From the sequence record OL451225.1: a DNA stretch of 64,000 bases. One strand, 5' to 3'. Both the position numbers and the translations under genes were made by a program. Below the pieces are notes generated by a model that was not told the origin of the DNA, made no database searches, and saw nothing but the letters and a program-made list of their open reading frames with translations. This DNA is from Escherichia phage P896. This document shows positions 1 to 64,000 of the stretch, piece by piece. How positions within the stretch are numbered: position 1 is the stretch's first letter; every line of letters starts with the position of its first letter.

Positions 1-513
1 CCCAGGGAATTTATGCAACTGGGTAAAGTCGCCATCTGAAGAAACAACCATAATCGGATGGCCGAGACCAGTGAGCAATTTTGTTAATACTGCAATATGG
101 TCATCAGCCTCGACTTTATCTATATTCATCACGATGTAAGGCATATGTTTTTCCATTTCATCGATGATGATGTGCATAGCAGCATGTAGACCTTCCCAAT
201 CAAATTGAGACTCTTCACGAGCTTTCGCACGGTTTTTCTTATAATAATAAGATTTTGTGCGGCGCCAATAGCCATTCTTCGAGTTATCAACACAAATAAT
301 TGGAATTGTATAACCAAGCTTCTTGAACTGCACAATATTTTTTCGGATAGAGTTCAGAACCAGATGTCTAGTCATTGCAGTTGTTACCTTCGGAAAGCCT
401 GCGTCTTTGCCGAATTCCTGGAAGGCGGCTGCCATAATAAGCTGGCTAAAATCGAGTAACAGAAAACCATCTTTTTGACGGTCTTCTTCGGGGAGTAAAA
501 AATCTAAATTCAT
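1..513 (-). CDS. rnh: RNase H (5'-3' exonuclease / flap endonuclease), N-terminal part; gene continues beyond window start
   Basis: Reverse-strand translation from ATG at 513 reads MNLDFLLPEEDRQKDGFLLLDFSQ...GYWRRTKSYYYKKNRAKAREESQFDWEG...EADDHIAVL...SSDGDFTQLHKFPG with no stop to the window edge; matches T4 RNase H as I recall it; lies directly upstream of gene 34 as in T4. Not in the ORF track because it is truncated. Confidence 0.8.
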   Translation of the reverse strand, partial: MNLDFLLPEEDRQKDGFLLLDFSQLIMAAAFQEFGKDAGFPKVTTAMTRHLVLNSIRKNIVQFKKLGYTIPIICVDNSKNGYWRRTKSYYYKKNRAKAREESQFDWEGLHAAMHIIIDEMEKHMPYIVMNIDKVEADDHIAVLTKLLTGLGHPIMVVSSDGDFTQLHKFPG

Positions 514-542
514 ATGAACCTCTGTTCAATTAGTTGACTCGA

Positions 543-571
543 TTATATTAGCATAAAATTTTTAAAGCAAT
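543..571 (-). promoter_or_regulatory. Putative MotA-box middle promoter for rnh (TGCTTTA box plus TATAAT)
   Basis: Minus strand reads tatTGCTTTAaaaattttatgctaaTATAATcgag about 30 nt upstream of the rnh ATG; the box-to-minus-10 spacing is slightly longer than the recalled consensus. Confidence 0.3.
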
Positions 572-578
572 ATAAATA
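571..578 (+). promoter_or_regulatory. T4-type late promoter (TATAAATA) for gene 34
   Basis: Exact TATAAATA 30 nt upstream of the gene 34 ATG; SD AGGA at 597-600. Confidence 0.7.
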
Positions 579-608
579 CACGTATACCAATCAATAAGGA
601 TAAAGCAC

Positions 609-3600
609 ATGGCCGATATTTTAAAACCAGCATTCAGAGCAACATCCGGTCTCGATGCTGCTGGTGAGAAAGTCATTAATGTCGCGAAAGCTGATTACTC
701 AGTTTTATCAGACGGCGTTAACGTAGATTTCTTTATAGAAGAAAACACAGTTCAACAATATGATGCGACACGAGGATACAAAAAGAACTTTGCAGTTATT
801 AACGATAACCGTATTTGGGTTGCTCAACGTGATATCGCGGCTCCGGCAGGGACATTTACCCCTCAGTATTGGTTAGCAACCCGTACTGACCCGAAATGGG
901 AAACTGTTGCATCTCCAACTCGTCAGCTTAGCTCGGGTGAATTTATCGCGGTCGACTCAGCTGCAAGCTTTACCACATTTACATTGCCTCCGAACCCGAC
1001 TGATGGTGATACCATCGTTATTAAAGATATCGGTGGCAATACCGGTTATAATGAAATCAAAGTTCAATCGAGCAATGTACCTGGTCAAGGTAACCAAAAG
1101 ATTGTTCGTTTCGGTAACCAATTTACTGAAATATTAATCAGTAAGCCGTTCTCTTACAACATGCTTATTTTCTCCAACCGCTTATGGCAGTTCTGGGAAG
1201 CAGGTAACGAAGAACGCGGAATAAGAATTGAACCAAGCTCTGGCAAATATCGAACTCAAGCATCAGATTTTATTATGCGTCATTATACGACTGCAGAAAA
1301 AATTACATTTATTCTTCCTAAGTATGCTAACCAAGGTGATATTATTAAATCTGTTGATATAGATGGATTAGGCCCATTATATCACCTGGATGTTGAAACG
1401 TTTGACGAGTCAAGTTCTCTGGGTAAACAAGGCCAACACAGTATGGAATTCCGTACTACTGGTGATGGTTTCTTCGTTTATAATGCCACCGAAAAATTGT
1501 GGGTGACCTGGGACGGTGATAATAAAACTCGTTTGCGTGTAATTCGTGACAATGTGAAATTGTTACCAAACGAAAGTATCATCGTGTTCGGTAATGATAA
1601 CAACACTGCGCAGACAATTAACATCGACCTTCCGACGGGTGTTCGTCCAGGTGATGTTGTTAAGATTGCTCTGAACTATCTCCGTAAGGCACAGACTGTT
1701 AATATTAAAGCTTCGGGTACTGATAAAATTGCATCTTCTGTTCAGTTGCTTCAGTTCCCGAAACGTTCGGAATATCCGCCGGATACTGAATGGGTACTGG
1801 TTGACTCTTTGACTTTCAATGGTAACATAAGTTATACTCCGGTTATTGAATTAAGTTACATGGAAGATACAGATAAAGGAATTAACTATTGGGTTGTTGC
1901 TCAGAACGTTCCGACTGTTGAGCGTGTTGACTCGAAGGATGATTTGACCCGTGCTCGCCTGGGTGTTATTGCATTGGCTAACCAGGCTCAGGCTAACGTT
2001 GACCATGAAAATAACCCTGAAAAAGAATTAGCAATTACTCCGCAGACTTTAGCTAACCGTGTGGCTACTGAATCACGTCGTGGTATTGCACGAATTGCTA
2101 ACACTGCCCAGGTAAACCAGGATACGACTTTTGCTTTCCAGGATGATATTATTATCTCTCCGAAAAAGTTAAACGAACGTACAGCTACTGAAACAAGACG
2201 TGGGCTTGCAGAAATCGCCACACAGCAAGAAACTGATGCAGGCACAGATGATACTACCATCATCACTCCACGTAAGCTACAAGCTCGTCAGGGCTCAGAA
2301 AGCCTATCTGGTATCGTTAAGTATGTTCCTACTACCGGGACTACTCCAGCAGCAAGCCGTATAACTGTTGGGACCAACGTTTATAATAAAAATACAACTA
2401 CTCTGGTAATTTCTCCGAAAGCTTTGGACCAATATAAAGCTGACCAGAACAACCAAGGTGCTGTATATTTGGCCACACAGTCAGAAGTTAACGCGGGGGC
2501 AACAAATACAGGATTCAGTAACTCGGTCGTGACTCCGGAAACATTAGGTGCACGCAGAGCAACAGATTCAAACCATGGTTTAATCGAGATTGCAACTCAG
2601 GCTGAAACTAATGCCGGAACCGATTATACCAGAGCTGTGACTCCTAAAACGTTGAATGACCGTAAAGCATCAGAATCATTATCCGGCATAGCCGAGATTG
2701 CTACGCAATCAGAATTTGATACTGGCACGGATGATACTCGTATCGCAACGCCATTAAAAATTAAAACTAGACTTAATAATACTGCTCGTACTTCTGTTAT
2801 TGCAGCAAGTGGTTTAGTAGAAACAGGGACGCTCTGGGACCATTATACGCTGAATATTCTTGAAGCAAATGAGACTCAACGTGGCACTGCAAGACTGGCT
2901 ACTCAACTTGAAGTTAATACCGGTACTGACGATAAAACAATCGTTACTCCGCTTAAGTTGATGTCGAAAAAAGCCACAGAAAGTACAGAAGGTATTGTTC
3001 GCATCGCTACTCGTGCAGAAACTATCACAGGAACAAGTTCGATTCTTGCTGTTTCTCCGGTTAGTCTGAAATGGATTGCACAGTCCGAACCAACATGGGC
3101 AGCAACCACGACGACCCGCGGTTTTGCTAAGATGTCCGAAGGCGCAATTACTTTTGTCGGTAATGCAACTGCAGGTTCGACCCAGGCTCTTGACCTGTAC
3201 GAGAAAAATAGCTATGCTATCTCTCCGTACGAGTTAAACAAAACTCTTGGTAACTTCCTGCCGCGGCTGGCTAAAGCAGCAGACTCGGATAAACTGGATA
3301 ACCTGGATAGCACGCAGTTTATTCGTCGTGATGTAGCACAAGATATTAATGCTAATATGACATTCAAACAGCCTGTTAGAATTGAAAGTACTTTAACAGT
3401 TACCGGCGTAGTTAATTTGAGTGGTTCTGTTACTTCAAATAATACTACATTAACCGGTGCTACTGCAATCAATAGCAATTCTACTGTAGGTGCTTTGAAT
3501 TACATTGAGTTCACTTCAGAATCTCAAGGTGCGGGTACTTGGAACTCTCAACATGATAGTAATGTTAAAGCTCCTGTATTTTTAAATATAACTACTCCGT

Positions 3601-4484
3601 CTGGCTCATCTAAATACGTTCCTTTAATTAAGCAACGTTATAAAGATGGGACATTTACCTTTGGTACATTGATAAATGAACCTACCTCAAATGATGAAGG
3701 TGCTTTTGTTCTTCATTATATAGATGCAGTAAAAACCCAGCGTAAATGGACCTTTAGACGGAATGGTGATTTAGAAATAACTGCAGGTAATTTCGTTATT
3801 GGTAATGGGTCTGCTGTAATTAATGGTGGTCTTAATGTTACTAAAGCTTCTGGTATTACAACCACTGGGCTAGTTGCCAATAGTGAATCCAGATTCGAAG
3901 GTGCTGTTGCTATTAACAACTTCCTTACGGTAAGCAACAAAGCTACACTTAACAACGGCTTAGCTGTTCAGAAATATGCAAGGGTTACAGGCGATAAGAC
4001 TTCTGACATCTATAACAGAAAACCTACAATGGATACTGTCGGCTTCTGGTCCGTTGATATCGATGACCCTGCTACATATAATCAGTTCCCGGGCTATTTC
4101 AAAATGGTCGAAAAGACTAACGAAGTAACTGGTCTGCCTTATTTGGAGCGTGGTGAAGAAGTTAAATCACCTGGCACATTGACTCAGTTTGGCAACACGC
4201 TGAATTCACTCTATCAAGACTGGATTACTTATCCGAATACTGCTAATGCCAGCACCACTCGTTGGACTCGTACATGGCAGCAGAACAAAAACGCGTGGTC
4301 TGGTTTTGTTCAGGTCTTTGATGGAGGTAACCCACCTCAGCCGTCGGATATTGGTGCATTGCCTGCTGATAACGCTTCGATGAGTAACCTGACTATCAGG
4401 GATTGGTTAAGAATCGGTAACGTACGTATTGTTCCGGACCCAGTAACCAAATCCGTTAAATTCGAATGGATTGATACACCATAA
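609..4484 (+). CDS. 34: Long tail fiber proximal subunit gp34
   Basis: 1291 aa ORF (T4 gp34 about 1289 aa); first gene of a 34-35-36-37-38 block; repetitive fibrous sequence (RxxGIARIAxxAE-type repeats). Confidence 0.9.
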   Translation: MADILKPAFRATSGLDAAGEKVINVAKADYSVLSDGVNVDFFIEENTVQQYDATRGYKKNFAVINDNRIWVAQRDIAAPAGTFTPQYWLATRTDPKWETVASPTRQLSSGEFIAVDSAASFTTFTLPPNPTDGDTIVIKDIGGNTGYNEIKVQSSNVPGQGNQKIVRFGNQFTEILISKPFSYNMLIFSNRLWQFWEAGNEERGIRIEPSSGKYRTQASDFIMRHYTTAEKITFILPKYANQGDIIKSVDIDGLGPLYHLDVETFDESSSLGKQGQHSMEFRTTGDGFFVYNATEKLWVTWDGDNKTRLRVIRDNVKLLPNESIIVFGNDNNTAQTINIDLPTGVRPGDVVKIALNYLRKAQTVNIKASGTDKIASSVQLLQFPKRSEYPPDTEWVLVDSLTFNGNISYTPVIELSYMEDTDKGINYWVVAQNVPTVERVDSKDDLTRARLGVIALANQAQANVDHENNPEKELAITPQTLANRVATESRRGIARIANTAQVNQDTTFAFQDDIIISPKKLNERTATETRRGLAEIATQQETDAGTDDTTIITPRKLQARQGSESLSGIVKYVPTTGTTPAASRITVGTNVYNKNTTTLVISPKALDQYKADQNNQGAVYLATQSEVNAGATNTGFSNSVVTPETLGARRATDSNHGLIEIATQAETNAGTDYTRAVTPKTLNDRKASESLSGIAEIATQSEFDTGTDDTRIATPLKIKTRLNNTARTSVIAASGLVETGTLWDHYTLNILEANETQRGTARLATQLEVNTGTDDKTIVTPLKLMSKKATESTEGIVRIATRAETITGTSSILAVSPVSLKWIAQSEPTWAATTTTRGFAKMSEGAITFVGNATAGSTQALDLYEKNSYAISPYELNKTLGNFLPRLAKAADSDKLDNLDSTQFIRRDVAQDINANMTFKQPVRIESTLTVTGVVNLSGSVTSNNTTLTGATAINSNSTVGALNYIEFTSESQGAGTWNSQHDSNVKAPVFLNITTPSGSSKYVPLIKQRYKDGTFTFGTLINEPTSNDEGAFVLHYIDAVKTQRKWTFRRNGDLEITAGNFVIGNGSAVINGGLNVTKASGITTTGLVANSESRFEGAVAINNFLTVSNKATLNNGLAVQKYARVTGDKTSDIYNRKPTMDTVGFWSVDIDDPATYNQFPGYFKMVEKTNEVTGLPYLERGEEVKSPGTLTQFGNTLNSLYQDWITYPNTANASTTRWTRTWQQNKNAWSGFVQVFDGGNPPQPSDIGALPADNASMSNLTIRDWLRIGNVRIVPDPVTKSVKFEWIDTP

Positions 4485-4492
4485 GAGGTATT

Positions 4493-5629
4493 ATGGAAAG
4501 ATTTATGGCTGAATTTGGACAGGGATATGTCCAAGTTCCCGTGCTTTCTGAAAATAACGCAGTAAGATATAAATTGTCGATTGCTGGGACTTGTACCAAA
4601 TCGCCAAACTATCCCTACGTTAAGTTTCAAGATGAGGCCTTCGGGCCTCAGAACTTCCAGAATGGATTAAACCTTATTGAGATTGACCCTGTAACAAATA
4701 CAATCACTGCAACCAAAAGTTATGGCTTCACAAAAGACTACGATGTTATTTCGCAGGCTTTTGTGGCTTATATTAATTCCATCCCGGCGGGTAGGATTGT
4801 TTGTTTGATATCACAGGGGAAATTGAATGCTTCTCAAACTTTAATTGATTGGTTCAGAACACACGGCTCGACTGCATTCCCGGATAAGTGGCTGATTGAC
4901 CAAGTTGATACTTCATATTCGGCATTTTATATAACTGGTCGAAATGCAATCGTTAAAGAGCATGTGTTGTATAATGACGGGAAAACTGTTGAGGATGTAT
5001 TGACTCCATTGGAAATGGTGTATGACAACTTTGCTGATGTGGGCGGCACAGGGTTCCCTCTGCGCATCGTGGAAGACGAAAACACATATTACAGTAATAG
5101 TACACAAGAAATAAAACGTTTCCCCACAGACTCTCCTATCACTCCTGCGGCCGATTATAATATGGCCCCTGGTGATACTTTTTACCTGAAGTTTCAGCTG
5201 ACATATGACCAGGCACTTAAAGACCTTGGAACAACTCAGATGTCTGTTCGATTCTTTAATGGTCAGACGATGATTCAGTCAAACGATTATGATATCCCAT
5301 CTTCAGGACAAGCAAGCCCACCGGCTGGTGCATGGATGACGTTTGAACGTTATGTAGTTGTTCCACCGAATGCTGATGGATTTACACTGTACGCAAGGAA
5401 GACTGTTACTGCTGGACAAGGTGGAGTAAGGAATATTTTCTTTACAGAAATCGCGCGACAAGAAACACAAGCTAAATCCGCGGAAATCGGTGTCAACGGT
5501 ATAAGAATGGTTGTAGCTGGAGAACCAGGAAATCTTGGTAATGTCATTGCACAATTGAATGATAAAAATGCAACTAAAGCAAGTCAGTCTGGATTTGTAT
5601 TTGCCGCAGAATTCCGTGAAAAAGAATAA
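4493..5629 (+). CDS. 35: Long tail fiber hinge protein gp35
   Basis: 378 aa ORF immediately after 34 (T4 gp35 about 372 aa); SD aagagg upstream. Confidence 0.85.
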   Translation: MERFMAEFGQGYVQVPVLSENNAVRYKLSIAGTCTKSPNYPYVKFQDEAFGPQNFQNGLNLIEIDPVTNTITATKSYGFTKDYDVISQAFVAYINSIPAGRIVCLISQGKLNASQTLIDWFRTHGSTAFPDKWLIDQVDTSYSAFYITGRNAIVKEHVLYNDGKTVEDVLTPLEMVYDNFADVGGTGFPLRIVEDENTYYSNSTQEIKRFPTDSPITPAADYNMAPGDTFYLKFQLTYDQALKDLGTTQMSVRFFNGQTMIQSNDYDIPSSGQASPPAGAWMTFERYVVVPPNADGFTLYARKTVTAGQGGVRNIFFTEIARQETQAKSAEIGVNGIRMVVAGEPGNLGNVIAQLNDKNATKASQSGFVFAAEFREKE

Positions 5630-5650
5630 GGACCTTCGGGTCCTTTTTTC
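5629..5650 (+). terminator. Intrinsic terminator-like hairpin after gene 35
   Basis: aggaccttcgggtcct hairpin followed by a T-run, just after the gp35 stop. Confidence 0.6.
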
Positions 5651-5652
5651 AT

Positions 5653-5660
5653 TATAAATA
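5653..5660 (+). promoter_or_regulatory. T4-type late promoter (TATAAATA) for gene 36
   Basis: Exact TATAAATA 25 nt upstream of the gene 36 ATG. Confidence 0.65.
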
Positions 5661-5685
5661 CTCTTATCTAATAAAGGGGAATAAT

Positions 5686-6333
5686 ATGGCCGATTTAAGA
5701 GTAGGCTCAACGACTGGAGGCTCAGTTATCTGGCACCAGGGTAACTTTCCGTTGACGCCAGTAAGCAATGATTTATTTTACAAAACATATAAAGTATATA
5801 CAGAATTCAATAAACCACAGGCAGCAGATAACGACTTTGTTTCAAAGGCTCTTGGTGGTAATTATAAAGCAAACGTATATTTCGAGCAAGGTCTGACCTT
5901 TAACGATACAAATGGTTATGGCATTAAACTCGGAGCAAGAACTGGTGGTGCACCATTTACGGCTTCATTCCGTATAAAAGGTCCGTTTGGTTTCGAAACC
6001 GAAACAGGCACGCCATTTATTATTTTTGACCCTGATACTACAACCGGAGCCAAAAGATTCACGGTTATGGGTGATACGCTGGCTCGTCAAGTTTATGATG
6101 ATTCGGGTCGTGTATTTTCCCCAGGGAATACTCCGTCAAAAGCACAAGTTGGATTAAGTGATGTGGATAACGCAAAACAGGTCCAAATAAATAATAGTAA
6201 CATACAATCTATGGCTGGCGTTCTTTCAGCCCCCAATTTTATATCTAGGAGCCCAGGTACATTGAACGAACACGTTCCTCGTATTGACCAGGTTGTTCTT
6301 AGAGGTACATCTGAAGATTTTGGATATTATTAA
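5686..6333 (+). CDS. 36: Long tail fiber distal-half connector gp36
   Basis: 215 aa ORF (T4 gp36 about 221 aa) between 35 and 37. Confidence 0.85.
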
Positions 6334-6341
6334 GAGGCATT

Positions 6342-9300
6342 ATGGCTACTTTAAAATCGATACAATTTAAAAGAAGTAAAACACCAGGAGCCAAGCCTAC
6401 TGCAGCTCAGTTAGATGAAGGCGAACTGGCTATTAACTTGCGTGACCGTACTATTTTTACCAAGTCAGACCAGGGACAGATTATTGATTTAGGCTTTGCT
6501 AAAGGTGGTACTATTGATGGTGATGTGACTATTAATGGTAAATTTACTTTAAATGGTGCGCATGTTCAGACATTAGGTGGTATTAATACTACTGGCGGAA
6601 TTTATTCCGGCGCGGATGTGAGTGCATTGATTTATCGTGCTCGAAATGGTTCGTTTTATTCTAGAGCGTCGAATGATACTTCTAATGCTCATTTGTGGTT
6701 TGAAAATACCAACGGTTCTGAACGCGGTGTTTTATATGCCAAACCCCAGCTTGAAAATGAAGGCGTAATTACCATGCGCGTTCGCCAGGGTACTGCTGCC
6801 GGTGCGCAAAATTCAGAGTTCCATTTTATTTCTAATGATGGTGGTATTTTCCAGGCACGCAAATTAACTGCTTTAACTTCTATTAGTACACCAACTATTA
6901 GTGTTAATTTAATTAATCATGATTCAAAAACATTTGGACAATACGACAGTCAATCTTTAGTTAACTACGTATATCCAGGCACCGGCGAAACAAATGGTGT
7001 AAACTATCTTCGTAAAGTTCGAGCTAAATCAGGCGGAACCATTTATCATGAAATTTGTACGGCTCAAACAGATCAGGCAGATGAGGTTTCTTGGTGGTCC
7101 GGTAATACACCATCATTTAAATTATATGGTATTCGTAATGACGGCCGAATGATCGTCCGCAATAGCGTAGCCATCGGGACCGTGACTGCAGGATACCCGT
7201 CAAGCGACTATGGTAATGGTGCCGCTTTAGGATTCGGTGTTTATTTAGCTCTAGGCGATAACGGGACGGGGCTGTCATACAAAAAAACCGGTGTATTTGA
7301 TTTAGTTGGTTCAGGGAATTCTGTCGCATCTATTACTCCAGATAGTTTCCGTAGTACTCGTAAAGGTATATTTGGTTGTTCAGAAGACCAAGGCACCACA
7401 TGGATTATGCCTGGCACTAATGCCGCTTTCTTGTCTGTTCAAACACAAGCTGATAATAACAATGCTGGAGACGGACAAACTCATATTGGATACAATGCTG
7501 GCGGTAAAATGAGTCATTATTTCCGCGGTAAAGGCAAAACTAATATTAATACTCAGGAAGGTGTAGACGTTAACCCTGGTATATTGAAGTTAACCACCGG
7601 CAGTGAAAGTATTAGCTTTAATGCCGCAACTGGAAGTATTAATTCTACATTAGCTTTTCGTCTTAATAAAGGCATAATTATTGACGGACCTGATAATCAG
7701 GGATTCCAGTTTAACGCCCCGACGGCCGCAGATGGTACTAGAAGTATATACTGGAATAGTGGTACTCTCGCAGGTCAAAACAAAAACCCTGTTACAGTTA
7801 AAGTGTGGGGTAATTCATTTAACGCATCTGGTGATCGTAATCGTGAAACCGTTTTTGAAGTAGCTGATGGGCAAGGTTATTATTTTTACGCTCAACGTAC
7901 TAATCCTGCATCAGGTCAAACGGTAGGTCCGGTCAACTTTAAATTTAACGGAACTGTCGAAACAGGTCATATCATAGGCCTTGGAAATATAAGTGCCTCC
8001 GGTACAGGTTCTTTCGGTGGCAATGTTACCATGTCTAATGGTTTGTTTGTCCAAGGTGGTTCTTCTATTACTGGACAAGTTAAAATCGGCGGAACAGCAG
8101 ATGCATTAAGAATTTGGAATGCTGAATATGGCGCTATTTTCCGTCGTTCAGAAAGTAACTTTTATATTCTTCCAACCAATCAAAATGAAGGCGAAAGTGG
8201 AGACATTCACAGCTCTTTGAGACCTGTGAGAATAGGATTAAACGATGGCATGGTTGGGTTAGGAAGAGATTCTTTTATAGTAGATCAAAATAACGCTTTA
8301 ACTACAATAAACAGTAACTCTCGCATTAATGCCAACTTTAAAATGCAATTGGGACAGTCGACATACATTTATGCAGAATGTACTGATGCTGTTCGTCCAG
8401 CAGGGTGTGGTTCCTTTGCATCACAGAATAATGAAAACGTCCGTGCTCCGATTTATATGAATATAGAGCGTACTGCTACTTCTGAATATATTCCTATTGT
8501 TAAACAGCGGTATGTTAAGGGTAACGGTTGCTATTCATTAGGGACTTTAATTAATAATGGTAACTTTAGAGTTCATTATCATGGTGGCGGAGATAATGGT
8601 TCAACAGGACCACAGACAGCTGATTTTGGATGGGAATTTATTAAAAACGGTGATTTTATTTCTCCTGGTAGAATTATTGCCGGTGCTGCTATTCTTGGCA
8701 CTGATGGTAATATCACCGGTGGCTCTGGTAACTTTGCTAACTTAAACAGTACAATTGAATCACTTAAAACTGATATTGTTTCAAGTTATCCTATTGGAGC
8801 CCCAATTCCATGGCCAACGGATACTCCTCCTAATGGTTATGCTTTGATGGAAGGTCAGACCTTTGATACTGCAGCTTATCCTAAGCTCGCTATCGCATAT
8901 CCTACAGGTACTATTCCGGATATGCGTGGACAAACTATCAAGGGTAAGCCAAGTGGGCGTGCTGTGTTGAGTGCAGAAGCTGATGGTATTAAGTCCCATA
9001 CCCATGGTGCATCTGCTTCGAGTACTGACTTGGGCACTAAAACCACATCAAGCTTTGATTATGGCACTAAAACATCTTCAAGCTTTGATTATGGTACTAA
9101 AACTACCAACACCACAGGTAACCATAACCATAGTGTTAGTGGTAATACCAACACCACAGGTAACCATAGCCATAGAGATGGACGTCGATTTAACCCCAGT
9201 ATTTTTAAAGATACTTATCAATATGGTTATACAAGCTCAGGTCAAAATAACTGGGGTGTACAAGGCTCAGTAGGTATGTCTATGGGGTGGTTAGCGAATA

Positions 9301-9530
9301 CCAGTACAGATGGTAATCATAGCCACTCGTTCTCGGCTACTACTAACACAACAGGTAACCACGCTCATACTGTTGGTATCGGTGCCCATACTCACACTGT
9401 AGGTATCGGCGCTCACACTCACACGGTAGCGATTGGTTCACATGGACACTCTGTTACCATTAACAGCACCGGTAATACAGAAAACACGGTTAAAAACATT
9501 GCTTTTAACTATATCGTTCGTTTAGCATAA
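6342..9530 (+). CDS. 37: Long tail fiber distal subunit gp37 (receptor-binding fiber, T4 type with His-box tip)
   Basis: 1062 aa ORF; C-terminal region has GNHSHS / [34 protein letters not shown] His-x-His repeats and ends [11 protein letters not shown], as I recall for T4 gp37; a phage tail collar-like motif ([23 protein letters not shown]) precedes it. Confidence 0.9.
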
Positions 9531-9557
9531 GGAGAGGGGCTTAGGCCCCTTCTGAAT
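9531..9557 (+). promoter_or_regulatory. Translation-initiation-region hairpin of gene 38 (split ribosome binding site)
   Basis: GGAG at 9531-9534, then a 6 bp stem/tetraloop hairpin (AGGGGC tta g GCCCCT, 9535-9550), then 7 nt to the ATG at 9558; linear SD-ATG spacing is 23 nt. Confidence 0.55.
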
Positions 9558-10103
9558 ATGAAAATTTATCATTTTTATTTTGACACAAAAGAATTTTACA
9601 AAGAAGAAAATTATAAACCAGTTAAAGGCCTTGGTCTCCCGGCCCATTCAACAGCTAAAAAGCCTTTAGAACCTAAAGAAGGATATGCAGTTGTATTTGA
9701 TGAACGCATTCAAGATTGGATTTATGAAGAAGACCATCGAGGCAAACGTGCATGGACTTTTAATAAAGAAGAAATCTTAATAAATGACATAGGAAGCCCA
9801 GTCGGTATAACTTTCGATAAACCTGGCGAGTTTGATATATGGACAGATGATGGCTGGAAAGAAGATGAAACATATAAACGAGTGATGATTCGCAATCGAA
9901 AAATTGACGATTTGTATAAAGAATTCCAGGTATTAAGTAATATGGTTGAAGCCTCAGTCGCCGATAAGAAAGAAAAATTCTATCACCAGAATCTTAAACG
10001 TTTCTTTGCTCTTTTAGAAAAACACGAACACCTCGGTGGTGAATTCCCGGCTTGGCCAGAAAAAGAGAAAAAATCATTCTTCAAAAGATGGTTTAAAAAA
10101 TAG
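9558..10103 (+). CDS. 38: gp38, T4-type tail fiber assembly chaperone (short form, not the T2-type adhesin)
   Basis: 181 aa ORF directly after 37 (T4 gp38 about 183 aa; the T2-type adhesin is about 260 aa). Confidence 0.85.
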   Translation: MKIYHFYFDTKEFYKEENYKPVKGLGLPAHSTAKKPLEPKEGYAVVFDERIQDWIYEEDHRGKRAWTFNKEEILINDIGSPVGITFDKPGEFDIWTDDGWKEDETYKRVMIRNRKIDDLYKEFQVLSNMVEASVADKKEKFYHQNLKRFFALLEKHEHLGGEFPAWPEKEKKSFFKRWFKK

Positions 10104-10117
10104 TAGCACAAAAGCAT

Positions 10118-10125
10118 TATAAATA
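10118..10125 (+). promoter_or_regulatory. T4-type late promoter (TATAAATA) for holin gene t
   Basis: Exact TATAAATA 18 nt upstream of the t ATG; SD aaggag. Confidence 0.65.
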
Positions 10126-10143
10126 TCTTTAAAGGAGAAAAGT

Positions 10144-10797
10144 ATGGAACCAAAAGTAGGATTTTCATTATCAGACCTACTTTTTGGACTTCTTGATAGA
10201 ATTTTTAAAGATAATGCGACCGGGAAAGTTGTTTTTTCCCGGGTACTAGTTATTGTTCTATTATTTTTAATGGCGGTAATCTGGTATAAAGGTGATGCAA
10301 TTTTAGATGCGTACAGGGATGCTTCATATGCCTCGTACACAGAAATGATAAGGCAAGACCAGGATAACAGATTTAAAATTGCAGCTATCGAGCAAATCCA
10401 GATAGTTCACTCATCAAGCGGGGCTGACTTCACGGCGATATATTCTTTTAGACCAACTAACCTTAACTACTTTGTGGATATGGTAGGGTACGAGGGGATA
10501 TTACCTGAATCAGTTGATGAAAAAAATTTGGGTGGGTTTCCAATAGATAAGACTTCAGCAGAATATTTGGCGGGGGTTAATGGTAATTATTTTGAATCCA
10601 GTACGGAATCTGTATTCTTACCAACAAAGAAAAAAAGCAGCTTCGCATATATGTTTAGCTGCCCATTCTTTAATTTGGAAAACGTTTATGCAGGTACAGT
10701 CTCGCTGTACTGGTATAAGCAAAAACCTATCCTTGGTTTTGATAGGCTTTCTGCTATGTGTGGACAAGCAGGTCGTACGCTTGGGCGTACACGTTAG
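10144..10797 (+). CDS. t: Holin T (lysis timing / lysis inhibition)
   Basis: 217 aa (T4 T about 218 aa); N-terminal TM segment (VLVIVLLFLMAVIWY) followed by a large periplasmic domain; position after 38. Confidence 0.9.
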   Translation: MEPKVGFSLSDLLFGLLDRIFKDNATGKVVFSRVLVIVLLFLMAVIWYKGDAILDAYRDASYASYTEMIRQDQDNRFKIAAIEQIQIVHSSSGADFTAIYSFRPTNLNYFVDMVGYEGILPESVDEKNLGGFPIDKTSAEYLAGVNGNYFESSTESVFLPTKKKSSFAYMFSCPFFNLENVYAGTVSLYWYKQKPILGFDRLSAMCGQAGRTLGRTR

Positions 10798-11069
10798 AAT
10801 CCGGAGGTATACATCATAAGATAACGGTGTATATCTTCGAATCCTTCGTTAAATTGTTCAATGATTTGTTCAATTTCATCTTCAGATAAACTTTTAAACA
10901 ACTTGTTAAACGATACATTGTTTAACTCATTACCATTCTCATTCCTCAATCCCAACTCATTCAAAAACGCGATAAACACATCACGCTTCATCGTAATATC
11001 TTCCCGGTCGGTTTTAATCAAAATTGAAGTTACAGTAACAATTTCAGAAACGATTTCAAATTTAGTCAT
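10794..11069 (-). CDS. asiA: Anti-sigma70 factor AsiA
   Basis: 91 aa; motifs ...VTSILIK..REDI...FIAFLNE...EQFNEGFE...RYLMMYT match my recollection of T4 AsiA (90 aa); convergent with t, overlapping by 4 nt. Confidence 0.85.
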   Translation of the reverse strand: MTKFEIVSEIVTVTSILIKTDREDITMKRDVFIAFLNELGLRNENGNELNNVSFNKLFKSLSEDEIEQIIEQFNEGFEDIHRYLMMYTSGF

Positions 11070-11127
11070 TTTAATTTACTCAAGTATTCAATAAGACATT
11101 CAATTATTCAGTAAGGATATTGTACTA

Positions 11128-11292
11128 TTATTCCTCTGGGTTGTACACATGATTTTCCATCTGTACAACATATTCCTGATACATCTGTTCAACTGGTTCC
11201 TGGAACTTAAAATCAGCTCCAAGGAATTCCTCAAAGCAAGACTGTTCGTGTGTACGTTGGCCAGTGATGGTGTTCTCTAAGTTATGACTCAT
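11128..11292 (-). CDS. Small hypothetical protein (asiA.1 position)
   Basis: 54 aa ORF (MSHNLENTITGQRTHEQSCFEEF...) read by hand, below the track length cut-off; fills the asiA-arn gap. Confidence 0.35.
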   Translation of the reverse strand: MSHNLENTITGQRTHEQSCFEEFLGADFKFQEPVEQMYQEYVVQMENHVYNPEE

Positions 11293-11301
11293 AACGATTC
11301 C

Positions 11302-11583
11302 TCAATCAATATAATATTCTAGACCAAAATCATCAATTTCTTCTTGAATTTCTCTTAATACTTGTTCTTCATCTAGACCAGACCCAAAAGTTACTTTAGC
11401 ATAACCTGGACGTTCACAAGAGAACCGAATTGTGTATTCCGGTTGGATATATCCAAAACTACTATCCAAATCACAAAGAATTTCTGCATAGATTTCGTCG
11501 CCGACAGCAGCATGAATTTTAAAAAGTTCATCAATGAGAATAACTAGTTCAGTTGCTTCGTACGTATGGAGTTTAGTAATCAT
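11302..11583 (-). CDS. arn: Acidic small protein, Arn-like (anti-restriction, DNA mimic) by size and position
   Basis: 93 aa, strongly acidic (many D/E), between asiA and motA; T4 Arn is about 92 aa. Assignment is by size, position and charge only. Confidence 0.45.
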   Translation of the reverse strand: MITKLHTYEATELVILIDELFKIHAAVGDEIYAEILCDLDSSFGYIQPEYTIRFSCERPGYAKVTFGSGLDEEQVLREIQEEIDDFGLEYYID

Positions 11584-11672
11584 AACCTTTACCCTTATGT
11601 TTCTGTTTACGATTAGATTCTTTAAAGTTTTTCTTCTTATCCTTATGGACAGACGCCTTATTGAAATCGTGT

Positions 11673-11951
11673 TTAGCTACCAGGTTGTTCATGTAATTTC
11701 CTTAATTGGTATTCAAGAGAGCTAATAATTTCTTTATTAGTCGCAATATACATATCACGCAGGAAGGGCTTCAGACCTTCTCTAACTCTATATGTGTTAT
11801 CACTAATATCCTTTATATATTCATGGTCTAGGGCATCCCAACCTGGCTGGTTAACATAAGTTCCCCAGTTGTCTTCCATCATGGTATTCAGATGTTTGAT
11901 ATGATTAATATGGTTTTCAATCGCATCAATTTGGAGTTGTTTAAGGTTCAT
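11673..11951 (-). CDS. Hypothetical protein
   Basis: 92 aa ORF in track; stop overlaps the next gene start. Confidence 0.5.
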   Translation of the reverse strand: MNLKQLQIDAIENHINHIKHLNTMMEDNWGTYVNQPGWDALDHEYIKDISDNTYRVREGLKPFLRDMYIATNKEIISSLEYQLRKLHEQPGS

Positions 11952-12412
11952 TAGTAAAGGTCCTCTGAATAAAGTTCTTTCTCACTGCCGCCACGTTCAA
12001 TGTGCACCTGATTTGCATAAGTCGCAATAATCATTGCTTCTTCGCGGGTCCAGTAATTGCTGTATTGGTCAATAAATCCTTGATTATCACCACAAACATG
12101 GTCTGACACAAGTTTATCACTTACCTGGTCAAGCACTTCTGCCATATCCTTGGAATAATGTCTGGCGCCGGGAATAACCAGAGTCCCGCCATCTTTCAAC
12201 TTAAAGCGGTTGGCTGCACACACAATCCTGCGCTGATATTTTTCATTGTTGTTCCAATGAGCAATCTGCCAACAGATTTCAGGAACTTCCTTTAGAATAT
12301 CTTCTTCTGTGCATTTATAACCATGTGCTTTAAATTTTTCAGCAAGACTTTCTGGAGTCTCACGAGATAAAGGAACATTCAGCATTTTTAAACGATTAAT
12401 AAATGGATTCAT
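11951..12412 (-). CDS. Hypothetical protein (153 aa from ATG overlapping the upstream stop)
   Basis: Track ORF 11951..12421; likely start is the ATG at 12412 in an ATGA overlap with the upstream gene stop. Contains IVCAANRF...DGG...PGARHYS...[10 protein letters not shown]; function unknown. Confidence 0.5.
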
Positions 12413-12741
12413 TTGAACCAACCTTTAACACGTTGCCACAGACTTTTCTGTTGAGCTTTATTAACACCAATTGAGCGAATAACTGGTTGTGATTCCTGGT
12501 ATTCTTTGTAGTCAGCTTTATATACTTCATATGCTGCTGGAACAAAGGCACCAATCGCTGCCATGAAGTTCTTGCGTGCACCAAACGGAGCTACTGCATC
12601 ATCCTGACGATGGATAAGATACTGGCCAGCTTTGACCTTGACAATAGTTCCAAGGTAAGCGCCATGATACCAAACATCCCAACCTTCTTGAGTAGGTTCC
12701 ACACAAGCGCGTAATTCATTAACAATATTCAGCTTATTCAT
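12409..12741 (-). CDS. Hypothetical protein
   Basis: 110 aa ORF in track. Confidence 0.5.
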
Positions 12742-12748
12742 AATTTCC

Positions 12749-13357
12749 TCACTTTAAGATGTTAATAACATGTTGAATGTTTTCAGTTGACATAACGTTG
12801 TCAATGTAGGTATTCAATCCACCTACTTTAACGCTAAATCCCACGTCTGTAAACTGTTTTACTATCTTTTGTTCAGTATTATACGCATGCACACGAATCT
12901 GACCATCACGACGTACATCAATCTGTTTTAATGTCTTGATACGTTTGAACTTCACAATCAGATTGCTGCGGTCTTCTGAAATGCTCTTAAAGTCAATACC
13001 AATAGACAACAATTGCTCTTTGATATATTCTGCAGTCGCTTCCATTTCATCAGTCACACCGCGTTTTGTTCTTGTCTTTTTCACTTCCAGAAGGTCAGGA
13101 TTATTTTCATTCGCCCAAAGTTCAGCTGCATCCAGAATAAGGTCAACGCCTTTTTCTGTAACCATCAAACCATCACCAGAAGCTTCAACATAGTTGTTAT
13201 TCAACAAGGTCTGTACGCTATCAATTGATGTGTTCTGCTGGTCTAAAACAACCTCTGGACTCACGAAGTTGTTTTTGTATACAAACACCAGAGCATTGAC
13301 ATCAGTCTCATGCAGCGCGTTCTGGGAGCATTTAACGATATAATTTAACTTGTTCAC
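12749..13357 (-). CDS. motA: Middle transcription activator MotA (candidate)
   Basis: 202 aa (T4 MotA 211 aa); between the asiA/arn block and gene 52 as in T4; divergent from the T4 sequence I recall, so partly positional. Confidence 0.6.
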   Translation of the reverse strand: MNKLNYIVKCSQNALHETDVNALVFVYKNNFVSPEVVLDQQNTSIDSVQTLLNNNYVEASGDGLMVTEKGVDLILDAAELWANENNPDLLEVKKTRTKRGVTDEMEATAEYIKEQLLSIGIDFKSISEDRSNLIVKFKRIKTLKQIDVRRDGQIRVHAYNTEQKIVKQFTDVGFSVKVGGLNTYIDNVMSTENIQHVINILK

Positions 13358-13359
13358 AA

Positions 13360-13587
13360 TTATCCCTTAATAGATTTCATGTAATTTGATGCATATGATT
13401 GTACCACAGTACGTTTCATATGGGAAGTAGAAACAATCACATCAATCGCTTGTTTACGTTCTTCTTTAGAATTCGCCAGTTTGAACATGTCAAAGTAATA
13501 ATAGCAAGCTTCTTTGTTAGATTTGAATTTAGCGTTGATGTATTCTTGACCTTCATTCTGTTGTGCAGTAAACATTTTATTCTCCAA
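13360..13587 (-). CDS. Hypothetical protein (motA.1 position)
   Basis: 75 aa ORF; preceded by an early promoter cassette. Confidence 0.5.
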   Translation of the reverse strand: MENKMFTAQQNEGQEYINAKFKSNKEACYYYFDMFKLANSKEERKQAIDVIVSTSHMKRTVVQSYASNYMKSIKG

Positions 13588-13624
13588 AGTTTTTGTGATT
13601 CAGTGTGTAACTCAGTATGGAATC

Positions 13625-13662
13625 ATTATGCCTCATGACCATCTGGTTGTACACTACTTTTT
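13625..13662 (-). promoter_or_regulatory. Early promoter cassette (A-rich / TGTACA / 17 bp / CATAAT), PeSL-like
   Basis: Minus strand: aaaaaagtagTGTACAaccagatggtcatgaggCATAATgattccatactgagttac; shares the aactcagtatggaatcattatg block with cassettes at 17721, 31066 and 39521. Confidence 0.6.
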
Positions 13663-13690
13663 TAAAATAAAAAAGGACCCCGAAGGGTCC
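13661..13690 (-). terminator. Intrinsic terminator-like hairpin downstream of gene 52
   Basis: ggaccccgaagggtcc hairpin (13675-13690) followed on the minus strand by a T-run. Confidence 0.55.
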
Positions 13691-13788
13691 TAGTCTTTAT
13701 CTATCTTATTACCAATAAACATACCAACAATCACACCTGCGATTGCCGCAAAAATACAAAGCAATGCAAACTCAACTCCAAAACTCAT
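13690..13788 (-). CDS. Small hydrophobic peptide (32 aa)
   Basis: MSFGVEFALLCIFAAIAGVIVGMFIGNKIDKD read by hand; ATG overlaps the gp52 stop (ATGA). Confidence 0.3.
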   Translation of the reverse strand: MSFGVEFALLCIFAAIAGVIVGMFIGNKIDKD

Positions 13789-15164
13789 AGAGCCTCCAAA
13801 TCATTAAGGTATTCAGTTTTAACATCAGTTGTCTTCCAGTACTCATGCTCAGCTTTCTTAGCCTTTGCTTCGTCTGCAAGCTTCTTGGCTTCATCAGAGG
13901 TCATATGGTAGATGTTCATCGCCACTAACTTCTCTGCATAATCGCCATATATTTCACTCGCCTGGAGTTCCTCAATCAACTTCTTACGAGGTTTCCCCTG
14001 GATAACAACCTTACCATCAATCACTTCTTTAATAAAGAAGACTTTCGCGCGGGCCAGTTTAAATGCCGCTTCAGTTTCTTTAATCTTACTGTCAATTCGC
14101 ACTTGAACATAAGTCTTACGGACATCAACGAAATCGCGAATCAGGTCAAGCGTGTTGGTGTATTCAGCCAGCTTGCCTTTGTGATTAAGCACCGTTAAGT
14201 TCTGGGAGAGCTTCTCAATCAGACCGAAGTCTTTCATGATTTTCTCATGATTCTCTTCTTCAGTACCATCCAGCTTGTATTCTTTGCGGAATTTAATCTT
14301 AAACCCGAAACCATGCTCGCCGCAGTTATCTTTCCAGGTGATAAAACCTTTCTCTTCCAGTGGGTCCAGAATTTTACTTATATACTTTTCCAGGTTCCAT
14401 TGGACCGGGATTTCAGTAATTTCCATTTGAGTCCTGGAGGTCATTTTGTATGTGCCATGAAGCTCATACTTGCCAGGCTCTTCCAATTCAACAACTTTGC
14501 CACGGAATTCTGGATATTTTACTTTCGGAGCAACCGGCTCACGACCTTCCACGATAGCTTTAACAGCTTCCTTGACGTCCTGGAACGAATGAGGAAGAAT
14601 ATCAGTAGCGAAGCCAACAGCAATCCCAGAAGTGGCGTTAAGTAATACAGTAGGAATAACAGGAAGATAAAAAGCAGGAGGCTTATGTTCTTCATCAGGA
14701 TGGACCGGAGCATATTCTGTATCCTTAAACAAGTTATAAAAGTTCTTTGAAACCCTTGCGAATACATAACGAGCTGATGATGCTTCTGGCACCATTCTGG
14801 AACCAAAGTTACCTTGCCCATCAAACATGGGGTATTCATTTTTATATGTTGCAACCAGACCAGAAGTTGCTTCTTCCGCTGATGCTTCGCCATGGTGATA
14901 ACCATAATCAGCTACGCCACCTGCAATGGATGCAACCTTATGGAATTTATTCTTATCACCGCGCGCCAGGTCTAATGCTCTCGCCATAACAAATCTGTGA
15001 ACTGGTTTAAAACCATCAATCATGTTTGGGATGGCACGACCTTCCACAGTGTATATAGCATATGACAATGCTTCCACATCAATAATGTCTTTTAGACTGC
15101 GTGGGTTAAGGGTCCCCATGGAATCACTGAACTGTTTGGACATCATACTTAAAACGTCAGACAT
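13785..15164 (-). CDS. 52: DNA topoisomerase II medium subunit gp52 (GyrA-like)
   Basis: 459 aa (T4 gp52 about 442 aa); GyrA/ParC-type N-terminal motifs (RAIPNMIDGFKPVHRFV...). Confidence 0.9.
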   Translation of the reverse strand: MSDVLSMMSKQFSDSMGTLNPRSLKDIIDVEALSYAIYTVEGRAIPNMIDGFKPVHRFVMARALDLARGDKNKFHKVASIAGGVADYGYHHGEASAEEATSGLVATYKNEYPMFDGQGNFGSRMVPEASSARYVFARVSKNFYNLFKDTEYAPVHPDEEHKPPAFYLPVIPTVLLNATSGIAVGFATDILPHSFQDVKEAVKAIVEGREPVAPKVKYPEFRGKVVELEEPGKYELHGTYKMTSRTQMEITEIPVQWNLEKYISKILDPLEEKGFITWKDNCGEHGFGFKIKFRKEYKLDGTEEENHEKIMKDFGLIEKLSQNLTVLNHKGKLAEYTNTLDLIRDFVDVRKTYVQVRIDSKIKETEAAFKLARAKVFFIKEVIDGKVVIQGKPRKKLIEELQASEIYGDYAEKLVAMNIYHMTSDEAKKLADEAKAKKAEHEYWKTTDVKTEYLNDLEAL

Positions 15165-15172
15165 ATATCACC

Positions 15173-15313
15173 TTACCAGATTAACGAATGTACTGCCATT
15201 ATAGCATCAGAAATAAAAAGCACAACCTGCACTAATGCAAATACAACTCCATAATACAGCGCTACCAATAATGCAGCAAGGGCTAACGAGTAGCCCAGGA
15301 TTTTCTTAATCAT
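15173..15313 (-). CDS. Small membrane peptide (46 aa; 52.1 position)
   Basis: MIKKILGYSLALAALLVALYYGVVFALVQVVLFISDAIMAVHSLIW read by hand; ATGA overlap with the upstream gene stop. Confidence 0.4.
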   Translation of the reverse strand: MIKKILGYSLALAALLVALYYGVVFALVQVVLFISDAIMAVHSLIW

Positions 15314-15474
15314 CTATTAACCACAGAAATCATAAATTTAACAAAAGCGTCAGTTACAAACCATCCACATAAGAAATAAACAAACCCCATAGGCGGAACA
15401 AAGACACCTGCAAGAAAAAGCGTTACCAAAACAACTACTGCTATCATATAAATGAACGAAAAGACCGTTGACAT
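15310..15474 (-). CDS. ac: Small membrane protein, Ac-like (acriflavine sensitivity) by size and position
   Basis: Track ORF 15310..15495 appears to use a non-ATG start; the first ATG gives a 54 aa protein MSTVFSFIYMIAVVVLVTLFLAGVFVPP... (T4 Ac is about 51 aa) between stp and 52. Confidence 0.45.
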   Translation of the reverse strand: MSTVFSFIYMIAVVVLVTLFLAGVFVPPMGFVYFLCGWFVTDAFVKFMISVVNR

Positions 15475-15481
15475 ATTTTCC

Positions 15482-15562
15482 TCAGGGGCGTCCAAAGACG
15501 CCAGTTAATTTCAGATTATGACGATGCCATTGCATCACATGTTCATTATGGAAATTACTCAT
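15482..15562 (-). CDS. stp: Stp peptide (26 aa; anti-restriction peptide that also triggers the PrrC anticodon nuclease)
   Basis: Hand translation [26 protein letters not shown] closely matches the T4 Stp peptide as I recall it ([26 protein letters not shown]); starts 1 nt after the ndd stop. Confidence 0.8.
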
Positions 15563-15563
15563 A

Positions 15564-16013
15564 TTAATAGCTCTGCAAAATGAATTTAAAGTTATCAGCA
15601 AGCATGCGATTCATTTCTGAAAGGGTCTGACAATCAGAACTATGTGAGCGAGTGAACGCCATCGCAATTTGACCTTTACCATAACCAGTTGTCAGAGATT
15701 TCATTTTAGAAACTGGGACAAACAGGACTTCATAGATAACACCATTGTTCGCCATTGTGCGAGACAGTTGAGAACGCTGTTTGCGGATGTGACTTAACAC
15801 AGTGTCAAACCCTTGTTGTGAACGTTGGTTACCAACATAAAAACGTGCCGCAACAATACGTGATTCACCTTCACCTTTAACCACGAAATAAAAACCTGGC
15901 TGGGCGATAGCTTCTTTAGTTGGACGCCCTGCAACATAATTACCATTATGGATGTAAGCAACAGTGGTAGCGCCGGCATTCAGTACGTCACGACGGGTCA
16001 TGTAAGTAGTCAT
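15564..16013 (-). CDS. ndd: Nucleoid disruption protein Ndd (candidate)
   Basis: 149 aa (T4 Ndd about 151 aa), immediately upstream of stp and ac as in T4. Confidence 0.6.
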
Positions 16014-16056
16014 ATTAATTTCCTCAGTAAGTTAAAGTTTTGTGCTCCAGTGGGGT

Positions 16057-16095
16057 CATTATACTCTGACCCCAAGAGTATGTACACTATTTTTG
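16057..16095 (-). promoter_or_regulatory. Early promoter cassette (TGTACA / 17 bp / TATAAT inside an inverted repeat), PeSL-like
   Basis: Minus strand: aaaaatagTGTACAtactcttGGGGTCAgagTATAATGACCCCactggag, 45 nt upstream of the ndd ATG; near-identical copy at 26650-26695. Confidence 0.6.
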
Positions 16096-16431
16096 AAGTT
16101 GTTCTAAAATAAATCCGCTGGTGTAAAGGCTTGCATTATACAGGCGGTCAAGAGACAACGAATCCAATCCATAAGCTTCGCGAATTGCATTGATAGCACT
16201 CTCATAACTTGTATAATAAACATCGCGATAATCGCGGTCCATAGTCATGCGGAACTTAATAAATTTGTAGAAACCAGTTTCAGGGTCCTGATAGAATGCA
16301 AATTCTGCAGACATCAAATTTTTAAGGTTAACAGCTTTTGTACCACCTGAATAACTTAAATCAAATGCTTCTGATATGCTAATCTGTTTAAAGAACATAA
16401 TGTTGCGATTACCAAAAAAGATTTTAGACAT
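16087..16431 (-). CDS. Hypothetical protein
   Basis: 114 aa ORF preceded by a promoter cassette. Confidence 0.5.
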   Translation of the reverse strand: MSKIFFGNRNIMFFKQISISEAFDLSYSGGTKAVNLKNLMSAEFAFYQDPETGFYKFIKFRMTMDRDYRDVYYTSYESAINAIREAYGLDSLSLDRLYNASLYTSGFILEQLQK

Positions 16432-16470
16432 AATGATTTCCTCAGTTAAATTTTATTATCCACTGGGAAC

Positions 16471-16510
16471 ATTATACTCTGCTCCCAAGAGTTTGTACAC
16501 TATTCTACAT
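16471..16510 (-). promoter_or_regulatory. Early promoter cassette (TGTACA / 17 bp / TATAAT), PeSL-like
   Basis: Minus strand: gaatagTGTACAaactcttgggagcagagTATAATgttcccagtgg. Confidence 0.6.
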
Positions 16511-16745
16511 CAACTGCGTCATCCCACAAGTCAACTTCTTCTGATGATTCCATCAGTTCATCAACTGTGAAGCACTCAGTATTATTTTCAATTGCAAAAC
16601 GCTTCTGATAAAAAGGATAATCCAAACAGTTTTCAGTGCGCACGGGGCGTTCACTGTTATCCATTAAAGGCGAAATGCGAATCAGTTGTTGACCATTACC
16701 CAGGACAAATTTTTCACCAACTGCAATGTCTTTAAAAAGTTTCAT
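16500..16745 (-). CDS. Hypothetical protein
   Basis: 81 aa ORF in track. Confidence 0.45.
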   Translation of the reverse strand: MKLFKDIAVGEKFVLGNGQQLIRISPLMDNSERPVRTENCLDYPFYQKRFAIENNTECFTVDELMESSEEVDLWDDAVDVE

Positions 16746-16948
16746 TGCTTAGCTCCATTCCAAATTACATCAACAACAGACTTCAAACCATTATCCTGGA
16801 TTTGTGTGAATACTTCAGCAGCAATCCAGACCTGGAAACCAATCATTGCAATGGCACCAATGAAAATCAGGATAATCATCGCCACAATAAACTTGAACAT
16901 AAAGTCAAAGCGACGATTGGATTTCTGAAAGTGTGAATTGTAATTCAT
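16742..16948 (-). CDS. Small membrane protein
   Basis: Track ORF 16742..16996; likely start is the internal ATG at 16948 (SD GAGGA upstream); hydrophobic core FIVAMIILIFIGAIAMIGF. Confidence 0.45.
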   Translation of the reverse strand: MNYNSHFQKSNRRFDFMFKFIVAMIILIFIGAIAMIGFQVWIAAEVFTQIQDNGLKSVVDVIWNGAKQ

Positions 16949-16958
16949 AATATTATCC

Positions 16959-17081
16959 TCAAAAGAAATAGTTAAAGTAAACACGCACATGGTCAATCAT
17001 AAAAACAATTGGGAAAATGCTCAGGACAACAAACAGTACAAACATGTTCCAAATGGCTTTAAGTAACTTTTTCATAATCAT
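16959..17081 (-). CDS. Small membrane peptide (40 aa)
   Basis: MIMKKLLKAIWNMFVLFVVLSIFPIVFMIDHVRVYFNYFF read by hand, directly downstream of a promoter cassette with the ATCAACTACTG leader. Confidence 0.35.
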   Translation of the reverse strand: MIMKKLLKAIWNMFVLFVVLSIFPIVFMIDHVRVYFNYFF

Positions 17082-17101
17082 CTCCAGTAGTTGATAGGTT
17101 C

Positions 17102-17140
17102 ATTATACTACAACCACCGGAGATGTACACTTTTTTATGC
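17102..17140 (-). promoter_or_regulatory. Early promoter cassette (TGTACA / 16 bp / TATAAT) with ATCAACTACTG leader
   Basis: Minus strand: aaaaaagTGTACAtctccggtggttgtagTATAATgaacctATCAACTACTGGAGATgattATG. Confidence 0.55.
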
Positions 17141-17220
17141 AAGTTTCATTAATAATAAACTAAAACAAACGCAAATTACTGGGATACACAACATCCAGAT
17201 AAGACACCAGGTTTTGCTGC

Positions 17221-17487
17221 TCAAAATATCACCTCTTTGATTTCAATCAGACCCCTGTGCAATGCGGTGCGAAGGTCATAAAGAATATCTATGCCATCAA
17301 CATTATCCAGTTTTCCATCAATAAGCTTTTTTAAATCATGCTTTGATGCAACTAGCGGGCGAAGAAATTTACATTCAGAAAGAGACAATTCTGTAGTAAT
17401 ATCATCACCATCACCTGACGCATCATACATGGCAGCAACAACCATACCTGTAACTTTGTGCTTGGCGTAATATAATTTGATATCCAT
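17221..17487 (-). CDS. Hypothetical protein
   Basis: Track ORF 17221..17583; likely start is the ATG at 17487 (MDIKLYYAKHK..., SD GAGGA), which avoids overlap with the upstream gene. Confidence 0.5.
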   Translation of the reverse strand: MDIKLYYAKHKVTGMVVAAMYDASGDGDDITTELSLSECKFLRPLVASKHDLKKLIDGKLDNVDGIDILYDLRTALHRGLIEIKEVIF

Positions 17488-17497
17488 TTTGTTTTCC

Positions 17498-17704
17498 TCA
17501 ATAATCAGCAAGCAAATCAACAATACAATCGCGAAGACATTTGTTTGCAATACGTTTAAGAGCAATTTCAGTTTCTGGAGCATTTTGAATAATCAAGGAA
17601 TTCAATTCAGCTTCAGCAAATTGCAATTCTTTAACCAGTTCAGCTTTATGCTTGCCTTCGCCTTGTTTTGCTTTAGCACGTTTTAATTCAGCAGTAGTCG
17701 ACAT
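17498..17704 (-). CDS. Hypothetical protein
   Basis: 68 aa ORF preceded by a promoter cassette. Confidence 0.5.
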   Translation of the reverse strand: MSTTAELKRAKAKQGEGKHKAELVKELQFAEAELNSLIIQNAPETEIALKRIANKCLRDCIVDLLADY

Positions 17705-17738
17705 TTTATTCTCCAGTTTGGTAACTCAGTATGGAATC

Positions 17739-17778
17739 ATTATGCACTGACTCCATACTGATGTACACTACTTTTTAA
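17739..17778 (-). promoter_or_regulatory. Early promoter cassette (TGTACA / 17 bp / CATAAT), PeSL-like
   Basis: Minus strand: aaaaagtagTGTACAtcagtatggagtcagtgCATAATgattccatactgagttacc. Confidence 0.6.
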
Positions 17779-18054
17779 TTAATTGTGCATTTGTTCTTTA
17801 ACTTCTTTATATGCGCCAACTGCATTCACGACCCCAGTAAAATCTGCAGTCCCACGATAGAGATAGAAAGCAATTTCAGTCAGGTGGTAGACTTCAAATT
17901 CTGAAAGATAAACGATAACGTCATAATATGCAACTTGGCCCTGGACTTCGTTGAATACCACATCAAAAATTTCATGGGTTGGAAAATTGATGTTGTTGTT
18001 TTTGAGTGCTTGAATAAGAATTTGTTTGATGTTGTGAGTAGTAACGTGTTCCAT
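17779..18054 (-). CDS. Hypothetical protein
   Basis: Track ORF 17779..18144; likely start is the ATG at 18054 (MEHVTTHNIKQ..., SD GAGGA). Confidence 0.45.
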   Translation of the reverse strand: MEHVTTHNIKQILIQALKNNNINFPTHEIFDVVFNEVQGQVAYYDVIVYLSEFEVYHLTEIAFYLYRGTADFTGVVNAVGAYKEVKEQMHN

Positions 18055-18101
18055 GATAATGTCCTCATTTGTTGGTGTGAGGACATTATTCCATAGTTGG
18101 T

Positions 18102-18695
18102 TCAGCTTGTAAACCGGTGATAGGGAAATTTTTCTTCTGAACAAGAACGGAGGTACCAGCCATCCCCTTGTGACTTCTGCACAAGACCAGACTCAGGAAC
18201 GAAAGCACCAGGTCCAGCAAGGAATTTTGGTTTAAATCTATAACCTTTGAGAGTCTCTTTTACATCGAGCATAATCATAAGGTCAGCAAGCTTGTGTTGC
18301 ATAAAAGGACCAAGATTGACCCCGTAACCATGCGGATAATCGCCCTGGTGACCAGTATGCACGGATATCCATTTGGAACCGGACTGATGAGTCTTGACTT
18401 CAATTCTTACGCCTTCTTTCGAAACTACATCAAATGCAAAGGAATAAGGATTATCGTAATCTTCATCACCGCCGCATAAAAAACCGGAGGTCCATTTGGC
18501 AATAGCTTGTTCAGCCATTGTGGCCACCATACATCTTTGCATGACTTGCTCACGGTCCTGACCTGGGTCTTTACGCAATGAATACCTGGCCGTGTCTACA
18601 ATCTTCTGCAGGGATTCAGGGGTTAAGTCTTCCTTCGTATAAAGAAAGGAGGGCATCTTTTTCAGATGCTCCCATGTTTTACTCTTCTGAATCAT
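18102..18695 (-). CDS. denB: Endonuclease IV DenB (candidate, by size and position)
   Basis: 197 aa ORF (T4 DenB about 185 aa) located before rIIB as in T4; no motif-level confirmation. Confidence 0.45.
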   Translation of the reverse strand: MIQKSKTWEHLKKMPSFLYTKEDLTPESLQKIVDTARYSLRKDPGQDREQVMQRCMVATMAEQAIAKWTSGFLCGGDEDYDNPYSFAFDVVSKEGVRIEVKTHQSGSKWISVHTGHQGDYPHGYGVNLGPFMQHKLADLMIMLDVKETLKGYRFKPKFLAGPGAFVPESGLVQKSQGDGWYLRSCSEEKFPYHRFTS

Positions 18696-18948
18696 TTACG
18701 ACCTCATCGATGCCGACGATTCCCCGGATATGAAGCTCGCCATAGTACAAACGGTCATTAGCATCAAATGTATCAGAATCCGGGTCAGGGAATTCCCCAA
18801 CAACTACTTCATCACATTCCAACCAGCCATAGTGAACATCACCTTCATGCTTGATGAGCTTACCGCAGTAAACTATTCCTGCGTAATGGTGACCCCGGAG
18901 ATTTGAAACTTTGATGTCACGGTCTGACACATTGAAATGCTTAATCAT
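18679..18948 (-). CDS. Hypothetical protein
   Basis: 89 aa ORF in track. Confidence 0.45.
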   Translation of the reverse strand: MIKHFNVSDRDIKVSNLRGHHYAGIVYCGKLIKHEGDVHYGWLECDEVVVGEFPDPDSDTFDANDRLYYGELHIRGIVGIDEVVNDSEE

Positions 18949-18951
18949 AAT

Positions 18952-19149
18952 TTATTCACCAAAATAAGAGATACGAGTTGCCAGTACATGAGCATATGCG
19001 CCCATCGCGTCAAGTTGTGAAATCAAAAAACCTTGTTGACGAGCATCGAGAGTTTCAAAAACACCGCCCTTAATAAATTCTTCAAGAGCATTAATTTTCA
19101 AAACCAGCTGGTCATGTTCTTCAACTACACGTGCTTGGAAACCTAACAT
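18952..19149 (-). CDS. Hypothetical protein
   Basis: 65 aa ORF in track. Confidence 0.4.
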   Translation of the reverse strand: MLGFQARVVEEHDQLVLKINALEEFIKGGVFETLDARQQGFLISQLDAMGAYAHVLATRISYFGE

Positions 19150-19182
19150 AAAGCCTCATTAGGGGCCGAAGCCCCGATTAAT

Positions 19183-20157
19183 TTAGAATTGTTCAGTTAC
19201 ATCATCAAGGACTAAGTAACCACACACCCTCATTTTTGCATTATTATAATCCACCGGGATACTTACAACATCACGCGGGTGAACTTTACAGGATACGATG
19301 CGTCCATCACCATGACCAAAACCACTTCCGATATAACCTTTAGAGCAAACATGCAACCCAGTCGAACAAGTCTGTTCGTCATTGTCATTCACACGAGAGC
19401 GCGGCATTTTAACATATTGACCAGGGCTGTTGTCAAATGTGTTTGAGTGGCAATCTTTGTAAGTTGCACGAACCATTTTCCATGCGATGAAATGACCGTC
19501 TTCGGTGATTTCGATATCGTTCGCAACCAGGAAGTCAAACAAACGCTGTACAGCTTTCTCACTCGGGTTCTCAAGGAGATTCTCGAGGAATGGCAGATAG
19601 AATTCAAAGTCTTCGCCATTTTGCATTGAATCAATGATACGAGTAACCAGGCCAGAGCGCAGTTCAATTCCCTGATAGAACAGGCTACCACCTTCAATAC
19701 GCACATCGCCTTTCACATATTTTTGTACTGCAGCTTTGATTGAGATAAACTCGATAGCATCATCAAAACGAGATTCAATCAATGCCTGAATAATATCATT
19801 AAAGTGTTTATGGTCTTTTGTTGCGTTCCAAACCGTACGACCTTCGGTGATGGAAACGAATTTGCTTGATGCATTCCATACGATTTCTGGGCGGCTACCG
19901 CCGATTGTATCTTCAACAACCGGAACTTCAACCGTTACTGCCACTGGAGCATTAATCGCCACCCCGACATCGGCTTTCAATGATGCAGAAATGGTTTTAG
20001 CTAATTTTGATTCTTTATCATTTTTCAAAACACGGCGAATGGTGTCAACCGATACACCGAAATTATCTGCTAGTTCCTGTTGGGTATAATTACCAGTTTT
20101 ATAAAGAGAAACTACCTGATTTTGGTCAAATTTGGATAAAGCTTTAATATTAAACAT
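19183..20157 (-). CDS. rIIB: rIIB (membrane-associated rapid-lysis / exclusion protein)
   Basis: 324 aa; MFNIKALSK..GNYTQQELAD.FGVSVDTIRRVLKN...GDVRIEGGSLFYQGIELRSGLV...FLENLLENPS.KAV.RLFDFLVANDIEITEDG...HPRDVVSIP.DYN.AKMR.C.Y matches T4 rIIB as I recall it. Confidence 0.92.
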   Translation of the reverse strand: MFNIKALSKFDQNQVVSLYKTGNYTQQELADNFGVSVDTIRRVLKNDKESKLAKTISASLKADVGVAINAPVAVTVEVPVVEDTIGGSRPEIVWNASSKFVSITEGRTVWNATKDHKHFNDIIQALIESRFDDAIEFISIKAAVQKYVKGDVRIEGGSLFYQGIELRSGLVTRIIDSMQNGEDFEFYLPFLENLLENPSEKAVQRLFDFLVANDIEITEDGHFIAWKMVRATYKDCHSNTFDNSPGQYVKMPRSRVNDNDEQTCSTGLHVCSKGYIGSGFGHGDGRIVSCKVHPRDVVSIPVDYNNAKMRVCGYLVLDDVTEQF

Positions 20158-20158
20158 A

Positions 20159-22393
20159 TTATTCCTTATTGGTCGCTTCCACGGCCTTCATGATTTGAGC
20201 AACGTTCTGCACTTGTTCAGTTGACATGGCGTTACGGTTATATAAAAAGTGTGAAACAATCGGGTGATTCTTTTCAAATTCAAAAACCATTTTATCGCTT
20301 GTTACCGAAGCGTTTTTGGTCAGGTCGTCATAAATCTTATTACAAAGGACCAGCGTTTCCTGCATGGTCTTATCAACCGTTCCACTGTTATATGCGTTAT
20401 AGGCAAAGAACTTATTGAACTGCATTAGTTCGGCATAGTCAGTATTCACATCTTTCTGAACATCTTTCGCATAAAAATACTTGAACATAAAATTCAGTTC
20501 TGCATATTCAGACAGGATAGGAATATAATAACGCGAACGGCTTGAAGCGGCAATGTACTGGTCCGCATCAACCGCATCAATCAATTCCACATAACGATTG
20601 ACTGCAGCTTCAATCAAACAATCACACTGTGCCAGCTTGGTAACCTTTTTCTGAAGCTGTGGACGAATAACACAGAATTCATTGATTTCCAACAGGTTTG
20701 CCAGTTTACACAATGTCTGGGTCCCGAAGGTCGTGGTGCCATATTCTTGATTCAACGGGGAAATGCTACTGCGGTTAATGAATACAGCATAACCATCGAT
20801 TTCCTCTGCATCAGCTGCACATGTAAATTCTTCAACAGACTGCCATTTGCCGTTGGTTTTAGTCCAACGAATCAATGATGGAGTCTTTGACTTAACGCGC
20901 GCTTTCGGGTCGGCAACCGGAATCCAGTCTTTTACAAGGGCAATCAGTTCAGACGTACGATAGATATTAACCGTATCGCCTTCAAATCGTTCCTGGAGTT
21001 GAACCATCAACCGTGTTTGAATTTCGCTGGTTGGGTCAACGAACAATAGACTACTACCTTGTACAGTCGGAACTTTACCAGATGCTTTGAGCTTTTTGGC
21101 TTTCGCGCTGGTGTCATACAGCATTGAACTGATACCACGAATCATCGCAATTCGCCCTTTAGCATCGTCAATAACAATATTCAAGGTATCATTATGAATA
21201 CCAAACATGCTTGTCAGGCTTGCAGTATTCGTGTTCGAGCTTGAGTTGCGCAGACGTTTCAGACGAGTAGTGCTATAGATATCATAGACAACCCCGGCAT
21301 TAACAAGGTCTTTGTCCAGCTCGAACATTTCGTACATCTGGTTAAAAGTCAATTGTGATTTTGTAAATTTCGTTTCAGCATTACGAGCTTTCAGAAAATT
21401 ACGAGCTTCATAATTCAAACTCTGCAATTCGCGATACGTATGGCGGATGCATTCTGATTCCTGCCATTTCTTACAATCATCTTCCATGACCTTCTTATCA
21501 AGGGATTCAATACGTTCAACGATATTTGCGACCGTACGTTTGTCCAGTGATAATGCTTCGCGAGAAGGTGCAATATCCAACGAACCCATCGGGAACTTAA
21601 TAAAGACAACATCATTTTTGGCAGTCATCCAGGTTTTCTTTGTATAACCGTCACCAATCGGATAAACAATACCACCGTAAATTGCATAAAGTCCATAACG
21701 TTCTGGACTGCTATAATTAATACGCGCTGGAGCATAATAATCATCAAATTCCGGGAAGTATTCAATTTCGCCAGCGCCTTGCACTTCAGCCAGCCCGGCA
21801 AATGGACGCATGATATATGCAATCTCGTGGCGGAACTTACCGAAATCATTACTATCAACCGGGACAACAACTTCAATCCCTGTGCGGTCACCAGGTTTCA
21901 TTGGTTCGCTAAAGGTTGGCTTAATCTGTGGACCATCGCCATCCATATAAGCGACATAACCATTAACTTGTCCATCATGATATGAAATCAGGCTAAACGT
22001 CTCTGTATAACTGAACGGAGATTTAGAACCCAGGCCAAAGCCACCAATAAAATCGTTGGATTCAGCCTTGGATGATGCAAAGAAACTGTTATACAGACCT
22101 GGAGTATTTTCATCACCACGAATCTGGAAATCACTCATACCCGGACCAAAGTCACGACATACAAAACGTGGGTCCAGTTCACCAGGAGCTTGCACAATGA
22201 ATTTATCCTGACAGCCATTGAGCATATGAGCATCAATCATATTGGTAATCAGCTCACGAACAACTGCGCGCACCTTATTTGTGTAAAGGTCGCTGGTCAG
22301 AATCTTAAACACCTTTGGAGATGCCTGGATTGTGAATGCTGACGCCTTGGCACCATTACCAAGGATTGTTTCCTTTTCAGTTTCTAAAATCAT
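20159..22393 (-). CDS. rIIA: rIIA
   Basis: 744 aa (T4 rIIA 725 aa), directly upstream of rIIB; N-terminal GHKL-type ATPase-like region. Confidence 0.9.
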   Translation of the reverse strand: MILETEKETILGNGAKASAFTIQASPKVFKILTSDLYTNKVRAVVRELITNMIDAHMLNGCQDKFIVQAPGELDPRFVCRDFGPGMSDFQIRGDENTPGLYNSFFASSKAESNDFIGGFGLGSKSPFSYTETFSLISYHDGQVNGYVAYMDGDGPQIKPTFSEPMKPGDRTGIEVVVPVDSNDFGKFRHEIAYIMRPFAGLAEVQGAGEIEYFPEFDDYYAPARINYSSPERYGLYAIYGGIVYPIGDGYTKKTWMTAKNDVVFIKFPMGSLDIAPSREALSLDKRTVANIVERIESLDKKVMEDDCKKWQESECIRHTYRELQSLNYEARNFLKARNAETKFTKSQLTFNQMYEMFELDKDLVNAGVVYDIYSTTRLKRLRNSSSNTNTASLTSMFGIHNDTLNIVIDDAKGRIAMIRGISSMLYDTSAKAKKLKASGKVPTVQGSSLLFVDPTSEIQTRLMVQLQERFEGDTVNIYRTSELIALVKDWIPVADPKARVKSKTPSLIRWTKTNGKWQSVEEFTCAADAEEIDGYAVFINRSSISPLNQEYGTTTFGTQTLCKLANLLEINEFCVIRPQLQKKVTKLAQCDCLIEAAVNRYVELIDAVDADQYIAASSRSRYYIPILSEYAELNFMFKYFYAKDVQKDVNTDYAELMQFNKFFAYNAYNSGTVDKTMQETLVLCNKIYDDLTKNASVTSDKMVFEFEKNHPIVSHFLYNRNAMSTEQVQNVAQIMKAVEATNKE

Positions 22394-22400
22394 GTTTTTC

Positions 22401-22610
22401 TCACTTTATGTTACGTTTGATTAATTCTGCAACTTCAAGAAGTTCATCCTTTGTTGCGGTGTCTGAAGCTATTTTATTACGGATTTCTTTGAAGCGTTCT
22501 TTAAACTCTTCGGCTTCTCTTATATCAAAAAATCGTTGGATAACGCGGTATTCTTTATGAACAGCTTTATCAAACAGCTCCATATTAACTTTGAAGTTCG
22601 TCATTTCCAA
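22401..22610 (-). CDS. Hypothetical protein (rIIA.1 position)
   Basis: 69 aa ORF in track. Confidence 0.45.
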   Translation of the reverse strand: MEMTNFKVNMELFDKAVHKEYRVIQRFFDIREAEEFKERFKEIRNKIASDTATKDELLEVAELIKRNIK

Positions 22611-22869
22611 TCTCCTGTAATATTTTTCTCATACTACGCATGGTAGCTTTATGTTCTTGGTCATGGTATATCAATGCAAGGAGTGCTTCAATTCGCTCCT
22701 CAGGGACCTTCTGGCCAGCCTTAATACTCATGGCTGTTGTTCTTACAGCTAATAAGTAACTTCGCTTCCTGTCGCTGTCTGGGAGCTCCTGCACCTTCCT
22801 CAGACCAGCTTCCATAATACAACGAGCAACATTTTGCAGATTAACTAAACTTCCGTCAGACATAATCAT
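22585..22869 (-). CDS. Hypothetical protein
   Basis: 94 aa ORF in track. Confidence 0.45.
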   Translation of the reverse strand: MIMSDGSLVNLQNVARCIMEAGLRKVQELPDSDRKRSYLLAVRTTAMSIKAGQKVPEERIEALLALIYHDQEHKATMRSMRKILQEIGNDELQS

Positions 22870-22917
22870 ATTTTCACCTCAAAGACATCTTAACACACTT
22901 TTTGTGGCTTGTACATA

Positions 22918-22942
22918 ATAAAAAGGTCTCCCGAAGGAGACC
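22918..22942 (-). terminator. Intrinsic terminator-like hairpin
   Basis: ggtctcccgaaggagacc hairpin followed on the minus strand by a T-run. Confidence 0.5.
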
Positions 22943-22947
22943 AAATT

Positions 22948-23136
22948 TTATTCTACTTTATAGACCTGACCATACGCCATGAAAGTTTCACCTTCCCAGG
23001 TTTCGCACGTGATTGTCACAAATTCTGCAAACAAAGGTTTTTTCTCTGCCCAGAGAAAACCATATTCACCGGTAGCGAGTGTAATCCAGTATTTAGTCAT
23101 ATTGTCTCCTAGTAGCGGGAGAATATTCTCCCACAT
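22948..23136 (-). CDS. Hypothetical protein
   Basis: 62 aa ORF in track, just downstream of gene 39. Confidence 0.4.
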   Translation of the reverse strand: MWENILPLLGDNMTKYWITLATGEYGFLWAEKKPLFAEFVTITCETWEGETFMAYGQVYKVE

Positions 23137-23140
23137 CTAT

Positions 23141-24973
23141 TTATAGCGTCGCATTCATCCAATCTTTACGCTGTTGGGAATCTTTACCGAATAGCATTTC
23201 GAACAGTTCTTTCCAGTTATCAGGCAATTGAACAACTTCGAATACCGGCTCGAGCAATACGCGTTTGTACTCAGAATCTTCCAAAGAACCAAGCCCCTTG
23301 ATATATCGGATGGTGTGCTTCGGAAGTTTATCCTTAGCTTCTTCATAGTCAGGAAGAGAATAGAACCATTCTTGTTTGTCTTTGAGCTGCGCAATAATAA
23401 CAGGAGTTTTCACAAAGCGAATTCGTCCTTCATGGAACAGCTCTGGCCAGTTACTGAAAAACGCCAATAACGATGGATAGATACTACCGACACCATCCAC
23501 ATCCGCATCTGTCATGATAGCAATGTTTCGGTAATTCATATTCTTGGCCGGTTGTCCAATCGTTAACCCAGTAATTGCACACACATCAAAGGCTTCAGCG
23601 TTCTTCATAACTTCAACAGCTTTCAGACCCCATGTGTTTTTAAACTTACCACGTAATGGATAAGCACCTTGCAATTCACGGTCGCGAACCTTAATAAATG
23701 GCCCTGTTGCAGAATCACCTTCGGTCAGGAACAGAGTCGTTTCCAACTTATCATTGCCCCATTCGTTGGCTTTGATATGCTTTTGTACCTTGGCCTTTGA
23801 AGCTTTCTTATTTGCTTTAGTCTCTGCTGCTTTCTCTGCAGCCAATTTACGGGCTAATGCAGCTTCAACAATCGGCATAATCAGCGGTTCATTTTTCAGA
23901 ATAGCTTGTGCGATTTTCTTGGCATCAATCTTGATGTGATTTCGAATTTCACCGGCCGGAGAAGTCAATCGCTCCTTAGTCTGGGAATCAAATCGCATAT
24001 TGCTCATATCGCGGATGAACATAAGCATGGTGAGGCATTCTTTAACTCGTGCCTTGGTCACCTCAATGCCTTTATATTTGCGCTTAATCGCTGGTTGAAG
24101 ATGTTCGCAGATATCATCCATAACACATTCAACGTGGTGCCCGCCATTCTTTGTATGAATGTTGTTGACATAAGTCAACTGACGAAAACCATCCGGGCTA
24201 GTCGTAAAGGCCATCGATACCGTATCAGTTTCCTGGATAACAACTTCGGTTCCAAATTGCTTGGAGAACTTCTTGAAGTTGCCATCAACCTTTTTACCAT
24301 TAAAGGTAAACTGAATATCCGGATAAACAACTGCAAGAGTCTGTAGACGGTCCAATGTAATATCCAGATAAATCTGGGACAGACTATTTTCTTCAAAGTG
24401 ACTAAAGTCTGGAATAAATATAACAGTCGTACCTTTACCCTTTGATTTCTTAGTCGACCAACATTTGTTTTCCATACCGTTGGAGCAGTTAACAGTGATT
24501 TCATTTGCACCATCAGCGGTAATCCCGGTGAACAATACAGAGAAAATATTAGTCAGAGAAGACCCGACGCCATTCATCCCGCCAGTTTTACGTTCAGCAT
24601 CATCGCCAAAGTTGCCACCTGCTTTTGGAATAGTCCATGCTGCAACAGGGCCAGGGATTTGTTCACCGTTTTGGTCTGTAACCATTGCTTGTGGAATACC
24701 ACGGCCATTATCAGAAACCGAAATCTGATTATCTTTAATTTGGACATCAATTTTATTGGCAAATTTAAAACTGGTGCGAATTGCTTCATCAACAGAGTTA
24801 TCGATAATTTCATCAATCAGTTTTACAATACCAGGAACATAGCTTACGGACTTATATTCACCAAACAAGAATCGCTCATGCGCTTCATTTGAACTGGAAC
24901 CAATATACATCCCGGAACGTTTTTTGATATGCTCGACGTCCGAGAGTACTTTAATTTCATTATTAATCATCAT
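23141..24973 (-). CDS. 39: DNA topoisomerase II large subunit, unsplit (T4 gp39 + gp60 equivalent; GyrB-like ATPase plus Toprim)
   Basis: Single 610 aa ORF with GHKL ATPase motifs (IDNSVDEA, DNGRGIP, GGMNGVGSS) and a Toprim-type C-terminal half (LFLTEGDSA...); T4 splits this into 39 (about 516 aa) and 60 (160 aa). Confidence 0.9.
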   Translation of the reverse strand: MMINNEIKVLSDVEHIKKRSGMYIGSSSNEAHERFLFGEYKSVSYVPGIVKLIDEIIDNSVDEAIRTSFKFANKIDVQIKDNQISVSDNGRGIPQAMVTDQNGEQIPGPVAAWTIPKAGGNFGDDAERKTGGMNGVGSSLTNIFSVLFTGITADGANEITVNCSNGMENKCWSTKKSKGKGTTVIFIPDFSHFEENSLSQIYLDITLDRLQTLAVVYPDIQFTFNGKKVDGNFKKFSKQFGTEVVIQETDTVSMAFTTSPDGFRQLTYVNNIHTKNGGHHVECVMDDICEHLQPAIKRKYKGIEVTKARVKECLTMLMFIRDMSNMRFDSQTKERLTSPAGEIRNHIKIDAKKIAQAILKNEPLIMPIVEAALARKLAAEKAAETKANKKASKAKVQKHIKANEWGNDKLETTLFLTEGDSATGPFIKVRDRELQGAYPLRGKFKNTWGLKAVEVMKNAEAFDVCAITGLTIGQPAKNMNYRNIAIMTDADVDGVGSIYPSLLAFFSNWPELFHEGRIRFVKTPVIIAQLKDKQEWFYSLPDYEEAKDKLPKHTIRYIKGLGSLEDSEYKRVLLEPVFEVVQLPDNWKELFEMLFGKDSQQRKDWMNATL

Positions 24974-25014
24974 CTTTCCTCTTGTGTATGGAGGTATTAT
25001 AAGTCACATATTTT

Positions 25015-25038
25015 AAAGCAAAAAGGCCCGAAGGCCTT
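25015..25038 (-). terminator. Intrinsic terminator-like hairpin
   Basis: aggcccgaaggcct hairpin followed on the minus strand by a T-run, at the 3' end of the lipoprotein gene. Confidence 0.5.
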
Positions 25039-25297
25039 ATTCAAATCGGATGGTACTGTTCTTGAACAATAATCCAGAACAAACAGTTCCTTCAACTTTC
25101 TTACCAGTTGGCCCCACGGCTGTAAAACCTGTGTGTTGAAAATCATCTTTACCACAAGAGAACCAGTTATATCCGGTGATTTGGATTTGCTCATAGCCGT
25201 TTGCATCTAATACCCGAATGGCATTATCTGCATCAGTACAACCTGCCAATGAAACCGCCAGCACCAGCGCGGCAATAGAACGATTAATGTATTTCAT
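25037..25297 (-). CDS. Small lipoprotein (signal peptide with lipobox LAGC)
   Basis: 86 aa; N-terminus MKYINRSIAALVLAVSLAGCTD is a typical lipoprotein signal peptide. Confidence 0.6.
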   Translation of the reverse strand: MKYINRSIAALVLAVSLAGCTDADNAIRVLDANGYEQIQITGYNWFSCGKDDFQHTGFTAVGPTGKKVEGTVCSGLLFKNSTIRFE

Positions 25298-25303
25298 AAT
25301 TTC

Positions 25304-25480
25304 TCACTTAGTCAGCAGGTCATAGAACCCGCCGTTAACATGTTTAGGAGCTGAAACTAACCGAACAGCCAGCCGATGGCAATCAGGACAAACATCATTA
25401 TCTCTTTCAGAGATTTTCTTGATTTTTTCGTATTCTTTCGCGCAGTCTTCGGATTGGCATTTGTAGTCATAAAGTGGCAT
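25304..25480 (-). CDS. FmdB-family-like zinc-ribbon protein (58 aa)
   Basis: Hand translation MPLYDYKCQSEDCAKEYEKIKKISERDNDVCPDCHRLAVRLVSAPKH... shows the M-P-x-Y-x-Y-x-C...C / CPxC zinc-ribbon pattern; below the track length cut-off. Confidence 0.45.
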   Translation of the reverse strand: MPLYDYKCQSEDCAKEYEKIKKISERDNDVCPDCHRLAVRLVSAPKHVNGGFYDLLTK

Positions 25481-25481
25481 G

Positions 25482-25856
25482 TTATTCCTTAAAGTGTGCT
25501 TTCAACATCTGGTAAACGGTCCAGGCTTCAGAGTTATTAGAAATGGTGATTTTAGTCAAAGGGAATTCGCTTGGTTCAAATGCTTCATCAGCGTCTTCGC
25601 ATTCGTCTTCAGTATCGTCATCTTTTTCTTCTTCAAAGAAACGACGCTCATCTTCCTTTATGAATATTCTCTCCATTCCACCGGTCGAAAATTCTATCCG
25701 ATATACATCACCGCCTTCAATTCCGACTGGTCTAAATCCTTCACCATTGATTATAGCATCAGCTATATTATCATTATCAGAGCATAACAAACGAAATCTG
25801 CTTTCAGCAACATTATCTTTAAAATAATACCATTTATCAGTTTCAAATTTCAACAT
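25482..25856 (-). CDS. Hypothetical acidic protein
   Basis: Track ORF 25482..25979; likely start at the internal ATG (MLKFETDKWYYF...) to avoid a long overlap with the upstream gene; acidic C-terminal stretch. Confidence 0.45.
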   Translation of the reverse strand: MLKFETDKWYYFKDNVAESRFRLLCSDNDNIADAIINGEGFRPVGIEGGDVYRIEFSTGGMERIFIKEDERRFFEEEKDDDTEDECEDADEAFEPSEFPLTKITISNNSEAWTVYQMLKAHFKE

Positions 25857-26073
25857 GATAAGTCTCCTTCCAAAAATCTGTACCATCTTCTGATTCTTCG
25901 CGGAACAGTGCATAGCTAGGTAATTCCGCACCTTCATACGCATACACATAAATGATATCAGTGGTGCAAAGAAATTCATTGATGTTTTTCTTCACAATCA
26001 CTTTATCACTTTCAGCGGTTTCCCAGAACTCTTCAGCGGTCAGGGAAGTGGTCACACAATCTTCATTAAACAT
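25843..26073 (-). CDS. Hypothetical protein
   Basis: 76 aa ORF in track. Confidence 0.45.
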   Translation of the reverse strand: MFNEDCVTTSLTAEEFWETAESDKVIVKKNINEFLCTTDIIYVYAYEGAELPSYALFREESEDGTDFWKETYHVEI

Positions 26074-26120
26074 AATATTCTCCTCATTGATAGGGCAAAT
26101 TACCCTATCATTTTTATAAT

Positions 26121-26612
26121 TTAGGCAAAATGAATATCAGCATACTCAACGATAAAGCTTTCAGGAACAACCTTAAAGGTTCCAAGGAACACAATATTAT
26201 ACAATTTAACCCCTTCTTCAACCCACTGGTCGGTGATGTAACCGGACATACTAGTGGTTTCATAAGTCGGACCATACATGCAATTGTATTCAAACGGTTT
26301 AGGTGAAACAAAAAAGACACCTTTGCCCAATTTCCATTTAAAATCAACCCCAACATGAGACTGGTCAATGGTTTCAACGTCTTCGGCCACAGGAGCGATG
26401 TACCCAGTAAATTCGGTTGATTCCAGGAATTTAGGATGCACATAAGCCAATTGAGTTTCAGTCTGACCATGTTTAGGAATAATACGCACTTTAACTTCTT
26501 TAATTCCGCCTACTAAATTAGTGCGAAGACTCACAACCTCAACAAAACGACCAGCCGCTTTAGAACGAGATTCTTTAGAAACACGTACAATATCACCAGC
26601 TTCAACTTTCAT
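26121..26612 (-). CDS. Hypothetical protein (MotB-position; paralogous C-terminal domain with 26689..27444)
   Basis: 163 aa; C-terminus GYITDQWVEEGVKLYNIVFLGTFKVVPESFIVEY resembles the C-terminus of the adjacent 251 aa protein. Confidence 0.55.
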   Translation of the reverse strand: MKVEAGDIVRVSKESRSKAAGRFVEVVSLRTNLVGGIKEVKVRIIPKHGQTETQLAYVHPKFLESTEFTGYIAPVAEDVETIDQSHVGVDFKWKLGKGVFFVSPKPFEYNCMYGPTYETTSMSGYITDQWVEEGVKLYNIVFLGTFKVVPESFIVEYADIHFA

Positions 26613-26654
26613 AATTTTCTCTCTTGGTTAATAAATTTATTCTCCAGTGGGGTC

Positions 26655-26695
26655 ATTATACTCTGACCCCAAGAGTTTGTACACAAATTTAATTA
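26655..26695 (-). promoter_or_regulatory. Early promoter cassette (TGTACA / 17 bp / TATAAT inside an inverted repeat), PeSL-like
   Basis: Minus strand: aatttgTGTACAaactcttGGGGTCAgagTATAATGACCCCactggagaa; near-identical to the cassette at 16051-16095. Confidence 0.6.
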
Positions 26696-27444
26696 AAAAT
26701 TTCAACAACCATGGAACGTGGTACAACAGTAAATTCACCAGCATGGACAACGTTCAGGAGTTCAACACCATCTTCAATCCACTGGTCTGTTACCCAACCA
26801 CAAATGGAACTATTAAATGGACGTTTGATTTGAACTGGTTTGCACAACAAGTCAATAGGGTCACCCAGTTCGCTAACTTCTTTCAGCAGTACAGATTCAC
26901 GCGGATAAAGGATAGCTTCAAGATTGTCACCTGATTCATTGACTGCAGTAAATTCAAAGATGCTTTGGTGATTGTGGTACTTAACTGTTTTAACGGTAAA
27001 TGGAGTAAATCCAAAAATACCTTTTAGTACACGCCAACCAGCATGCATTGCAACGGTCTTTCCAAACTGACTGGCATCTTCAATAAGCTGATAGGTTTTA
27101 CCAACTTTGATAGGAGTTTCTTCAACTTCTTTGAAGAGTTCAATCTCAGCTTCATAAACCATAATTTTTTCTACTTCATTTGTATCAAGGCGACGTGCAT
27201 GTAGAATATATGCTTTATCAAACCAGTTACTTTTTACAAAAGTTTCAACAATAAATTCACCTTCGCCTAAAGCATCAGTCAGAGTATTATACCCAGAAAC
27301 CATAGCTGCATTTTGAATAATAGGTTCAATCAGTTGATAAGTTTTGTTAATTTCAATAGTCATATTTTGTTTCTCAAGTTTTAATGGTTTAATTGGGCGA
27401 ACATACATACTTACAACATCAAAGTCAATAAATTCTGGTTTCAT
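26689..27444 (-). CDS. Hypothetical protein with internal duplication and a C-terminal domain paralogous to 26121..26612
   Basis: 251 aa; two KTYQLIE-containing segments; C-terminus GWVTDQWIEDGVELLNVVHAGEFTVVPRSMVVE. Confidence 0.55.
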   Translation of the reverse strand: MKPEFIDFDVVSMYVRPIKPLKLEKQNMTIEINKTYQLIEPIIQNAAMVSGYNTLTDALGEGEFIVETFVKSNWFDKAYILHARRLDTNEVEKIMVYEAEIELFKEVEETPIKVGKTYQLIEDASQFGKTVAMHAGWRVLKGIFGFTPFTVKTVKYHNHQSIFEFTAVNESGDNLEAILYPRESVLLKEVSELGDPIDLLCKPVQIKRPFNSSICGWVTDQWIEDGVELLNVVHAGEFTVVPRSMVVEIFN

Positions 27445-27701
27445 TATGCAACCTTATTGAACATCGCCAGTTGATTAGGTTGTACAACCATAATTTCACG
27501 ACGACCTTTTGTATTTGACACGTTCAGGTAGATGCCTTTGTTCATGTCTGTTTCTTTATCATATACCGCAATTTTATTGACAGTAAAGATTTTACCACGA
27601 ATATTTGCAAATGCACATTCAAACGCTTTAGTCAGACCTGCTTCAGCAGCTTGAAGAGCGGACATTTCATATTGTTGGCCAATTTCAAAAGAAGTAATCA
27701 T
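27444..27701 (-). CDS. Hypothetical protein (85 aa)
   Basis: Track ORF 27444..27749; likely start is the ATG at 27701 (MITSFEIG...), preceded by a promoter cassette and the ATCAACTACTGATGAGGA leader. Confidence 0.5.
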   Translation of the reverse strand: MITSFEIGQQYEMSALQAAEAGLTKAFECAFANIRGKIFTVNKIAVYDKETDMNKGIYLNVSNTKGRREIMVVQPNQLAMFNKVA

Positions 27702-27732
27702 TTTGTTGTCCTCATCAGTAGTTGATGAGATG

Positions 27733-27772
27733 ATTATGTCTCTTTCCATTGGCCTTGTACACTACTTTTTAT
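27733..27772 (-). promoter_or_regulatory. Early promoter cassette (TGTACA / 17 bp / CATAAT) with ATCAACTACTG leader
   Basis: Minus strand: aaaaagtagTGTACAaggccaatggaaagagaCATAATcatctcATCAACTACTGATGAGGAcaacaaaATG. Confidence 0.6.
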
Positions 27773-28452
27773 CGTTTTTTCGGCAAAGATAATGGGTCTG
27801 CATCTTCTTCGGAAGGAACTTCATCTAAACCAAGGGCATAGCGCTGGGCATACTTCAACATCAAAATATCTTTCGCGCAGTCATGTACCGAATCGTGCGC
27901 CACGAATCCATCTAAAGTCCCCTTTGGTAATGGAGTTTCACACATTTTACGGACGAGTGACAGGGCTTCGATTGCTGTTCTGATATCTCGCTGGTTCCAG
28001 AATACAACCGGCTCCAGGTTATAGGTATTCAATTCGCGCTCAGGAATCCCCTCATTGCGCTGTAGGTCACGGATAAGGTCAACAAACAACGGGAAGTCAA
28101 AAGACATTCCACGACACCACATAAGGCTTTCGTATTTGTTAATTCCATTACCATTCAGATAATCAATTGCCTGTTGGATACCAGTTAAAGTATCAACATC
28201 TTGCGCAGAAGGGACCAGGTTAACACGTGCTTCTGCTGATTGCTTTTTCCACCAATCCATGGTTGTTGTATCGAACAGACGCTTACCTTTTTGGTATTCA
28301 AGGCTGAACTTGATACGTTTGCCGCGATTAACTAGGGTTTCGAATGATTCCACAATAGCAGGGTCAGATTCGAATGTAATCAGAGCCAGGTCAATAACGG
28401 CTCCCTTCGAGCCGTTTCCCAGAGTTTCAAAGTCAATAATAGCATCAATCAT
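27769..28452 (-). CDS. dexA: Exonuclease A DexA (DnaQ-like 3'-5' exonuclease)
   Basis: 227 aa (T4 DexA 227 aa); N-terminal DxE exonuclease motif (MIDAIIDFETLGN) and C-terminal H...D motif (HDSVHDCAKD). Confidence 0.85.
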   Translation of the reverse strand: MIDAIIDFETLGNGSKGAVIDLALITFESDPAIVESFETLVNRGKRIKFSLEYQKGKRLFDTTTMDWWKKQSAEARVNLVPSAQDVDTLTGIQQAIDYLNGNGINKYESLMWCRGMSFDFPLFVDLIRDLQRNEGIPERELNTYNLEPVVFWNQRDIRTAIEALSLVRKMCETPLPKGTLDGFVAHDSVHDCAKDILMLKYAQRYALGLDEVPSEEDADPLSLPKKR

Positions 28453-28720
28453 CGCACATCTCTTTTAATTTCTGAATTTCACCAGCAACATAGTCGGAGA
28501 TAAAAATCCCTGGCTCTTCATTGTTAAAATATTCAATCGCGGCCATACGTTTCCGAATAAGATTCAGTTCCAGTAAAACGTAATTACCCTGCACGACGAT
28601 AGTCGGATTATCTTCGAAAAATTCAACCGCGTCCTGAATACCATAGATGAGATTATCTAAATCTTCTTTATGTACCTTATACATAATATGCGTCGTACCT
28701 CGCTCGTGTGATTCCAACAT
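28445..28720 (-). CDS. Hypothetical protein
   Basis: 91 aa ORF in track between dda and dexA. Confidence 0.45.
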   Translation of the reverse strand: MLESHERGTTHIMYKVHKEDLDNLIYGIQDAVEFFEDNPTIVVQGNYVLLELNLIRKRMAAIEYFNNEEPGIFISDYVAGEIQKLKEMCDD

Positions 28721-30005
28721 AAGCTAACTGGCTCGCTAATGAAGCTTCGGCCATATGGATGCATGGAGTATAGATGAATGCTTTGTCCACTGAAACACCC
28801 TGTGCCTTATGGATTGTACTGACCGGAAGAGCACGAACTTTCAAGAAGGTCCGGCGAGCTTTCCAGAAGTCTTTCCATTCTGGACGTTTACCAGCGGCTT
28901 TCATCTGTTTGTATGTGTCAGCAACTTTAGCCAGGTATGCCTGGAATTTTGGTTGCTGGTCTTCTGGTAAAACTTTGATGCGGTCAACCTGATATTCTTC
29001 ATCTTCATCAATTGACTCAACTTCCAGGTCCCAGTAATTAATCACCAACTGGTGCGATTCGCCTTTACAACGGAGAATTGTGGAAGTGTATTTGCAATCC
29101 TTGATGCGAACCAACTGACCATTATTAAAAATGGTTTCGCTGAATTTCTTGCCTTCAAATTCCAGCTCTTTCATGTGTGGCTCTTGCATAACCAGGACTT
29201 CATACGGTAAAAATGCTTTATCTGTTTCATAGAGCTTGCGACGAATAATATTGTTCAGTTTTTCAACTGATTTATTCGTGTACGCATACATCCTGTTTTC
29301 CATCAACATATCAGCATCTTTTACAATACCGAAATAGTTTATCATGAAATCCTTTAAAGCGGTTTGTGAGGTAAAACCCTGCACACCATGACCATCATAC
29401 ATACAGTCGCGGAACCAACCACCATTGCGAATTTCTGTCGCCACTTCAATGATAGGAGCATTGCTTCGCATGACTTCAGTCAGATGAATCTGTTTGAACT
29501 TAGGATGCGTAAAGAATGGGCTTATCTTTTGTTGTGTGCTTCCTGGGTCAACTGGCTGCAGCTGGTGCATATCACCAATCCCAAGAATAGTACACCATTC
29601 AGGAACAGAGTTAAGAATAATCTTAAACAGAGACCCGTCATACATACTCGCTTCATCACAAACCAGAACATTACATTTTGACATATCAGGCATTTCGCGC
29701 TGTTCAAAAACGTTTTGGTCTTCATATGTGGTCGGGTTAATCTTCAAGATACTATGGATTGTATTCGCTGTTTGACCAGACAATTTAGATAAAACTTTTT
29801 TCGCCTGGTGAGTTGGTGCAGCAAGCACAATTCCCATAACTCCATTACGCACTAAATGGTCAATGACAAATTTTGTCAGAGTAGTTTTACCTGTACCAGC
29901 TGGACCATTCAGAGTGATACATTCCCCTGAACGTCGCTGAATAGCTTCAGTGATATAATCAAAAGCTTCTTTTTGTCCTGTGTTCAAGTCTTCAAATTTA
30001 ATCAT
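28677..30005 (-). CDS. dda: Dda DNA helicase (SF1B)
   Basis: 442 aa (T4 Dda 439 aa); Walker A GPAGTGKTT and blocks LAAPTH.AKK.LSKLSG..A.TIHSILKINP and YVG.TR.RYD match T4 Dda as I recall it. Confidence 0.92.
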   Translation of the reverse strand: MIKFEDLNTGQKEAFDYITEAIQRRSGECITLNGPAGTGKTTLTKFVIDHLVRNGVMGIVLAAPTHQAKKVLSKLSGQTANTIHSILKINPTTYEDQNVFEQREMPDMSKCNVLVCDEASMYDGSLFKIILNSVPEWCTILGIGDMHQLQPVDPGSTQQKISPFFTHPKFKQIHLTEVMRSNAPIIEVATEIRNGGWFRDCMYDGHGVQGFTSQTALKDFMINYFGIVKDADMLMENRMYAYTNKSVEKLNNIIRRKLYETDKAFLPYEVLVMQEPHMKELEFEGKKFSETIFNNGQLVRIKDCKYTSTILRCKGESHQLVINYWDLEVESIDEDEEYQVDRIKVLPEDQQPKFQAYLAKVADTYKQMKAAGKRPEWKDFWKARRTFLKVRALPVSTIHKAQGVSVDKAFIYTPCIHMAEASLASQLAYVGITRARYDAYYV

Positions 30006-30301
30006 GCCAATTTTACTCGCTTAACATATAAAGTATCTAAAACTAATTTCAATTCTCGTGCGTGTTCTTCAGTAGGAAAAACAGTTTTTGTTTCCCGCTT
30101 ATCAAACCACCATTTTCTGGGAGTACACCGTGTTTCTATACGTCCCATACTTAAATATCTTTTTGTATTATATAAATAGCCAGCCATTTCATAATCTGCG
30201 ACAGCTTTTGTGGCGTATAAGGTCACCTTTCCATCATACTCCAATGGGCGTTCAAAACCATCTTTATCTTTGTGGACCAGCACATATGCGTAGTACATCA
30301 C
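30002..30301 (-). CDS. Hypothetical protein (dda.1 position)
   Basis: 99 aa ORF in track. Confidence 0.45.
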   Translation of the reverse strand: MMYYAYVLVHKDKDGFERPLEYDGKVTLYATKAVADYEMAGYLYNTKRYLSMGRIETRCTPRKWWFDKRETKTVFPTEEHARELKLVLDTLYVKRVKLA

Positions 30302-30302
30302 A

Positions 30303-31046
30303 TTAACCTCTAATCAGTTTAAAAATTGACGCGTTCAAAGGTAGACCTTTTTTCAGTTTAAGGCGGTCAATGAATGACAACTTATCTAAACGCTCCAGAC
30401 CTTGAATAATTTTATCATACATATCGTAACGCGTTTCAGCGTCAGATGATTTCATTTTCAGACGCCAGTCAGGACCGCCCATAACCATTTTCAGTCCACG
30501 TTGACTAGTTCCGATGGAAGCCATTTGTCCATGGATACGAGCCTTGACTGCAATCACAGAAGGGGTGGTATCTTTAGCGCCACTTTTATAAAGCTCTTTT
30601 AAATGTTTTTGACGCTTCTTGATTCCACGTTCGGTATCTTTAATATTTTTAACAATTTTGCGAATTTTATAATAGTCAGCAGGAGTTACTTTAAAACTAT
30701 TGGGCATCTTAGAACCACCATTAATACGCACCGCCAAACGAGTCTGTGCACGTTTAAGTTCATCAAGAGATAAATCAGCACGTAAACCGTTGTACTTAGT
30801 TTTGACAGGGATAACATTGCCTTCAATATAACCTATATCATTGTTAAAGCGTTCAAAGGAAACTTTATCTTGAGTTGAATTTTCATCAAAACGTTCACCA
30901 GAATACGCACAGAATTCTTGTTTCAAAAGATTGGCGATATACTTACTAGACAGATTGAAATCCTTGTTACGACGTTTTGCAGACGTTTTGGTATGCTCGC
31001 GACGTTTGTAAACTTTTAATTCAAACTCTTCTTTTGACATATTCAT
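30303..31046 (-). CDS. Srd-like protein (by size and position)
   Basis: 247 aa basic protein between dda.1 and the ART genes, where T4 carries srd (about 250 aa); no motif confirmation. Confidence 0.4.
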   Translation of the reverse strand: MNMSKEEFELKVYKRREHTKTSAKRRNKDFNLSSKYIANLLKQEFCAYSGERFDENSTQDKVSFERFNNDIGYIEGNVIPVKTKYNGLRADLSLDELKRAQTRLAVRINGGSKMPNSFKVTPADYYKIRKIVKNIKDTERGIKKRQKHLKELYKSGAKDTTPSVIAVKARIHGQMASIGTSQRGLKMVMGGPDWRLKMKSSDAETRYDMYDKIIQGLERLDKLSFIDRLKLKKGLPLNASIFKLIRG

Positions 31047-31082
31047 GATATTTTTCTCATCTTACGGACGATTGAAAACTCA

Positions 31083-31120
31083 GTATGGATTCATTATACA
31101 CTATTCATCTTTTATGTACA
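31083..31120 (-). promoter_or_regulatory. Early promoter cassette (TGTACA / 16 bp / TATAAT), PeSL-like
   Basis: Minus strand: aaaaagtagTGTACAtaaaagatgaatagtgTATAATgaatccatactgagtttt. Confidence 0.55.
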
Positions 31121-31202
31121 CTACTTTTTAGCCTTTAACGCTTTTATTTTTACTGTGTATAATGGTTCTAAGGTCTTTGGCCTTTTGTTAACCCAGAATA
31201 CT

Positions 31203-31817
31203 TCAGTAAGAAAGAACGGAAAGATTCCATAATTTATAGTCTTCCCATCTATAAATGCTCTCAATAGAGTCCACGCGTAGCGTAGTTCCCGCAGGGAACA
31301 TCATCTCATCTTCATCATTTACTAATTGTAAGTTTGAAGAACGAGTTATTTCAGGATATAGTCCGTTGAACTCTTCAGGAGGTGCCGCACAAATCATTTT
31401 AAAAATCGCTTCCTGATAATCAAATGCGAATGGTGCATCATTAATACAGAAAATATTTTTGGTTCCATAGAAGCTAAAGGAAGCAAAGTTACGCGCAACA
31501 CTGAAATCTTTGGAGAAACTCATTACACGGTCAAACTCAATCGTAGCACCAACACATCCTACGGTTTCAAGATATGCCAAAGTTTTCTTAGAAATCCCGC
31601 GATATAACTTACCAGGCACAACAGAAGTCAAATTCTTACGAATAATTTTGTTCAAAGTTTCCTGGATAGTGTCTGGCTTATTTTCCATGCACTGCCAGAG
31701 TGTACTCTGTTCCAACTCAGAGTAAATTTCATCAATTTCAATCTGGGTATTTTCGCGAAAATATTCACATTTAACTGCATTGATGTACTCTGCTAATTGG
31801 TGACTTGCGTACAGCAT
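31203..31817 (-). CDS. ModA/ModB-family mono-ADP-ribosyltransferase (R-S-ExE class)
   Basis: Track ORF 31203..31850; likely start at ATG 31817 (MLYASHQ...). Motifs in order: LYRG (Arg), SFSKD (S-x-S), DEDEMMF (ExE). Which of the pair is modA and which modB is not resolved. Confidence 0.7.
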   Translation of the reverse strand: MLYASHQLAEYINAVKCEYFRENTQIEIDEIYSELEQSTLWQCMENKPDTIQETLNKIIRKNLTSVVPGKLYRGISKKTLAYLETVGCVGATIEFDRVMSFSKDFSVARNFASFSFYGTKNIFCINDAPFAFDYQEAIFKMICAAPPEEFNGLYPEITRSSNLQLVNDEDEMMFPAGTTLRVDSIESIYRWEDYKLWNLSVLSY

Positions 31818-31848
31818 TTTATTATCCTCATCAGTAGTTGATAGGAAC

Positions 31849-31885
31849 ATCTTAACATGTCTTATTGTGCTTGTACACAGTCAAG
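31849..31885 (-). promoter_or_regulatory. Early promoter cassette (TGTACA / 17 bp / TAAGAT) with ATCAACTACTG leader
   Basis: Minus strand: TGTACAagcacaataagacatgtTAAGATgttcctATCAACTACTGATGAGgataataaaATG. Confidence 0.5.
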
Positions 31886-32422
31886 AACATAATAATCACC
31901 AACAAATCCAGCATCAACTATCACGAATTTCTGGTCAACTGGAACAAACCATTCAAGCTCAGAATCAATCATGTCCATGTATTCTTCACGTCTTAACGTT
32001 GCCGCCTGTTCGGAACCAGAAGCAGTATTGAAGAATTCCAGTGGGACGTCAAGCGCGATTTTGCGCATCGCATCATGGTAACAAAAAGCTTTGGTCTGAT
32101 TCAATCTGACGATAGTCCTAGTCACATATTCCATTGCAGCAAAATCTCTGGCAATACCATAGTCTTCTGTAAAGGAGGTTATCCTTCCAAATTCAAAAGG
32201 TTGCATTGATTCTTTTGCTTCATCTAACAAATCAATCTCTTGTTGGGTAACCCCGCGATACAAGACTGTATCGGGTATAGATAACCTTGACTTGATGATT
32301 GAGTTAACGTTTGAATGCAAGGTCTTATCAACCTTTGATGTGCGGCATTCAAATAATGAAGCTATCTCCATTTCATTAAATTTTAACTGGTTGGGTTCGG
32401 TATCAGATTTGATGATGTTCAT
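31862..32422 (-). CDS. ModA/ModB-family mono-ADP-ribosyltransferase (R-S-ExE class)
   Basis: 186 aa; motifs VLYRGV (Arg), ITSFTEDYG (S-x-S/T), SELEWFVP (ExE); adjacent to its paralogue as modA-modB are in T4. Confidence 0.7.
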   Translation of the reverse strand: MNIIKSDTEPNQLKFNEMEIASLFECRTSKVDKTLHSNVNSIIKSRLSIPDTVLYRGVTQQEIDLLDEAKESMQPFEFGRITSFTEDYGIARDFAAMEYVTRTIVRLNQTKAFCYHDAMRKIALDVPLEFFNTASGSEQAATLRREEYMDMIDSELEWFVPVDQKFVIVDAGFVGDYYVLDCVQAQ

Positions 32423-32478
32423 AATGGCCTCTCTGTTGTAAGAAAGACCATTATGTCATTAGGAGGGGAGTAAGTAAA

Positions 32479-32733
32479 CTACTTAAATACTCCAAGTGGG
32501 ACGCCAAAGACTGCAATGTCTACGGCCATGCCAATCGGAGATTGATATGATGAGTAAGAACTTTTCGATTCTGGCGGTCGTTCGGCTTTAATTGTCTTGG
32601 ATTCAGTCTTAATCCTTTGTAAGCGATTAATTTTTTGTTGCTCAATTTCCTTATGAGCATGTTTACGGTCGATATCCAGTGCCGATATGGGGATATTTGT
32701 TAACCAGTTCATCGTTTCACCCATGGTGCCCAT
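32479..32733 (-). CDS. Hypothetical protein
   Basis: 84 aa ORF; hydrophobic C-terminus and an SSYSSY low-complexity stretch. Confidence 0.4.
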   Translation of the reverse strand: MGTMGETMNWLTNIPISALDIDRKHAHKEIEQQKINRLQRIKTESKTIKAERPPESKSSYSSYQSPIGMAVDIAVFGVPLGVFK

Positions 32734-32887
32734 GGAGGTGGGTCGTCGTAATATGAGGCCAGGTCGCGCAGAACTTCCGTTGGGAGACTAAAACCATGCT
32801 TCTGTATAATCGCATCAAGTTCGTCAACTAGGTCCACACGGGCTTCCGTATGAGCTTTAGGCTCTTCAAAAAGTTCAAATAAATCCA

Positions 32888-33376
32888 TTAGTAACCACCA
32901 ATCGGACCGTAACCATACATACGAGCACGCATTTTAGTATCTTGAATAGCTTCTTCTGTTAAAGTAAAGCGTAAACCAATATCAAAGTGCTTCCAAATCT
33001 GACGTTCAACTTCAGCAAGGTCGTCGGTAGTGGAAATCAGATATGTGCGACCTTTAAGTCGTTCTTCCGAAATTCTATCGGTATCTTTATAGAAAATATC
33101 CGCAGTACCTTCTGCATACGGGTCCGGGTGGCGATAGCCTTTGATGTGTAGAGCTTCGGAAACAGTAAACGGACACCCTTCAGCCACATTAACGTTTTTG
33201 TTATGATATACCTTCAACATAATATTTTCTGGCATCGTCAGGTTCATTAATTTTGTTTCCAACTCAGTAACCGAATCCATGCCATTATATGCAAAGATAA
33301 GACAGGCTGTTGCATCGTAAGGCCGTGTTTGCCCAGCAGAATCACGGACATAGAATTCTAATTCATATACTTTCAT
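32888..33376 (-). CDS. Hypothetical protein (Mrh-position)
   Basis: 162 aa ORF between the ART genes and soc, where T4 has mrh (about 161 aa). Confidence 0.45.
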
Positions 33377-33522
33377 AATGTTTTCCTCTTACCAACTAAT
33401 GGACCATCAGGAACTTTATTTTCCTTGATGTACTTTTCATTTTCTTCCATCATTTTACTGCCAATTTTCAAAAGCAAATCCAGTGCTTCTTTTGCCTGAC
33501 GTTCAGCTTCTTCTTGTGTCAT
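33373..33522 (-). CDS. Small hypothetical protein (49 aa)
   Basis: [49 protein letters not shown] read by hand; ATGA/TGATG overlaps with both neighbours. Confidence 0.35.
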
Positions 33523-33713
33523 GATTTATCTCCGTAGATATCACGCATCAGTTTAAGCACAGCTCGTTCAGCCTTCTTTTCCTGCATGACTTTAAGCCCT
33601 GTAGCCGCCCATTCTTCCGCTTCGCGCTGCATTTCTTCCTCGGCTCTGGCCACCCAAGAATCATCAATCCCTGGAGTAACCAACCAATCTTTAAGCCAAC
33701 TTGTAATTCTCAT
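33519..33713 (-). CDS. Hypothetical protein
   Basis: 64 aa ORF in track. Confidence 0.4.
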
Positions 33714-34073
33714 TTAATCACACGAGCTGGAAGACGAATCGCAGCTTCCTGAATCATAGGAGGAATAAGACGAATCACCAGTCCACGAACTGACAGCGGC
33801 CGCAGTAACCACAATCGGAGTGGTATCTATAATCGGAGTAGTATCAACATGACTCGTAGAACGTCTTGAATCCAGATGCTCTTTTAACTTTTTCGAATTC
33901 AATGGCAATGCACCTGGTCCGACATTACCGGCTTTTTCTGGTCGGCGACGAACTTCTTCCATCATACCATCGCCCATGTAAACATATTCTCTTAGCTTGA
34001 CATCTGGTAGGCTAACAGGAACCACACCTTCATTCGGTTTAGTCTTGAATAAATTCTTGAGCCAACTAATCAT
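33714..34073 (-). CDS. Hypothetical protein with Ser-rich C-terminus
   Basis: 119 aa; C-terminal SSYSSYDSGSCDSSSSSCD low-complexity tail. Confidence 0.4.
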   Translation of the reverse strand: MISWLKNLFKTKPNEGVVPVSLPDVKLREYVYMGDGMMEEVRRRPEKAGNVGPGALPLNSKKLKEHLDSRRSTSHVDTTPIIDTTPIVVTAAAVSSWTGDSSYSSYDSGSCDSSSSSCD

Positions 34074-34267
34074 AGGAAACCTCGTTTAAATTCAACTTTA
34101 CCATCATCACAACGGATTTCAATATTGAATTCTAAAGAATCATCATCGTGCATCATGAACGAGTGTACGACAACCTCATCAAACACACCCAGACCATACT
34201 TAAAATGTACATCATGGGCAATAACTTCGTCTAAAGTTTTGTTCGGTTTAATCCAACGGTTTAACAT
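34070..34267 (-). CDS. Hypothetical protein
   Basis: 65 aa ORF in track. Confidence 0.4.
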   Translation of the reverse strand: MLNRWIKPNKTLDEVIAHDVHFKYGLGVFDEVVVHSFMMHDDDSLEFNIEIRCDDGKVEFKRGFL

Positions 34268-34312
34268 AGTATTCTCCTCTGTAGTTGAGATAATTATACC
34301 ATCTCTATTAAA

Positions 34313-34338
34313 AGCAAAAAGGGAACCCGAAGGTTCCC
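34313..34338 (-). terminator. Intrinsic terminator after soc
   Basis: gggaacccgaaggttccc hairpin followed on the minus strand by a T-run, immediately 3' of soc. Confidence 0.6.
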
Positions 34339-34343
34339 TATAA

Positions 34344-34577
34344 TTAAACTACTGGGGTAGGCGTAAACATTGCCGCGTTCTTAGTTCGCCAATCGGCTGC
34401 ATCAGTCACTACAGTAGTATATGCTGCAACGGCCGAAGGGAAAGTCTGATAGTGCGCATCAGCAATACGGTGCTCGTTCGAATAGATTTCAAACGGAACT
34501 GATACTTCAACGCCTTTAACTTCTTTACCTTCACCAGCTGGATGCGTGAAGGTTTTGATATTAACGAAACCACCCAT
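34344..34577 (-). CDS. soc: Small outer capsid protein Soc
   Basis: 77 aa; GFVNIKTF and ADAHYQTFPS motifs match T4 Soc (GYVNIKTF, GAHYQTFPS) as I recall it. Confidence 0.85.
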   Translation of the reverse strand: MGGFVNIKTFTHPAGEGKEVKGVEVSVPFEIYSNEHRIADAHYQTFPSAVAAYTTVVTDAADWRTKNAAMFTPTPVV

Positions 34578-34608
34578 AATAAACTCCTTTGTTGTTTAAT
34601 TACAGGTG

Positions 34609-34616
34609 TATTTATA
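34609..34616 (-). promoter_or_regulatory. T4-type late promoter (TATAAATA) for soc
   Basis: Minus strand reads TATAAATA 31 nt upstream of the soc ATG. Confidence 0.6.
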
Positions 34617-34618
34617 AC

Positions 34619-34900
34619 TTACAATTTGGCGGCTTGGACTGCTTTATTGGCTTCAGTCATTTTAGCTAGATTTTCAGCAGTAGGATTGGCAATGTATTCG
34701 GCTGTAGCTTGAGCAAAAACATTATGAGTTTCGATTACATTTTTAGCATTTTCAGTATTCATATCAATTTCTTGTTTAGATAAATTTTTTAGTTGATTGG
34801 CTAAGAGTTCTACAAAGATTTCAACATTAGCGTTTTCAATTATAGCATTAATATGCTTCTTACGAGCTTTCTTAAGTTGACGTTTATTTAAACGAGCCAT
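34619..34900 (-). CDS. Hypothetical protein (soc.1 position)
   Basis: 93 aa ORF in track. Confidence 0.45.
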   Translation of the reverse strand: MARLNKRQLKKARKKHINAIIENANVEIFVELLANQLKNLSKQEIDMNTENAKNVIETHNVFAQATAEYIANPTAENLAKMTEANKAVQAAKL

Positions 34901-35418
34901 TAATAACCTCGGTCTTGGCGAGCAAAGTTCTCGGCATTTTTCAGGTAATACAGTTTAAAGATTTCTTCTGCTGTCAGACCAAGACCATGGAACATATTCA
35001 GAACAAAGTGCAGGATATCAATCATTTCGAATTTAATTTCGAGCTGGTCTTCAGGAGACAATTCATCAATACGACGATTACGGAATTCAGCATGTTGCGC
35101 TTTCCACGGCTTCCAGCAACTGGATGCGGCTTTCTCACCATTAGACATGCCACCGAGCGAAGTCAGAAGTTCACGGAATTCGTCGTCGACATAATCTTTC
35201 TGGTTACGAAGCCATGCAACAACATCGCCTGCGGTTGCCAATTCATCTGGATGTGTGTTATATTCTGGTTTTTCTGTAGCCAGACGAACCTGCAAAGATT
35301 TCTGCATATCAAGCATAATCTGCAGAGGGTCATCATTGCCTTTTAGGACATCATTATACGCATCTTGCGCTTTATCAACACCAGCAATCAGTTGAGAACA
35401 CTCGTTAAAATGAGCCAT
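34900..35418 (-). CDS. 56: dCTP pyrophosphatase (dCTPase/dUTPase) gp56
   Basis: Track ORF 34900..35436; likely start at ATG 35418 (MAHFNECSQLIAGVDKAQ...); MAHFNEC, DPLQ.MLDMQ, ETAGDVV.W, IDDEFRELLTSLG, SPEDQLEIKFE..DI.HFVLNMF and EEIFKLYYLKN.ENFARQDRGY blocks match T4 gp56 as I recall it. Confidence 0.88.
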   Translation of the reverse strand: MAHFNECSQLIAGVDKAQDAYNDVLKGNDDPLQIMLDMQKSLQVRLATEKPEYNTHPDELATAGDVVAWLRNQKDYVDDEFRELLTSLGGMSNGEKAASSCWKPWKAQHAEFRNRRIDELSPEDQLEIKFEMIDILHFVLNMFHGLGLTAEEIFKLYYLKNAENFARQDRGY

Positions 35419-35502
35419 TATATTTTTCCTTATCAATTCATATTGTTTGTATGTTAATTATATCATATTGGTTTAAAGCATAAATACAAGAAAGGAGGAT
35501 GT

Positions 35503-35700
35503 ATGCTCAAACTATCTAGTCTAATTCAAGCCATCAAAGGCAGTCGTAAGCGAACGATTCTGGTCCTTTCGATACTCTGTTTTGTTCTACTCTGGAATTT
35601 CATTGTTGTCCCTATTGCATTGGCACATGGTGTTATATTGCCAGTCGTCGCGCTCGAATCAGTTGTAGATGTTTCACTGGCATTAATCGGCCTTATATAA
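35503..35700 (+). CDS. Small two-TM membrane protein on the opposite (+) strand
   Basis: 65 aa ORF with a strong SD (aaaggagg, 5 nt before the ATG); hydrophobic segments TILVLSILCFVLLWNFIVVPIALA and VVDVSLALIGLI; the only plausible + strand gene inside the minus-strand early block. Confidence 0.45.
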   Translation: MLKLSSLIQAIKGSRKRTILVLSILCFVLLWNFIVVPIALAHGVILPVVALESVVDVSLALIGLI

Positions 35701-35808
35701 ATGGAACTTACTGGTTGTGCCTATCGCTGCAACACAAGGGGTGCACTTACCCCAGGTCACAATAGAACATATTCATTCCATCATCGGTTACTTTACCGGA
35801 ATCCCTTC

Positions 35809-36837
35809 CTAAACTTTTGCGTACTTCGAAAGTCGCATTCTCGCCATCAATCCTTGAGCAACGTTATCGGCCATATATGATTCGATTTGTTCAGGGGTTG
35901 CCCCTTCTGATTTAACCATCTCATTTATGTCTTTCGTATGCCATGGTGCATTGTCCCAGAACATAACAGCTTCGCCAGCTTCAACGAGCTTCTTCATACG
36001 TTTAATCGTATCCGGATGTCTTGGCTCGTTGTCCATTACCCATACTCTTGTTTCAGCATAAGGAACAGCTTCCAATGCCAATGTGCCACCGGTTATCGCA
36101 ATGCTGTTAGGGATAAACAAACTATCAATTGGACCTTCCATTACCCATACGCGTTTACGCTCATCAATCTTGTCTACTCCATAGACTTTGGAAGCTTCTG
36201 GGTGAGCTTTGATTGTGATATATTTTTGTGGTGCATCTTTGCGAAGAGCTCGTCCTTGGAAAGATTCGATTTCTTTTTTGCCGTTGAAGATAGGAATAAC
36301 CAAGCGTGGTTCATTCGTTTCATTCTTATACGTCCCAGGATTGACGGAGTTAACTAATGCAGGCCATTTGTTTGTAAACCATAACCGGTTCCAAACATTG
36401 CTAGGAATACACCGACTTTTTACATACTTAATTATCGGATGTGCTTCTGGTAAAGTATCGAGTCTTTCACAAAAAGCAAGCTGCTCGATAACCGGAGTTT
36501 TTTCTGGTTCTTTCGGAGTTTCTGCAACTTCATTGCGCTGTCTGCCAAAGGCATTCTCCTTATACTTCTCAACCATATATTCCCGGTGTAAATCCGGCTC
36601 AAACTCTTTTATGTATTTGCTTATATGCGTGGAGTAGTCACAGTTAAAACATTTCACGTAAACCGCGCCATCAGACGGATTGGTATACGCCCAGAATCTG
36701 GCTTTATGTGAATCTTTCTGGGAGTCGCCACAAACTTTACATCTGCAGTTTGCCTTAAATGTGCTCCCGGTGACTTCTCTATAACGTGGTTGATACGATA
36801 AAGCTCTGATTGCAAATTCTCTATCAATATATGACAT
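35809..36837 (-). CDS. 61: DNA primase gp61
   Basis: 342 aa (T4 gp61 342 aa); zinc-binding CxxC...C.NC motif at the N-terminus and a Toprim region (SFQGRAL.KDAPQKYITI, EGPIDSLFI, RVWV.DNEPRHPDTIKRM) matching T4 gp61 as I recall it. Confidence 0.92.
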   Translation of the reverse strand: MSYIDREFAIRALSYQPRYREVTGSTFKANCRCKVCGDSQKDSHKARFWAYTNPSDGAVYVKCFNCDYSTHISKYIKEFEPDLHREYMVEKYKENAFGRQRNEVAETPKEPEKTPVIEQLAFCERLDTLPEAHPIIKYVKSRCIPSNVWNRLWFTNKWPALVNSVNPGTYKNETNEPRLVIPIFNGKKEIESFQGRALRKDAPQKYITIKAHPEASKVYGVDKIDERKRVWVMEGPIDSLFIPNSIAITGGTLALEAVPYAETRVWVMDNEPRHPDTIKRMKKLVEAGEAVMFWDNAPWHTKDINEMVKSEGATPEQIESYMADNVAQGLMARMRLSKYAKV

Positions 36838-37056
36838 AGTTTCCTCATTTCAATGGCCCCGAAGGACCATTATACTGTAGGTTTATCGTCTTTGTTCTTA
36901 CGCTTTTTTGATGGGATTTGTTCAGGGCCTTTATTGACAACTGCCCCGGAAGTGGTACCTGTTGTGATATTAGTTGGGTTTCCACCTGCATCACCTGCAA
37001 CCATATCTTCGTTGATAAAATCTTTGAATGTTTTCATAACACCCCCTTTCCGCTAT

Positions 37057-37248
37057 TTATACAACAAAGATAGCTTTATCACCATTTGCATCAGTCACTT
37101 CATAAGTGTCTTCATGATACAACGGAATAATCCAGGTAACACCATCATCAGCGATAACATGGATTGCTTCTTGGTCTTGCGACACGATTTCATATTCTTC
37201 AAAAAGCTGGAAGACCGAAATCTTAGAGCCCGTACACATTGCACTCAT
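37057..37248 (-). CDS. Hypothetical protein
   Basis: 63 aa ORF in track. Confidence 0.4.
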   Translation of the reverse strand: MSAMCTGSKISVFQLFEEYEIVSQDQEAIHVIADDGVTWIIPLYHEDTYEVTDANGDKAIFVV

Positions 37249-37444
37249 ATTGTTCCCTTCTTTTAATCAATTGACGATGTGCCTTTTTAAGTTTACGAAT
37301 CTGACGTTTAGTCGGTCGCGCAACGTAAGCTTGTGTAGTTACTCGTCCAAAAACACCATACTTAGGCGAAGGAGTATCAATAAAGACTTCCCACTGGCAA
37401 GAGTAACTATATATTGCTTTAGAGAATTGGGTCAAAACAAACAT
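37223..37444 (-). CDS. Hypothetical basic protein
   Basis: 73 aa ORF; start codon lies inside the 45 nt junction repeat. Confidence 0.45.
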   Translation of the reverse strand: MFVLTQFSKAIYSYSCQWEVFIDTPSPKYGVFGRVTTQAYVARPTKRQIRKLKKAHRQLIKRREQYECNVYGL

Positions 37445-37485
37445 ATTAACCTCGCTTCATGAAGGCATTAAAAATCTGGTCATCA
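37441..37485 (-). repeat. Direct repeat copy 1 (gene-junction cassette: last 12 codons + stop + 5 nt + ATG)
   Basis: catattaacctcgcttcatgaaggcattaaaaatctggtcatcaa matches 37801-37845 at 42 of 44 positions. Confidence 0.8.
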
Positions 37486-37805
37486 ATATCAGTAGGCGGT
37501 TCTTGAGCTTTGACCCAAGCCCCTTCCAGAATGTCATTTGCTTCAGTAGATATCATGACCCCAATTTCAGGGTTTCCGGTTATCCAGGCTGCACAATCGC
37601 GGACATTCTTTTTATCAAATGGATAACCACGATTATCTTCACAAGGCCCATTCATTGTCATAAATGAACGAGCCTTTATGATAACATCATCTTTAACGAT
37701 AATATAACCAATCGCCTGATTAAACCGTGGCTCACGAAATTCATAATGGGCATTACCATCATTATTGCTCGCCAGTTCAAAATTCAGAAAATTATAATAA
37801 CTCAT
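37446..37805 (-). CDS. Hypothetical protein ending in DDQIFNAFMKRG
   Basis: 119 aa ORF; C-terminal 12 residues and the downstream junction are shared with the next gene upstream. Confidence 0.5.
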   Translation of the reverse strand: MSYYNFLNFELASNNDGNAHYEFREPRFNQAIGYIIVKDDVIIKARSFMTMNGPCEDNRGYPFDKKNVRDCAAWITGNPEIGVMISTEANDILEGAWVKAQEPPTDIDDQIFNAFMKRG

Positions 37806-37845
37806 ATTAATCTCGCTTCATGAAAGCATTAAAAATCTGGTCATC
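37801..37845 (-). repeat. Direct repeat copy 2 (gene-junction cassette)
   Basis: catattaatctcgcttcatgaaagcattaaaaatctggtcatcaa; see copy 1. Confidence 0.8.
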
Positions 37846-38241
37846 AACTGAATATACAGGGGTTTCCAGAAGTTTCAAAAGACTGTTTTTGATGTACTTA
37901 CCCGGGATACCCTTAACAATACTGTCATTCAACTCATTATCAGGGTTGATGTCTTTAAATTCAAACCCGTCAAACTCAACCTTGTCAGGAATACCGTCAG
38001 CGAAAAAATAAACCAATTGGTGCATTGTATTGCGCGAAAATAATTTAGACTTGACCGCAATAAGTTCTTGCCAATGGTTTAATTCTTTGTTAAGAAGTTT
38101 ATGAGCAAACGTAATTCTATTATCACTATCAACAAGAAAATAACCCAGGTATTGAATCTCGTCGCTCCAAAACACCCTGTATGCCTGCGCATTTGGATTT
38201 TTACAACGAAGTTTTTTGATAACCAAATTTCTGTTAATCAT
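37807..38241 (-). CDS. Hypothetical protein ending in DDQIFNAFMKRD
   Basis: Track ORF 37807..38376; likely start at ATG 38241 (MINRNLVIKK...) in a TAAAATG overlap with the upstream lipoprotein gene stop. Confidence 0.5.
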   Translation of the reverse strand: MINRNLVIKKLRCKNPNAQAYRVFWSDEIQYLGYFLVDSDNRITFAHKLLNKELNHWQELIAVKSKLFSRNTMHQLVYFFADGIPDKVEFDGFEFKDINPDNELNDSIVKGIPGKYIKNSLLKLLETPVYSVDDQIFNAFMKRD

Positions 38242-38242
38242 T

Positions 38243-38536
38243 TTATTCACCTGTAACCCATTGAACAATTTTGCTATTGTCAAATGAAGCATCGCAATAC
38301 AGAATATAGTTATACTGCATAACGTCACCAGAAGACAATTGGTCAGATACTTCTTTAACCATATCAGGGCGGTCACGTTTGGTTATGTTCATGATATCAG
38401 CACGAATCTGGGTTTCAACTTCAGATTGCTCTGCTGTCATAGACCATTCACAAAGGTTTTTATCAAGCCCAGCAGTAACTGGAGCTGTACCACATGATGC
38501 TACGGTAAGAATTGCTGCAATAATTAACTTTTTCAT
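38243..38536 (-). CDS. sp: Periplasmic lipoprotein, Spackle (Sp)-like by size and position
   Basis: 97 aa with signal peptide/lipobox MKKLIIAAILTVASCG; T4 Sp (61.3) is a 97 aa secreted protein in the 61-41 interval. Assignment is by size and position only. Confidence 0.45.
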   Translation of the reverse strand: MKKLIIAAILTVASCGTAPVTAGLDKNLCEWSMTAEQSEVETQIRADIMNITKRDRPDMVKEVSDQLSSGDVMQYNYILYCDASFDNSKIVQWVTGE

Positions 38537-38564
38537 AATGTTCTCCTCAGTAGTTGATATGGAT

Positions 38565-38594
38565 AATATACTGCATTATCCCTTTGATGTAAAC
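38565..38594 (-). promoter_or_regulatory. Early promoter (GTTTACA minus-35 / 17 bp / TATATT) with ATCAACTACTG leader
   Basis: Minus strand: GTTTACAtcaaagggataatgcagTATATTatccatATCAACTACTGAGGAGaacattATG. Confidence 0.5.
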
Positions 38595-38596
38595 TG

Positions 38597-38800
38597 TTAT
38601 TTTTCGTTAGAACGATAATCACATTCAAAAACTTTATTGTCATTAACAAAGGCTTTAACCAGCGCATTATTCACTTCTGCATACTGCACTGTAACCCATT
38701 CAATCATATTTTTGTCACTGACATCCAGCGCGGTTTCTTTGGTAAACATATTACCATTTTCAAACCAACCAATAAACAATACGTTCTCTAATTTATACAT
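38597..38800 (-). CDS. Hypothetical protein
   Basis: 67 aa ORF in track. Confidence 0.45.
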   Translation of the reverse strand: MYKLENVLFIGWFENGNMFTKETALDVSDKNMIEWVTVQYAEVNNALVKAFVNDNKVFECDYRSNEK

Positions 38801-39118
38801 TTAGATTTCCTCACAAAACGCCCAGGCAGCGTGATAAACTGTTGCGCCTTTAGTATCATTTAAACAAACCACGTCAACAGGTGCAATCACACGATAAAGA
38901 CGGGGTTCTCCTCCATATGAGCGAGCTGCTCTTCCTGCATAGATACGCGCCAAACCAATATCTTCAGTAAAAAACACACGCCCTAAATTTTTCTTACGCC
39001 CAACTTCTGACAGAACACCAGTTGCATCAGGAGGACAAAGCATATTTTGGATTCCAGCATTAGAGCTTGACCCATGATAATAAACTTTGTATTCTGCCTT
39101 GCAATCAATGGTTTTCAT
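38801..39118 (-). CDS. Hypothetical protein with possible H-G-S (PARP/diphtheria-toxin-class) ADP-ribosyltransferase-like signature
   Basis: 105 aa; YHGSSSNAGIQNM..PP....G then GRVFFTEDIGLARIYAG resembles the PARP catalytic-core pattern HGS..NFAGIL......PP....G...GKGIYFA; too short for a canonical domain, so speculative. Confidence 0.5.
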   Translation of the reverse strand: MKTIDCKAEYKVYYHGSSSNAGIQNMLCPPDATGVLSEVGRKKNLGRVFFTEDIGLARIYAGRAARSYGGEPRLYRVIAPVDVVCLNDTKGATVYHAAWAFCEEI

Positions 39119-39154
39119 TTTATTCTCCAGTAGTTGATAGGGTCATTATAACAT

Positions 39155-39177
39155 AAGAAAAAGGGGCTGTAAGCCCC
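39155..39177 (-). terminator. Intrinsic terminator-like hairpin
   Basis: ggggctgtaagcccc hairpin followed on the minus strand by a T-run; next is a TATAAT plus ATCAACTACTGGAGA leader for the downstream gene. Confidence 0.5.
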
Positions 39178-39186
39178 TTTGTTCAC

Positions 39187-39489
39187 TTACGCCAACTCAT
39201 AGTTGTGCATAGTCAGACAACGAATTTTCCCAGTAGTTGGGTGCATAACAGTCACACTAATTGTGTAATCATCGCACACGTTAACAAAAGGTTCAGCGAT
39301 AACATATACTGCCCCGCCTGCAAGCAGATACTCACGAAGAGAGCTGCGAACAGATGAAGGTTGAACATCGCTTTTGAGCTTTATTAATTTACCAGTTTGA
39401 ATGCCTGATGCGATAAGAGCAGCACAGTTTTCATCACGGCGAGCGAATTGTCCAAAATAGTAACGATTCATATCGGTTTGATTAAACAT
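39187..39489 (-). CDS. Hypothetical protein
   Basis: 100 aa ORF in track, preceded by a promoter cassette. Confidence 0.45.
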   Translation of the reverse strand: MFNQTDMNRYYFGQFARRDENCAALIASGIQTGKLIKLKSDVQPSSVRSSLREYLLAGGAVYVIAEPFVNVCDDYTISVTVMHPTTGKIRCLTMHNYELA

Positions 39490-39538
39490 ATGGTTTTCCT
39501 TTTAACAGTTGGTTTATTGTGTAACTCAGTATGGAATC

Positions 39539-39578
39539 ATTATGTCCTAAGACAAGGGGCTTGTACACTATTTTAATT
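39539..39578 (-). promoter_or_regulatory. Early promoter cassette (TGTACA / 17 bp / CATAAT), PeSL-like
   Basis: Minus strand: aaaatagTGTACAagccccttgtcttaggaCATAATgattccatactgagttacac. Confidence 0.6.
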
Positions 39579-39816
39579 CATTAATTAAATGAAAATCTTG
39601 TGCATTGAAAGTAATGAAAAAATAATCATTCCCTTCAACTGAAGCATGACAGGCAACACTACACCAGCGCCTTGCTCTGTTCAAGGAGCAATCCAAAATT
39701 TTAAAAGGCTTCAGACCAACAATGGCAGCTGTTCTTTTATTATGCTCACAAATATCAGCATACTTTTGGAGAGCTTCTTCAGATTTGAACTGGTAATGCA
39801 CATTAACTAATAACAT
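39568..39816 (-). CDS. Hypothetical protein (adjacent to gene 41, where T4 carries dmd)
   Basis: 82 aa ORF with the ATCAACTACTGATGAGGA leader upstream; T4 Dmd is 60 aa, so equivalence is only positional. Confidence 0.4.
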   Translation of the reverse strand: MLLVNVHYQFKSEEALQKYADICEHNKRTAAIVGLKPFKILDCSLNRARRWCSVACHASVEGNDYFFITFNAQDFHLINELK

Positions 39817-39882
39817 TTTATTATCCTCATCAGTAGTTGATGGGATAATAGTACACCCTTTTTATGAGGATGTAAACCCCTA

Positions 39883-39905
39883 AATGAAAAAAGGTCCACC
39901 CGAAG
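39883..39905 (-). terminator. Weak terminator-like hairpin after gene 41
   Basis: Short GC stem (accc..gggt) followed on the minus strand by a T-run, just 3' of the gp41 stop. Confidence 0.3.
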
Positions 39906-39910
39906 GGTCT

Positions 39911-41350
39911 TTAGAATTTCATTTGAGCAGCAAGGTCGTCCAGGTCGCTCCTGTTGACCCTGGTTTGTCTATTCATTTCAGCCTGGCGATTCATCTCACC
40001 GGTGGCTTCTTTAACCGTAGGGCCTTGTTTAGGAGCTGAATCATCATCAACCTCGTACCAGCGCTGATTACCTTTCTTAACACCCATCTTGAATTTATTA
40101 TAGTAGTTCTTATCGCCATAACGAGACTTAAGCTGTTTGATTAACTGCAGACCCATTTGAGCGAATTCTTCAGTCTCAACAACACCCAACATAAAGTCGG
40201 CCGTGTGAGCAATACCAAAGGATTCTGCGATGTCAGCCATATCAATCTCAGCTGCAACGTTCGCGCCCCTGGTTGTCTGTGCTGCAGTCCACAGGACCAC
40301 ATTTTTCTCAACAGCCAGACCACGAAGTTCTTCTGCAACCATCTTAATCAGGCCGTAACTGTTTTCGGTAAACGTTTTCAGTCTTGAGCTTGCACAGATT
40401 GCCAGGTAGTCAACAATAATCACATCCGGCACAAACCCTTGCTTCAGTTTGTATTCATTCAATAATGCACGGAAGGTATCTGCATGAGCACCGCCAGTTG
40501 GATATTGTTTTATCTTCAGAGTCCCAAGAGTCCCTGATGCCCGCCATTTTTCCATCTTAGCTTTGTATTCTGCCCATGATATATGACCTTCATCAATATC
40601 ATCCAGAGACACATCCAGCAAGTTGGCATCAATACGTTTGGCACATACTTCTTCAGCCATTTCCATGCTTATATAAAGCACGTTATGACCAGTCTGAAGA
40701 TAGTCGGCCGCTAACGAACAAAGTCCCAGAGATTTCCCGACGTTGGTCCCGGCCAGTAAAACGTTCTCTGTGCCATACTCAACCCCACCCTTTGTGATTT
40801 TATTCAGGATGTTAATACGGAACGGAACCTTCTTCGATTTGTTCAGATAAGTCTGGAATCGAGCCTCGTAATCGTTTAACCAGTCATGGCCGAGGGCAGA
40901 ATCAAAACAGATGGACAATGCATCACGCATGATGTCAGGGATAGCACCGATATCCGGGATTCGTTTATCACGTTTATCTTTCGGAAGTTCGGCATTACTC
41001 TGGATTTCGATAATCCTGGATGTGGCATTGAACATCGCAGATTTCTGCACATACTTCTCGGTTTCTCTAACCAACCATTCTTGGTCTTCTGGAGTATCGG
41101 CCAGGACTCCTAAGAGTTTCTTTGTGCCTTCATATTCGACTTCAGAAAGGTCAGAACTGTCGAGCGCGATATCAAGTGCAGTCTTAGTTGGTACCGCTTG
41201 ATATTCTTTTACGTGTTCGTTAATCGTATTAAAAAGAGTCTTCGCGGGACCCTTTTCAAAATATGTGTTATTCAGATACGGCCAGACTTTAACAAAATAT
41301 TCCTTGTTAAAGAGTAGCTGGGATAAAATAGTTTCTACCACTTCCACCAC
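39911..41350 (-). CDS. 41: Replicative DNA helicase gp41 (DnaB-like)
   Basis: 479 aa (T4 gp41 475 aa); Walker A GTNVGKS and DnaB-family blocks. Confidence 0.92.
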   Translation of the reverse strand: MVEVVETILSQLLFNKEYFVKVWPYLNNTYFEKGPAKTLFNTINEHVKEYQAVPTKTALDIALDSSDLSEVEYEGTKKLLGVLADTPEDQEWLVRETEKYVQKSAMFNATSRIIEIQSNAELPKDKRDKRIPDIGAIPDIMRDALSICFDSALGHDWLNDYEARFQTYLNKSKKVPFRINILNKITKGGVEYGTENVLLAGTNVGKSLGLCSLAADYLQTGHNVLYISMEMAEEVCAKRIDANLLDVSLDDIDEGHISWAEYKAKMEKWRASGTLGTLKIKQYPTGGAHADTFRALLNEYKLKQGFVPDVIIVDYLAICASSRLKTFTENSYGLIKMVAEELRGLAVEKNVVLWTAAQTTRGANVAAEIDMADIAESFGIAHTADFMLGVVETEEFAQMGLQLIKQLKSRYGDKNYYNKFKMGVKKGNQRWYEVDDDSAPKQGPTVKEATGEMNRQAEMNRQTRVNRSDLDDLAAQMKF

Positions 41351-41679
41351 CTCTTTTTCATTTTAATTTTATCAATTTCATCTTGTATTTGCATTGTAAC
41401 ACACTTTTCTACATGCACAGCAAGCTCCGCTTTGCGGTCTTCAGAAGGGGTGCCGAAATCAACTGAAACTTTTCCAGATGGTTCAATTTTAATTCCGGTT
41501 ACGTACACAATGTGACTGGACCCATCAGGGAGTGATAACAGAATTTCCTGCCGTACAGTTCCCATGGATTGCCGGATAATCTCCAAACTTTTTTCGTAGT
41601 AAGGTACAGAAGGAGCCTTAGCTCCCTCCGCATCTTTCTCGAAATTATCTAAATCAGATAAATCGATATCATTCATCAA
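41335..41679 (-). CDS. 40: gp40 (head vertex assembly chaperone)
   Basis: 114 aa ORF between uvsX and 41 as in T4. Confidence 0.7.
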   Translation of the reverse strand: MMNDIDLSDLDNFEKDAEGAKAPSVPYYEKSLEIIRQSMGTVRQEILLSLPDGSSHIVYVTGIKIEPSGKVSVDFGTPSEDRKAELAVHVEKCVTMQIQDEIDKIKMKKRWWKW

Positions 41680-42847
41680 GGTCTTCCATCATATCTAAAT
41701 CGTTTTCGATATCTGCCGCAGACGGTTTTGTCTTACCTTCAGGAGCAGTGTATTTTTCAACCTTGGAGGCAATAAGCGCATCAACTTCGGCATCAACAAC
41801 AGCATTGCTATCGATTGCACCCAGTTGGTAATGGCGTTTGATTGCATCACGGAAAGGTTCGTGCTTGAACAGCGGGCCCCAGAATTCGGTGCAGTTAGTA
41901 TCTTTTGCGCGCCATGATTTTTCTTCGCGGACCATTTCACCGGTCTCAACATCAAGATATTCACGGTTATACCAACCAACTTTTGGTTTCACCACAAATC
42001 CGATTTCCATTGCCATATCAAGCAGGCCAGAATACGGGTCAATACCCCCATCGAATTTTACATCAATGAAGAATTTACTTTTCTCTTTGACCATACGAGA
42101 TTTTTCGGCGTTCAGAACAAATTGGAAGCCTTCAAGTTCTTTACCAGTTTCTTTAATCTGGCGTTTGCCGATAATGAATACGGTGTCCGCAGAATACATA
42201 ACACCTGTACCGCCGGTCATAACGGTTTTACTGTACATCTCAATCGTCTCGATTGTATGGTTAACCGCGACACAAGGAATATCCTTGATGCTAAAATACG
42301 GGGTAACAATACGGAACAGAGATTTCAGGGATTTGGCACGAGTCATATCACCAACGACTTTTTCGTTCATCGCATCTTCTGTTTCTTTTTTCGACGCCAT
42401 GTTACCGATTGAGTCAATAAAAATAATGACTTTTTCACCACGCTCAATTGCTTCAAGCTGGTTAACCATATCAACTTTCAATTGTTCAACCGACTGGATT
42501 GGTGTATGGATAACACGTTCCGGGTCAACTTTCATTGCACGAAGATATGCTTCTGTGATACCAAATTCTGAATCATAGAACAAACAGATTGCATCGGGGT
42601 ATTTGTTCATATATGCAGAGACCATCGTTAAACCCATATTGGATTTAAAGTGTTTTGACGGACCAGCAAAAATAGTCAAACCTGACTGCATACCACCATC
42701 TAGTGCACCGCTGATTGCAATGTTCAGCATCGGGATTTTTGTACGAACTACATCTTTACCATTAAAGAACTTGGACTTGGTAAGAGTCGCGGTCATTTTG
42801 GATGTAGAAGCTTTAATCAAACGGGATTTCAAATCTGCAATAGACAT
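41669..42847 (-). CDS. uvsX: Recombinase UvsX (RecA-like)
   Basis: 392 aa (T4 UvsX 391 aa); Walker A GPSKHFKS and RecA-fold blocks. Confidence 0.92.
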   Translation of the reverse strand: MSIADLKSRLIKASTSKMTATLTKSKFFNGKDVVRTKIPMLNIAISGALDGGMQSGLTIFAGPSKHFKSNMGLTMVSAYMNKYPDAICLFYDSEFGITEAYLRAMKVDPERVIHTPIQSVEQLKVDMVNQLEAIERGEKVIIFIDSIGNMASKKETEDAMNEKVVGDMTRAKSLKSLFRIVTPYFSIKDIPCVAVNHTIETIEMYSKTVMTGGTGVMYSADTVFIIGKRQIKETGKELEGFQFVLNAEKSRMVKEKSKFFIDVKFDGGIDPYSGLLDMAMEIGFVVKPKVGWYNREYLDVETGEMVREEKSWRAKDTNCTEFWGPLFKHEPFRDAIKRHYQLGAIDSNAVVDAEVDALIASKVEKYTAPEGKTKPSAADIENDLDMMEDLDE

Positions 42848-42932
42848 TCATTTTTTCCATAGGCACCATCATATTTTTCTCACAGGTTTAAGATATGATA
42901 ATTATATCACTGTATTTTTAGAGCAATTAATG

Positions 42933-43436
42933 TTAGTTAATACCTTGGCGTGCTTTCTCTTTAGCTACACATTTATTAATATAGCTCAGACGGTTTTGAG
43001 CAGAACGCTGATACATATCGCGGTACTCATTAGCTTTTGGAGAACCCGTCTCCGCTGCCTGATAAGCTTCTGCGCGCATGATGTTTATCTGCATATTGAT
43101 ATATGACATGCAGACCTGCGAAATCTGGTTAACAGTATCCAGGTCATTTTGTCGCTTGGTTTCTGCTTCCAGCTTGGCAATGATTTCGTCATGCTTCGCA
43201 GCTTGCTCGCGTTTGTACTCAATTTCTTGTTGAGCATATTTCGCGCAGTTGTTTCCACATTGATTGTTGTCGCGTTTGTAGATAAGTCCAGTACCACCTT
43301 TGAAATCAAAGGAACCATTATGCACCTGACGGTCTGCAGCAATTCGCGCTTTACCAATCTCGTTGGCATTAACAACATCACCCTGGTAAGCACAACCAGA
43401 TAGCAGCATAACAGCTGCGATAGCTAACTTTTTCAT
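42933..43436 (-). CDS. Lipoprotein with coiled-coil region
   Basis: Track ORF 42933..43463; likely start at ATG 43436 (MKKLAIAAVMLLSGC..., SD GAGGA); it occupies the interval where T4 carries beta-gt and gene 42. Confidence 0.55.
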   Translation of the reverse strand: MKKLAIAAVMLLSGCAYQGDVVNANEIGKARIAADRQVHNGSFDFKGGTGLIYKRDNNQCGNNCAKYAQQEIEYKREQAAKHDEIIAKLEAETKRQNDLDTVNQISQVCMSYINMQINIMRAEAYQAAETGSPKANEYRDMYQRSAQNRLSYINKCVAKEKARQGIN

Positions 43437-43446
43437 TGTATTTTCC

Positions 43447-43590
43447 TCAATTAAAACATTCATAGCGGGCTTGGAGCCCCAAAAATACCCAACCCAAAAT
43501 TAAAGTTGGAATCATATGTGGAGTCATTATTGCCCAGTAGATTGACATACTAAAAAATGCAATCAGTACAATAATTGTAATTATCTTCAT
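43447..43590 (-). CDS. Small membrane peptide (imm.1 position)
   Basis: 47 aa MKIITIIVLIAFFSMSIYWAIMTPHMIPTLILGWVFLGLQARYECFN read by hand; ATGA overlap with the imm stop. Confidence 0.4.
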   Translation of the reverse strand: MKIITIIVLIAFFSMSIYWAIMTPHMIPTLILGWVFLGLQARYECFN

Positions 43591-43829
43591 TTTGCTTCCT
43601 TGATGATAATTACTTGTGCATTTGATTTACGTTCAGCAACGAGTGCCCAGATAAATGCAATAAACCATCCGACCATTGTCCAACCTAACAGGAGGTTAAC
43701 AAAGAAGATTCCGCAATTACTTTTGGTTCCACGCAGTAGCGCGATAATCCACGGCAGAAAATATACCAGTGCAGCCAGGAAGAAAGAACCAGCCCCAAGA
43801 ACAACAGTACCCGCAATTAATGCTTCCAT
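43587..43829 (-). CDS. imm: Superinfection immunity protein Imm (membrane)
   Basis: Track ORF 43587..43901; likely start at ATG 43829, giving an 80 aa two-TM protein (T4 Imm 83 aa) directly downstream of gene 43. Confidence 0.7.
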   Translation of the reverse strand: MEALIAGTVVLGAGSFFLAALVYFLPWIIALLRGTKSNCGIFFVNLLLGWTMVGWFIAFIWALVAERKSNAQVIIIKEAK

Positions 43830-43901
43830 TTTAATATCCTCAAGTTTGTAATCAGTAGTTGATGGAACAATCATACGGCAATCCTTTGCCGTTGTAAACA
43901 C

Positions 43902-46616
43902 TTAAAAATCAAACATATCAAAAAGAGTTGCTTTCTTTTCGTAATCAACCTTTGCAGCTTCGGAGAAACCTGTTAATGGCTTAACAAAAGTCTTCTGGAA
44001 CAGTGTGTTGTAGTCCATCCACTGCAGAACCTGGTCACGGATTTCAATCGGGAGTTCAATCCCAGATGGCCATGCAATCACGGTTTCACCAAACGGGTTG
44101 CCGACTTTGAGCGGAAGTACATACACCTTTTCCCCTTCCATGATTTGCGGAACAGTCTTCAGACCTTTAGTTGCACGCATATATGCAAGCACACCTTTGA
44201 TATGAGCCGGACACTTAAATCCAGGGAAACCGCCTTCATTATATTTCTGGATGTTGTTAACCGATGATACACCTGCGATGGTCATGTAGTTAAGCTCATT
44301 AAATTCCTTATTGAATTCCTTGAAGTATGTCTGCAGAGATTCTTCACCTTCTTGCAGCATACGGCGGATACATTCTTTCAGAGCTTTCTGACATGCCTTT
44401 GGAGTACTCGACTTTTGAGTTTCCAGACCCATGATTTTCAGTTTCGGAACAGCATATCGTGTGCCTTCCATATCGTACACGTTCAACGCATAACGCTTCT
44501 TCGCTGTCCAGAATCCACCAACACCCTTCGAACCCAGTGGAGGACATGCAATCGCCTCACGGTCCATAAACATAAGGTGCTGTTTGTTGTTCATGTATTC
44601 AGCCAGCTCACGGAAAGCTTTATCGATTGCCGGTTCCAGACGGTCTTTCGCAAACTTGTCCATGAAGTCAACCAGGTGGTTTGTATCGCGGAATTTAGAT
44701 TCACCACCAACCTTTTTAATCAGGTTATCGCACTGGATATAAATGGAGTCAGTGTCACCATAGAATACGTAGGTTTCGCCGCTTGTCCCACAGACACTAT
44801 CGAAGTATTCGTTAACTTTACGCTCAATCCACTGCAATGCAAGTTGTCCGAAAGATGTAATCGCGGTTGCATTTCGCAGGTCAAAGTAACGGAACCATAT
44901 ATTGCCCAGAGCGCCATAACAACTGTTGATAAGCAGTTTACGGTTAATCTGTGCGGTCATGCCTGCAACTTCTTCCATCTGCGCTTTGTACAGCATACCA
45001 TTTAGGACTGTTTGATTCAGACCATGCAGGGCCGTTTTCATATTGTCATCAAAGTCATGACGATAATCAACTTCAGGCTCGGTTGTACCAGTTCCTGGAT
45101 TACGCAGAGCTTCCTTAATCAGTTCACCATTACGTTGAGCCGCAAGCATATAGCCTTTGTGTTCTTTACGCTGATTAAACACCTTGGTGACTTCTGTCGG
45201 AATAATACCCGCAACATCTTTAAAATACATCATACCATTTGGAGCACAACTAAATGTATCAGATGGACGGTCAGCAGTTCCTGCAATGTATTCGTACATC
45301 GGCGCTGGCGCAAATGACCCGGCAATCGTTTCTGGACTGATGTTAATCTGTCGGATAATGCTTGGATACAGAGATGTTAAGTCACAGCTCATTACATATT
45401 TGTATGCGTTCGGAATCGGTTCCTTAACAAATGCACCAGGGAACGATTGGCGAACATGTGATTTGGTTTCCGGAATGACTTTGTTTTGAGTCTTCAGGCT
45501 GTTAAAGATAATCGCATCCCAAGTTTTGATTGGGCTGAATACAGACTGAATCTGCATTTTTGCATAATAACCCATTGACTGGCTCAGGTTAATAAACTGC
45601 CGCTTACGGTCAATCTGCACAACACGATAAACGTCGATGATGTTATAAGAAATATACCGCTGGTGATTTGATTCACGCAGTTTAGAAATCGGGCCATCAT
45701 ACGGGAGTTTACCAACACCCAGTTCAGATTCCGCAACATAATCCAACGAATAAGACGGTTGGTTTGTGAAGCTGAACTTTTTATACAGGTCCAGATAATC
45801 CAGAACAGAGATACCCAGAATCTGAATGATTTCTTGTTCTTCACCAAAGCCGTTGTTAATGACTTTAACTTTTGTACGACGATGTGGGCTCAGACGTTTT
45901 GCCGTAGCTTCACCAAATACATTTTTAAGGCGGTTGTAGATATATGGAATATCAAACTTCTCGATGTTCCAACCAGTTAACATAACCGGAGTTTTCTCGT
46001 TCCAGAATACCAAATACTGCTGGAGCATTTCTTCTTCTGAATCGAAAGCCATATAAACAATTTTTTCCAGGATTTCTTCCGGGACTTCATCACCACCATC
46101 TTCCTGCAGCTTAGCAGCAATATCAATAGACCATTGCTCCACAGTGGCGTATGGTGAGCCCAAAAGGTCAAAGACATAGAATTTATCGTCTACCGAATCA
46201 TAGTGCGTCAGGGCGTCAATAGGGTGACGTGCTTCAGACGGCTCAGGGAACCCATCAGGAGATGTCACCTCGATATCGAAGTTAGCCACACGGATTTTAC
46301 TTGAATCGTATTTGATTTCGTGCGGGTAACGGTCGGACAAGTATGCGAGTTTAAAGTCGTCCATGCCCATGGCTTCGAGGCCCATGTCATTCATTCGCTT
46401 CATCCACTGGGATGCATCACGCATGGAATCGAATTCTTTTTTCACACAACCTTTATTATAGATGTCTGTATACTTTGCAGCTTGGTCTTCACGGGCGTGC
46501 ATAAACAAGCATGGAGCATAAGGGATTTCACGAACACGTTCATGACCATTCTTGTCAATATATCGTTCGTGTAGGTTGTCACCGATTTGTTCGATAGTTA
46601 AATAAAATTCTTGCAT
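43902..46616 (-). CDS. 43: DNA polymerase gp43 (family B, with 3'-5' exonuclease)
   Basis: 904 aa (T4 gp43 898 aa); exonuclease motifs (FDIEV, YNIIDV) and polymerase motifs (SCYGALG, YGDTDS). Confidence 0.95.
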   Translation of the reverse strand: MQEFYLTIEQIGDNLHERYIDKNGHERVREIPYAPCLFMHAREDQAAKYTDIYNKGCVKKEFDSMRDASQWMKRMNDMGLEAMGMDDFKLAYLSDRYPHEIKYDSSKIRVANFDIEVTSPDGFPEPSEARHPIDALTHYDSVDDKFYVFDLLGSPYATVEQWSIDIAAKLQEDGGDEVPEEILEKIVYMAFDSEEEMLQQYLVFWNEKTPVMLTGWNIEKFDIPYIYNRLKNVFGEATAKRLSPHRRTKVKVINNGFGEEQEIIQILGISVLDYLDLYKKFSFTNQPSYSLDYVAESELGVGKLPYDGPISKLRESNHQRYISYNIIDVYRVVQIDRKRQFINLSQSMGYYAKMQIQSVFSPIKTWDAIIFNSLKTQNKVIPETKSHVRQSFPGAFVKEPIPNAYKYVMSCDLTSLYPSIIRQINISPETIAGSFAPAPMYEYIAGTADRPSDTFSCAPNGMMYFKDVAGIIPTEVTKVFNQRKEHKGYMLAAQRNGELIKEALRNPGTGTTEPEVDYRHDFDDNMKTALHGLNQTVLNGMLYKAQMEEVAGMTAQINRKLLINSCYGALGNIWFRYFDLRNATAITSFGQLALQWIERKVNEYFDSVCGTSGETYVFYGDTDSIYIQCDNLIKKVGGESKFRDTNHLVDFMDKFAKDRLEPAIDKAFRELAEYMNNKQHLMFMDREAIACPPLGSKGVGGFWTAKKRYALNVYDMEGTRYAVPKLKIMGLETQKSSTPKACQKALKECIRRMLQEGEESLQTYFKEFNKEFNELNYMTIAGVSSVNNIQKYNEGGFPGFKCPAHIKGVLAYMRATKGLKTVPQIMEGEKVYVLPLKVGNPFGETVIAWPSGIELPIEIRDQVLQWMDYNTLFQKTFVKPLTGFSEAAKVDYEKKATLFDMFDF

Positions 46617-46660
46617 TTGGTTTCCTTTATAGTCGAGTGATTGACTTTTGTTTTATGACT
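46617..46660 (-). promoter_or_regulatory. Putative gp43 translational operator hairpin next to the SD
   Basis: mRNA leader agtcAATCACTCgactataaaggaaaccaaATG: 4 bp stem with 8 nt loop immediately 5' of the SD, resembling the T4 gene 43 autoregulatory operator. Confidence 0.4.
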
Positions 46661-46671
46661 TGACGCTATTA

Positions 46672-46686
46672 TACTACAAAAGGGAC
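46672..46686 (-). terminator. Terminator-like hairpin between regA and 43
   Basis: gggaccgaagtccc hairpin followed on the minus strand by a T-rich run. Confidence 0.45.
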
Positions 46687-46706
46687 CGAAGTCCCTTTGC
46701 TTTAAA

Positions 46707-47075
46707 TCAATTACCAATTGTATATTTGGCTACGAGCTTCCAGTCGTCTTTTTGTTTGAAGGAGATAACACGGAAGTTATTTGTTACTGCGAACAATTCA
46801 TTATGCTCTTCTTCTTTGATAGCGATTAAGCCCCAGTCTTCAAGCAGTTGAGCAATGGAATCACGGCGCTGATAGTCTTCGCCATCAATATCCACCTGAC
46901 GACCATCCATGCGCAGCATTTCTTTGAAGTGAACAATATAATAACGACCTTGCTTTTGGAGGATGTGGCAGCTCTGGTACAGCACACGGTCTTTATTATT
47001 TGCGATGCCCATACGGGTCAGAGTTTCTTTAACTTTCAGGAAGTCTTCAGGTTGCTTTAATGTAATTTCAATCAT
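46707..47075 (-). CDS. regA: Translational repressor RegA
   Basis: 122 aa; MIEITLK.PEDFLKVKETLTRMGIANNKD.VLYQSCHILQK.G.YYIVHFKEMLRMDGRQV...NNFRVISFKQK..WKLV.KYTIGN matches T4 RegA as I recall it. Confidence 0.92.
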   Translation of the reverse strand: MIEITLKQPEDFLKVKETLTRMGIANNKDRVLYQSCHILQKQGRYYIVHFKEMLRMDGRQVDIDGEDYQRRDSIAQLLEDWGLIAIKEEEHNELFAVTNNFRVISFKQKDDWKLVAKYTIGN

Positions 47076-47076
47076 T

Positions 47077-47655
47077 TTACCATTCCAATATTTGTTTTTT
47101 AATTTCTTTTTGTTCTTTCACATTACTGGTAACGGTCTTTAAGAATTCATCCGTTACCAGACCTTTTGTCTTTTTCAAAACATCTTTAAGACTACCTTTG
47201 ACTTTCAATGTTTCCATATACATCAAAGCATCATCTGCATTAATTGTATAATATTTCATTAAAAGCTTGAGCACAAGCTGAACGCTGACTACATCCGGTT
47301 CAGACTTGGCCCATTTGCCATAACGCTTGCCTTGCGGAACCGCATGCAGCAAATAATTATAATGCTGCTGGTCTGTTAACCCGGAACCGATTAAGTTCAT
47401 CACGTTCACCTGCATGATGCAATCAACATGTTGACTCAATGCGTTATCCAGCCAGAATTTATTGTAGTTTTCCGATTGAATCAGGTTCCGTGGTTTTTTG
47501 CTAACGGTTATGTCGTTAAGAATCGCGAACAATTCATTTTCTGCTTTCTCTTTGTATGAATCGGACAATTCCTGAATTTTGTTAAAGTCGCGTGATTTCC
47601 ACGCAACCTCATGTTCGTTTAATTGAACGTCATCATCAAAGAGACTTACAGCCAT
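47077..47655 (-). CDS. 62: Clamp loader small subunit gp62
   Basis: 192 aa (T4 gp62 187 aa), between regA and 44. Confidence 0.85.
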   Translation of the reverse strand: MAVSLFDDDVQLNEHEVAWKSRDFNKIQELSDSYKEKAENELFAILNDITVSKKPRNLIQSENYNKFWLDNALSQHVDCIMQVNVMNLIGSGLTDQQHYNYLLHAVPQGKRYGKWAKSEPDVVSVQLVLKLLMKYYTINADDALMYMETLKVKGSLKDVLKKTKGLVTDEFLKTVTSNVKEQKEIKKQILEW

Positions 47656-48605
47656 TTCATTTCCCCAGCCAGTTGAGCAAACAAATAAGTCAAGTGAACT
47701 TCGGTATTGGCCGCAATGCCATGGTACTGATTATTCTCACCTACAATCTCATACATGCGGATGATACTTGCACCAGTCAGTTTGCCATACATTTCATCAG
47801 CCAGCTTTGCGATGAAGCTTGAATAATCATTTGCATGCTTAGGAGCCAGGCCACGGAGAACTTTAAAGTTACGGTCCTTAAGGGCATCAATCACATCATC
47901 AATTGGTGTGCGATTGTTTGTCACGATACTCAGAATACCAGAATCGATAACACCCTTTGCCGAGTAACGGTCAAGCTCGTTAATTGTCTTACGCAGGTCC
48001 GGGAAGTTATGCTTAACCAGAGCAGCAACAACTTTCAGGTCTTCGATTTCAACGCCTTCATTTTTACATACCGCAACTGCACGATGAATCATCTCTTTCA
48101 TCATGGTAGTCTGGTCAGCCGGAGTTGCTTCACCGAACTTAATGACGCGACAACGAGACTGCAACGGAGTAATGATGCCATCAATATTGTTCGCGGTCAT
48201 AATGATTGAACAGTTGCTCGAATAAGCTTCCATAAAGCTACGGAGGTGCCGTTGTGATTCAGCCAGACCTGCACGGTCGAACTCATCGATAACGATTACC
48301 TTGCGGCGACCTTCGATTGATTTGGATGATGCAAAGCGAGTCAATTCATTACGCACAAAGTCAATTCGACAATCGGAGCCGTTAACAAACAGCATATCAG
48401 AATTCGTATCTGCGCACATAGCTTTTGCAACTGTTGTCTTACCAGTACCAGGGGAACTACTGACCAGAATCAAGTTAGGAATCAAACCTTTTTTAACAAT
48501 CGCCTCTAATGTTTCTTTATCATGAGCCGGGAGAATACACTCTGATAATGTACCTGGGCGGTATTTTTGTTCCCACATGAATTCTTTGTCATTAACCGTT
48601 AACAT
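47646..48605 (-). CDS. 44: Clamp loader ATPase gp44 (AAA+)
   Basis: 319 aa (T4 gp44 319 aa); Walker A SPGTGKTT, Walker B VIVIDEFD. Confidence 0.92.
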   Translation of the reverse strand: MLTVNDKEFMWEQKYRPGTLSECILPAHDKETLEAIVKKGLIPNLILVSSSPGTGKTTVAKAMCADTNSDMLFVNGSDCRIDFVRNELTRFASSKSIEGRRKVIVIDEFDRAGLAESQRHLRSFMEAYSSNCSIIMTANNIDGIITPLQSRCRVIKFGEATPADQTTMMKEMIHRAVAVCKNEGVEIEDLKVVAALVKHNFPDLRKTINELDRYSAKGVIDSGILSIVTNNRTPIDDVIDALKDRNFKVLRGLAPKHANDYSSFIAKLADEMYGKLTGASIIRMYEIVGENNQYHGIAANTEVHLTYLFAQLAGEMKWL

Positions 48606-48661
48606 ATATTTTCCTCATATTAGTTTCTACTTTGTACTCCATGGGGTCAAAGCCCCATTTA

Positions 48662-49357
48662 TTAATCTTGGAATTCGTGGCTAGAGCCTTGTTCCATTGC
48701 AATCACATAGCTTGCTTGTGTGCCTTCAAACTTCGTAGCAAATTTATCATCTTTCGCCCAAAGCATAACACGGTAATCAGCCGGAATCATTTTCATGTTC
48801 AGTTTGTTAATGATAAATTTGAACGCTGCATCGCCTTCATAATCACCACACACCAGGGAATACAATGGACGCGTTAATTCTTTATCTTCGAGCTGGTTAT
48901 AACCATGGATAACAATCTTACCGTCTTTGTTGGTGATTGCAAAAGTATCCAGAGACAAACCACCAGCCACACGCAGAAGCTGCTGCAGGTCACTACCTTT
49001 CAGGTCGAAGATAACCTTAGCTACCGGGAAAGGAATCTTCTTAGCAGGGAACACGATAGTGCTCGGGTCAGCTGCAGGCCAGTGAATCGTTGAACGTTGG
49101 TCTTTGATAATGATATTCGATGCATCTTCAGCCAGGGATACTTCAGCTTGGTCAGTTACCAGGCCCAGAATACTTAAGAAGCCGTTCAGGTCATAAATTG
49201 CAGCTTCAAAGTCAATTGTATCATTGATTTCAGATTCACCATATGACGCTCCAGTTACAGAACGAGTCAGGATGGTATTACCCGGCTTAAGCATAATGCC
49301 AGAGTAAATGGAAGTGAAGTTTTTCAGAACTGCGATAGTGTCTTTAGAGAATTTCAT
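48662..49357 (-). CDS. 45: Sliding clamp gp45
   Basis: 231 aa; MKFSKDT.A.LKNF..I.SGIMLK, FWPAADPST.V.P.K.IPFPVA and MKM.P..Y..LLWAKG blocks match T4 gp45 as I recall it. Confidence 0.92.
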   Translation of the reverse strand: MKFSKDTIAVLKNFTSIYSGIMLKPGNTILTRSVTGASYGESEINDTIDFEAAIYDLNGFLSILGLVTDQAEVSLAEDASNIIIKDQRSTIHWPAADPSTIVFPAKKIPFPVAKVIFDLKGSDLQQLLRVAGGLSLDTFAITNKDGKIVIHGYNQLEDKELTRPLYSLVCGDYEGDAAFKFIINKLNMKMIPADYRVMLWAKDDKFATKFEGTQASYVIAMEQGSSHEFQD

Positions 49358-49387
49358 TTAATTACCTTTTATTCAAATCAAAATTAA

Positions 49388-49819
49388 TTAAGCAACAACT
49401 GCCATTTGTTTGCGGATAGCTTCTGGAAGAGATTCAATATACTCTGGAAGTTGCGCAGCAATAATAGAACCAGCTTGCACCAGATGGTCGTCAGAGTTAA
49501 CACAATAATCATCTTCAAGACGTTCGGAACCGTCGCGGTCGATAACCAGTTTAGCACCAGCAGCCAGTGAATCGTTGTAGTGATTGCGCATCAGTTCAAT
49601 CCACTTATCAGATACATCAGTATCAATCACACCATACAACATGAATTTAACTTCTTGAGGAAGTGATTTCAAACGGGTGGCAGATGCTTCATCACATGCC
49701 AGGACCCAGGATTTGCGGACGCGGTTTTGGTTATGTGGGTTGGCGTCGGTGCGGATGGTTTTAACTTGGATATCTTTAGCAGTTACGTTGTTCATAATAT
49801 TCTCTCTATTCATTATCAA
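49388..49819 (-). CDS. rpbA: RNA polymerase-binding protein RpbA (candidate)
   Basis: 143 aa ORF between 45 and 46 (T4 RpbA about 129 aa); positional. Confidence 0.5.
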   Translation of the reverse strand: MIMNRENIMNNVTAKDIQVKTIRTDANPHNQNRVRKSWVLACDEASATRLKSLPQEVKFMLYGVIDTDVSDKWIELMRNHYNDSLAAGAKLVIDRDGSERLEDDYCVNSDDHLVQAGSIIAAQLPEYIESLPEAIRKQMAVVA

Positions 49820-50071
49820 TTAATCAAAGTATTCATATGCAAACCAGGCTTTGTGTCTGTTCGCGATTATTTTAACATATTCTTCACCGAAAGCGTTTTG
49901 TAAGTCACGTTCAGTAACAAGGTGTTCATCTTTCGAAAAGGTATTAACTAACACATACCGTTTAATTTCAGGGACAGCCAGTAAATGCTGCCCGGTTAAG
50001 AAGTCAGCCATAATAGCCTCTATTATAACATCCTTGTTTAAAGCATTATTCCATAACAGTGAATCGACCAA
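49820..50071 (-). CDS. Hypothetical protein (45.2 position)
   Basis: 83 aa ORF in track. Confidence 0.45.
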   Translation of the reverse strand: MVDSLLWNNALNKDVIIEAIMADFLTGQHLLAVPEIKRYVLVNTFSKDEHLVTERDLQNAFGEEYVKIIANRHKAWFAYEYFD

Positions 50072-51728
50072 CTTTTTTCATCTGGAGATGTTGCCCGTAT
50101 GCTTCCGGGTCATGGTCTCGGTGACTGATAATAAAGATGTTGGTGTCTTCCAATTTGTTCAGGATGGTAGCAATTGCTTTAACCCCCTCTACATCAGTAG
50201 CTGAATCGAAAACTTCGTCCAGAATCAAGGTGTTAATATTAACACCAGATACTTTCGCAGCAATATCACGCCATGTAAACAGCAATGCAATATCGATACG
50301 AGCTTTTTCACCTTGGCTAAATGATGCATAGCTGAAGTCTTCACGTCCACGAGATTTAATCGTTTCGTTGAACTCTTCATCTAACGTAAAACTATAATCA
50401 GCTTCCATAACTTTAAGGTAAGCGTTTATCTGCTTATTAAAGATAGGAATATATTTCTTAATAATAGCACCTTTGATACCGGAATCTTTCAACATATCCG
50501 TTAGGATACCACGTTGATATTTTTCCATCACAAGGTCGGATTTCTGTTTGACTATTTTATCAAGCTGGTCTTGAAGCATTTTAATGTCTGCCGCATGGTC
50601 AATGAATTCTGACTTAGCTTGCTCGATTAATGCTTTAACCTTTTTAGCTTTTTCGACAGTCTGGACTAAGGTTTGTTTCTTAGTTTGAATGTCTTGAGCT
50701 ATTGTACGTTGTTTTTGTCTTGCAGCAGAATACGCATCAAATTGCTCCTGAACAGCGTTCTGGCGAGCTTTATGGTTATCAGCTGATACATTACATTCTT
50801 CAATCTTTGACTCAATCCTGGCGACAATGGGGTCTCCTGGATGCAACTGACTGGCACAAGTCTGACAACAACCACCTTTCTCGTACAGACCAACAACCTT
50901 TCGGTAATCGTCTATCTTCGACTTAATCAGGAATGATTCCTGCTTTAACTTCGTGAGTTCATGCTCAGGGTCTTCTCCCAAGATTATCTCGGTCAGTCTT
51001 GTCGTTGCTTCTTCGATAGTCGTTTTGATTCCACGTGCTTCCGTAGCAAGTTCATCATACATCGTTTGTAGCCGCAACAGATTATCACCTGATAATTTTC
51101 TTTGACGGTCTTCGTTGTCCTGATAGATTTTAATCTGTTGAACAATACCATCATGCTGCACATCCATCACCTGGATTTGACTATTGACTTCGCGGATAAG
51201 AGATTTGTTCAGCTTATCCATATCGGCCAGTACAGAAACCTCTAAAAGGTCTTCGACAAGTTTTCTTCTTGCAGGAGTGGATAGGCCCATAAAAGGGGTA
51301 TATCCAGCTGTGCCGAGTACGACAATCTGTTTGAAGCTTGCATAGGACATTCCGATAAGCTGTTCAAATTCCGCTTGGAAGTCTTTACTGCTGGCAGATT
51401 CATCAAGACGTTTACCGCCACAAGAGATTTCAAAAACATTGGGTTTTTGCCCGCGTTTGATATAGTATTCTTTTCCATCATATTCCATCCACAATTCAAC
51501 GAGCATATCTTTTTTGTTGCTCGAGTTAATCAACTGGCCTTTCTTTACATCACGGAAAGGCTTACCGAACATAGCAAAGGTAACCGCTTCAAGGAACGTA
51601 GATTTACCCGCGCCATTCTTACCGGTGACCAGAGTTTTTTGGACTTTATCCAGTTCAACAGTAATCGGTTGAGCACCAACCGACATAATATTTTTATAGA
51701 TAACTTTCTTAAGCTTAAAAGTCTTCAT
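50046..51728 (-). CDS. 46: Recombination endonuclease subunit gp46 (Rad50/SbcC-like)
   Basis: Track ORF 50046..51740; likely start at ATG 51728 (MKTFKLKKVIYKNIMSVG...), giving 560 aa (T4 gp46 560 aa); Walker A GKNGAGKST, signature FSQGEKARIDIALL, Walker B LILDEVFD. Confidence 0.92.
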   Translation of the reverse strand: MKTFKLKKVIYKNIMSVGAQPITVELDKVQKTLVTGKNGAGKSTFLEAVTFAMFGKPFRDVKKGQLINSSNKKDMLVELWMEYDGKEYYIKRGQKPNVFEISCGGKRLDESASSKDFQAEFEQLIGMSYASFKQIVVLGTAGYTPFMGLSTPARRKLVEDLLEVSVLADMDKLNKSLIREVNSQIQVMDVQHDGIVQQIKIYQDNEDRQRKLSGDNLLRLQTMYDELATEARGIKTTIEEATTRLTEIILGEDPEHELTKLKQESFLIKSKIDDYRKVVGLYEKGGCCQTCASQLHPGDPIVARIESKIEECNVSADNHKARQNAVQEQFDAYSAARQKQRTIAQDIQTKKQTLVQTVEKAKKVKALIEQAKSEFIDHAADIKMLQDQLDKIVKQKSDLVMEKYQRGILTDMLKDSGIKGAIIKKYIPIFNKQINAYLKVMEADYSFTLDEEFNETIKSRGREDFSYASFSQGEKARIDIALLFTWRDIAAKVSGVNINTLILDEVFDSATDVEGVKAIATILNKLEDTNIFIISHRDHDPEAYGQHLQMKKVGRFTVME

Positions 51729-51978
51729 CGTAATAAGCATCCTTGATACATGATTCAGCCATATGGATTAATGCCTCTGGAGTATCATCTTCCATTACAT
51801 TAAAGCTAAATTCCACGGCCCAATCGGTGACTACATAGACTTTGATAAGTTGACCAGTTTCCCGGTCAGTGATAGCTTCAAACCAATACTTAATAGTATT
51901 CGGTTGATTATCGTCGTCAACCACATCACATTCGCGGATATGCTCAAGTCCCGCTTCATTAAAATCATAAAGTCTCAT
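51715..51978 (-). CDS. Hypothetical protein (46.1 position)
   Basis: 87 aa ORF in track. Confidence 0.45.
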   Translation of the reverse strand: MRLYDFNEAGLEHIRECDVVDDDNQPNTIKYWFEAITDRETGQLIKVYVVTDWAVEFSFNVMEDDTPEALIHMAESCIKDAYYDEDF

Positions 51979-52994
51979 TGTTGCACCTCAAGATATAATT
52001 TGTTGGCCAATGCTTTGAGAGCTTTTGATTCTTTCTCATTGGCGTCAGGTAATGCATCGATATATTCTGCCATCATATCTGTTAAGCGTTTTATGTCTAA
52101 CTCTTCATCAGAGTCTGACGTATCAACACTGTTATCAACCTTATTGACAACACGCAATTCATGCACACGCTTTTCTAATTCAGATTCGAACTTGGTCAGG
52201 TCTTTATCGACTTTTTCTACAATAACACGGACTGATAAGTCTTTGAAGTCGTCGTAGTTAATAGTTTCGTTTGGATAGAAAATCTTCCGATGCCAGGTGG
52301 TTTCATTCGGAATAAATTTCATCTCTTCGGTTTCGGTATCAAATTCCCAGAACCCGCGCGGGTCGTTCTCATCACCTGCTGTTAATGTCCATGGTGTCCC
52401 GATGTACTTAACGTTTGCGGCTTCTGAAATGGTATGAAAGTGACCAGACCAAACTTGCTTGTACTTCTTAAGGAAATCAGGCTCAAGTCCGTGGGATTTC
52501 AATCCTTTATAGAAATAAAACCCGGTTAATTCCCAGTGACCGATGCAATATTCAGCCCCAGAAGTTTTGATGTGTTGATGAATGTCAGTTGCGTTCTCGT
52601 CACACATCCATGGAATCATATCAATCTGATAACCGTCAAAATCAACAGTCGTTGGCTTATCGTAGATTTTAACATGGTCATACTTATTCAGGAGTTCAGT
52701 GATAGCATTGGGATGAATCTTATTCTTCAGATTCATGTCATGGTTCCCGACTATCGTGTGCATAGTAATTCCTGCTTCACGAAGGAGTTCCATAATCTCA
52801 CGGCTGAATTCCATCGTCTTATGCGTTACGGCCTTACGGACGTCAAAAATATCACCATATTGAATCCAGACTTTAATCCCATTCGCTTTGGAATATGCAA
52901 TCGCCTGTAAAATACCATCGCGTTGAATGTTTTGAGCCCATGGGTCGTCAGCTTTGACACCCAAGTGCCAATCACCTAAATTTAAAATTTTCAT
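51975..52994 (-). CDS. 47: Recombination endonuclease subunit gp47 (Mre11/SbcD-like)
   Basis: Track ORF 51975..53021; likely start at ATG 52994 (MKILNLGDWHLG...), giving 339 aa (T4 gp47 339 aa); calcineurin-like phosphoesterase motifs GDWH, GNHD, GHFH. Confidence 0.9.
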   Translation of the reverse strand: MKILNLGDWHLGVKADDPWAQNIQRDGILQAIAYSKANGIKVWIQYGDIFDVRKAVTHKTMEFSREIMELLREAGITMHTIVGNHDMNLKNKIHPNAITELLNKYDHVKIYDKPTTVDFDGYQIDMIPWMCDENATDIHQHIKTSGAEYCIGHWELTGFYFYKGLKSHGLEPDFLKKYKQVWSGHFHTISEAANVKYIGTPWTLTAGDENDPRGFWEFDTETEEMKFIPNETTWHRKIFYPNETINYDDFKDLSVRVIVEKVDKDLTKFESELEKRVHELRVVNKVDNSVDTSDSDEELDIKRLTDMMAEYIDALPDANEKESKALKALANKLYLEVQQ

Positions 52995-53181
52995 AAGCCA
53001 AGCACCGTTATCGCAATGCAAAATAAAATTATTGAAATGAACCCGTCAGGAGTGGAAAAGAATCCTATCCAACAAGCTCGTGTGAATGTATAGAATGCCA
53101 TGAATAGCACGACATATCCTAAAAATAATTCCATATGTTCTCCTCAGTTGGTTCATTTTATCATCCCGAATATAAAGCAAA

Positions 53182-53198
53182 AAGGAAGCACTAGGCTT
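53182..53198 (-). terminator. Terminator-like hairpin
   Basis: ggaagcactaggcttcc hairpin followed on the minus strand by a T-run. Confidence 0.4.
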
Positions 53199-53422
53199 CC
53201 TTTCCAATTAATACACCATACAGAGGTTCATGAGAAGACCTGAACTTGATAGGCTTATAGGTAATAGTACCTTCATTTTCTGCTTTAATACGAGCGGCTT
53301 CAAATTGAAGTATCATCTCATTTTTGTCAGATTTAATCTTATCAAAATCCGTCGAATTCGTCATTCATATGACCTCTTAAACTTTTTCGTATTCGTCGTT
53401 CATTAGCCTGCTGTCCATGTTA

Positions 53423-53629
53423 TCATCGTTGCCACCATTTCTTAAGTTGATGTGAGTCTACCCAAACTTTGGATGTCGGCTCAATTTTAACAATACCTTT
53501 TGGAACACCATAAGGGCCAAGGAGCTTACATTCGGTTTCGGACTGCTTGATACAGATATTACCGTATGAGCGAAGTCTGAAAGCGGCTCCAATAAGAAGC
53601 CGTTTAAAAGGTTTATTTACTAATGCCAT
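53423..53629 (-). CDS. Hypothetical protein
   Basis: 68 aa ORF in track. Confidence 0.4.
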   Translation of the reverse strand: MALVNKPFKRLLIGAAFRLRSYGNICIKQSETECKLLGPYGVPKGIVKIEPTSKVWVDSHQLKKWWQR

Positions 53630-53924
53630 TTACGATTTCCCAAATTTGTTTGCGAGTAGAATCCCACATCAACTTAATCAGGTCTTCCGTAACGGGTTGG
53701 CGGTAAATCCCACGCAGTTTAACTAAAGCGTATTTGTATGCTTCAAAATTGTTTTCCAGCACTGCGCCTTGAGCATGCTTATTCAGTCGTGCAATTTCAC
53801 GAGCATTCTTTTTCAGAATCTTCGCTGCTTGGCTGGTTGCTTCAAGTGCGTTCGCTTCTTCGAGACGTTCCTGTGCTTCTTCAATCTGCTTATCGGTCAG
53901 TTGAGAAATATCTGGAGCTTGCAT
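53613..53924 (-). CDS. Hypothetical protein
   Basis: 103 aa ORF in track. Confidence 0.45.
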   Translation of the reverse strand: MQAPDISQLTDKQIEEAQERLEEANALEATSQAAKILKKNAREIARLNKHAQGAVLENNFEAYKYALVKLRGIYRQPVTEDLIKLMWDSTRKQIWEIVNGISK

Positions 53925-53925
53925 A

Positions 53926-54177
53926 TTAATCCTTGGGAGTTAACTCAATTGTAAAATATAGATTAGCATTATCCACATGATAACGGTAATCAACGTTATT
54001 ATCCGGTGAAGTAAATTCCAGATTCCGGACGTTTAAAGGGTCGATATCAATTGGAAGACCTTTTATGTCTCGCAGATAAAGTTTAATGAAATATGGGAGC
54101 GCCGTAAAGTCTTCCTCGATTTTATCTAAAAAATCGGTAATATCAAATTGATGTTCCATATAAAAAATCCAAATCAC
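53926..54177 (-). CDS. Hypothetical protein
   Basis: 83 aa ORF in track. Confidence 0.45.
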
Positions 54178-54700
54178 CCTCTTTATCTTTGGCGCTCTTA
54201 TCAGACCCTGGCGCTTTAACTAAGGAGGATTCGTACTGTGTCATTTTGTCGTAGATGTCCTGGATAAATGTTTCATCAGCCAGAGCCACCATATCGTCAT
54301 CACGTGAATCGTATACGTTATGGACGAAGTAGCTATATTTCTTTGCCATTTCTTTACGTTCTTTTTTGATACGCTGAACGAAAGCATTGAAGCAAGCCAT
54401 TGTTATGTAAGCATGTGGATTATCGTATTTTGTTTCGTCGAAGTTGTGAAGACCTTTTATTGCGGCCTCAATTCCGTCCGCTATCATTTCTTGCTTCCAG
54501 GATTGGGTATATCCGGAGAAGTTGAAACGTTTGCTAAGACCTTCGGCTATAAGCATAATCGCCAGACCAATAACATCGTTCTGGCGAATAATTTTGTTCG
54601 GGTCAGTGTTCGCATTCAGCTTCTGTTTCCACTCCGAAATAGCTTTCAAAAGCTCTTTATTATTTACATAGTTATTCTTGGTTAATTTAATTTCGTTCAT
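54143..54700 (-). CDS. 55: Late-transcription sigma factor gp55
   Basis: 185 aa (T4 gp55 185 aa); [127 protein letters not shown] matches T4 gp55 as I recall it. Confidence 0.93.
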
Positions 54701-54748
54701 ATCGCCTCACTTAGTATATGAATATTATATCATCCTTTATACAAAGCA

Positions 54749-55015
54749 TTAGCGAAGTAAACAGTAAGCCTGGAAGACCTTCTCCATAATTGCCTTAAAT
54801 TCATGGATGTCAATATAAGGGATAACCTCGGCATCACTAATGAATTCCATCAGACGGTCATGCTCGTTGCGGTATTGTCCTTCATTCAACATGCCGATAT
54901 GGGACTCCCACGAGCCATACCCTTCTACGTGTGGGAAGAATGTTATTTTCATGAATTCATCCACCCAAAACGTTCCCAGGTCCTGGATGGATATCATTGT
55001 ATGATTGATGTGCAT
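54749..55015 (-). CDS. Hypothetical protein
   Basis: 88 aa ORF in track. Confidence 0.45.
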   Translation of the reverse strand: MHINHTMISIQDLGTFWVDEFMKITFFPHVEGYGSWESHIGMLNEGQYRNEHDRLMEFISDAEVIPYIDIHEFKAIMEKVFQAYCLLR

Positions 55016-55281
55016 CAGTACACCAATTGAGCAGCTTCTAAAACATCATCAAGCTTATCAAACTGGTCAATATAATCAATCCCACCAACTTCATCTTTAG
55101 CATACAACCAATATTGGTGGAATTCATATTCAATAATAAAGTGGTCACCTTCAATCTGGAGAACCCCATCACCATTAAATTGAACTGCATAACCCGTAAA
55201 GCGGACATCATTCAGGAGTTCTTCTTTCATAGTAATCATTTCCAAGTTTTTATCGTAATTAGAGAGTTTTATTTTAATCAT
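55015..55281 (-). CDS. Hypothetical protein
   Basis: 88 aa ORF in track. Confidence 0.45.
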   Translation of the reverse strand: MIKIKLSNYDKNLEMITMKEELLNDVRFTGYAVQFNGDGVLQIEGDHFIIEYEFHQYWLYAKDEVGGIDYIDQFDKLDDVLEAAQLVY

Positions 55282-55537
55282 TTAAGTAGTCCAGGAATTC
55301 GTCTAATGTCATGCCTTCCGCCCAAGCTTCCCAAGCATCGATTTTAGTGTACTTGGTTTTAGTACACATAGGATAGATTCTGAATTCATATCCCATTGCA
55401 ATGAAATAATTTAAAGTCCTTTGTAAATAGTATCCTTGGCTAATTTTATGAGCTCGGCGAATTCCATTAGCATACGTATGTTTGTAAGATACTATCACCG
55501 CAACACCTTCAGGTAATTCAATAGCAGGACACATCAT
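55274..55537 (-). CDS. Hypothetical protein
   Basis: 87 aa ORF in track. Confidence 0.45.
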   Translation of the reverse strand: MMCPAIELPEGVAVIVSYKHTYANGIRRAHKISQGYYLQRTLNYFIAMGYEFRIYPMCTKTKYTKIDAWEAWAEGMTLDEFLDYLND

Positions 55538-55860
55538 TTCGCACCCTTAATAATTTTCAGGTCAACAAAACCTTTCTTACGCTGGGAATTCATGCGCTTG
55601 ATGGCTTTGTCAGAAACTTCTTTGTTTTCACGTGGAAGCGGCAGACCAAACGCTACTACATCAAATTCATTCAGGATATACTGGACAAGGCTTTCACGAA
55701 TACGCGCTTTACCCATTGTCTGACCTTCTGCAATAATTAGCTTCTGTACATCGCCTTCCCACTGGTCCAGAATTTCAGGGGTAACGAAACCAGATTTCAT
55801 CAGAGTGTTGACTTTAGCAAACGCGAAATTAGCGATGGTGTTAGTGATAGATGCAGTCAT
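55534..55860 (-). CDS. Hypothetical protein
   Basis: 108 aa ORF in track; first gene of a four-gene overlapping operon. Confidence 0.5.
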   Translation of the reverse strand: MTASITNTIANFAFAKVNTLMKSGFVTPEILDQWEGDVQKLIIAEGQTMGKARIRESLVQYILNEFDVVAFGLPLPRENKEVSDKAIKRMNSQRKKGFVDLKIIKGAK

Positions 55861-55902
55861 GATATATTCCTCAGTCTCATTAAATTAAAATTTTATTATC
55901 CT

Positions 55903-55924
55903 GGGGTCATTATACCATGACCCC
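55903..55924 (-). promoter_or_regulatory. Extended minus-10 promoter (TGgTATAAT) embedded in an 8 bp stem hairpin
   Basis: Minus strand: GGGGTCATGgTATAATGACCCC, about 45 nt upstream of the ATG at 55860; same ggggtca..tgacccc arms as the cassettes at 16051 and 26650. Confidence 0.5.
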
Positions 55925-55932
55925 GTTGGTTT

Positions 55933-56130
55933 TTATTGCGCTTTAGCCGCTTTCCAGCCTTCATACATCATTGCGGCTGATATTAATATCGCTCCTGAAC
56001 AACTTGAATACTTGTGATTCCAAAACCAGTTTAGAAAAACTTCGTCATCGATACCTTGAGCTATCATATTTTCAAAGAACTGACGACGAGCTTCAGCAAT
56101 TCGCTGTGATAATTTAGATTCAGGGTTCAT
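55933..56130 (-). CDS. Hypothetical protein
   Basis: 65 aa ORF in track. Confidence 0.4.
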   Translation of the reverse strand: MNPESKLSQRIAEARRQFFENMIAQGIDDEVFLNWFWNHKYSSCSGAILISAAMMYEGWKAAKAQ

Positions 56131-56262
56131 TTAAATTTTCCAGTTACCGTTTTCATCAATAAATTCAATCCAGTCATTTACTGACCACTTGGTTGTATCG
56201 CCTTTTGGAGCAGAATTTAAAGCGTATAATCCTTGTTTAAAAAGCATTCGTTTGATATTCAT
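56131..56262 (-). CDS. Small hypothetical protein (43 aa)
   Basis: Track ORF 56131..56355; likely start at ATG 56262 (MNIKRMLF..., SD GAGGA), avoiding overlap with the upstream gene. Confidence 0.35.
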   Translation of the reverse strand: MNIKRMLFKQGLYALNSAPKGDTTKWSVNDWIEFIDENGNWKI

Positions 56263-56269
56263 GTTTTCC

Positions 56270-56563
56270 TCAGCTGTAACGATAGCACTCGTTTGATTTA
56301 CGTTTTGCAACACGGTGAGAAGTATTATAATCAAAATCATCCTCAACGTATACATCTTTTTTCAACTGACGAACTTCTTTACGCAGTTGACGATTCATCT
56401 CATTCTTGACTTCTGAATCAACGCCACGCATACGCTTCCATTTGTCTGAACGGAAGATATTTTCTTCAACTTGTTCCTGACTTACACCATCAGGCGCTCG
56501 GCGACGCCCTGAATAATAAAAATCTTTTACAGACAATTCTTTGCGACGAATAGTTTTACCCAT
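56270..56563 (-). CDS. Hypothetical basic (Arg/Lys-rich) protein
   Basis: 97 aa ORF in track. Confidence 0.45.
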   Translation of the reverse strand: MGKTIRRKELSVKDFYYSGRRRAPDGVSQEQVEENIFRSDKWKRMRGVDSEVKNEMNRQLRKEVRQLKKDVYVEDDFDYNTSHRVAKRKSNECYRYS

Positions 56564-56565
56564 AG

Positions 56566-56820
56566 TTACCTCAGCAGTTTGTATCCAATAAGCTTTTTAA
56601 TGTACTGGATATCTTTGACATCCAAATCCAACTTAAGGTCTTTCAGACGGTCGACCAGGGTCAAAAAGGTTACATGTTTCCAATTCTTCACTGGGCAACA
56701 ATAAGTCTTAGGACCATTTGCAATTTCAATATTTTTATCTGTGACGGTGATAAAAATCAAACGTTCATCATCAAGATTAAGGGTGGCGACATTTTTCATT
56801 GAATGTAATTTCAGGCTCAT
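56566..56820 (-). CDS. Hypothetical protein
   Basis: 84 aa ORF in track. Confidence 0.45.
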   Translation of the reverse strand: MSLKLHSMKNVATLNLDDERLIFITVTDKNIEIANGPKTYCCPVKNWKHVTFLTLVDRLKDLKLDLDVKDIQYIKKLIGYKLLR

Positions 56821-56999
56821 AATTTAGGTCCTTTTGCAACTGTATTGAACAAGCTACGGTCACACACCATCAACGGAGCATCAGGCCATTTCAAAGGACG
56901 ATACCATACATCTTGGTCCGTCACTTTGGTTACTTGCACAGGATAGCCATTTACTGAATAATACTGGTCGGCTTTAATTTCTTTATCTTCAATAACCAT
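56817..56999 (-). CDS. Hypothetical protein (60 aa)
   Basis: Track ORF 56817..57077; likely start at ATG 56999 (MVIEDKE...), preceded by a promoter cassette and the ATCAACTACTGATGAGGA leader. Confidence 0.45.
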   Translation of the reverse strand: MVIEDKEIKADQYYSVNGYPVQVTKVTDQDVWYRPLKWPDAPLMVCDRSLFNTVAKGPKL

Positions 57000-57030
57000 T
57001 TTGTTTTCCTCATCAGTAGTTGATGGGATA

Positions 57031-57065
57031 ATGATACACCGTTCAAAGGGGCTTGTACACCCCTT
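57031..57065 (-). promoter_or_regulatory. Early promoter cassette (TGTACA in a hairpin loop / 17 bp / TATCAT) with ATCAACTACTG leader
   Basis: Minus strand: aaaaaGGGGtGTACAagCCCCtttgaacggtgTATCATtatcccATCAACTACTGATGAGGAaaacaaaATG. Confidence 0.55.
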
Positions 57066-57066
57066 T

Positions 57067-57384
57067 TTAATCTTCAATTAAGTCCTGGTCATACCCCAGG
57101 GATATCAGTTTTGTTTTAAAGGCAGGAATATTTGTCATTTTTTCATCATTGACAAAAATCACTGGGTAACGAATGTTAAGGGTAGGATATCCAGCACGCT
57201 TAGCCAAAGACACGATTAATGGCCTGTCATAAGCGATTTCAGAGCCTTGTTTGTTAAGGACTGAATAGAATGTATAAGGAAGGTTTAAGGAGCCCAGAAG
57301 GCTCCTGACGTGCATACAACCTGGGCATCGACCGACTTCTTCGGGGATACCATAGATTTCAATCTTAGTCGAGTTTTGGTCCAC
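57067..57384 (-). CDS. nrdH: Glutaredoxin-like redoxin (NrdH-like)
   Basis: 105 aa with a CPGC redox motif near the N-terminus; between 55 and nrdG as T4 nrdH is. Confidence 0.6.
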   Translation of the reverse strand: MDQNSTKIEIYGIPEEVGRCPGCMHVRSLLGSLNLPYTFYSVLNKQGSEIAYDRPLIVSLAKRAGYPTLNIRYPVIFVNDEKMTNIPAFKTKLISLGYDQDLIED

Positions 57385-57664
57385 AGGAAATCACTCCTTG
57401 GTAGTTCCAGGTTTTAATAACTTCTTCATCGCTGGCAGTTGCGTACGGGACATAAACCTGAATAAGGAAACCCGTGTCATCGAAAGAGAAATAAACCGTC
57501 GGTTTGATTCCATGAATCTCAGACAATGCATAGATGTCTTTAAGGTCTTCTTCCTTACCGACAAAGAATTCCGGGTCCAGGTCACAGTCGTGGAAGTACC
57601 ATTCATCACCGAACTTGTCCCATGCGGTCCAATTAGTAGCTACATATTCTTCAAAACGTTTCAT
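57365..57664 (-). CDS. Hypothetical protein
   Basis: 99 aa ORF in track. Confidence 0.45.
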   Translation of the reverse strand: MKRFEEYVATNWTAWDKFGDEWYFHDCDLDPEFFVGKEEDLKDIYALSEIHGIKPTVYFSFDDTGFLIQVYVPYATASDEEVIKTWNYQGVISCGPKLD

Positions 57665-57900
57665 TCTTTCACCTTCAGCATTTTTGCAATGGTACTATGA
57701 ATAGTCTGGATTCTTTTGTTGAATTCAGAGCTTTCGAGGCCAGGATTGGTGCTTAACCAACCGATAATAACAAACAGCAAACCAAACGGGATAGCCAGAA
57801 TAAGCAGACAAACGATGAACAAAACAAGCGTTATGTTTGCCAGAATATCTGCTGTAGCATTACGAAATTTATTCATATTTACCCTTAATTGATTAACCAA
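57661..57900 (-). CDS. Small membrane protein
   Basis: 79 aa; two hydrophobic segments (ILANITLVLFIVCLLILAIPFGLLFVIIGWL). Confidence 0.45.
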   Translation of the reverse strand: MVNQLRVNMNKFRNATADILANITLVLFIVCLLILAIPFGLLFVIIGWLSTNPGLESSEFNKRIQTIHSTIAKMLKVKE

Positions 57901-57990
57901 GCATTGATAAACACTAAACTATACTGCGAATAAAATTCTGGACCAAAACGAAAAATCATATCATTTATAGTATCCATAATGTAATTCAAT

Positions 57991-58461
57991 TTAATCATGT
58001 TTCCACACCCCATCGGTATTTGACCAAAGTCGCTGATTATCCGACCCTCGCCACAGTTTTTTGGTCGGAAGATTTTTCTCATACTTCCCATCAATAATAA
58101 CATCAACATATTTAAGCATTTCTAGTTGTTTAATATCTTCAAACTTATATCCTGTCCACATCCAAATGCTTTTATTGGGATAAAGATTTTTAATAGTTTG
58201 AACCACAGAGTGAATAACATCTCGGTTATCAGGATAGAGAGGGTCTCCTCCGGTTATAGTTAATCCTTCTATATAATCATTATTCAAACATTCAATTAAT
58301 TGTTCTAGTGTTTTACCAGTAAATGGAACACCATTTCTAGCATTCCATGTTGATTTATTATAACACCCTTCGCATTTATGCAAACAACCTGTAACGAAAA
58401 GAACGACCCTGCATCCAGGGCCATTCACAAAATCGCAAGGATAAAATCTATCATAATTCAT
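57991..58461 (-). CDS. nrdG: Anaerobic ribonucleotide reductase activating protein NrdG (radical SAM)
   Basis: 156 aa (T4 NrdG 156 aa); Cys cluster GCLHKCEGC. Confidence 0.9.
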   Translation of the reverse strand: MNYDRFYPCDFVNGPGCRVVLFVTGCLHKCEGCYNKSTWNARNGVPFTGKTLEQLIECLNNDYIEGLTITGGDPLYPDNRDVIHSVVQTIKNLYPNKSIWMWTGYKFEDIKQLEMLKYVDVIIDGKYEKNLPTKKLWRGSDNQRLWSNTDGVWKHD

Positions 58462-60275
58462 TGGTGTTTAACCCTATGCATGATTTCTTTATTTTTGCCG
58501 AGATTAAATCCGCGTTCGTTCGGATTTCCCAAATAACCACAAGTTCTTCTTATTGTGTTCATCTTTTTAGGGTCAGTTTCTCCACAAATAGAACAAACAA
58601 ATCCGTTTTCAGTAGGAGTCATTTCATGGGTACTTCCACATGTAAAACATTTATCTACTGGCATATTAACACCAAAATAATCTAAATGTTGTGCAGCATA
58701 ATCCCACACAGCCTCAAGACCTTTTAGGTTATTTTTCATATCAGGAAGTTCAACATAAGAAATGTGACCGCCTGTCGCAATGAAATGATACGGTGCTTCG
58801 CGAGAAATCTTTTCAAACGGAGTAATATTTTCTTCTACTGAAACATGGAAACTATTAGTGTACCAGCCTTTATCAGTAACATCTTTTACACTTCCATATT
58901 TTTCAGTATCAAGTTTACAGAAGCGATAGCACAGGTTTTCAGCAGGAGTAGAATACAAGCTAAAAGCAAAACCGGTTCTTTCGGTCCACTGCTTAAGACG
59001 AGCATTCATTTTAGTTAAAATTTCTTGCCCAATATCACGACCGACAAGAATATTCAATTCGTGAATACCAATGTATCCCAAAGACACTGAACTTCTACCG
59101 TTTTTAAATAACTCAATTATATCATCATCGGGTTTAAGACGAACCCCGAATGCACCTTCTTGGTAAAGAATAGGAGCAACAGTCGCTTTAACTCCTTTTA
59201 AGGAATTAATTCTACACATCAAAGCTTCAAAACACAAATCCATTCGCTCATTGAACAATTCAGTAAATTTCTGTTCATTGAACTGTGTTCCAATATAAGA
59301 ATCTAACGCAATACGAGGAAGATTCAGTGTTACAACGCCAAGATTATTACGCCCATCAAGAATTTCATTACCAGCCGAATCTTTCCATACGCTCAAGAAA
59401 CTACGGCAACCCATCGGAGAAACAGGAACTGAAGAACCGGTAATAGCTTTATTATTCTTAACCGAAATAATGTCAGGATACATTCTTTTGCTTGCACACT
59501 CTAAAGCAAGCTGCTTAATATCATAGTTCGGGTCGTCTTTATAAAGATTAACACCTTCTTCAACGAACATAACAAGTTTAGGGAAAATAGGAGTTATCCC
59601 ATCACGACCAAGACCTTTAATACGATTTTTCAGAATTGCTTTCTGAATCATTCGTTCGGTCCAGTCAGTTCCGGTACCAAATGTAATTGTCACAAAAGGA
59701 GTCTGACCATTTGAGCTAAAGAGAGTATTTACTTCATATTCATAAGCTTGGAATGCGTCGTATACGTCTTTTTCTGTTTTAGATTGTGCATAATTCAACG
59801 CATCAGTGATTTGCCATTTTTCCGCGTCCTCAATATGTTTCGCATAGGTACGTTTAACATAAGGAGAAAGTACTTTATCTACATTCGCAAAAGTCGTTCC
59901 GCCATATTGATGGGAAGCAACCTGTGCAGTAATTTGTGCCATAATTGCAGTAGCAACACTGATTGATTTAGGAGTTTCAATCTGTGCATTACCGAGCTTA
60001 AACCCGTTCTCAAGCATTCCTTTTAAATCTACTAAACAGCAATTAGTAAATGGAAGAGCAGGGGAATAATCAATATCATGGAAATGAATAATTCCACTTT
60101 CATGTGCTTTCATAATAAAAGACGCGACCATATTTTTGGCAATGTGTTTAGATACAATACCAGCCATAAGGTCCCGTTGAGTTGGAAAAACACGAGAATC
60201 TTTATTAGCATTCTCGTTTAAAAGGTCTTTATTAGTTTTATGAATCAATCCTTCAATTTCGTTTTCAATTGTCAT
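58458..60275 (-). CDS. nrdD: Anaerobic ribonucleoside-triphosphate reductase NrdD (glycyl radical enzyme), uninterrupted
   Basis: 605 aa continuous ORF (T4 NrdD 605 aa after intron splicing); C-terminal glycyl-radical motif RRTCGYLG and Zn-ribbon cysteines. Confidence 0.93.
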   Translation of the reverse strand: MTIENEIEGLIHKTNKDLLNENANKDSRVFPTQRDLMAGIVSKHIAKNMVASFIMKAHESGIIHFHDIDYSPALPFTNCCLVDLKGMLENGFKLGNAQIETPKSISVATAIMAQITAQVASHQYGGTTFANVDKVLSPYVKRTYAKHIEDAEKWQITDALNYAQSKTEKDVYDAFQAYEYEVNTLFSSNGQTPFVTITFGTGTDWTERMIQKAILKNRIKGLGRDGITPIFPKLVMFVEEGVNLYKDDPNYDIKQLALECASKRMYPDIISVKNNKAITGSSVPVSPMGCRSFLSVWKDSAGNEILDGRNNLGVVTLNLPRIALDSYIGTQFNEQKFTELFNERMDLCFEALMCRINSLKGVKATVAPILYQEGAFGVRLKPDDDIIELFKNGRSSVSLGYIGIHELNILVGRDIGQEILTKMNARLKQWTERTGFAFSLYSTPAENLCYRFCKLDTEKYGSVKDVTDKGWYTNSFHVSVEENITPFEKISREAPYHFIATGGHISYVELPDMKNNLKGLEAVWDYAAQHLDYFGVNMPVDKCFTCGSTHEMTPTENGFVCSICGETDPKKMNTIRRTCGYLGNPNERGFNLGKNKEIMHRVKHQ

Positions 60276-60745
60276 TTTAAACTCTTTCTAAGCTGCTTCT
60301 TAAATGAAGCCATTAATTGTGTTTTTGTGTCAGATTCATTATAATTCATACCGTTCAAAAGCATTTCCCGAATCATTTCTTCTTTCCCCAGGCGACCGAA
60401 CTCTTTGGCTTTGTCTGCCACAAAATTAGGGTGAATATTGTTTTCGGTATAATCAGATTTCAGATAGACAAGCAAACTCTCTAACCATTCCAGGTAGTCA
60501 ACATCGCGACCTTTTAGACCCGAACGGCTGAACTTATGCTTCATTTGTCCTTCTGTTCCATTGCACAGATTGCATAGTAACCCGCGAACCTTACCGGCTT
60601 TTGGTCCGTTCAATTCGTGGTCATGGTCAAGATGGTTGGCCTGAACATCAGAGTCCAAATCACGGTGGCAAATTGGACACTTACCAGCTTGTGCATCATA
60701 AAGTTTTTGTTTTTCTTCTTTGTATAATTTGCCAGTCAACAACAT
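60272..60745 (-). CDS. 49: Endonuclease VII gp49 (Holliday junction resolvase)
   Basis: 157 aa; near-identical over its full length to T4 endonuclease VII as I recall it (MLLTGKLYKEEKQK.YDAQ.GKC.IC.R.L..DVQANHLDHDHELNGPKAGKVRGLLCNLCN..EGQMKHKF.RSGLKG...DYLEWLE.LL.YLKSDYT.NNIHPNFV.DK.KEF.RLGKEEM..EML..G..YNESDTKTQL.ASFKKQLRKSLK). Confidence 0.95.
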   Translation of the reverse strand: MLLTGKLYKEEKQKLYDAQAGKCPICHRDLDSDVQANHLDHDHELNGPKAGKVRGLLCNLCNGTEGQMKHKFSRSGLKGRDVDYLEWLESLLVYLKSDYTENNIHPNFVADKAKEFGRLGKEEMIREMLLNGMNYNESDTKTQLMASFKKQLRKSLK

Positions 60746-60780
60746 AATAAACCCTTACCATTATTAGATAAGGGTATTTA

Positions 60781-60966
60781 TTATTTTTCAAATGTGCTAT
60801 AGAACGAACGATGCAACCGTTTAAATTGACGAATCATCTTTTTGGTAGGACGAGTATACAATCCTACACAGGTGGCCATAAACTGGTCAGTAGGACTTCC
60901 TTTGATAAGAAGTTTCCAGACCTTGTCACCGTTTAACTTTTCGGTATAGACTAATTTAGTTTTCAT
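60781..60966 (-). CDS. Hypothetical protein
   Basis: 61 aa ORF in track. Confidence 0.4.
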   Translation of the reverse strand: MKTKLVYTEKLNGDKVWKLLIKGSPTDQFMATCVGLYTRPTKKMIRQFKRLHRSFYSTFEK

Positions 60967-61235
60967 TAAACAATCCTAAAACAAGGATAATGGCAGTCAA
61001 CGTTACCATTATCAATTATCATATACTCAGTGATACAGGTCCATGACCCTTCAATTTCTATGGTATCAAAAAGGTATTCATCTGTTTCAACAACGTCCCA
61101 AACATTACATTCAACGTCAGGGTCAAAACGTTGTCTTAACGCATGGATAACATCACCATTTTTAAATCCTGCGTCTTGAAGCTCTTTCATAAAACCTGAT
61201 TGAGCAGCATGAATATTAACAATTTCTAAAAACAT
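60966..61235 (-). CDS. Hypothetical protein
   Basis: 89 aa ORF in track. Confidence 0.45.
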   Translation of the reverse strand: MFLEIVNIHAAQSGFMKELQDAGFKNGDVIHALRQRFDPDVECNVWDVVETDEYLFDTIEIEGSWTCITEYMIIDNGNVDCHYPCFRIV

Positions 61236-61525
61236 TAAAAGACCTCATCAGAAAAGCGGAGTTGAGCTTCAAGCCAATGAATGTAGTCAGCTGCAGCAAA
61301 AATTAAAGCAGATTCTTCATCAGGTAACTTACGGGAATCCGACAATTCGTAAAGTGAATGTTCAATCAGACGGCCTTTATGACGGCCAACTTCAATTTTG
61401 GTACTCATATCCAAACTCCATATCGATTAAATCATTGTTTGAAGGTTCATTATAATCTATTTCGGAATCGTTGTAAACCGGTTCCTCTGGCTCGACGGTT
61501 TCCCATCGAGCGGTATACCATGGTT

Positions 61526-61846
61526 TTATAGCGTAATCCATTCTCGGATAGTTTGGGTTACGACACGTTCTTGGAGCTTAACCAGTTCAACAGTCGGGAC
61601 CATATGGTCCCAGTCGGTATGATAAGAGCCGGTACGAGTTTCGTTTACAGCCACATGCACATTATGTTTTTTGCTGAAATAAATTGCCTGGCGATATTGG
61701 TATTTGCCGGTTTGTGTCCATTCGCCTAATTCAACCGGAACCAGGTAGTCCGAAAATTCAAACTCGTATGATTCAGTAAACGCATCATGGTCTTCAATGA
61801 TTTCGCTTAAAACAGCATCAACATCTAATTCATTTTCAATAGTCAT
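61526..61846 (-). CDS. Hypothetical protein
   Basis: 106 aa ORF in track. Confidence 0.45.
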   Translation of the reverse strand: MTIENELDVDAVLSEIIEDHDAFTESYEFEFSDYLVPVELGEWTQTGKYQYRQAIYFSKKHNVHVAVNETRTGSYHTDWDHMVPTVELVKLQERVVTQTIREWITL

Positions 61847-62151
61847 TGGTCACTCCAATAGCTTGATACTTCAAAATCAGGCTCGCCGTTTTCCCAGTAC
61901 CAAGGACCAACCGGATGCCAATCGCCATGCTTATCTTCTTCATATTCTTCAGATTCAAGCCCAACGTATTGCCATTGGACTTCATAAGCAGTGCCGCCGA
62001 TTACAACAGTGTTCTCACCATACGGGTGAGCCACAGCAAAGTCAATACCTTCTGCTTTAGCCAACCAAACCATATATTCGTATAGTTTATATTCCAGGTC
62101 ATCTTCGGTACCATCACCTAGAAAAATGGTTTGTTCGTTTAATTCAATCAT
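61843..62151 (-). CDS. Hypothetical acidic protein
   Basis: 102 aa ORF in track. Confidence 0.45.
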   Translation of the reverse strand: MIELNEQTIFLGDGTEDDLEYKLYEYMVWLAKAEGIDFAVAHPYGENTVVIGGTAYEVQWQYVGLESEEYEEDKHGDWHPVGPWYWENGEPDFEVSSYWSDQ

Positions 62152-62336
62152 AATTCCACCATAAATTCAAATAGCTGGTCACGTACACAAGTATCAGTCC
62201 AACCCCATTCGTTGGCTTCTTCTTTTAACCAATCCGGGAGATTTGCCAATACGGTTTCTTTACTAGGCGCGGGAGTATCAAACTCTCTCGTCAACTCTCT
62301 TGCGCAGGTTTTATAGGCCATATCAAATTCAGTCAT
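62148..62336 (-). CDS. Hypothetical protein
   Basis: 62 aa ORF in track. Confidence 0.4.
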   Translation of the reverse strand: MTEFDMAYKTCARELTREFDTPAPSKETVLANLPDWLKEEANEWGWTDTCVRDQLFEFMVEL

Positions 62337-62490
62337 TTAAAGTTCCAGAATGAAGCACCAACCAGAAATAAAGGCCAACAAATCATAGACGTCAGCCACC
62401 AACAAAAGTCACCTGAATCATCTAATTTAGCTAGGGTCTTAGCATAACCAATACCGATGATAAGATACAAAACAACCAACATTAATTCAA

Positions 62491-62754
62491 TCATTTGAAA
62501 TACGCTCGCAGTTGGTCAAAGCCACCAATATGACTTCCATCAGGGGCAAATACCTGTGGCAAGGTCAAACCAATTTGAGATTCACGACCAAGTGCCGCCA
62601 GGAGTTGAGCAATCTTCTCATCATCAAACACACCTTTTTCTGGCATAACGTTGATGAACTCGTAAGGTTGTTTTTTAACATCCAAAAAACGTTTTGCATT
62701 ATCGCAGAATACACAGCGATGAATAGATGAATCATAACCATATACTTTAAACAT
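62491..62754 (-). CDS. nrdC: Thioredoxin/glutaredoxin NrdC
   Basis: 87 aa; MFKVYGYDS.IH.CV.CDNAKR.L.VKKQP.EFIN.MPEKGVFDDEKIA.LL..LGR..QIGLT.PQVFAPDGSHIGGFDQLR.YFK matches T4 NrdC (87 aa) as I recall it. Confidence 0.92.
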   Translation of the reverse strand: MFKVYGYDSSIHRCVFCDNAKRFLDVKKQPYEFINVMPEKGVFDDEKIAQLLAALGRESQIGLTLPQVFAPDGSHIGGFDQLRAYFK

Positions 62755-62755
62755 A

Positions 62756-63013
62756 TTATTCCTTAATTCCTAATACTTGTTTGAAGGTCTCAGTATAATC
62801 GGGGTATTGACCGGTTTGTTCTTTATGTTTGACCATAATACCATAAACTTCTGAACGCATATTATTATATGAACGAGTTAAAGCAGATTTCAATACTGAA
62901 TAACTATCCGGAAGTTTACCGTGTTCTTTATAATAGGCCAGAGTTAATTCACGGACCGCCTTATCAGCAGTCTCAAGATATTCTTTACGCTTTGCCATTT
63001 TCTTCTCGCTCAA
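62756..63013 (-). CDS. Hypothetical protein (nrdC.1 position)
   Basis: 85 aa ORF in track. Confidence 0.45.
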
Positions 63014-63278
63014 ATTTGTGTTTGCAATGTCTGCATTTATAACGAAGATTACTAGTCTGCCAATGGACTAACTGGACCTGTTCAGTTCCACATTCTGGAC
63101 AGTTTGGAACGCTCTTAGAAGCACGTTCCCGGCGGCGAACCATAGCCATTACCATATCCCAATCAGGAACCTGACTATAATCATCAGTCCAGTTTATAAG
63201 ACCTTTATTAACCCCCGCTGCGGGGGTCCATTCTGGAAATGCAGTTTCTGCAATATCTTCAGCTAAACGTTGTTTCAT
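62985..63278 (-). CDS. Zinc-ribbon protein
   Basis: 97 aa; C-terminal CPECG...CRHCKHKF zinc-ribbon pattern. Confidence 0.45.
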
Positions 63279-63868
63279 TTCAGCAGCTCCAGAGCTTGTT
63301 CCAGTTTATCCAGACGATTGGTTGATTCTTCCCAAAGTCGCTTGGCTTTAGTATAGTCTTCAGTTGCCTTTTTATTAACAGCAAGAGCTTTATTATACGC
63401 CATTTCCAGAGCAATAATTTCAGGCGCTTTTTGTTTCACTGGCTCATTGTTCAGATTATCAATCAGGTCTTCAAGGGTGGTTTCTTGTGGTGCATTCATA
63501 ATTTCCTCACTTTTCTTTTTATGGATTTCTGTAACAGTTGGTTGCTTTGCACATTTAACTTCGCGTAATGTCACCACAATTTTCCAACCTTTCCAACCAT
63601 GAGTACTGGTGATAGGGTCTACTTTAATTTTTTCAACAGTGCGCATATAGTTAAGGGCACACACCAGCTGATGAGTAAGCGTACAGGCAACATCAAGATA
63701 CTTTTTGACATTTTCTGGAGTAGCCACCGGCGTAAAGAACTCATGCTTAACTGTAATAATTACCTGGTTTTCACCAGACTCTTTAACCTTTATCATGTGC
63801 TCAGCCAAATGGGAGATAGTGCGAAAATCACCGCCCATCAATTTTGTCGCTGATTTTATGATAGACAT
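63275..63868 (-). CDS. Hypothetical protein; start uncertain
   Basis: 197 aa from the ATG at 63868 in the track; by my hand reading the same frame stays open upstream to the window edge, so the true start may lie beyond the window. Confidence 0.45.
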   Translation of the reverse strand: MSIIKSATKLMGGDFRTISHLAEHMIKVKESGENQVIITVKHEFFTPVATPENVKKYLDVACTLTHQLVCALNYMRTVEKIKVDPITSTHGWKGWKIVVTLREVKCAKQPTVTEIHKKKSEEIMNAPQETTLEDLIDNLNNEPVKQKAPEIIALEMAYNKALAVNKKATEDYTKAKRLWEESTNRLDKLEQALELLK

Positions 63869-64000
63869 TTTATTATCTCTGAATTCACGAGCCCAGCAAT
63901 GTGCGAATTCAGAAACAGTATAGCCTTGTTTATCAAGGTAGTATTTTTCAACATCGCCAAACCAATGATACCCAATTGTACCTTTACCGCGGTTGGATTC

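Follow-up and report, generated by a model that had tools for sequence, protein, structure and literature searches.

The window, a 64-kb stretch of its source phage genome, carries between the uvsX recombinase gene and the DNA polymerase gene 43 a compact interval of 1054 bp (42848-43901), which is taken up by the conserved middle promoter of uvsX and by three genes, for a 167-aa lipoprotein, for a 47-aa membrane peptide and imm. This bears out a sequence-only reading that had assigned the three genes to about 1.05 kb, and the same compact interval recurs in 32 phage records. Its borders and contents are:

41669..42847, minus strand: uvsX recombinase, left border (Pfam T4_UVSX_C, 3.6e-39; 99.7% amino-acid identity to SP18 UvsX)
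42848..42932, minus strand: conserved uvsX upstream region with a predicted MotA-type middle promoter and ribosome-binding site
42933..43436, minus strand: lipoprotein of the T4 Imm.1 family (phrog_1754), 167 aa from MKKLAIAAVMLLSGC, with a signal peptide and an LSGC lipobox
43447..43590, minus strand: 47-aa single-pass membrane peptide, gp42.1 homologue (phrog_3610, 7.6e-27)
43587..43829, minus strand: imm, superinfection immunity membrane protein (Pfam PF14373, 9.4e-18; 51% identity to T4 Imm over 83 aa)
43875..43892, minus strand: 7-bp hairpin between the stop codon of gene 43 and the start of imm, found by pattern scan only
43902..46616, minus strand: gene 43 DNA polymerase, right border (99.8% amino-acid identity to SP18 gp43)

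The predicted middle promoter of uvsX consists of a TTGCTCTA box followed by TATAAT, an assignment that draws on the sequence and on the general features of the T4 PuvsX promoter. The upstream region is 82-83% identical to that of T2/T4-type phages and about 92% identical to that of Dhakavirus VR5. Membership of imm in its Pfam family is clear (64.3 bits against a gathering cut-off of 27.9). Its start is most likely ATG 43829, yielding 80 aa, rather than GTG 43901 of the longest open reading frame (ORF), given a GAGG ribosome-binding site, the SP18 annotation, and an alignment to T4 Imm that begins at 43829. This start leaves a 72-nt spacer after the gene 43 stop, in which the hairpin represents no excess over chance expectation.

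The lipoprotein had been described as sitting in place of the missing genes, which is misleading, as phrog_1754 is shared with T4 Imm.1. The profile matches the window protein at 4.9e-47, over residues 10-170 of a 176-aa ORF, and T4 Imm.1 at 6.1e-43; the N-termini of the two proteins align by BLASTP (3e-06), their lipoboxes read LSGC and LAGC, respectively, and the database homologues of the window protein are all 167 aa as well. Together, the profile match and the lipobox signal peptide place it in the T4 Imm.1 family, with 51% identity to VR5_047 and 42% to PEi20 ORF-050. An AF2 model predicts residues 65-167 confidently as helical, with one long helix and then two shorter ones (C-terminal half), and a Foldseek comparison of the fold with the PDB returned no match below E = 1. 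The 47-aa peptide, annotated as 42.1 in VR7, is 52% identical to RB5 gp42.1 (1.4e-12) and shows 100% amino-acid identity to the SP18 copy, itself 57% identical to a T4 ORF at 26227-26376 that carries no annotation. The lipoprotein and gp42.1 both occur alongside gene 42 in Dhakavirus VR5, T2-type RB5, and T4, and they are neighbours of a missing cassette and not substitutes for it; the envelope trio of Imm.1-family lipoprotein, gp42.1, and imm adjoins gene 42 in T-even phages and Dhakavirus.

The window derives from the genus Gaprivervirus (Straboviridae, Tevenvirinae), being syntenic with its type members, SP18 and VR7, and highly similar to them in nucleotide sequence. Over 5.1 kb its nucleotide identity is 98.2% to SP18 and 94.2% to VR7, and over 25 kb it is 97.5% to SP18 at 99% coverage. 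The best match to any record is 98%, none is identical, and gene 37, srd, and gp56 are mosaic. In Gaprivervirus nothing fills the slot that separates the envelope trio from the uvsX middle promoter, the cassette being expected immediately upstream of the promoter region 42848..42932; all other Tevenvirinae lineages examined carry a hydroxymethylcytosine (hmC) cassette in the uvsX-43 slot:

T4: segA, beta-gt, 42
T2-type RB5: beta-alpha-gt, 42
Dhakavirus (sister genus) VR5: five genes in 4.2 kb (297-aa unknown, gp42, P-loop kinase-like protein, 132-aa unknown, NTP-transferase + APH-kinase fusion)
Kanagawavirus PEi20: nine cassette genes, 42 among them

The T4 order given at the outset was correct, save that segA and imm.1 were left out (uvsX, segA, b-gt, 42, imm, imm.1, 43). 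The sugar-hmC system of Dhakavirus (JS98/VR5) and Mosigvirus (RB69) shares its genome frame and flanks with Gaprivervirus (median SP18-VR5 protein identity, 77%), but none of the five VR5 cassette genes is found in the window. Among these, VR5 gp42 displays a thymidylate-synthase fold (5e-14), and the NTP-transferase/APH-kinase fusion, a sugar-nucleotide synthesis gene, resembles RB69 ORF53_52c. The DNA of VR5 is glycosylated (PMC6024577; PMC6326788).

The absence of the cassette genes extends well beyond the interval. Queries with gp42 of T4, RB5, and VR5 gave no tblastn match at E<=10 in the window or in SP18 1797-170605, and those with T4 b-gt and RB5 ba-gt gave none for beta-gt or beta-alpha-gt in the interval, the window, or the same SP18 range. 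A T4 a-gt query found no alpha-gt by tblastn at E<=0.01, its neighbours a-gt.2 to a-gt.5 being present without it. Searches with gp42 and thymidylate-synthase HMMs (--max, all six-frame fragments of the window and SP18), in which Dhakavirus VR5 gp42 as positive control scored 5e-132, returned td only, an ordinary td and the sole thymidylate-synthase-fold gene in either sequence. The dam gene is likewise absent, and the Dhakavirus cassette proteins have no homologue in the rest of the SP18 genome. A T4-type hmC pathway here would thus lack gp42 and the alpha-, beta-, and beta-alpha-glucosyltransferases. The claim that neither beta-gt nor gene 42 lies between uvsX and imm holds in every frame of the interval, and the wider search proposed with it, for dCMP hydroxymethylase and glycosyltransferases in the window and SP18, yields nothing beyond td.

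Several apparent traces of such genes were discarded. An 84-bp match upstream of uvsX to records labelled beta-alpha-gt is the uvsX promoter and ribosome-binding region, which is intergenic in RB5. The longer interval of VR7 owes its extra ~155 bp to a 42-aa membrane peptide and a short flanking repeat, with no similarity to cassette genes. A second role for Td as a dCMP methylase was also rejected, the SP18 enzyme carrying the dUMP-type Asn (GGNTHIYLNH) and giving a full match to the thymidylate-synthase Pfam family.

These whole-genome negatives rest on SP18, the nearly complete closest relative, the window being 64 kb of its own source genome, and one of two alternatives offered at the outset was that gene 42 lies elsewhere in it. 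That gene 42, or a horizontally acquired functional analogue, resides in the ~106 kb beyond the window is very improbable. The 168.8 kb of SP18 hold neither a gp42-like nor a second thymidylate-synthase-fold gene, and in the lineages examined gene 42, where present, uses the uvsX-43 slot, empty here. A survey covering 412 T4-related phage genomes also lists the genus as lacking gene 42 (PMC12115623). Strain-specific cargo is conceivable nonetheless in a source genome whose best match to any record is 98% and which is mosaic in the three genes named above. The lack of gene 42 across the whole genus has already been scored in surveys (PMC8056088; PMC12115623, Table 4), as has the paradox that follows from it, namely, that machinery for excluding cytosine persists without the enzyme that makes the replacement base. 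Literature searches turned up no paper that resolves the Gaprivervirus modification.

The window retains ndd, denB, and gp56 of that machinery and also encodes a putative Arn homologue:

11302..11583, minus strand: 93-aa putative homologue of Arn, an anti-McrBC DNA mimic, syntenic, between asiA and arn.2
15564..16013, minus strand: ndd nucleoid-disruption protein homologue (60% identity to T4 Ndd, 6e-59)
18102..18656, minus strand: denB (endonuclease IV) homologue, intact though far removed in sequence from its T4 and Dhakavirus counterparts
34900..35418, minus strand: gp56 dCTPase/dUTPase homologue, intact (70% identity to T4 gp56; phrog_173, 3.6e-44)

SP18 carries alc, denA, ndd, gp1, and cd; its alc, outside the window, encodes a protein 55% identical to T4 Alc (4e-60), and DenB (in the window) and Alc (in SP18) of a T4-type hmC pathway are both present. 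In common with the T4/T-even hmC system, and syntenic with it, are gp56, gp1, cd, td, frd, denA, denB, alc, ndd, and the putative Arn homologue, along with the PuvsX promoter, gp42.1, imm, and the Imm.1-family lipoprotein; the difference is that Gaprivervirus is without gp42, all glucosyltransferases, and dam. The gp1 dNMP kinase was rejected as a marker: it is 45-47% identical to its T4 and Dhakavirus counterparts, but the three lineages are equally far apart, and its nearest outside relative (55%) is that of PEi20, where gene 42 is present.

Such a gene set could still operate in a phage with ordinary cytosine DNA, if gp56 were a dUTPase in practice or held in check, if DenB and Alc were re-tuned to spare phage DNA, and if the "modified cytosines" of VR7 were a partial or misread restriction phenotype. 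We regard this main rival as unlikely, though a serious contender. The gp56 at the locus noted from the outset keeps all invariant acidic motif residues, as would be expected of the dCTPase of a T4-type pathway. A change in its specificity is unlikely given its 83-88% identity to the Dhakavirus enzyme and a patch in common, nucleotides 301-360 of the mosaic gene matching the allele of gene-42-positive Dhakavirus. DenB speaks to both sides. In its favour as a re-tuned enzyme, it ranks first in lineage-specific divergence among 111 ortholog trios (MotA ranks third), with 45% identity to T4, compared with 70% between Dhakavirus and T4, and a 13-aa C-terminal extension. Against this, it keeps its conserved core and Ser176, a residue associated with dC-specific cleavage, and it is under purifying selection, with 17 synonymous and 2 non-synonymous codon differences from SP18.

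A precedent for plain cytosine is provided by RB49 (Krischvirus) and RB43 (Pseudotevenvirus), which likewise are without gene 42 and glucosyltransferases and keep gp56 and denA homologues (PMC8056088; PMC12115623). These are cytosine-DNA phages, and their gp56 and denA homologues are evidently compatible with such DNA, which counts against a modification in Gaprivervirus (PMC8056088). Unlike Gaprivervirus, however, they are without denB and alc (PMC12115623, Table 4) and encode cytosine methyltransferases, whereas in Gaprivervirus both genes persist and no methyltransferase can be recognised. The combined loss of denB and alc alongside gene 42 is thus not found in this genus.

The putative Arn homologue and the distribution of restriction sites likewise divide between the two readings. 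The McrBC nuclease attacks methylated or hydroxymethylated cytosine, and an Arn homologue would have no obvious use on unmodified DNA. The assignment is suggested by an AF2 model (pLDDT 83), whose best match among 350,542 PDB chains is T4 Arn 3WX4 (E 2.9e-4, probability 1.00, TM 0.74/0.70). Its match to phrog_3151 is full-length but weak (E 0.0076), and BLASTP gives no significant match to T4 Arn. The gene is missing from SP18 and 95% identical to the copy in the Dhakavirus-like phage IME341, which counts against a tie to modification; it may be a drifting accessory gene. No avoidance of CCWGG or 6-bp palindromes is seen in the window, as expected if the DNA is protected from type II enzymes and contrary to plain cytosine. 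GATC, on the other hand, is nearly absent from the window, which resembles the complete GATC avoidance reported for phiX174 (PMC5014478); this favours plain cytosine over modification.

Published evidence comes from VR7, another member of the genus, for which restriction analysis is reported, in the legend to a supplementary figure, to indicate cytosines that are modified but unglycosylated (PMC6326788, Fig. S4). This argues against plain cytosine, and the suggestion that the modification pathway differs from that of T4 agrees with it and stands as far as the gene content goes. That the published evidence amounts to a restriction-digest legend for a different phage counts, in turn, against modification. 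So does the finding that BREX fully restricts VR7, like unmodified phages and unglycosylated, hmC-only T4, a sensitivity that would suit ordinary cytosine DNA (PMC6326788).

The search for a modifying enzyme itself yielded no candidate, which weighs against modification and, with no recognisable base-modifying enzyme family present, in favour of plain cytosine. When 20 SP18 ORFs of 146-332 aa that carry no annotation were compared with Pfam, none matched a methyltransferase, a thymidylate synthase, or a dioxygenase, and no SAM-binding signature was found. A presence/absence comparison with Dhakavirus VR5 for a Gaprivervirus-specific enzyme turned up only ORFs under about 170 aa, the segC homing endonuclease, gp38 (tail-fibre assembly), a baseplate protein, and nrdD/nrdG. 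Pfam assigns no function to many of the conserved early ORFs: nrdC.4, nrdC.6, gp130, and gp132 (DUF7275/7277). These could harbour an enzyme that has diverged beyond recognition, for instance a methyltransferase that is small or split, or a conserved T-even protein without assigned function, that modifies DNA after replication while synthesis still proceeds from dCTP. Such a route would reconcile the missing nucleotide-level enzyme with the modified cytosines that the VR7 legend reports. We nevertheless consider it rather improbable, since an active gp56 would deplete the required dCTP, since the function-less ORFs of at least 200 aa also occur in gene-42-positive phages, where they would be redundant, and since the SAM-binding signature is lacking.

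A different precedent is Xanthomonas phage XP12, which replaces its cytosine completely with 5-methylcytosine via a thymidylate-synthase-family dCMP methyltransferase. A small, non-glycosylated C5 modification of this kind would suit the restriction phenotype given for VR7 in the figure legend, but the window and SP18 have no second thymidylate-synthase-fold gene, and td carries the dUMP-type Asn.

Taken together, these observations lead us to favour a small cytosine modification by an unrecognised enzyme, at a probability of roughly one half. On this account, the Gaprivervirus ancestor would have lost the cassette as a unit, as its distribution among genera, rather than a tree, suggests, and plain cytosine would still be kept out of packaged DNA. 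The latter is indicated by the intact gp56, which should drain dCTP, by the purifying selection on DenB, by alc, denA, and ndd in the genus, and by the putative Arn-type McrBC inhibitor. The same gene set and the VR7 legend (PMC6326788) point to a modification that would be small, non-glycosylated, and other than glucosylatable hmC, with 5-methylcytosine-like chemistry as the most economical match. Its enzyme would have no relation to gp42 and would escape current profiles. The diverged DenB and MotA, both of which contact DNA, would suit a changed cytosine chemistry. The fuller proposal, that cytosine is replaced or modified without a thymidylate-synthase-fold dCMP hydroxymethylase by a member of an unrecognised family, giving a small non-glycosylated derivative to which the diverged DenB and MotA and the putative Arn homologue are adapted, is put forward tentatively, at somewhat short of even odds.

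T4 is the textbook virus that swaps its DNA base, thereby evading host restriction and marking host DNA for destruction. Under the T4 model, a close relative that possesses the destruction and exclusion machinery without the base-making enzyme should be inviable. Gaprivervirus would therefore have either a new route to modified cytosine, or a dCTPase, endonuclease IV, and Alc that can be re-tuned to spare cytosine DNA. Both answers matter for the DNA chemistry of phages, for the question of which defence systems act on these ones (McrBC, BREX, type IV enzymes), and for the safety of therapy, a 2025 survey having held back its recommendation of Gaprivervirus because of this very paradox.

The interval between uvsX and gene 43 in phage P896 is compact. 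A sequence-only reading had assigned it about 1.05 kb holding a 167-aa lipoprotein gene, a 47-aa membrane peptide and imm, and this description is accurate: positions 42848-43901 span 1054 bp, and all three genes were located there, imm through a Pfam PF14373 match (9.4e-18). The order on the minus strand is uvsX, spacer, 167-aa ORF, 47-aa ORF, imm and gene 43, with these coordinates:

41669-42847, minus strand: uvsX
42848-42932, minus strand: 85-bp spacer between uvsX and the lipoprotein gene
42933-43436, minus strand: lipoprotein ORF, 167 aa, N-terminus MKKLAIAAVMLLSGC
43447-43590, minus strand: hydrophobic ORF, 47 aa, with an ATGA overlap with imm
43902-46616, minus strand: gene 43

Both the alignment with T4 Imm and a GAGG ribosome-binding site favour ATG 43829 over GTG 43901 as the imm start. 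A 72-nt spacer (43830-43901, minus strand) separates this likely start from the gene 43 stop; its 7-bp hairpin (43875-43892) and sigma-70-like promoter match (TTTACA, 17 nt, TATGAT) are no more than expected by chance in scans. The observation that gene 42 is missing from the interval is confirmed. The T4 record (uvsX, segA, b-gt, 42, imm, imm.1, 43) agrees with the T4 order given in the sequence-only reading, apart from the omission of segA and imm.1. The compact interval is shared by 32 records, and the surrounding 5.1 kb shares 98.2% identity with Shigella phage SP18 and 94-98% with about 30 other records, every one of them Gaprivervirus (Straboviridae, Tevenvirinae). Over the right-hand 25 kb of the window, identity to SP18 is 97.5% with 99% coverage; tail-fibre genes make the left-hand 25 kb more mosaic.

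The suggestion that gene 42 might lie elsewhere was not borne out in the window or in SP18 positions 1797-170605. In these sequences, tblastn returned no match at E<=10 for gp42 of T4, T2-type RB5 and VR5, for T4 b-gt and RB5 ba-gt, or for the other proteins of the VR5 hydroxymethylcytosine (hmC) cassette, and none at E<=0.01 for T4 a-gt and dam. HMMs built from four gp42 sequences, and from the same four with two Td sequences added, were applied without any filtering to all stop-to-stop fragments of at least 40 aa. VR5 gp42 came out at 5e-132 as positive control, and the td genes were recovered as well; beyond these, SP18 gave no match, and the window none at all, in any frame. A gene 42 in another frame, the finding that would have refuted the sequence-only reading, was thus not detected. 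SP18 Td was considered as a disguised dCMP enzyme and rejected, because it matches thymidylate synthase over its full length (6e-91) and its GGNTHIYLNH motif contains the Asn typical of dUMP enzymes. We regard a gene 42 analogue in another part of the P896 genome as very improbable. SP18 ORFs lacking a VR5 counterpart comprise small ORFs, a homing endonuclease (segC), tail-fibre and baseplate proteins and nrdD/nrdG, and nothing else; when 20 unannotated SP18 ORFs (146-332 aa) were scanned against Pfam, no methyltransferase, thymidylate-synthase or dioxygenase match appeared. Neither the SP18/VR5 presence-absence comparison nor these scans produced a candidate replacement enzyme.

In VR5, a member of the sister genus Dhakavirus, the stretch from the uvsX promoter to the lipoprotein stop is 4.2 kb long and holds a cassette of five genes:

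297-aa protein of unknown function
gp42, thymidylate-synthase fold (5e-14)
P-loop kinase-like protein
132-aa protein of unknown function
557-aa NTP-transferase and APH-kinase fusion, RB69 ORF53_52c type (PMC6024577)

The window instead has the lipoprotein stop codon about 10 nt from a Mot-box-like TTGCTCTA, followed by TATAAT upstream of uvsX, and the 84-bp uvsX promoter stretch shows 82-92% conservation across T-even phages and VR5. In the congener VR7 (record L002, 4249-4489, homologous to window 42848-42932), the lipoprotein gene and the uvsX promoter are about 155 bp further apart; the insert encodes a 42-aa single-pass membrane peptide flanked by the short direct repeat TTAATTNCT and shows no similarity to hmC cassette genes. 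Other congeners have about 100-255 bp of extra length in the 5.1-kb region. Neither the window interval nor that of congeners whose spacer is longer retains a remnant of the cassette. Gene 42 occupies the uvsX-43 slot in Tequatrovirus, Dhakavirus and Kanagawavirus, and RB69 (Mosigvirus) has its hmC module between gene 43 and uvsX (PMC6024577). Because four other genera have hmC genes in the same slot, loss of the cassette in the Gaprivervirus ancestor is the most economical reading.

The lipoprotein had been described as sitting there "instead" of gene 42, a framing that proved wrong. It belongs to the Imm.1 family: it matches phrog_1754 (4.9e-47), as does T4 Imm.1 (6.1e-43), a lipoprotein with an LAGC lipobox, and over the signal peptide and the first residues of the mature protein the two are 50% identical. 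The 47-aa ORF encodes gp42.1, with 52% identity to RB5 gp42.1 (1.4e-12) and an amino acid sequence 100% identical to the SP18 copy; in T4, an ORF without annotation that lies between 42 and imm is 57% identical to SP18 gp42.1. The order is 42, 42.1, imm, imm.1, 43 in T2/T4-type phages and cassette, lipoprotein, 42.1, imm, 43 in VR5, while in PEi20 the lipoprotein homologue directly adjoins gene 43. Since homologues coexist with gene 42 in other lineages, the lipoprotein, gp42.1 and imm form a conserved envelope module that lies next to the cassette and does not replace it. Adjacency to imm suggests that the lipoprotein may be an accessory to superinfection exclusion. Its AF2 model is confident just for a long C-terminal helix and the two shorter ones after it; a fold search with this model gave no informative match.

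The genes that serve cytosine exclusion have been kept while gene 42 is gone, and this paradox is real. The dCTPase gp56 noted at 34900-35418 (minus strand) is indeed there, 70% identical to T4 gp56 and 88% to VR5 gp56, with all invariant acidic residues retained. A 60-nt patch (gene nt 301-360) matches the VR5 allele at 55/60 positions versus 35/60 for SP18; gene 56 alleles thus recombine between gene-42-positive and gene-42-negative lineages. A further patch of recombination between genera is the srd homologue (30303-31046, minus strand; 85% identity to the VR5 protein, 49% to SP18). Neither SP18 nor VR5 has a counterpart of the 93-aa ORF that lies between soc and gene 56 (34619-34900, minus strand), whose N-terminal half matches phrog_5782 'virion structural protein' (3.8e-15). 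SP18 also carries alc, denA, ndd, cd, td and frd; its alc (record L005, 42072-42822) is full-length (167 aa) and is preceded by a 77-aa ORF duplicating the Alc N-terminus (64% identity to T4 Alc residues 3-35).

DenB is also kept. Among 111 three-way ortholog sets (SP18, VR5, T4) it ranks first in Gaprivervirus-specific divergence, ahead of denV in second place and MotA in third: DenB identity to T4 is 45% in SP18 and 70% in VR5, a 25-point gap against an SD of 8.7, and MotA (12749-13357, minus strand) is 33% identical to T4 versus 51% for VR5. DenB in the window (18102-18656, minus strand) retains the conserved core and Ser176, has a 13-aa C-terminal extension, and differs from SP18 at 17 synonymous and 2 non-synonymous codons. 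The gp1 kinase is uninformative, being equally distant in all three lineages.

A 93-aa ORF missing from SP18 (11302-11583, minus strand) occupies the T4 arn position. The single best PDB match of its AF2 model (pLDDT 83) among 350,542 chains is T4 Arn (3WX4; E 2.9e-4, TM 0.74/0.70), an anti-McrBC DNA mimic. The ORF further gives a weak PHROG match, over its full length, to 'inhibitor of McrBC restriction', and its homologues include one in the Dhakavirus-like phage IME341 (95% identity). A phage benefits from Arn when the cytosines in its DNA are methylated or hydroxymethylated but unglycosylated. GATC is nearly absent, with 4 sites versus about 225 expected in the window and 5 versus 587 in SP18 (O/E 0.01; VR5 0.10, T4 0.34); CCWGG and 6-bp palindromes show no avoidance. 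The four window sites (7071, 7151, 7833, 8283) look like recent imports, because all lie in the 7071-8286 stretch of gene 37, and the product of this gene shares only 54% identity with the SP18 protein. There is no dam gene between genes 56 and 61, its T4 position, in the window.

On the basis of restriction digests, in which T4 beta-glucosyltransferase was either included or left out, a BREX study describes VR5 DNA as glycosylated and VR7 DNA as unglycosylated with modified cytosines; it also states that VR7 is fully restricted by BREX (PMC6326788, text and Fig. S4 legend). Together with the absence of gene 42 and glucosyltransferases, this account of VR7 supports the proposal that base modification differs from T4; the earlier interpretation is half right, since the pathway differs, yet gene 42 is not elsewhere. 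We put at about 0.5 the probability that an enzyme of unrecognised type gives the cytosines a small modification that is not glycosylated, a figure of which a post-replicative version claims at most a minor share. The alternative that the DNA contains plain cytosine and that DenB, Alc and gp56 have been re-tuned is the main rival, and we consider it less likely. Our literature search found no paper naming the Gaprivervirus base or enzyme. Gaprivervirus phages without an hmC gene yet with dCTPase, denA, denB and alc were reported in 2021, when an unknown protein for non-canonical base synthesis was proposed (PMC8056088). The finding, already published as an open puzzle, is therefore not new; the puzzle itself is genuine.

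Follow-up and report, generated by a model that had tools for sequence, protein, structure and literature searches.

Genes and Signals between Gene 47 and Gene 55

The window analyzed here is a stretch of 64,000 nucleotides from Escherichia phage P896 (OL451225.1). Within it, genes 47 and 55 are separated by a gap of 1148 bp (52995..54142) that contains no alpha-glucosyltransferase gene (a-gt) and holds five ORFs, all on the minus strand, the largest of 103 aa. Gene 47 (51975..52994, minus strand) encodes the SbcD-like recombination endonuclease subunit, which has 339 aa when read from the ATG at 52994, the start annotated in phages SP18 and 212; the mechanical ORF reaches 53021. The product is 71% identical to T4 gp47 (tblastn) and matches phrog_100 (E 6e-133). 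On the other side, gene 55 (54143..54700, minus strand) encodes the late sigma factor, a protein of 185 aa with 80% identity to T4 gp55 and 90% to that of JS98 (phrog_234, E 4e-68).

The five ORFs are orthologues of the T4 genes 47.1 and a-gt.2 to a-gt.5. The 47.1 orthologue (52991..53134, minus strand) encodes a hydrophobic, predicted membrane protein of 47 aa, 82% identical to T4 gp47.1 and 98% to JS98 47.1 (phrog_6693, E 3.5e-31), and its stop overlaps the start of gene 47 (ATGA). It is followed on the same strand by the orthologues of a-gt.2 (53191..53364; 57 aa; 58% identity to T4, 95% to JS98; Pfam DUF5486, E 6e-20; phrog_2140, E 8e-32), a-gt.3 (53423..53629; 68 aa; 46% to T4, 79% to JS98; phrog_1648, E 8e-28), and a-gt.4 (53613..53924; 103 aa; 42% to T4, 78% to JS98; Pfam DUF2654, E 1.9e-23; phrog_951). 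The a-gt.5 orthologue (53926..54159, minus strand) has 77 aa from a probable ATG start at 54159 and is annotated as a 234-nt CDS in SP18 and phage 212; it is 39% identical to the T4 protein (Pfam DUF5491, E 1.8e-12; phrog_1169). The gene overlaps gene 55 at the latter's 3' end, and its maximal ORF, from a GTG, has 83 aa (53926..54177). Taken together, the five ORFs match their families with E values from 1.8e-12 to 2.7e-39 (Pfam DUF5486, DUF2654, and DUF5491; PHROGs 2140, 1648, 951, 1169, and 6693), share 39–82% identity with the T4 proteins, and keep their order between genes 55 and 47. None of the five matched an NCBIfam family, and a literature search for the functions of 47.1 and a-gt.2 to a-gt.5 gave no result. 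The initial annotation had listed ORFs of 68, 103, and 83 aa and a possible one of 57 aa. All four exist on the minus strand, but the 47-aa orthologue of 47.1 had been missed, and the ORF called possible is a conserved gene by its DUF5486 and phrog_2140 matches.

Two further features lie between a-gt.2 and 47.1. A terminator-like hairpin with a 12-bp stem (53178..53206, minus strand; RNA fold -13.7 kcal/mol, z -2.2) overlaps the a-gt.2 stop codon. Upstream of 47.1 and 47, a site at 53155..53179 (minus strand) reads TGCTTTA, 12 nt, TAAAAT and fits, as a pattern match, the MotA type (box TGCTTtA, 11–13 nt, a TAnnnT -10 element), of which the window has 11 sites versus 3.1 expected. We regard it as a putative MotA-dependent middle promoter of the T4 type.

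The Interval in T4 and Related Phages

By megablast the window is 94–99% identical to 44 Gaprivervirus records, each with a 47–55 gap of ~1.15–1.24 kb; it belongs to Gaprivervirus, the SP18/VR7 group of T4-like coliphages. The gap measures 1164 bp in JS98, 987 bp in RB69, and 1241 bp in SP18, and 3152 bp in T4, where the order is 55, a-gt.5, a-gt.4, a-gt.3, a-gt.2, mobB, a-gt, 47.1, 47. The initial annotation had placed a T4 a-gt gene of about 400 aa in this gap, which is correct (the protein has 400 aa). Its claim that the gene is missing here also holds: with T4 a-gt as the tblastn query, the best match anywhere in the window had an E value of 5.9.

The flanking genes, the five small genes, and their order and orientation are common to T4 and the window. 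The difference lies in a T4 cassette of ~2 kb, composed of the homing endonuclease gene mobB and a-gt, which is inserted downstream of the hairpin-promoter unit, between that unit and 47.1. A second hairpin-promoter unit after a-gt bounds the far side of the cassette in T4, and both cassette and second unit are missing from the window. The unit following a-gt.2 (hairpin, TGCTTTA, and TAAAAT) is kept in the window, SP18, JS98, RB69, and T4. RB69 (Mosigvirus) and JS98 (Dhakavirus) likewise have no a-gt in this region. The JS98 proteins 47.1, a-gt.2, a-gt.3, and a-gt.4 are 78–98% identical to those of the window, whereas its a-gt.5 shows only 32% identity; 47.1 is not annotated in RB69. The interval in the window shows the conserved Tevenvirinae arrangement 55 > a-gt.5 > a-gt.4 > a-gt.3 > a-gt.2 > [hairpin and MotA-type middle promoter] > 47.1 > 47. 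Judged by sequence comparison, the layout in the window is that of T4 minus the mobB and a-gt cassette, an ordinary one that has been annotated before. The five small ORFs adjoin a-gt in T4 too and are therefore no substitutes for it, contrary to the initial view that three small ORFs stand there instead of a-gt.

A deletion peculiar to this isolate, or an assembly artefact, would also leave a gap without a-gt, and the difference in length from T4 is the sole point in favor of either. Comparative data have already refuted this reading, to which we give virtually no chance: the architecture is shared by 44 independent records at 94–99% identity, RB69 and JS98 have no a-gt either, and a conserved hairpin-promoter unit forms a clean junction.

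Absence of Glycosylation Genes outside the Interval

The absence of a-gt between 47 and 55 is not diagnostic by itself, because RB69 and JS98, which equally have no a-gt, carry another glycosylation pathway. Decisive is the loss of the whole modification module between uvsX and gene 43. In T4 this interval holds segA, beta-gt, and gene 42, and in RB69 and JS98 an arabinosyl-5-hydroxycytosine cluster. The interval in the window (42848..43901, minus strand) has only 1054 bp and contains imm (43587..43829), a 47-aa ORF similar to RB69 ORF054c and JS98 orf44 (43447..43590), and a 176-aa lipoprotein-like ORF similar to JS98 orf43 (42933..43463; phrog_1754). Neither beta-gt nor gene 42 is present, and the lineage has lost, or never had, the arabinosylation cluster: T4 beta-gt, T4 gp42, RB69 045c–053c/055c, and JS98 orf38–42 gave no tblastn match in the window, the best E value for beta-gt being 4.6. 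The initial statement that beta-gt is missing is thus borne out. The 176-aa ORF was considered as a replacement for gene 42 and rejected, as it resembles JS98 orf43 and T4 imm.1, with a lipoprotein-type N-terminus and no enzyme domain.

The interval between rIIA and gene 39, where RB69 encodes the putative arabinosyltransferase ORF003c (366 aa), holds only three small ORFs of 69, 94, and 62 aa in the window (22394..23140, minus strand), and tblastn found no match to ORF003c.

The search was extended to two complete close relatives, vB_EcoM_RZ (RZ) and phage 212, the latter 96–99% identical to the window. T4 a-gt, beta-gt, and gp42 and RB69 ORF003c have no homologue detectable by tblastn in the window or in either complete genome, the best E value for a-gt being 0.63 in RZ, with nothing at E<1 in phage 212. 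The same holds for RB69 045c–053c/055c and JS98 orf38–42, except for a match of 048c to td (E 4.6e-4). A dCMP hydroxymethylase of the gp42 type would combine Asp177 with an acidic residue at 143; the relatives' single ThyA-family gene has Leu143. Likewise, no 5-hydroxy-dCMP synthase of the RB69 type (D169N) and no UDP-arabinose genes were found in them, and their thymidylate synthase (Td) keeps Asp169. A Pfam scan of ten large unannotated phage 212 ORFs detected neither a glycosyltransferase nor a ThyX domain. All ORFs of 70 aa or more in phage 212 were compared with JS98, except for its structural region at 90–120 kb, and with portions of the T4 and RB69 genomes. Those specific to the lineage relative to JS98 were all smaller than ~220 aa and none was enzyme-like; they comprised only small ORFs, ORFs resembling internal head proteins, and ORFs resembling homing endonucleases.

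A 93-aa acidic ORF (11302..11583) occupies the position of T4 arn; it has no detectable similarity to T4 Arn (E 0.66).

The published data on VR7, a congener, are in agreement with this gene content. Its DNA was reported as non-glycosylated with "modified cytosines" from a restriction panel that included EcoRII, SalI, and the glycosylation-sensitive Csp6I, the authors' summary being that it is unglycosylated, and the phage is fully sensitive to BREX, which restricts it as it does unglucosylated T4 (PMC6326788). In this respect VR7 resembles T4 gt mutants (T4 147), which have non-glycosylated, C5-modified cytosine DNA and are completely BREX sensitive. T4 gt, however, is a laboratory mutant that makes hydroxymethylcytosine (hmC) through gp42, while the lineage of the window is natural and has no gp42.

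The absence of gene 42, beta-gt, a-gt, and the arabinosylation genes means that no DNA glycosylation is to be expected, and the combined evidence supports a phage without it, as is already known. As far as gene content indicates, the lineage as a whole is without the hydroxymethylcytosine-glucose pathway and the RB69-type arabinosylation genes, and the missing a-gt is one facet of this. No evidence contradicting the locus reading or the lack of glucosylation came to light. The initial suggestion that glucosylation of the T4 kind does not take place in this phage is upheld by the window without a-gt, beta-gt, and gene 42, by RZ and phage 212, in which no T4-type glucosyltransferase was matched, and by the VR7 DNA.

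A transferase from a different family, with its gene beyond the window, could still glycosylate the DNA, as in RB69, which has the same 47–55 layout without a-gt as JS98 and whose DNA carries arabinose on 5-hydroxycytosine; Dhakaviruses are inferred to share this pathway (PMC13326640). The window covers 64 of ~171 kb, and glycosyltransferases were searched for at the sequence level, by tblastn and, for some of the ORFs, by Pfam. We nevertheless consider such a transferase very improbable, given that RZ and phage 212 have no ORF003c, UDP-arabinose genes, 5-hydroxy-dCMP synthase, or T4-type glycosyltransferase, that no glycosyltransferase domain was detected in the large unannotated ORFs scanned and no enzyme-like ORF among those specific to the lineage relative to JS98, and that VR7 DNA was found unglycosylated and the phage open to BREX.

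Retention of Functions Hostile to Cytosine DNA

Gene 56 of the window (34900..35418, minus strand) encodes a dCTPase/dUTPase with 83% identity to JS98 gp56 and a Pfam dUTPase_2 domain, and is annotated as dCTPase in phage 212. T4 gp56 destroys dCTP, an activity that is sensible only for a phage with a substitute for cytosine in its DNA. The window also carries denB (18102..18695, minus strand), 48% identical to JS98 DenB and named DNA endonuclease IV in the annotations of RZ and phage 212. T4 DenB attacks cytosine-containing DNA. With the genes for gp56, DenA, DenB, and Alc, the lineage retains functions that would be lethal to a T4-like phage carrying unmodified cytosine. According to published comparisons, the hmC gene is missing from Gapriverviruses, while denA, denB, alc, and the dCTPase gene are present (PMC8056088, PMC12115623).

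We consider it quite improbable that the genome contains plain, unmodified cytosine like the RB49-type phages (Krischvirus). Such a genome would fit the failure to find a gene 42 homologue or a glycosyltransferase, and Krischvirus and Pseudotevenvirus, which are related to T4, have no hmC gene (PMC12115623). However, DenA, DenB, Alc, and the gp56 dCTPase are largely absent from these two genera (PMC12115623 Table 4), while Gapriverviruses keep all four, which in T4 are incompatible with cytosine-containing DNA (PMC12115623). Moreover, VR7 DNA is cytosine-modified by restriction digests (PMC6326788), and Td carries the dCMP-specific Asp described below.

Thymidylate Synthase and a Predicted 5-Methylcytosine Pathway

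Because td is not within the 64-kb window, the Td residues given here were read from relatives. The Td residue corresponding to E. coli Asn177 is Asp in RZ, phage 212, VR7, and all four Gaprivervirus protein clusters, whose listed members are SP18, VR25, VR26, UPEC01, DK-13, P479, MN01, CJ20, and Yersinia P8. Asn occupies this position in 114 other T4-like Td proteins. As for the background frequency, representatives of clusters at 50% identity had Asp in 6 cases and Asn in 136, a clustering that places the Gaprivervirus enzyme and ordinary T4 Td together in one cluster. The other active-site residues R21, E58, W80, Y94, R126, R127, L143, C146, H147, Q165, R166, S167, D169, G173, H207, and Y209, among them the catalytic cysteine (C146) and those that bind folate and phosphate, are conserved in the Gaprivervirus Td, and each relative's genome has a single ThyA-family locus, annotated as td. 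As independent replicates, the Acinetobacter phages 133 and ZZ1, T4-like and without gp42, also have Asp in Td; the control, Acj61, has Asn.

According to the rules for the ThyA family, N177D makes dCMP the substrate, enzymes with L143 form a methyl product, and D169N is the mark of 5-hydroxy-dCMP synthases (PMC13326640, PMC8670742). By these published rules, Asp177, Leu143, and Asp169 give the Gaprivervirus Td the signature of a dCMP methylase. Co-expression of predicted Asp-type enzymes with T4 gp1 yielded 5mdCMP, and the deaminase of a phage inferred to carry 5-methylcytosine (5mC) converts 5mdCTP to dTTP, with labeling data indicating likewise for Xp12 (10.1101/2024.12.05.627091).

We therefore propose that in Gapriverviruses, including the phage of the window, genomic cytosine is probably replaced by 5mC, a prediction drawn from gene content and active-site residues. 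In the proposed pathway, gp56 would convert dCTP to dCMP, which Td-Asp would methylate to 5-methyl-dCMP, with Frd recycling the folate. The gp1 kinase would then form the diphosphate, followed by the triphosphate and incorporation into DNA, and the source of dTMP or dTTP would be either Cd, by deaminating the methylated nucleotide, or the host ThyA. The 133 and ZZ1 phages may well have arrived at the same solution, a claim that stands together with the Gaprivervirus one and to which we give the same better-than-even chance. That the locus reading, the absence of glycosylation, and the proposed 5mC step together form the best explanation of the data we regard as highly likely, the 5mC step taken singly being held with the lesser confidence just expressed.

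The precedent is the Xanthomonas phage Xp12, in which 5mC completely replaces cytosine through a ThyA-family dCMP methylase, with deamination supplying thymidine. Gapriverviruses would be of this type: their ThyA homologue carries Asp177 and Leu143, no thymidylate synthase is found besides it, and they have a dCMP-deaminase-family gene and a dNMP kinase. Xp12 is unrelated in phage family and host, and the Gaprivervirus pathway is predicted from the genes of relatives. In Gapriverviruses the enzyme is encoded where T4-like genomes ancestrally have td, and it shares 65–70% identity with ordinary Td of the T4 type. A literature search found nothing linking Gaprivervirus, VR7, or Tevenvirinae with 5mC, and an earlier mention may still exist.

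An Asp-type Td with enough dUMP activity left might be a plain thymidylate synthase. Alternatively, cytosine could be replaced by another base made by an unrecognized enzyme, the Asp in Td being incidental or serving dTMP supply via 5-methyl-dCMP. Nikulin and Zimin proposed an unknown non-canonical base and enzyme, leaving the question open in their 2021 and 2025 papers (PMC8056088, PMC12115623); the VR7 modification was called only "modified cytosines" (PMC6326788), and many ORFs have no assigned function. We think another base unlikely, since comparison with JS98 revealed no lineage-specific ORF of enzyme size, the Asp177/Leu143/Asp169 signature suffices by the published rules for cytosine modification, and this signature recurs in two further T4-like lineages without gp42.

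The predicted 5mC would also have to be reconciled with the host. The recorded host of RZ, E. coli K-12 MG1655, possesses three systems directed against 5mC and 5hmC DNA, namely McrBC, McrA, and Mrr, and a 5mC-carrying phage like RZ would therefore need an inhibitor, for which the lineage-specific internal proteins and the acidic 93-aa ORF at 11302..11583 would be candidates.

Significance

That the phage has no a-gt, and hence no T4-type glucosylation, was already visible in annotated genomes and published experiments. It is one piece of a puzzle: a common coliphage group, with candidates for therapy, from which all known cytosine-modification enzymes have disappeared still has the T4 machinery for destroying cytosine DNA. 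If correct, 5mC would explain why dCTPase, DenB, and Alc are kept by a lineage without gene 42 or a glycosyltransferase, and would resolve the question of the non-canonical base posed in the two comparative papers. It would further predict sensitivity of these phages to McrBC-type and BREX-type defences and have consequences for the sequencing and engineering of Gapriverviruses. Fully 5mC-substituted DNA serves as a methylation standard and is currently sourced from Xp12; a natural E. coli phage with such DNA would be a new tool. Finally, the thymidylate synthase locus would have switched function inside the T4 family.

The Interval between Genes 47 and 55

Gene 47, encoding an SbcD-like nuclease subunit (51975..52994), and gene 55, encoding the late sigma factor (54143..54700), were both located on the minus strand from the ORF list, profile matches and tblastn. 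Five ORFs, all on the minus strand, lie in the 1148 bp between them and are orthologous to small T4 genes: 47.1 (47 aa, 52991..53134, 82% identity to T4, phrog_6693), a-gt.2 (57 aa, 53191..53364, 58%, phrog_2140, DUF5486), a-gt.3 (68 aa, 53423..53629, 46%, phrog_1648), a-gt.4 (103 aa, 53613..53924, 42%, phrog_951, DUF2654) and a-gt.5 (77 or 83 aa, 53926..54159/54177, 39%, phrog_1169, DUF5491). With PHROG matches for all five (E 8e-28 to 2.7e-39) and Pfam matches for three, these are, on profile evidence, real conserved genes. The four ORFs listed in the initial annotation exist, but a fifth had been missed and one that is conserved had been treated as doubtful.

None of the ORFs in the interval is large enough for a glucosyltransferase, and tblastn with T4 a-gt (alpha-glucosyltransferase) found no match in the window, bearing out the earlier statement that a-gt is absent between 47 and 55. 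The small ORFs do not, however, stand "instead of" a-gt as had been proposed; they are T4's own a-gt neighbours, orthologous and in the same order. Since the T4 record reads 55, a-gt.5, a-gt.4, a-gt.3, a-gt.2, mobB, a-gt, 47.1, 47, the layout of the window is that of T4 minus mobB and a-gt: the five small genes and their order are common to both, while mobB and a-gt occur only in T4. An identical a-gt-less layout is found in RB69 (Mosigvirus) and JS98 (Dhakavirus), and the 47-55 distance is 987 bp in RB69, 1164 in JS98 and 1241 in SP18, as against 3152 in T4. Homologues of T4 a-gt occur in 657 phage records, nearly all from Tequatrovirus (89% identity or more) or T4-like phages of Klebsiella (~65%).

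By megablast the window belongs to Gaprivervirus; Escherichia phage 212 matches it at 98.8% identity, Shigella phage SP18 at 97.8% and VR7 at 94%. The 47-55 query was covered by 44 Gaprivervirus records, each with the same architecture, so the missing a-gt is a genus trait, and its loss as a deletion or artefact was rejected. This is an ordinary locus, already on record.

A minus-strand hairpin (53178..53206; 12-bp stem, -13.7 kcal/mol) overlaps the stop codon of a-gt.2, and 3' of it is a pattern match to a MotA-box middle promoter on the same strand (TGCTTTA, 12 nt, TAAAAT; 53155..53179). This unit is kept after a-gt.2 in SP18, JS98, RB69 and T4. In T4, mobB and a-gt come after the first unit and a second one, a hairpin with (T)AGCTTTA and TATAAT, precedes 47.1, so that the cassette is bracketed by two similar regulatory units, whose common core is GCTTTATA. 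Recombination between the two units, possibly helped by the homing endonuclease, could have added or removed the cassette. The pattern TGCTTNA-N11-13-TANNNT is over-represented in the window (11 sites versus 3.1 expected; none of 100 shuffles reached 11). Minus-strand examples are 24996..25020, 35457..35480, 50022..50045 and 53155..53179, and several sites immediately precede early or middle genes (39, 56, 45.2, 47.1).

Glycosylation by Another Route

In T4, the uvsX-43 interval carries segA, beta-gt (beta-glucosyltransferase) and gene 42, and in RB69 and JS98 an arabinosylation and 5-hydroxy-dCMP cluster. None of these is present in the window, where the interval (42848..43901, 1054 bp) holds only imm, a 47-aa ORF resembling RB69 ORF054c/JS98 orf44, and a lipoprotein-like ORF resembling JS98 orf43. 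The rIIA-39 interval, which in RB69 includes the putative arabinosyltransferase ORF003c, has three small ORFs only. The search was extended to the complete assemblies of RZ (NC_070780) and phage 212 (PQ765507), the latter 96-99% identical to most of the window. Neither T4 a-gt, beta-gt and gp42 (dCMP hydroxymethylase) nor RB69 003c and 045c-055c and JS98 orf38-42 gave a significant tblastn match in the window, RZ or phage 212, except for the small genes that are still present and for RB69 048c, which matched td weakly. Pfam detected no glycosyltransferase or ThyX domain in ten large unannotated ORFs of phage 212.

These searches agree with experiments on VR7, whose DNA was found to be non-glycosylated with "modified cytosines"; the enzyme panel included EcoRII and SalI, both blocked by cytosine methylation, and Csp6I, blocked only by glycosylation, and BREX restricted VR7 as completely as unglucosylated T4 147 (PMC6326788). 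Both the missing beta-gt and the absence of T4-type glucosylation claimed in the initial annotation are thus upheld, by sequence search genome-wide in the two relatives; the absence of glucosylation is already in the literature. Set beside these data, hidden glycosylation is very improbable, and plain cytosine DNA is improbable too, if slightly less so.

A Candidate dCMP Methylase

The missing a-gt bears on a recognised open question; the answer that the relatives' genomes suggest is specific and would be cheap to test. According to Nikulin and Zimin, Gapriverviruses encode none of the enzymes known to make non-canonical bases, although DenA, DenB, Alc and dCTPase are all retained, and these authors proposed a base not yet identified, made by an enzyme not yet recognised (PMC8056088, PMC12115623). 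The window encodes gp56 (dCTPase; 34900..35418, 83% identical to JS98) and denB (18102..18695), and the relatives' genomes contain alc, denA, cd, gp1, frd and td. The proteins most diverged from JS98 are DenB (48% identity), Alc (49%) and dNMP kinase gp1 (47%), the last two taken from relatives, as compared with 78-90% for gp56, gp43, nrdA and gp55. Such divergence would be expected if these proteins must discriminate a C5 substituent that differs between the genera.

The "td" product (286 aa) of Gapriverviruses, annotated as thymidylate synthase and encoded outside the window (PQ765507 64846..65706; NC_070780 152938..153798; NC_014792 142489..143349), has Asp at the position of E. coli ThyA Asn177 (VDVFLGLPF-D-IGSY). 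In the ThyA-family alignment this residue is Asn in JS98 Td and Asp in T4 gp42 and RB69 048c. Of the 120 protein clusters closest to it, only the four Gaprivervirus clusters (including SP18, VR25, VR26, UPEC01, DK-13, P479, MN01, CJ20 and Yersinia P8) and one metagenomic T4-like contig have Asp; Asn is present in 114, and one gave no match to the motif. Background frequencies were 6/149 cluster representatives for Asp and 136/149 for Asn. Td of VR7, the experimentally tested phage, also has Asp. The other active-site residues are all canonical, including Leu143, Cys146, His147 and Asp169, and each genome has a single ThyA-family locus.

Replacing Asn177 by Asp makes thymidylate synthase act as a dCMP methylase (Liu & Santi 1992; Hardy & Nalivaika 1992, cited by PMC8670742 and PMC13326640). 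Leu143 accompanies a methyl rather than a hydroxymethyl product, and D169N marks 5-hydroxy-dCMP synthases (PMC13326640). Five of seven predicted Asp-type enzymes yielded 5mdCMP when T4 gp1 was co-expressed; a deaminase from a phage inferred to carry 5-methylcytosine (5mC) turns 5mdCTP into dTTP, a step that isotope labelling also points to in Xp12 (10.1101/2024.12.05.627091), so a second synthase is not needed in such phages. By the published rules, the combination of Asp177, Leu143 and Asp169 marks a dCMP methylase. According to published reports, Acinetobacter phages 133 and ZZ1 likewise have no gp42-type enzyme but keep Alc, DenB and dCTPase; their Td has all three residues (NC_015250 140516..141463; NC_018087 143346..144278). 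Acj61 Td has Asn; this phage carries a dCMP-modifying homologue of its own.

The Td signature, the absence of gp42 and the kept dCTPase, DenB and Alc lead us to predict that the Gaprivervirus lineage probably replaces cytosine with 5mC, td of P896 being inferred from relatives. The main alternative, replacement by another base of unspecified kind, appears unlikely beside the methyl-type active site. The host recorded for RZ is E. coli K-12 MG1655. McrBC, McrA and Mrr are present in this strain, and a 5mC phage would need protection there.

Lineage-Variable Elements

A strongly acidic 93-aa ORF (11302..11583, minus strand; phrog_8202), a 290-bp insertion relative to phage 212 and RZ, lies between asiA.1-like and arn.2-like genes, exactly where T4 has arn, encoding a 92-aa McrBC inhibitor. 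BLASTP detected no similarity to T4 Arn (E 0.66). The ORF could encode an analogue of Arn, a function that would matter should the DNA contain non-glycosylated 5mC.

Gene 46.1 (DUF5487) is missing at the 46.2/46 junction (51715..51740), where the 46.2 stop overlaps the 46 start; phage 212 and RZ have ~200 bp extra. At 90% identity, RZ gp46.1 is far closer to its T4 counterpart than the flanking genes are, which suggests a recent exchange. An ~800-bp insertion between gene 43 and regA in phage 212, absent from the window (46706..46774), encodes a 204-aa homing endonuclease with an I-TevI-type DNA-binding domain; RZ, too, carries homing endonucleases, which adjoin primase, nrdA and gene 32 and vary among relatives. 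In the 55.x cluster, an 87-aa ORF (55274..55537, minus strand; phrog_5589), one of several small lineage-specific ORFs, has no JS98 counterpart. Several Gaprivervirus-specific ORFs (PQ765507 ~137.7-139.0 and 150.4-151.8 kb) have at their start MKTYQEF..., the motif that targets T4 internal proteins to the capsid; judging by T4 IPI*, their products may be injected and counter restriction.
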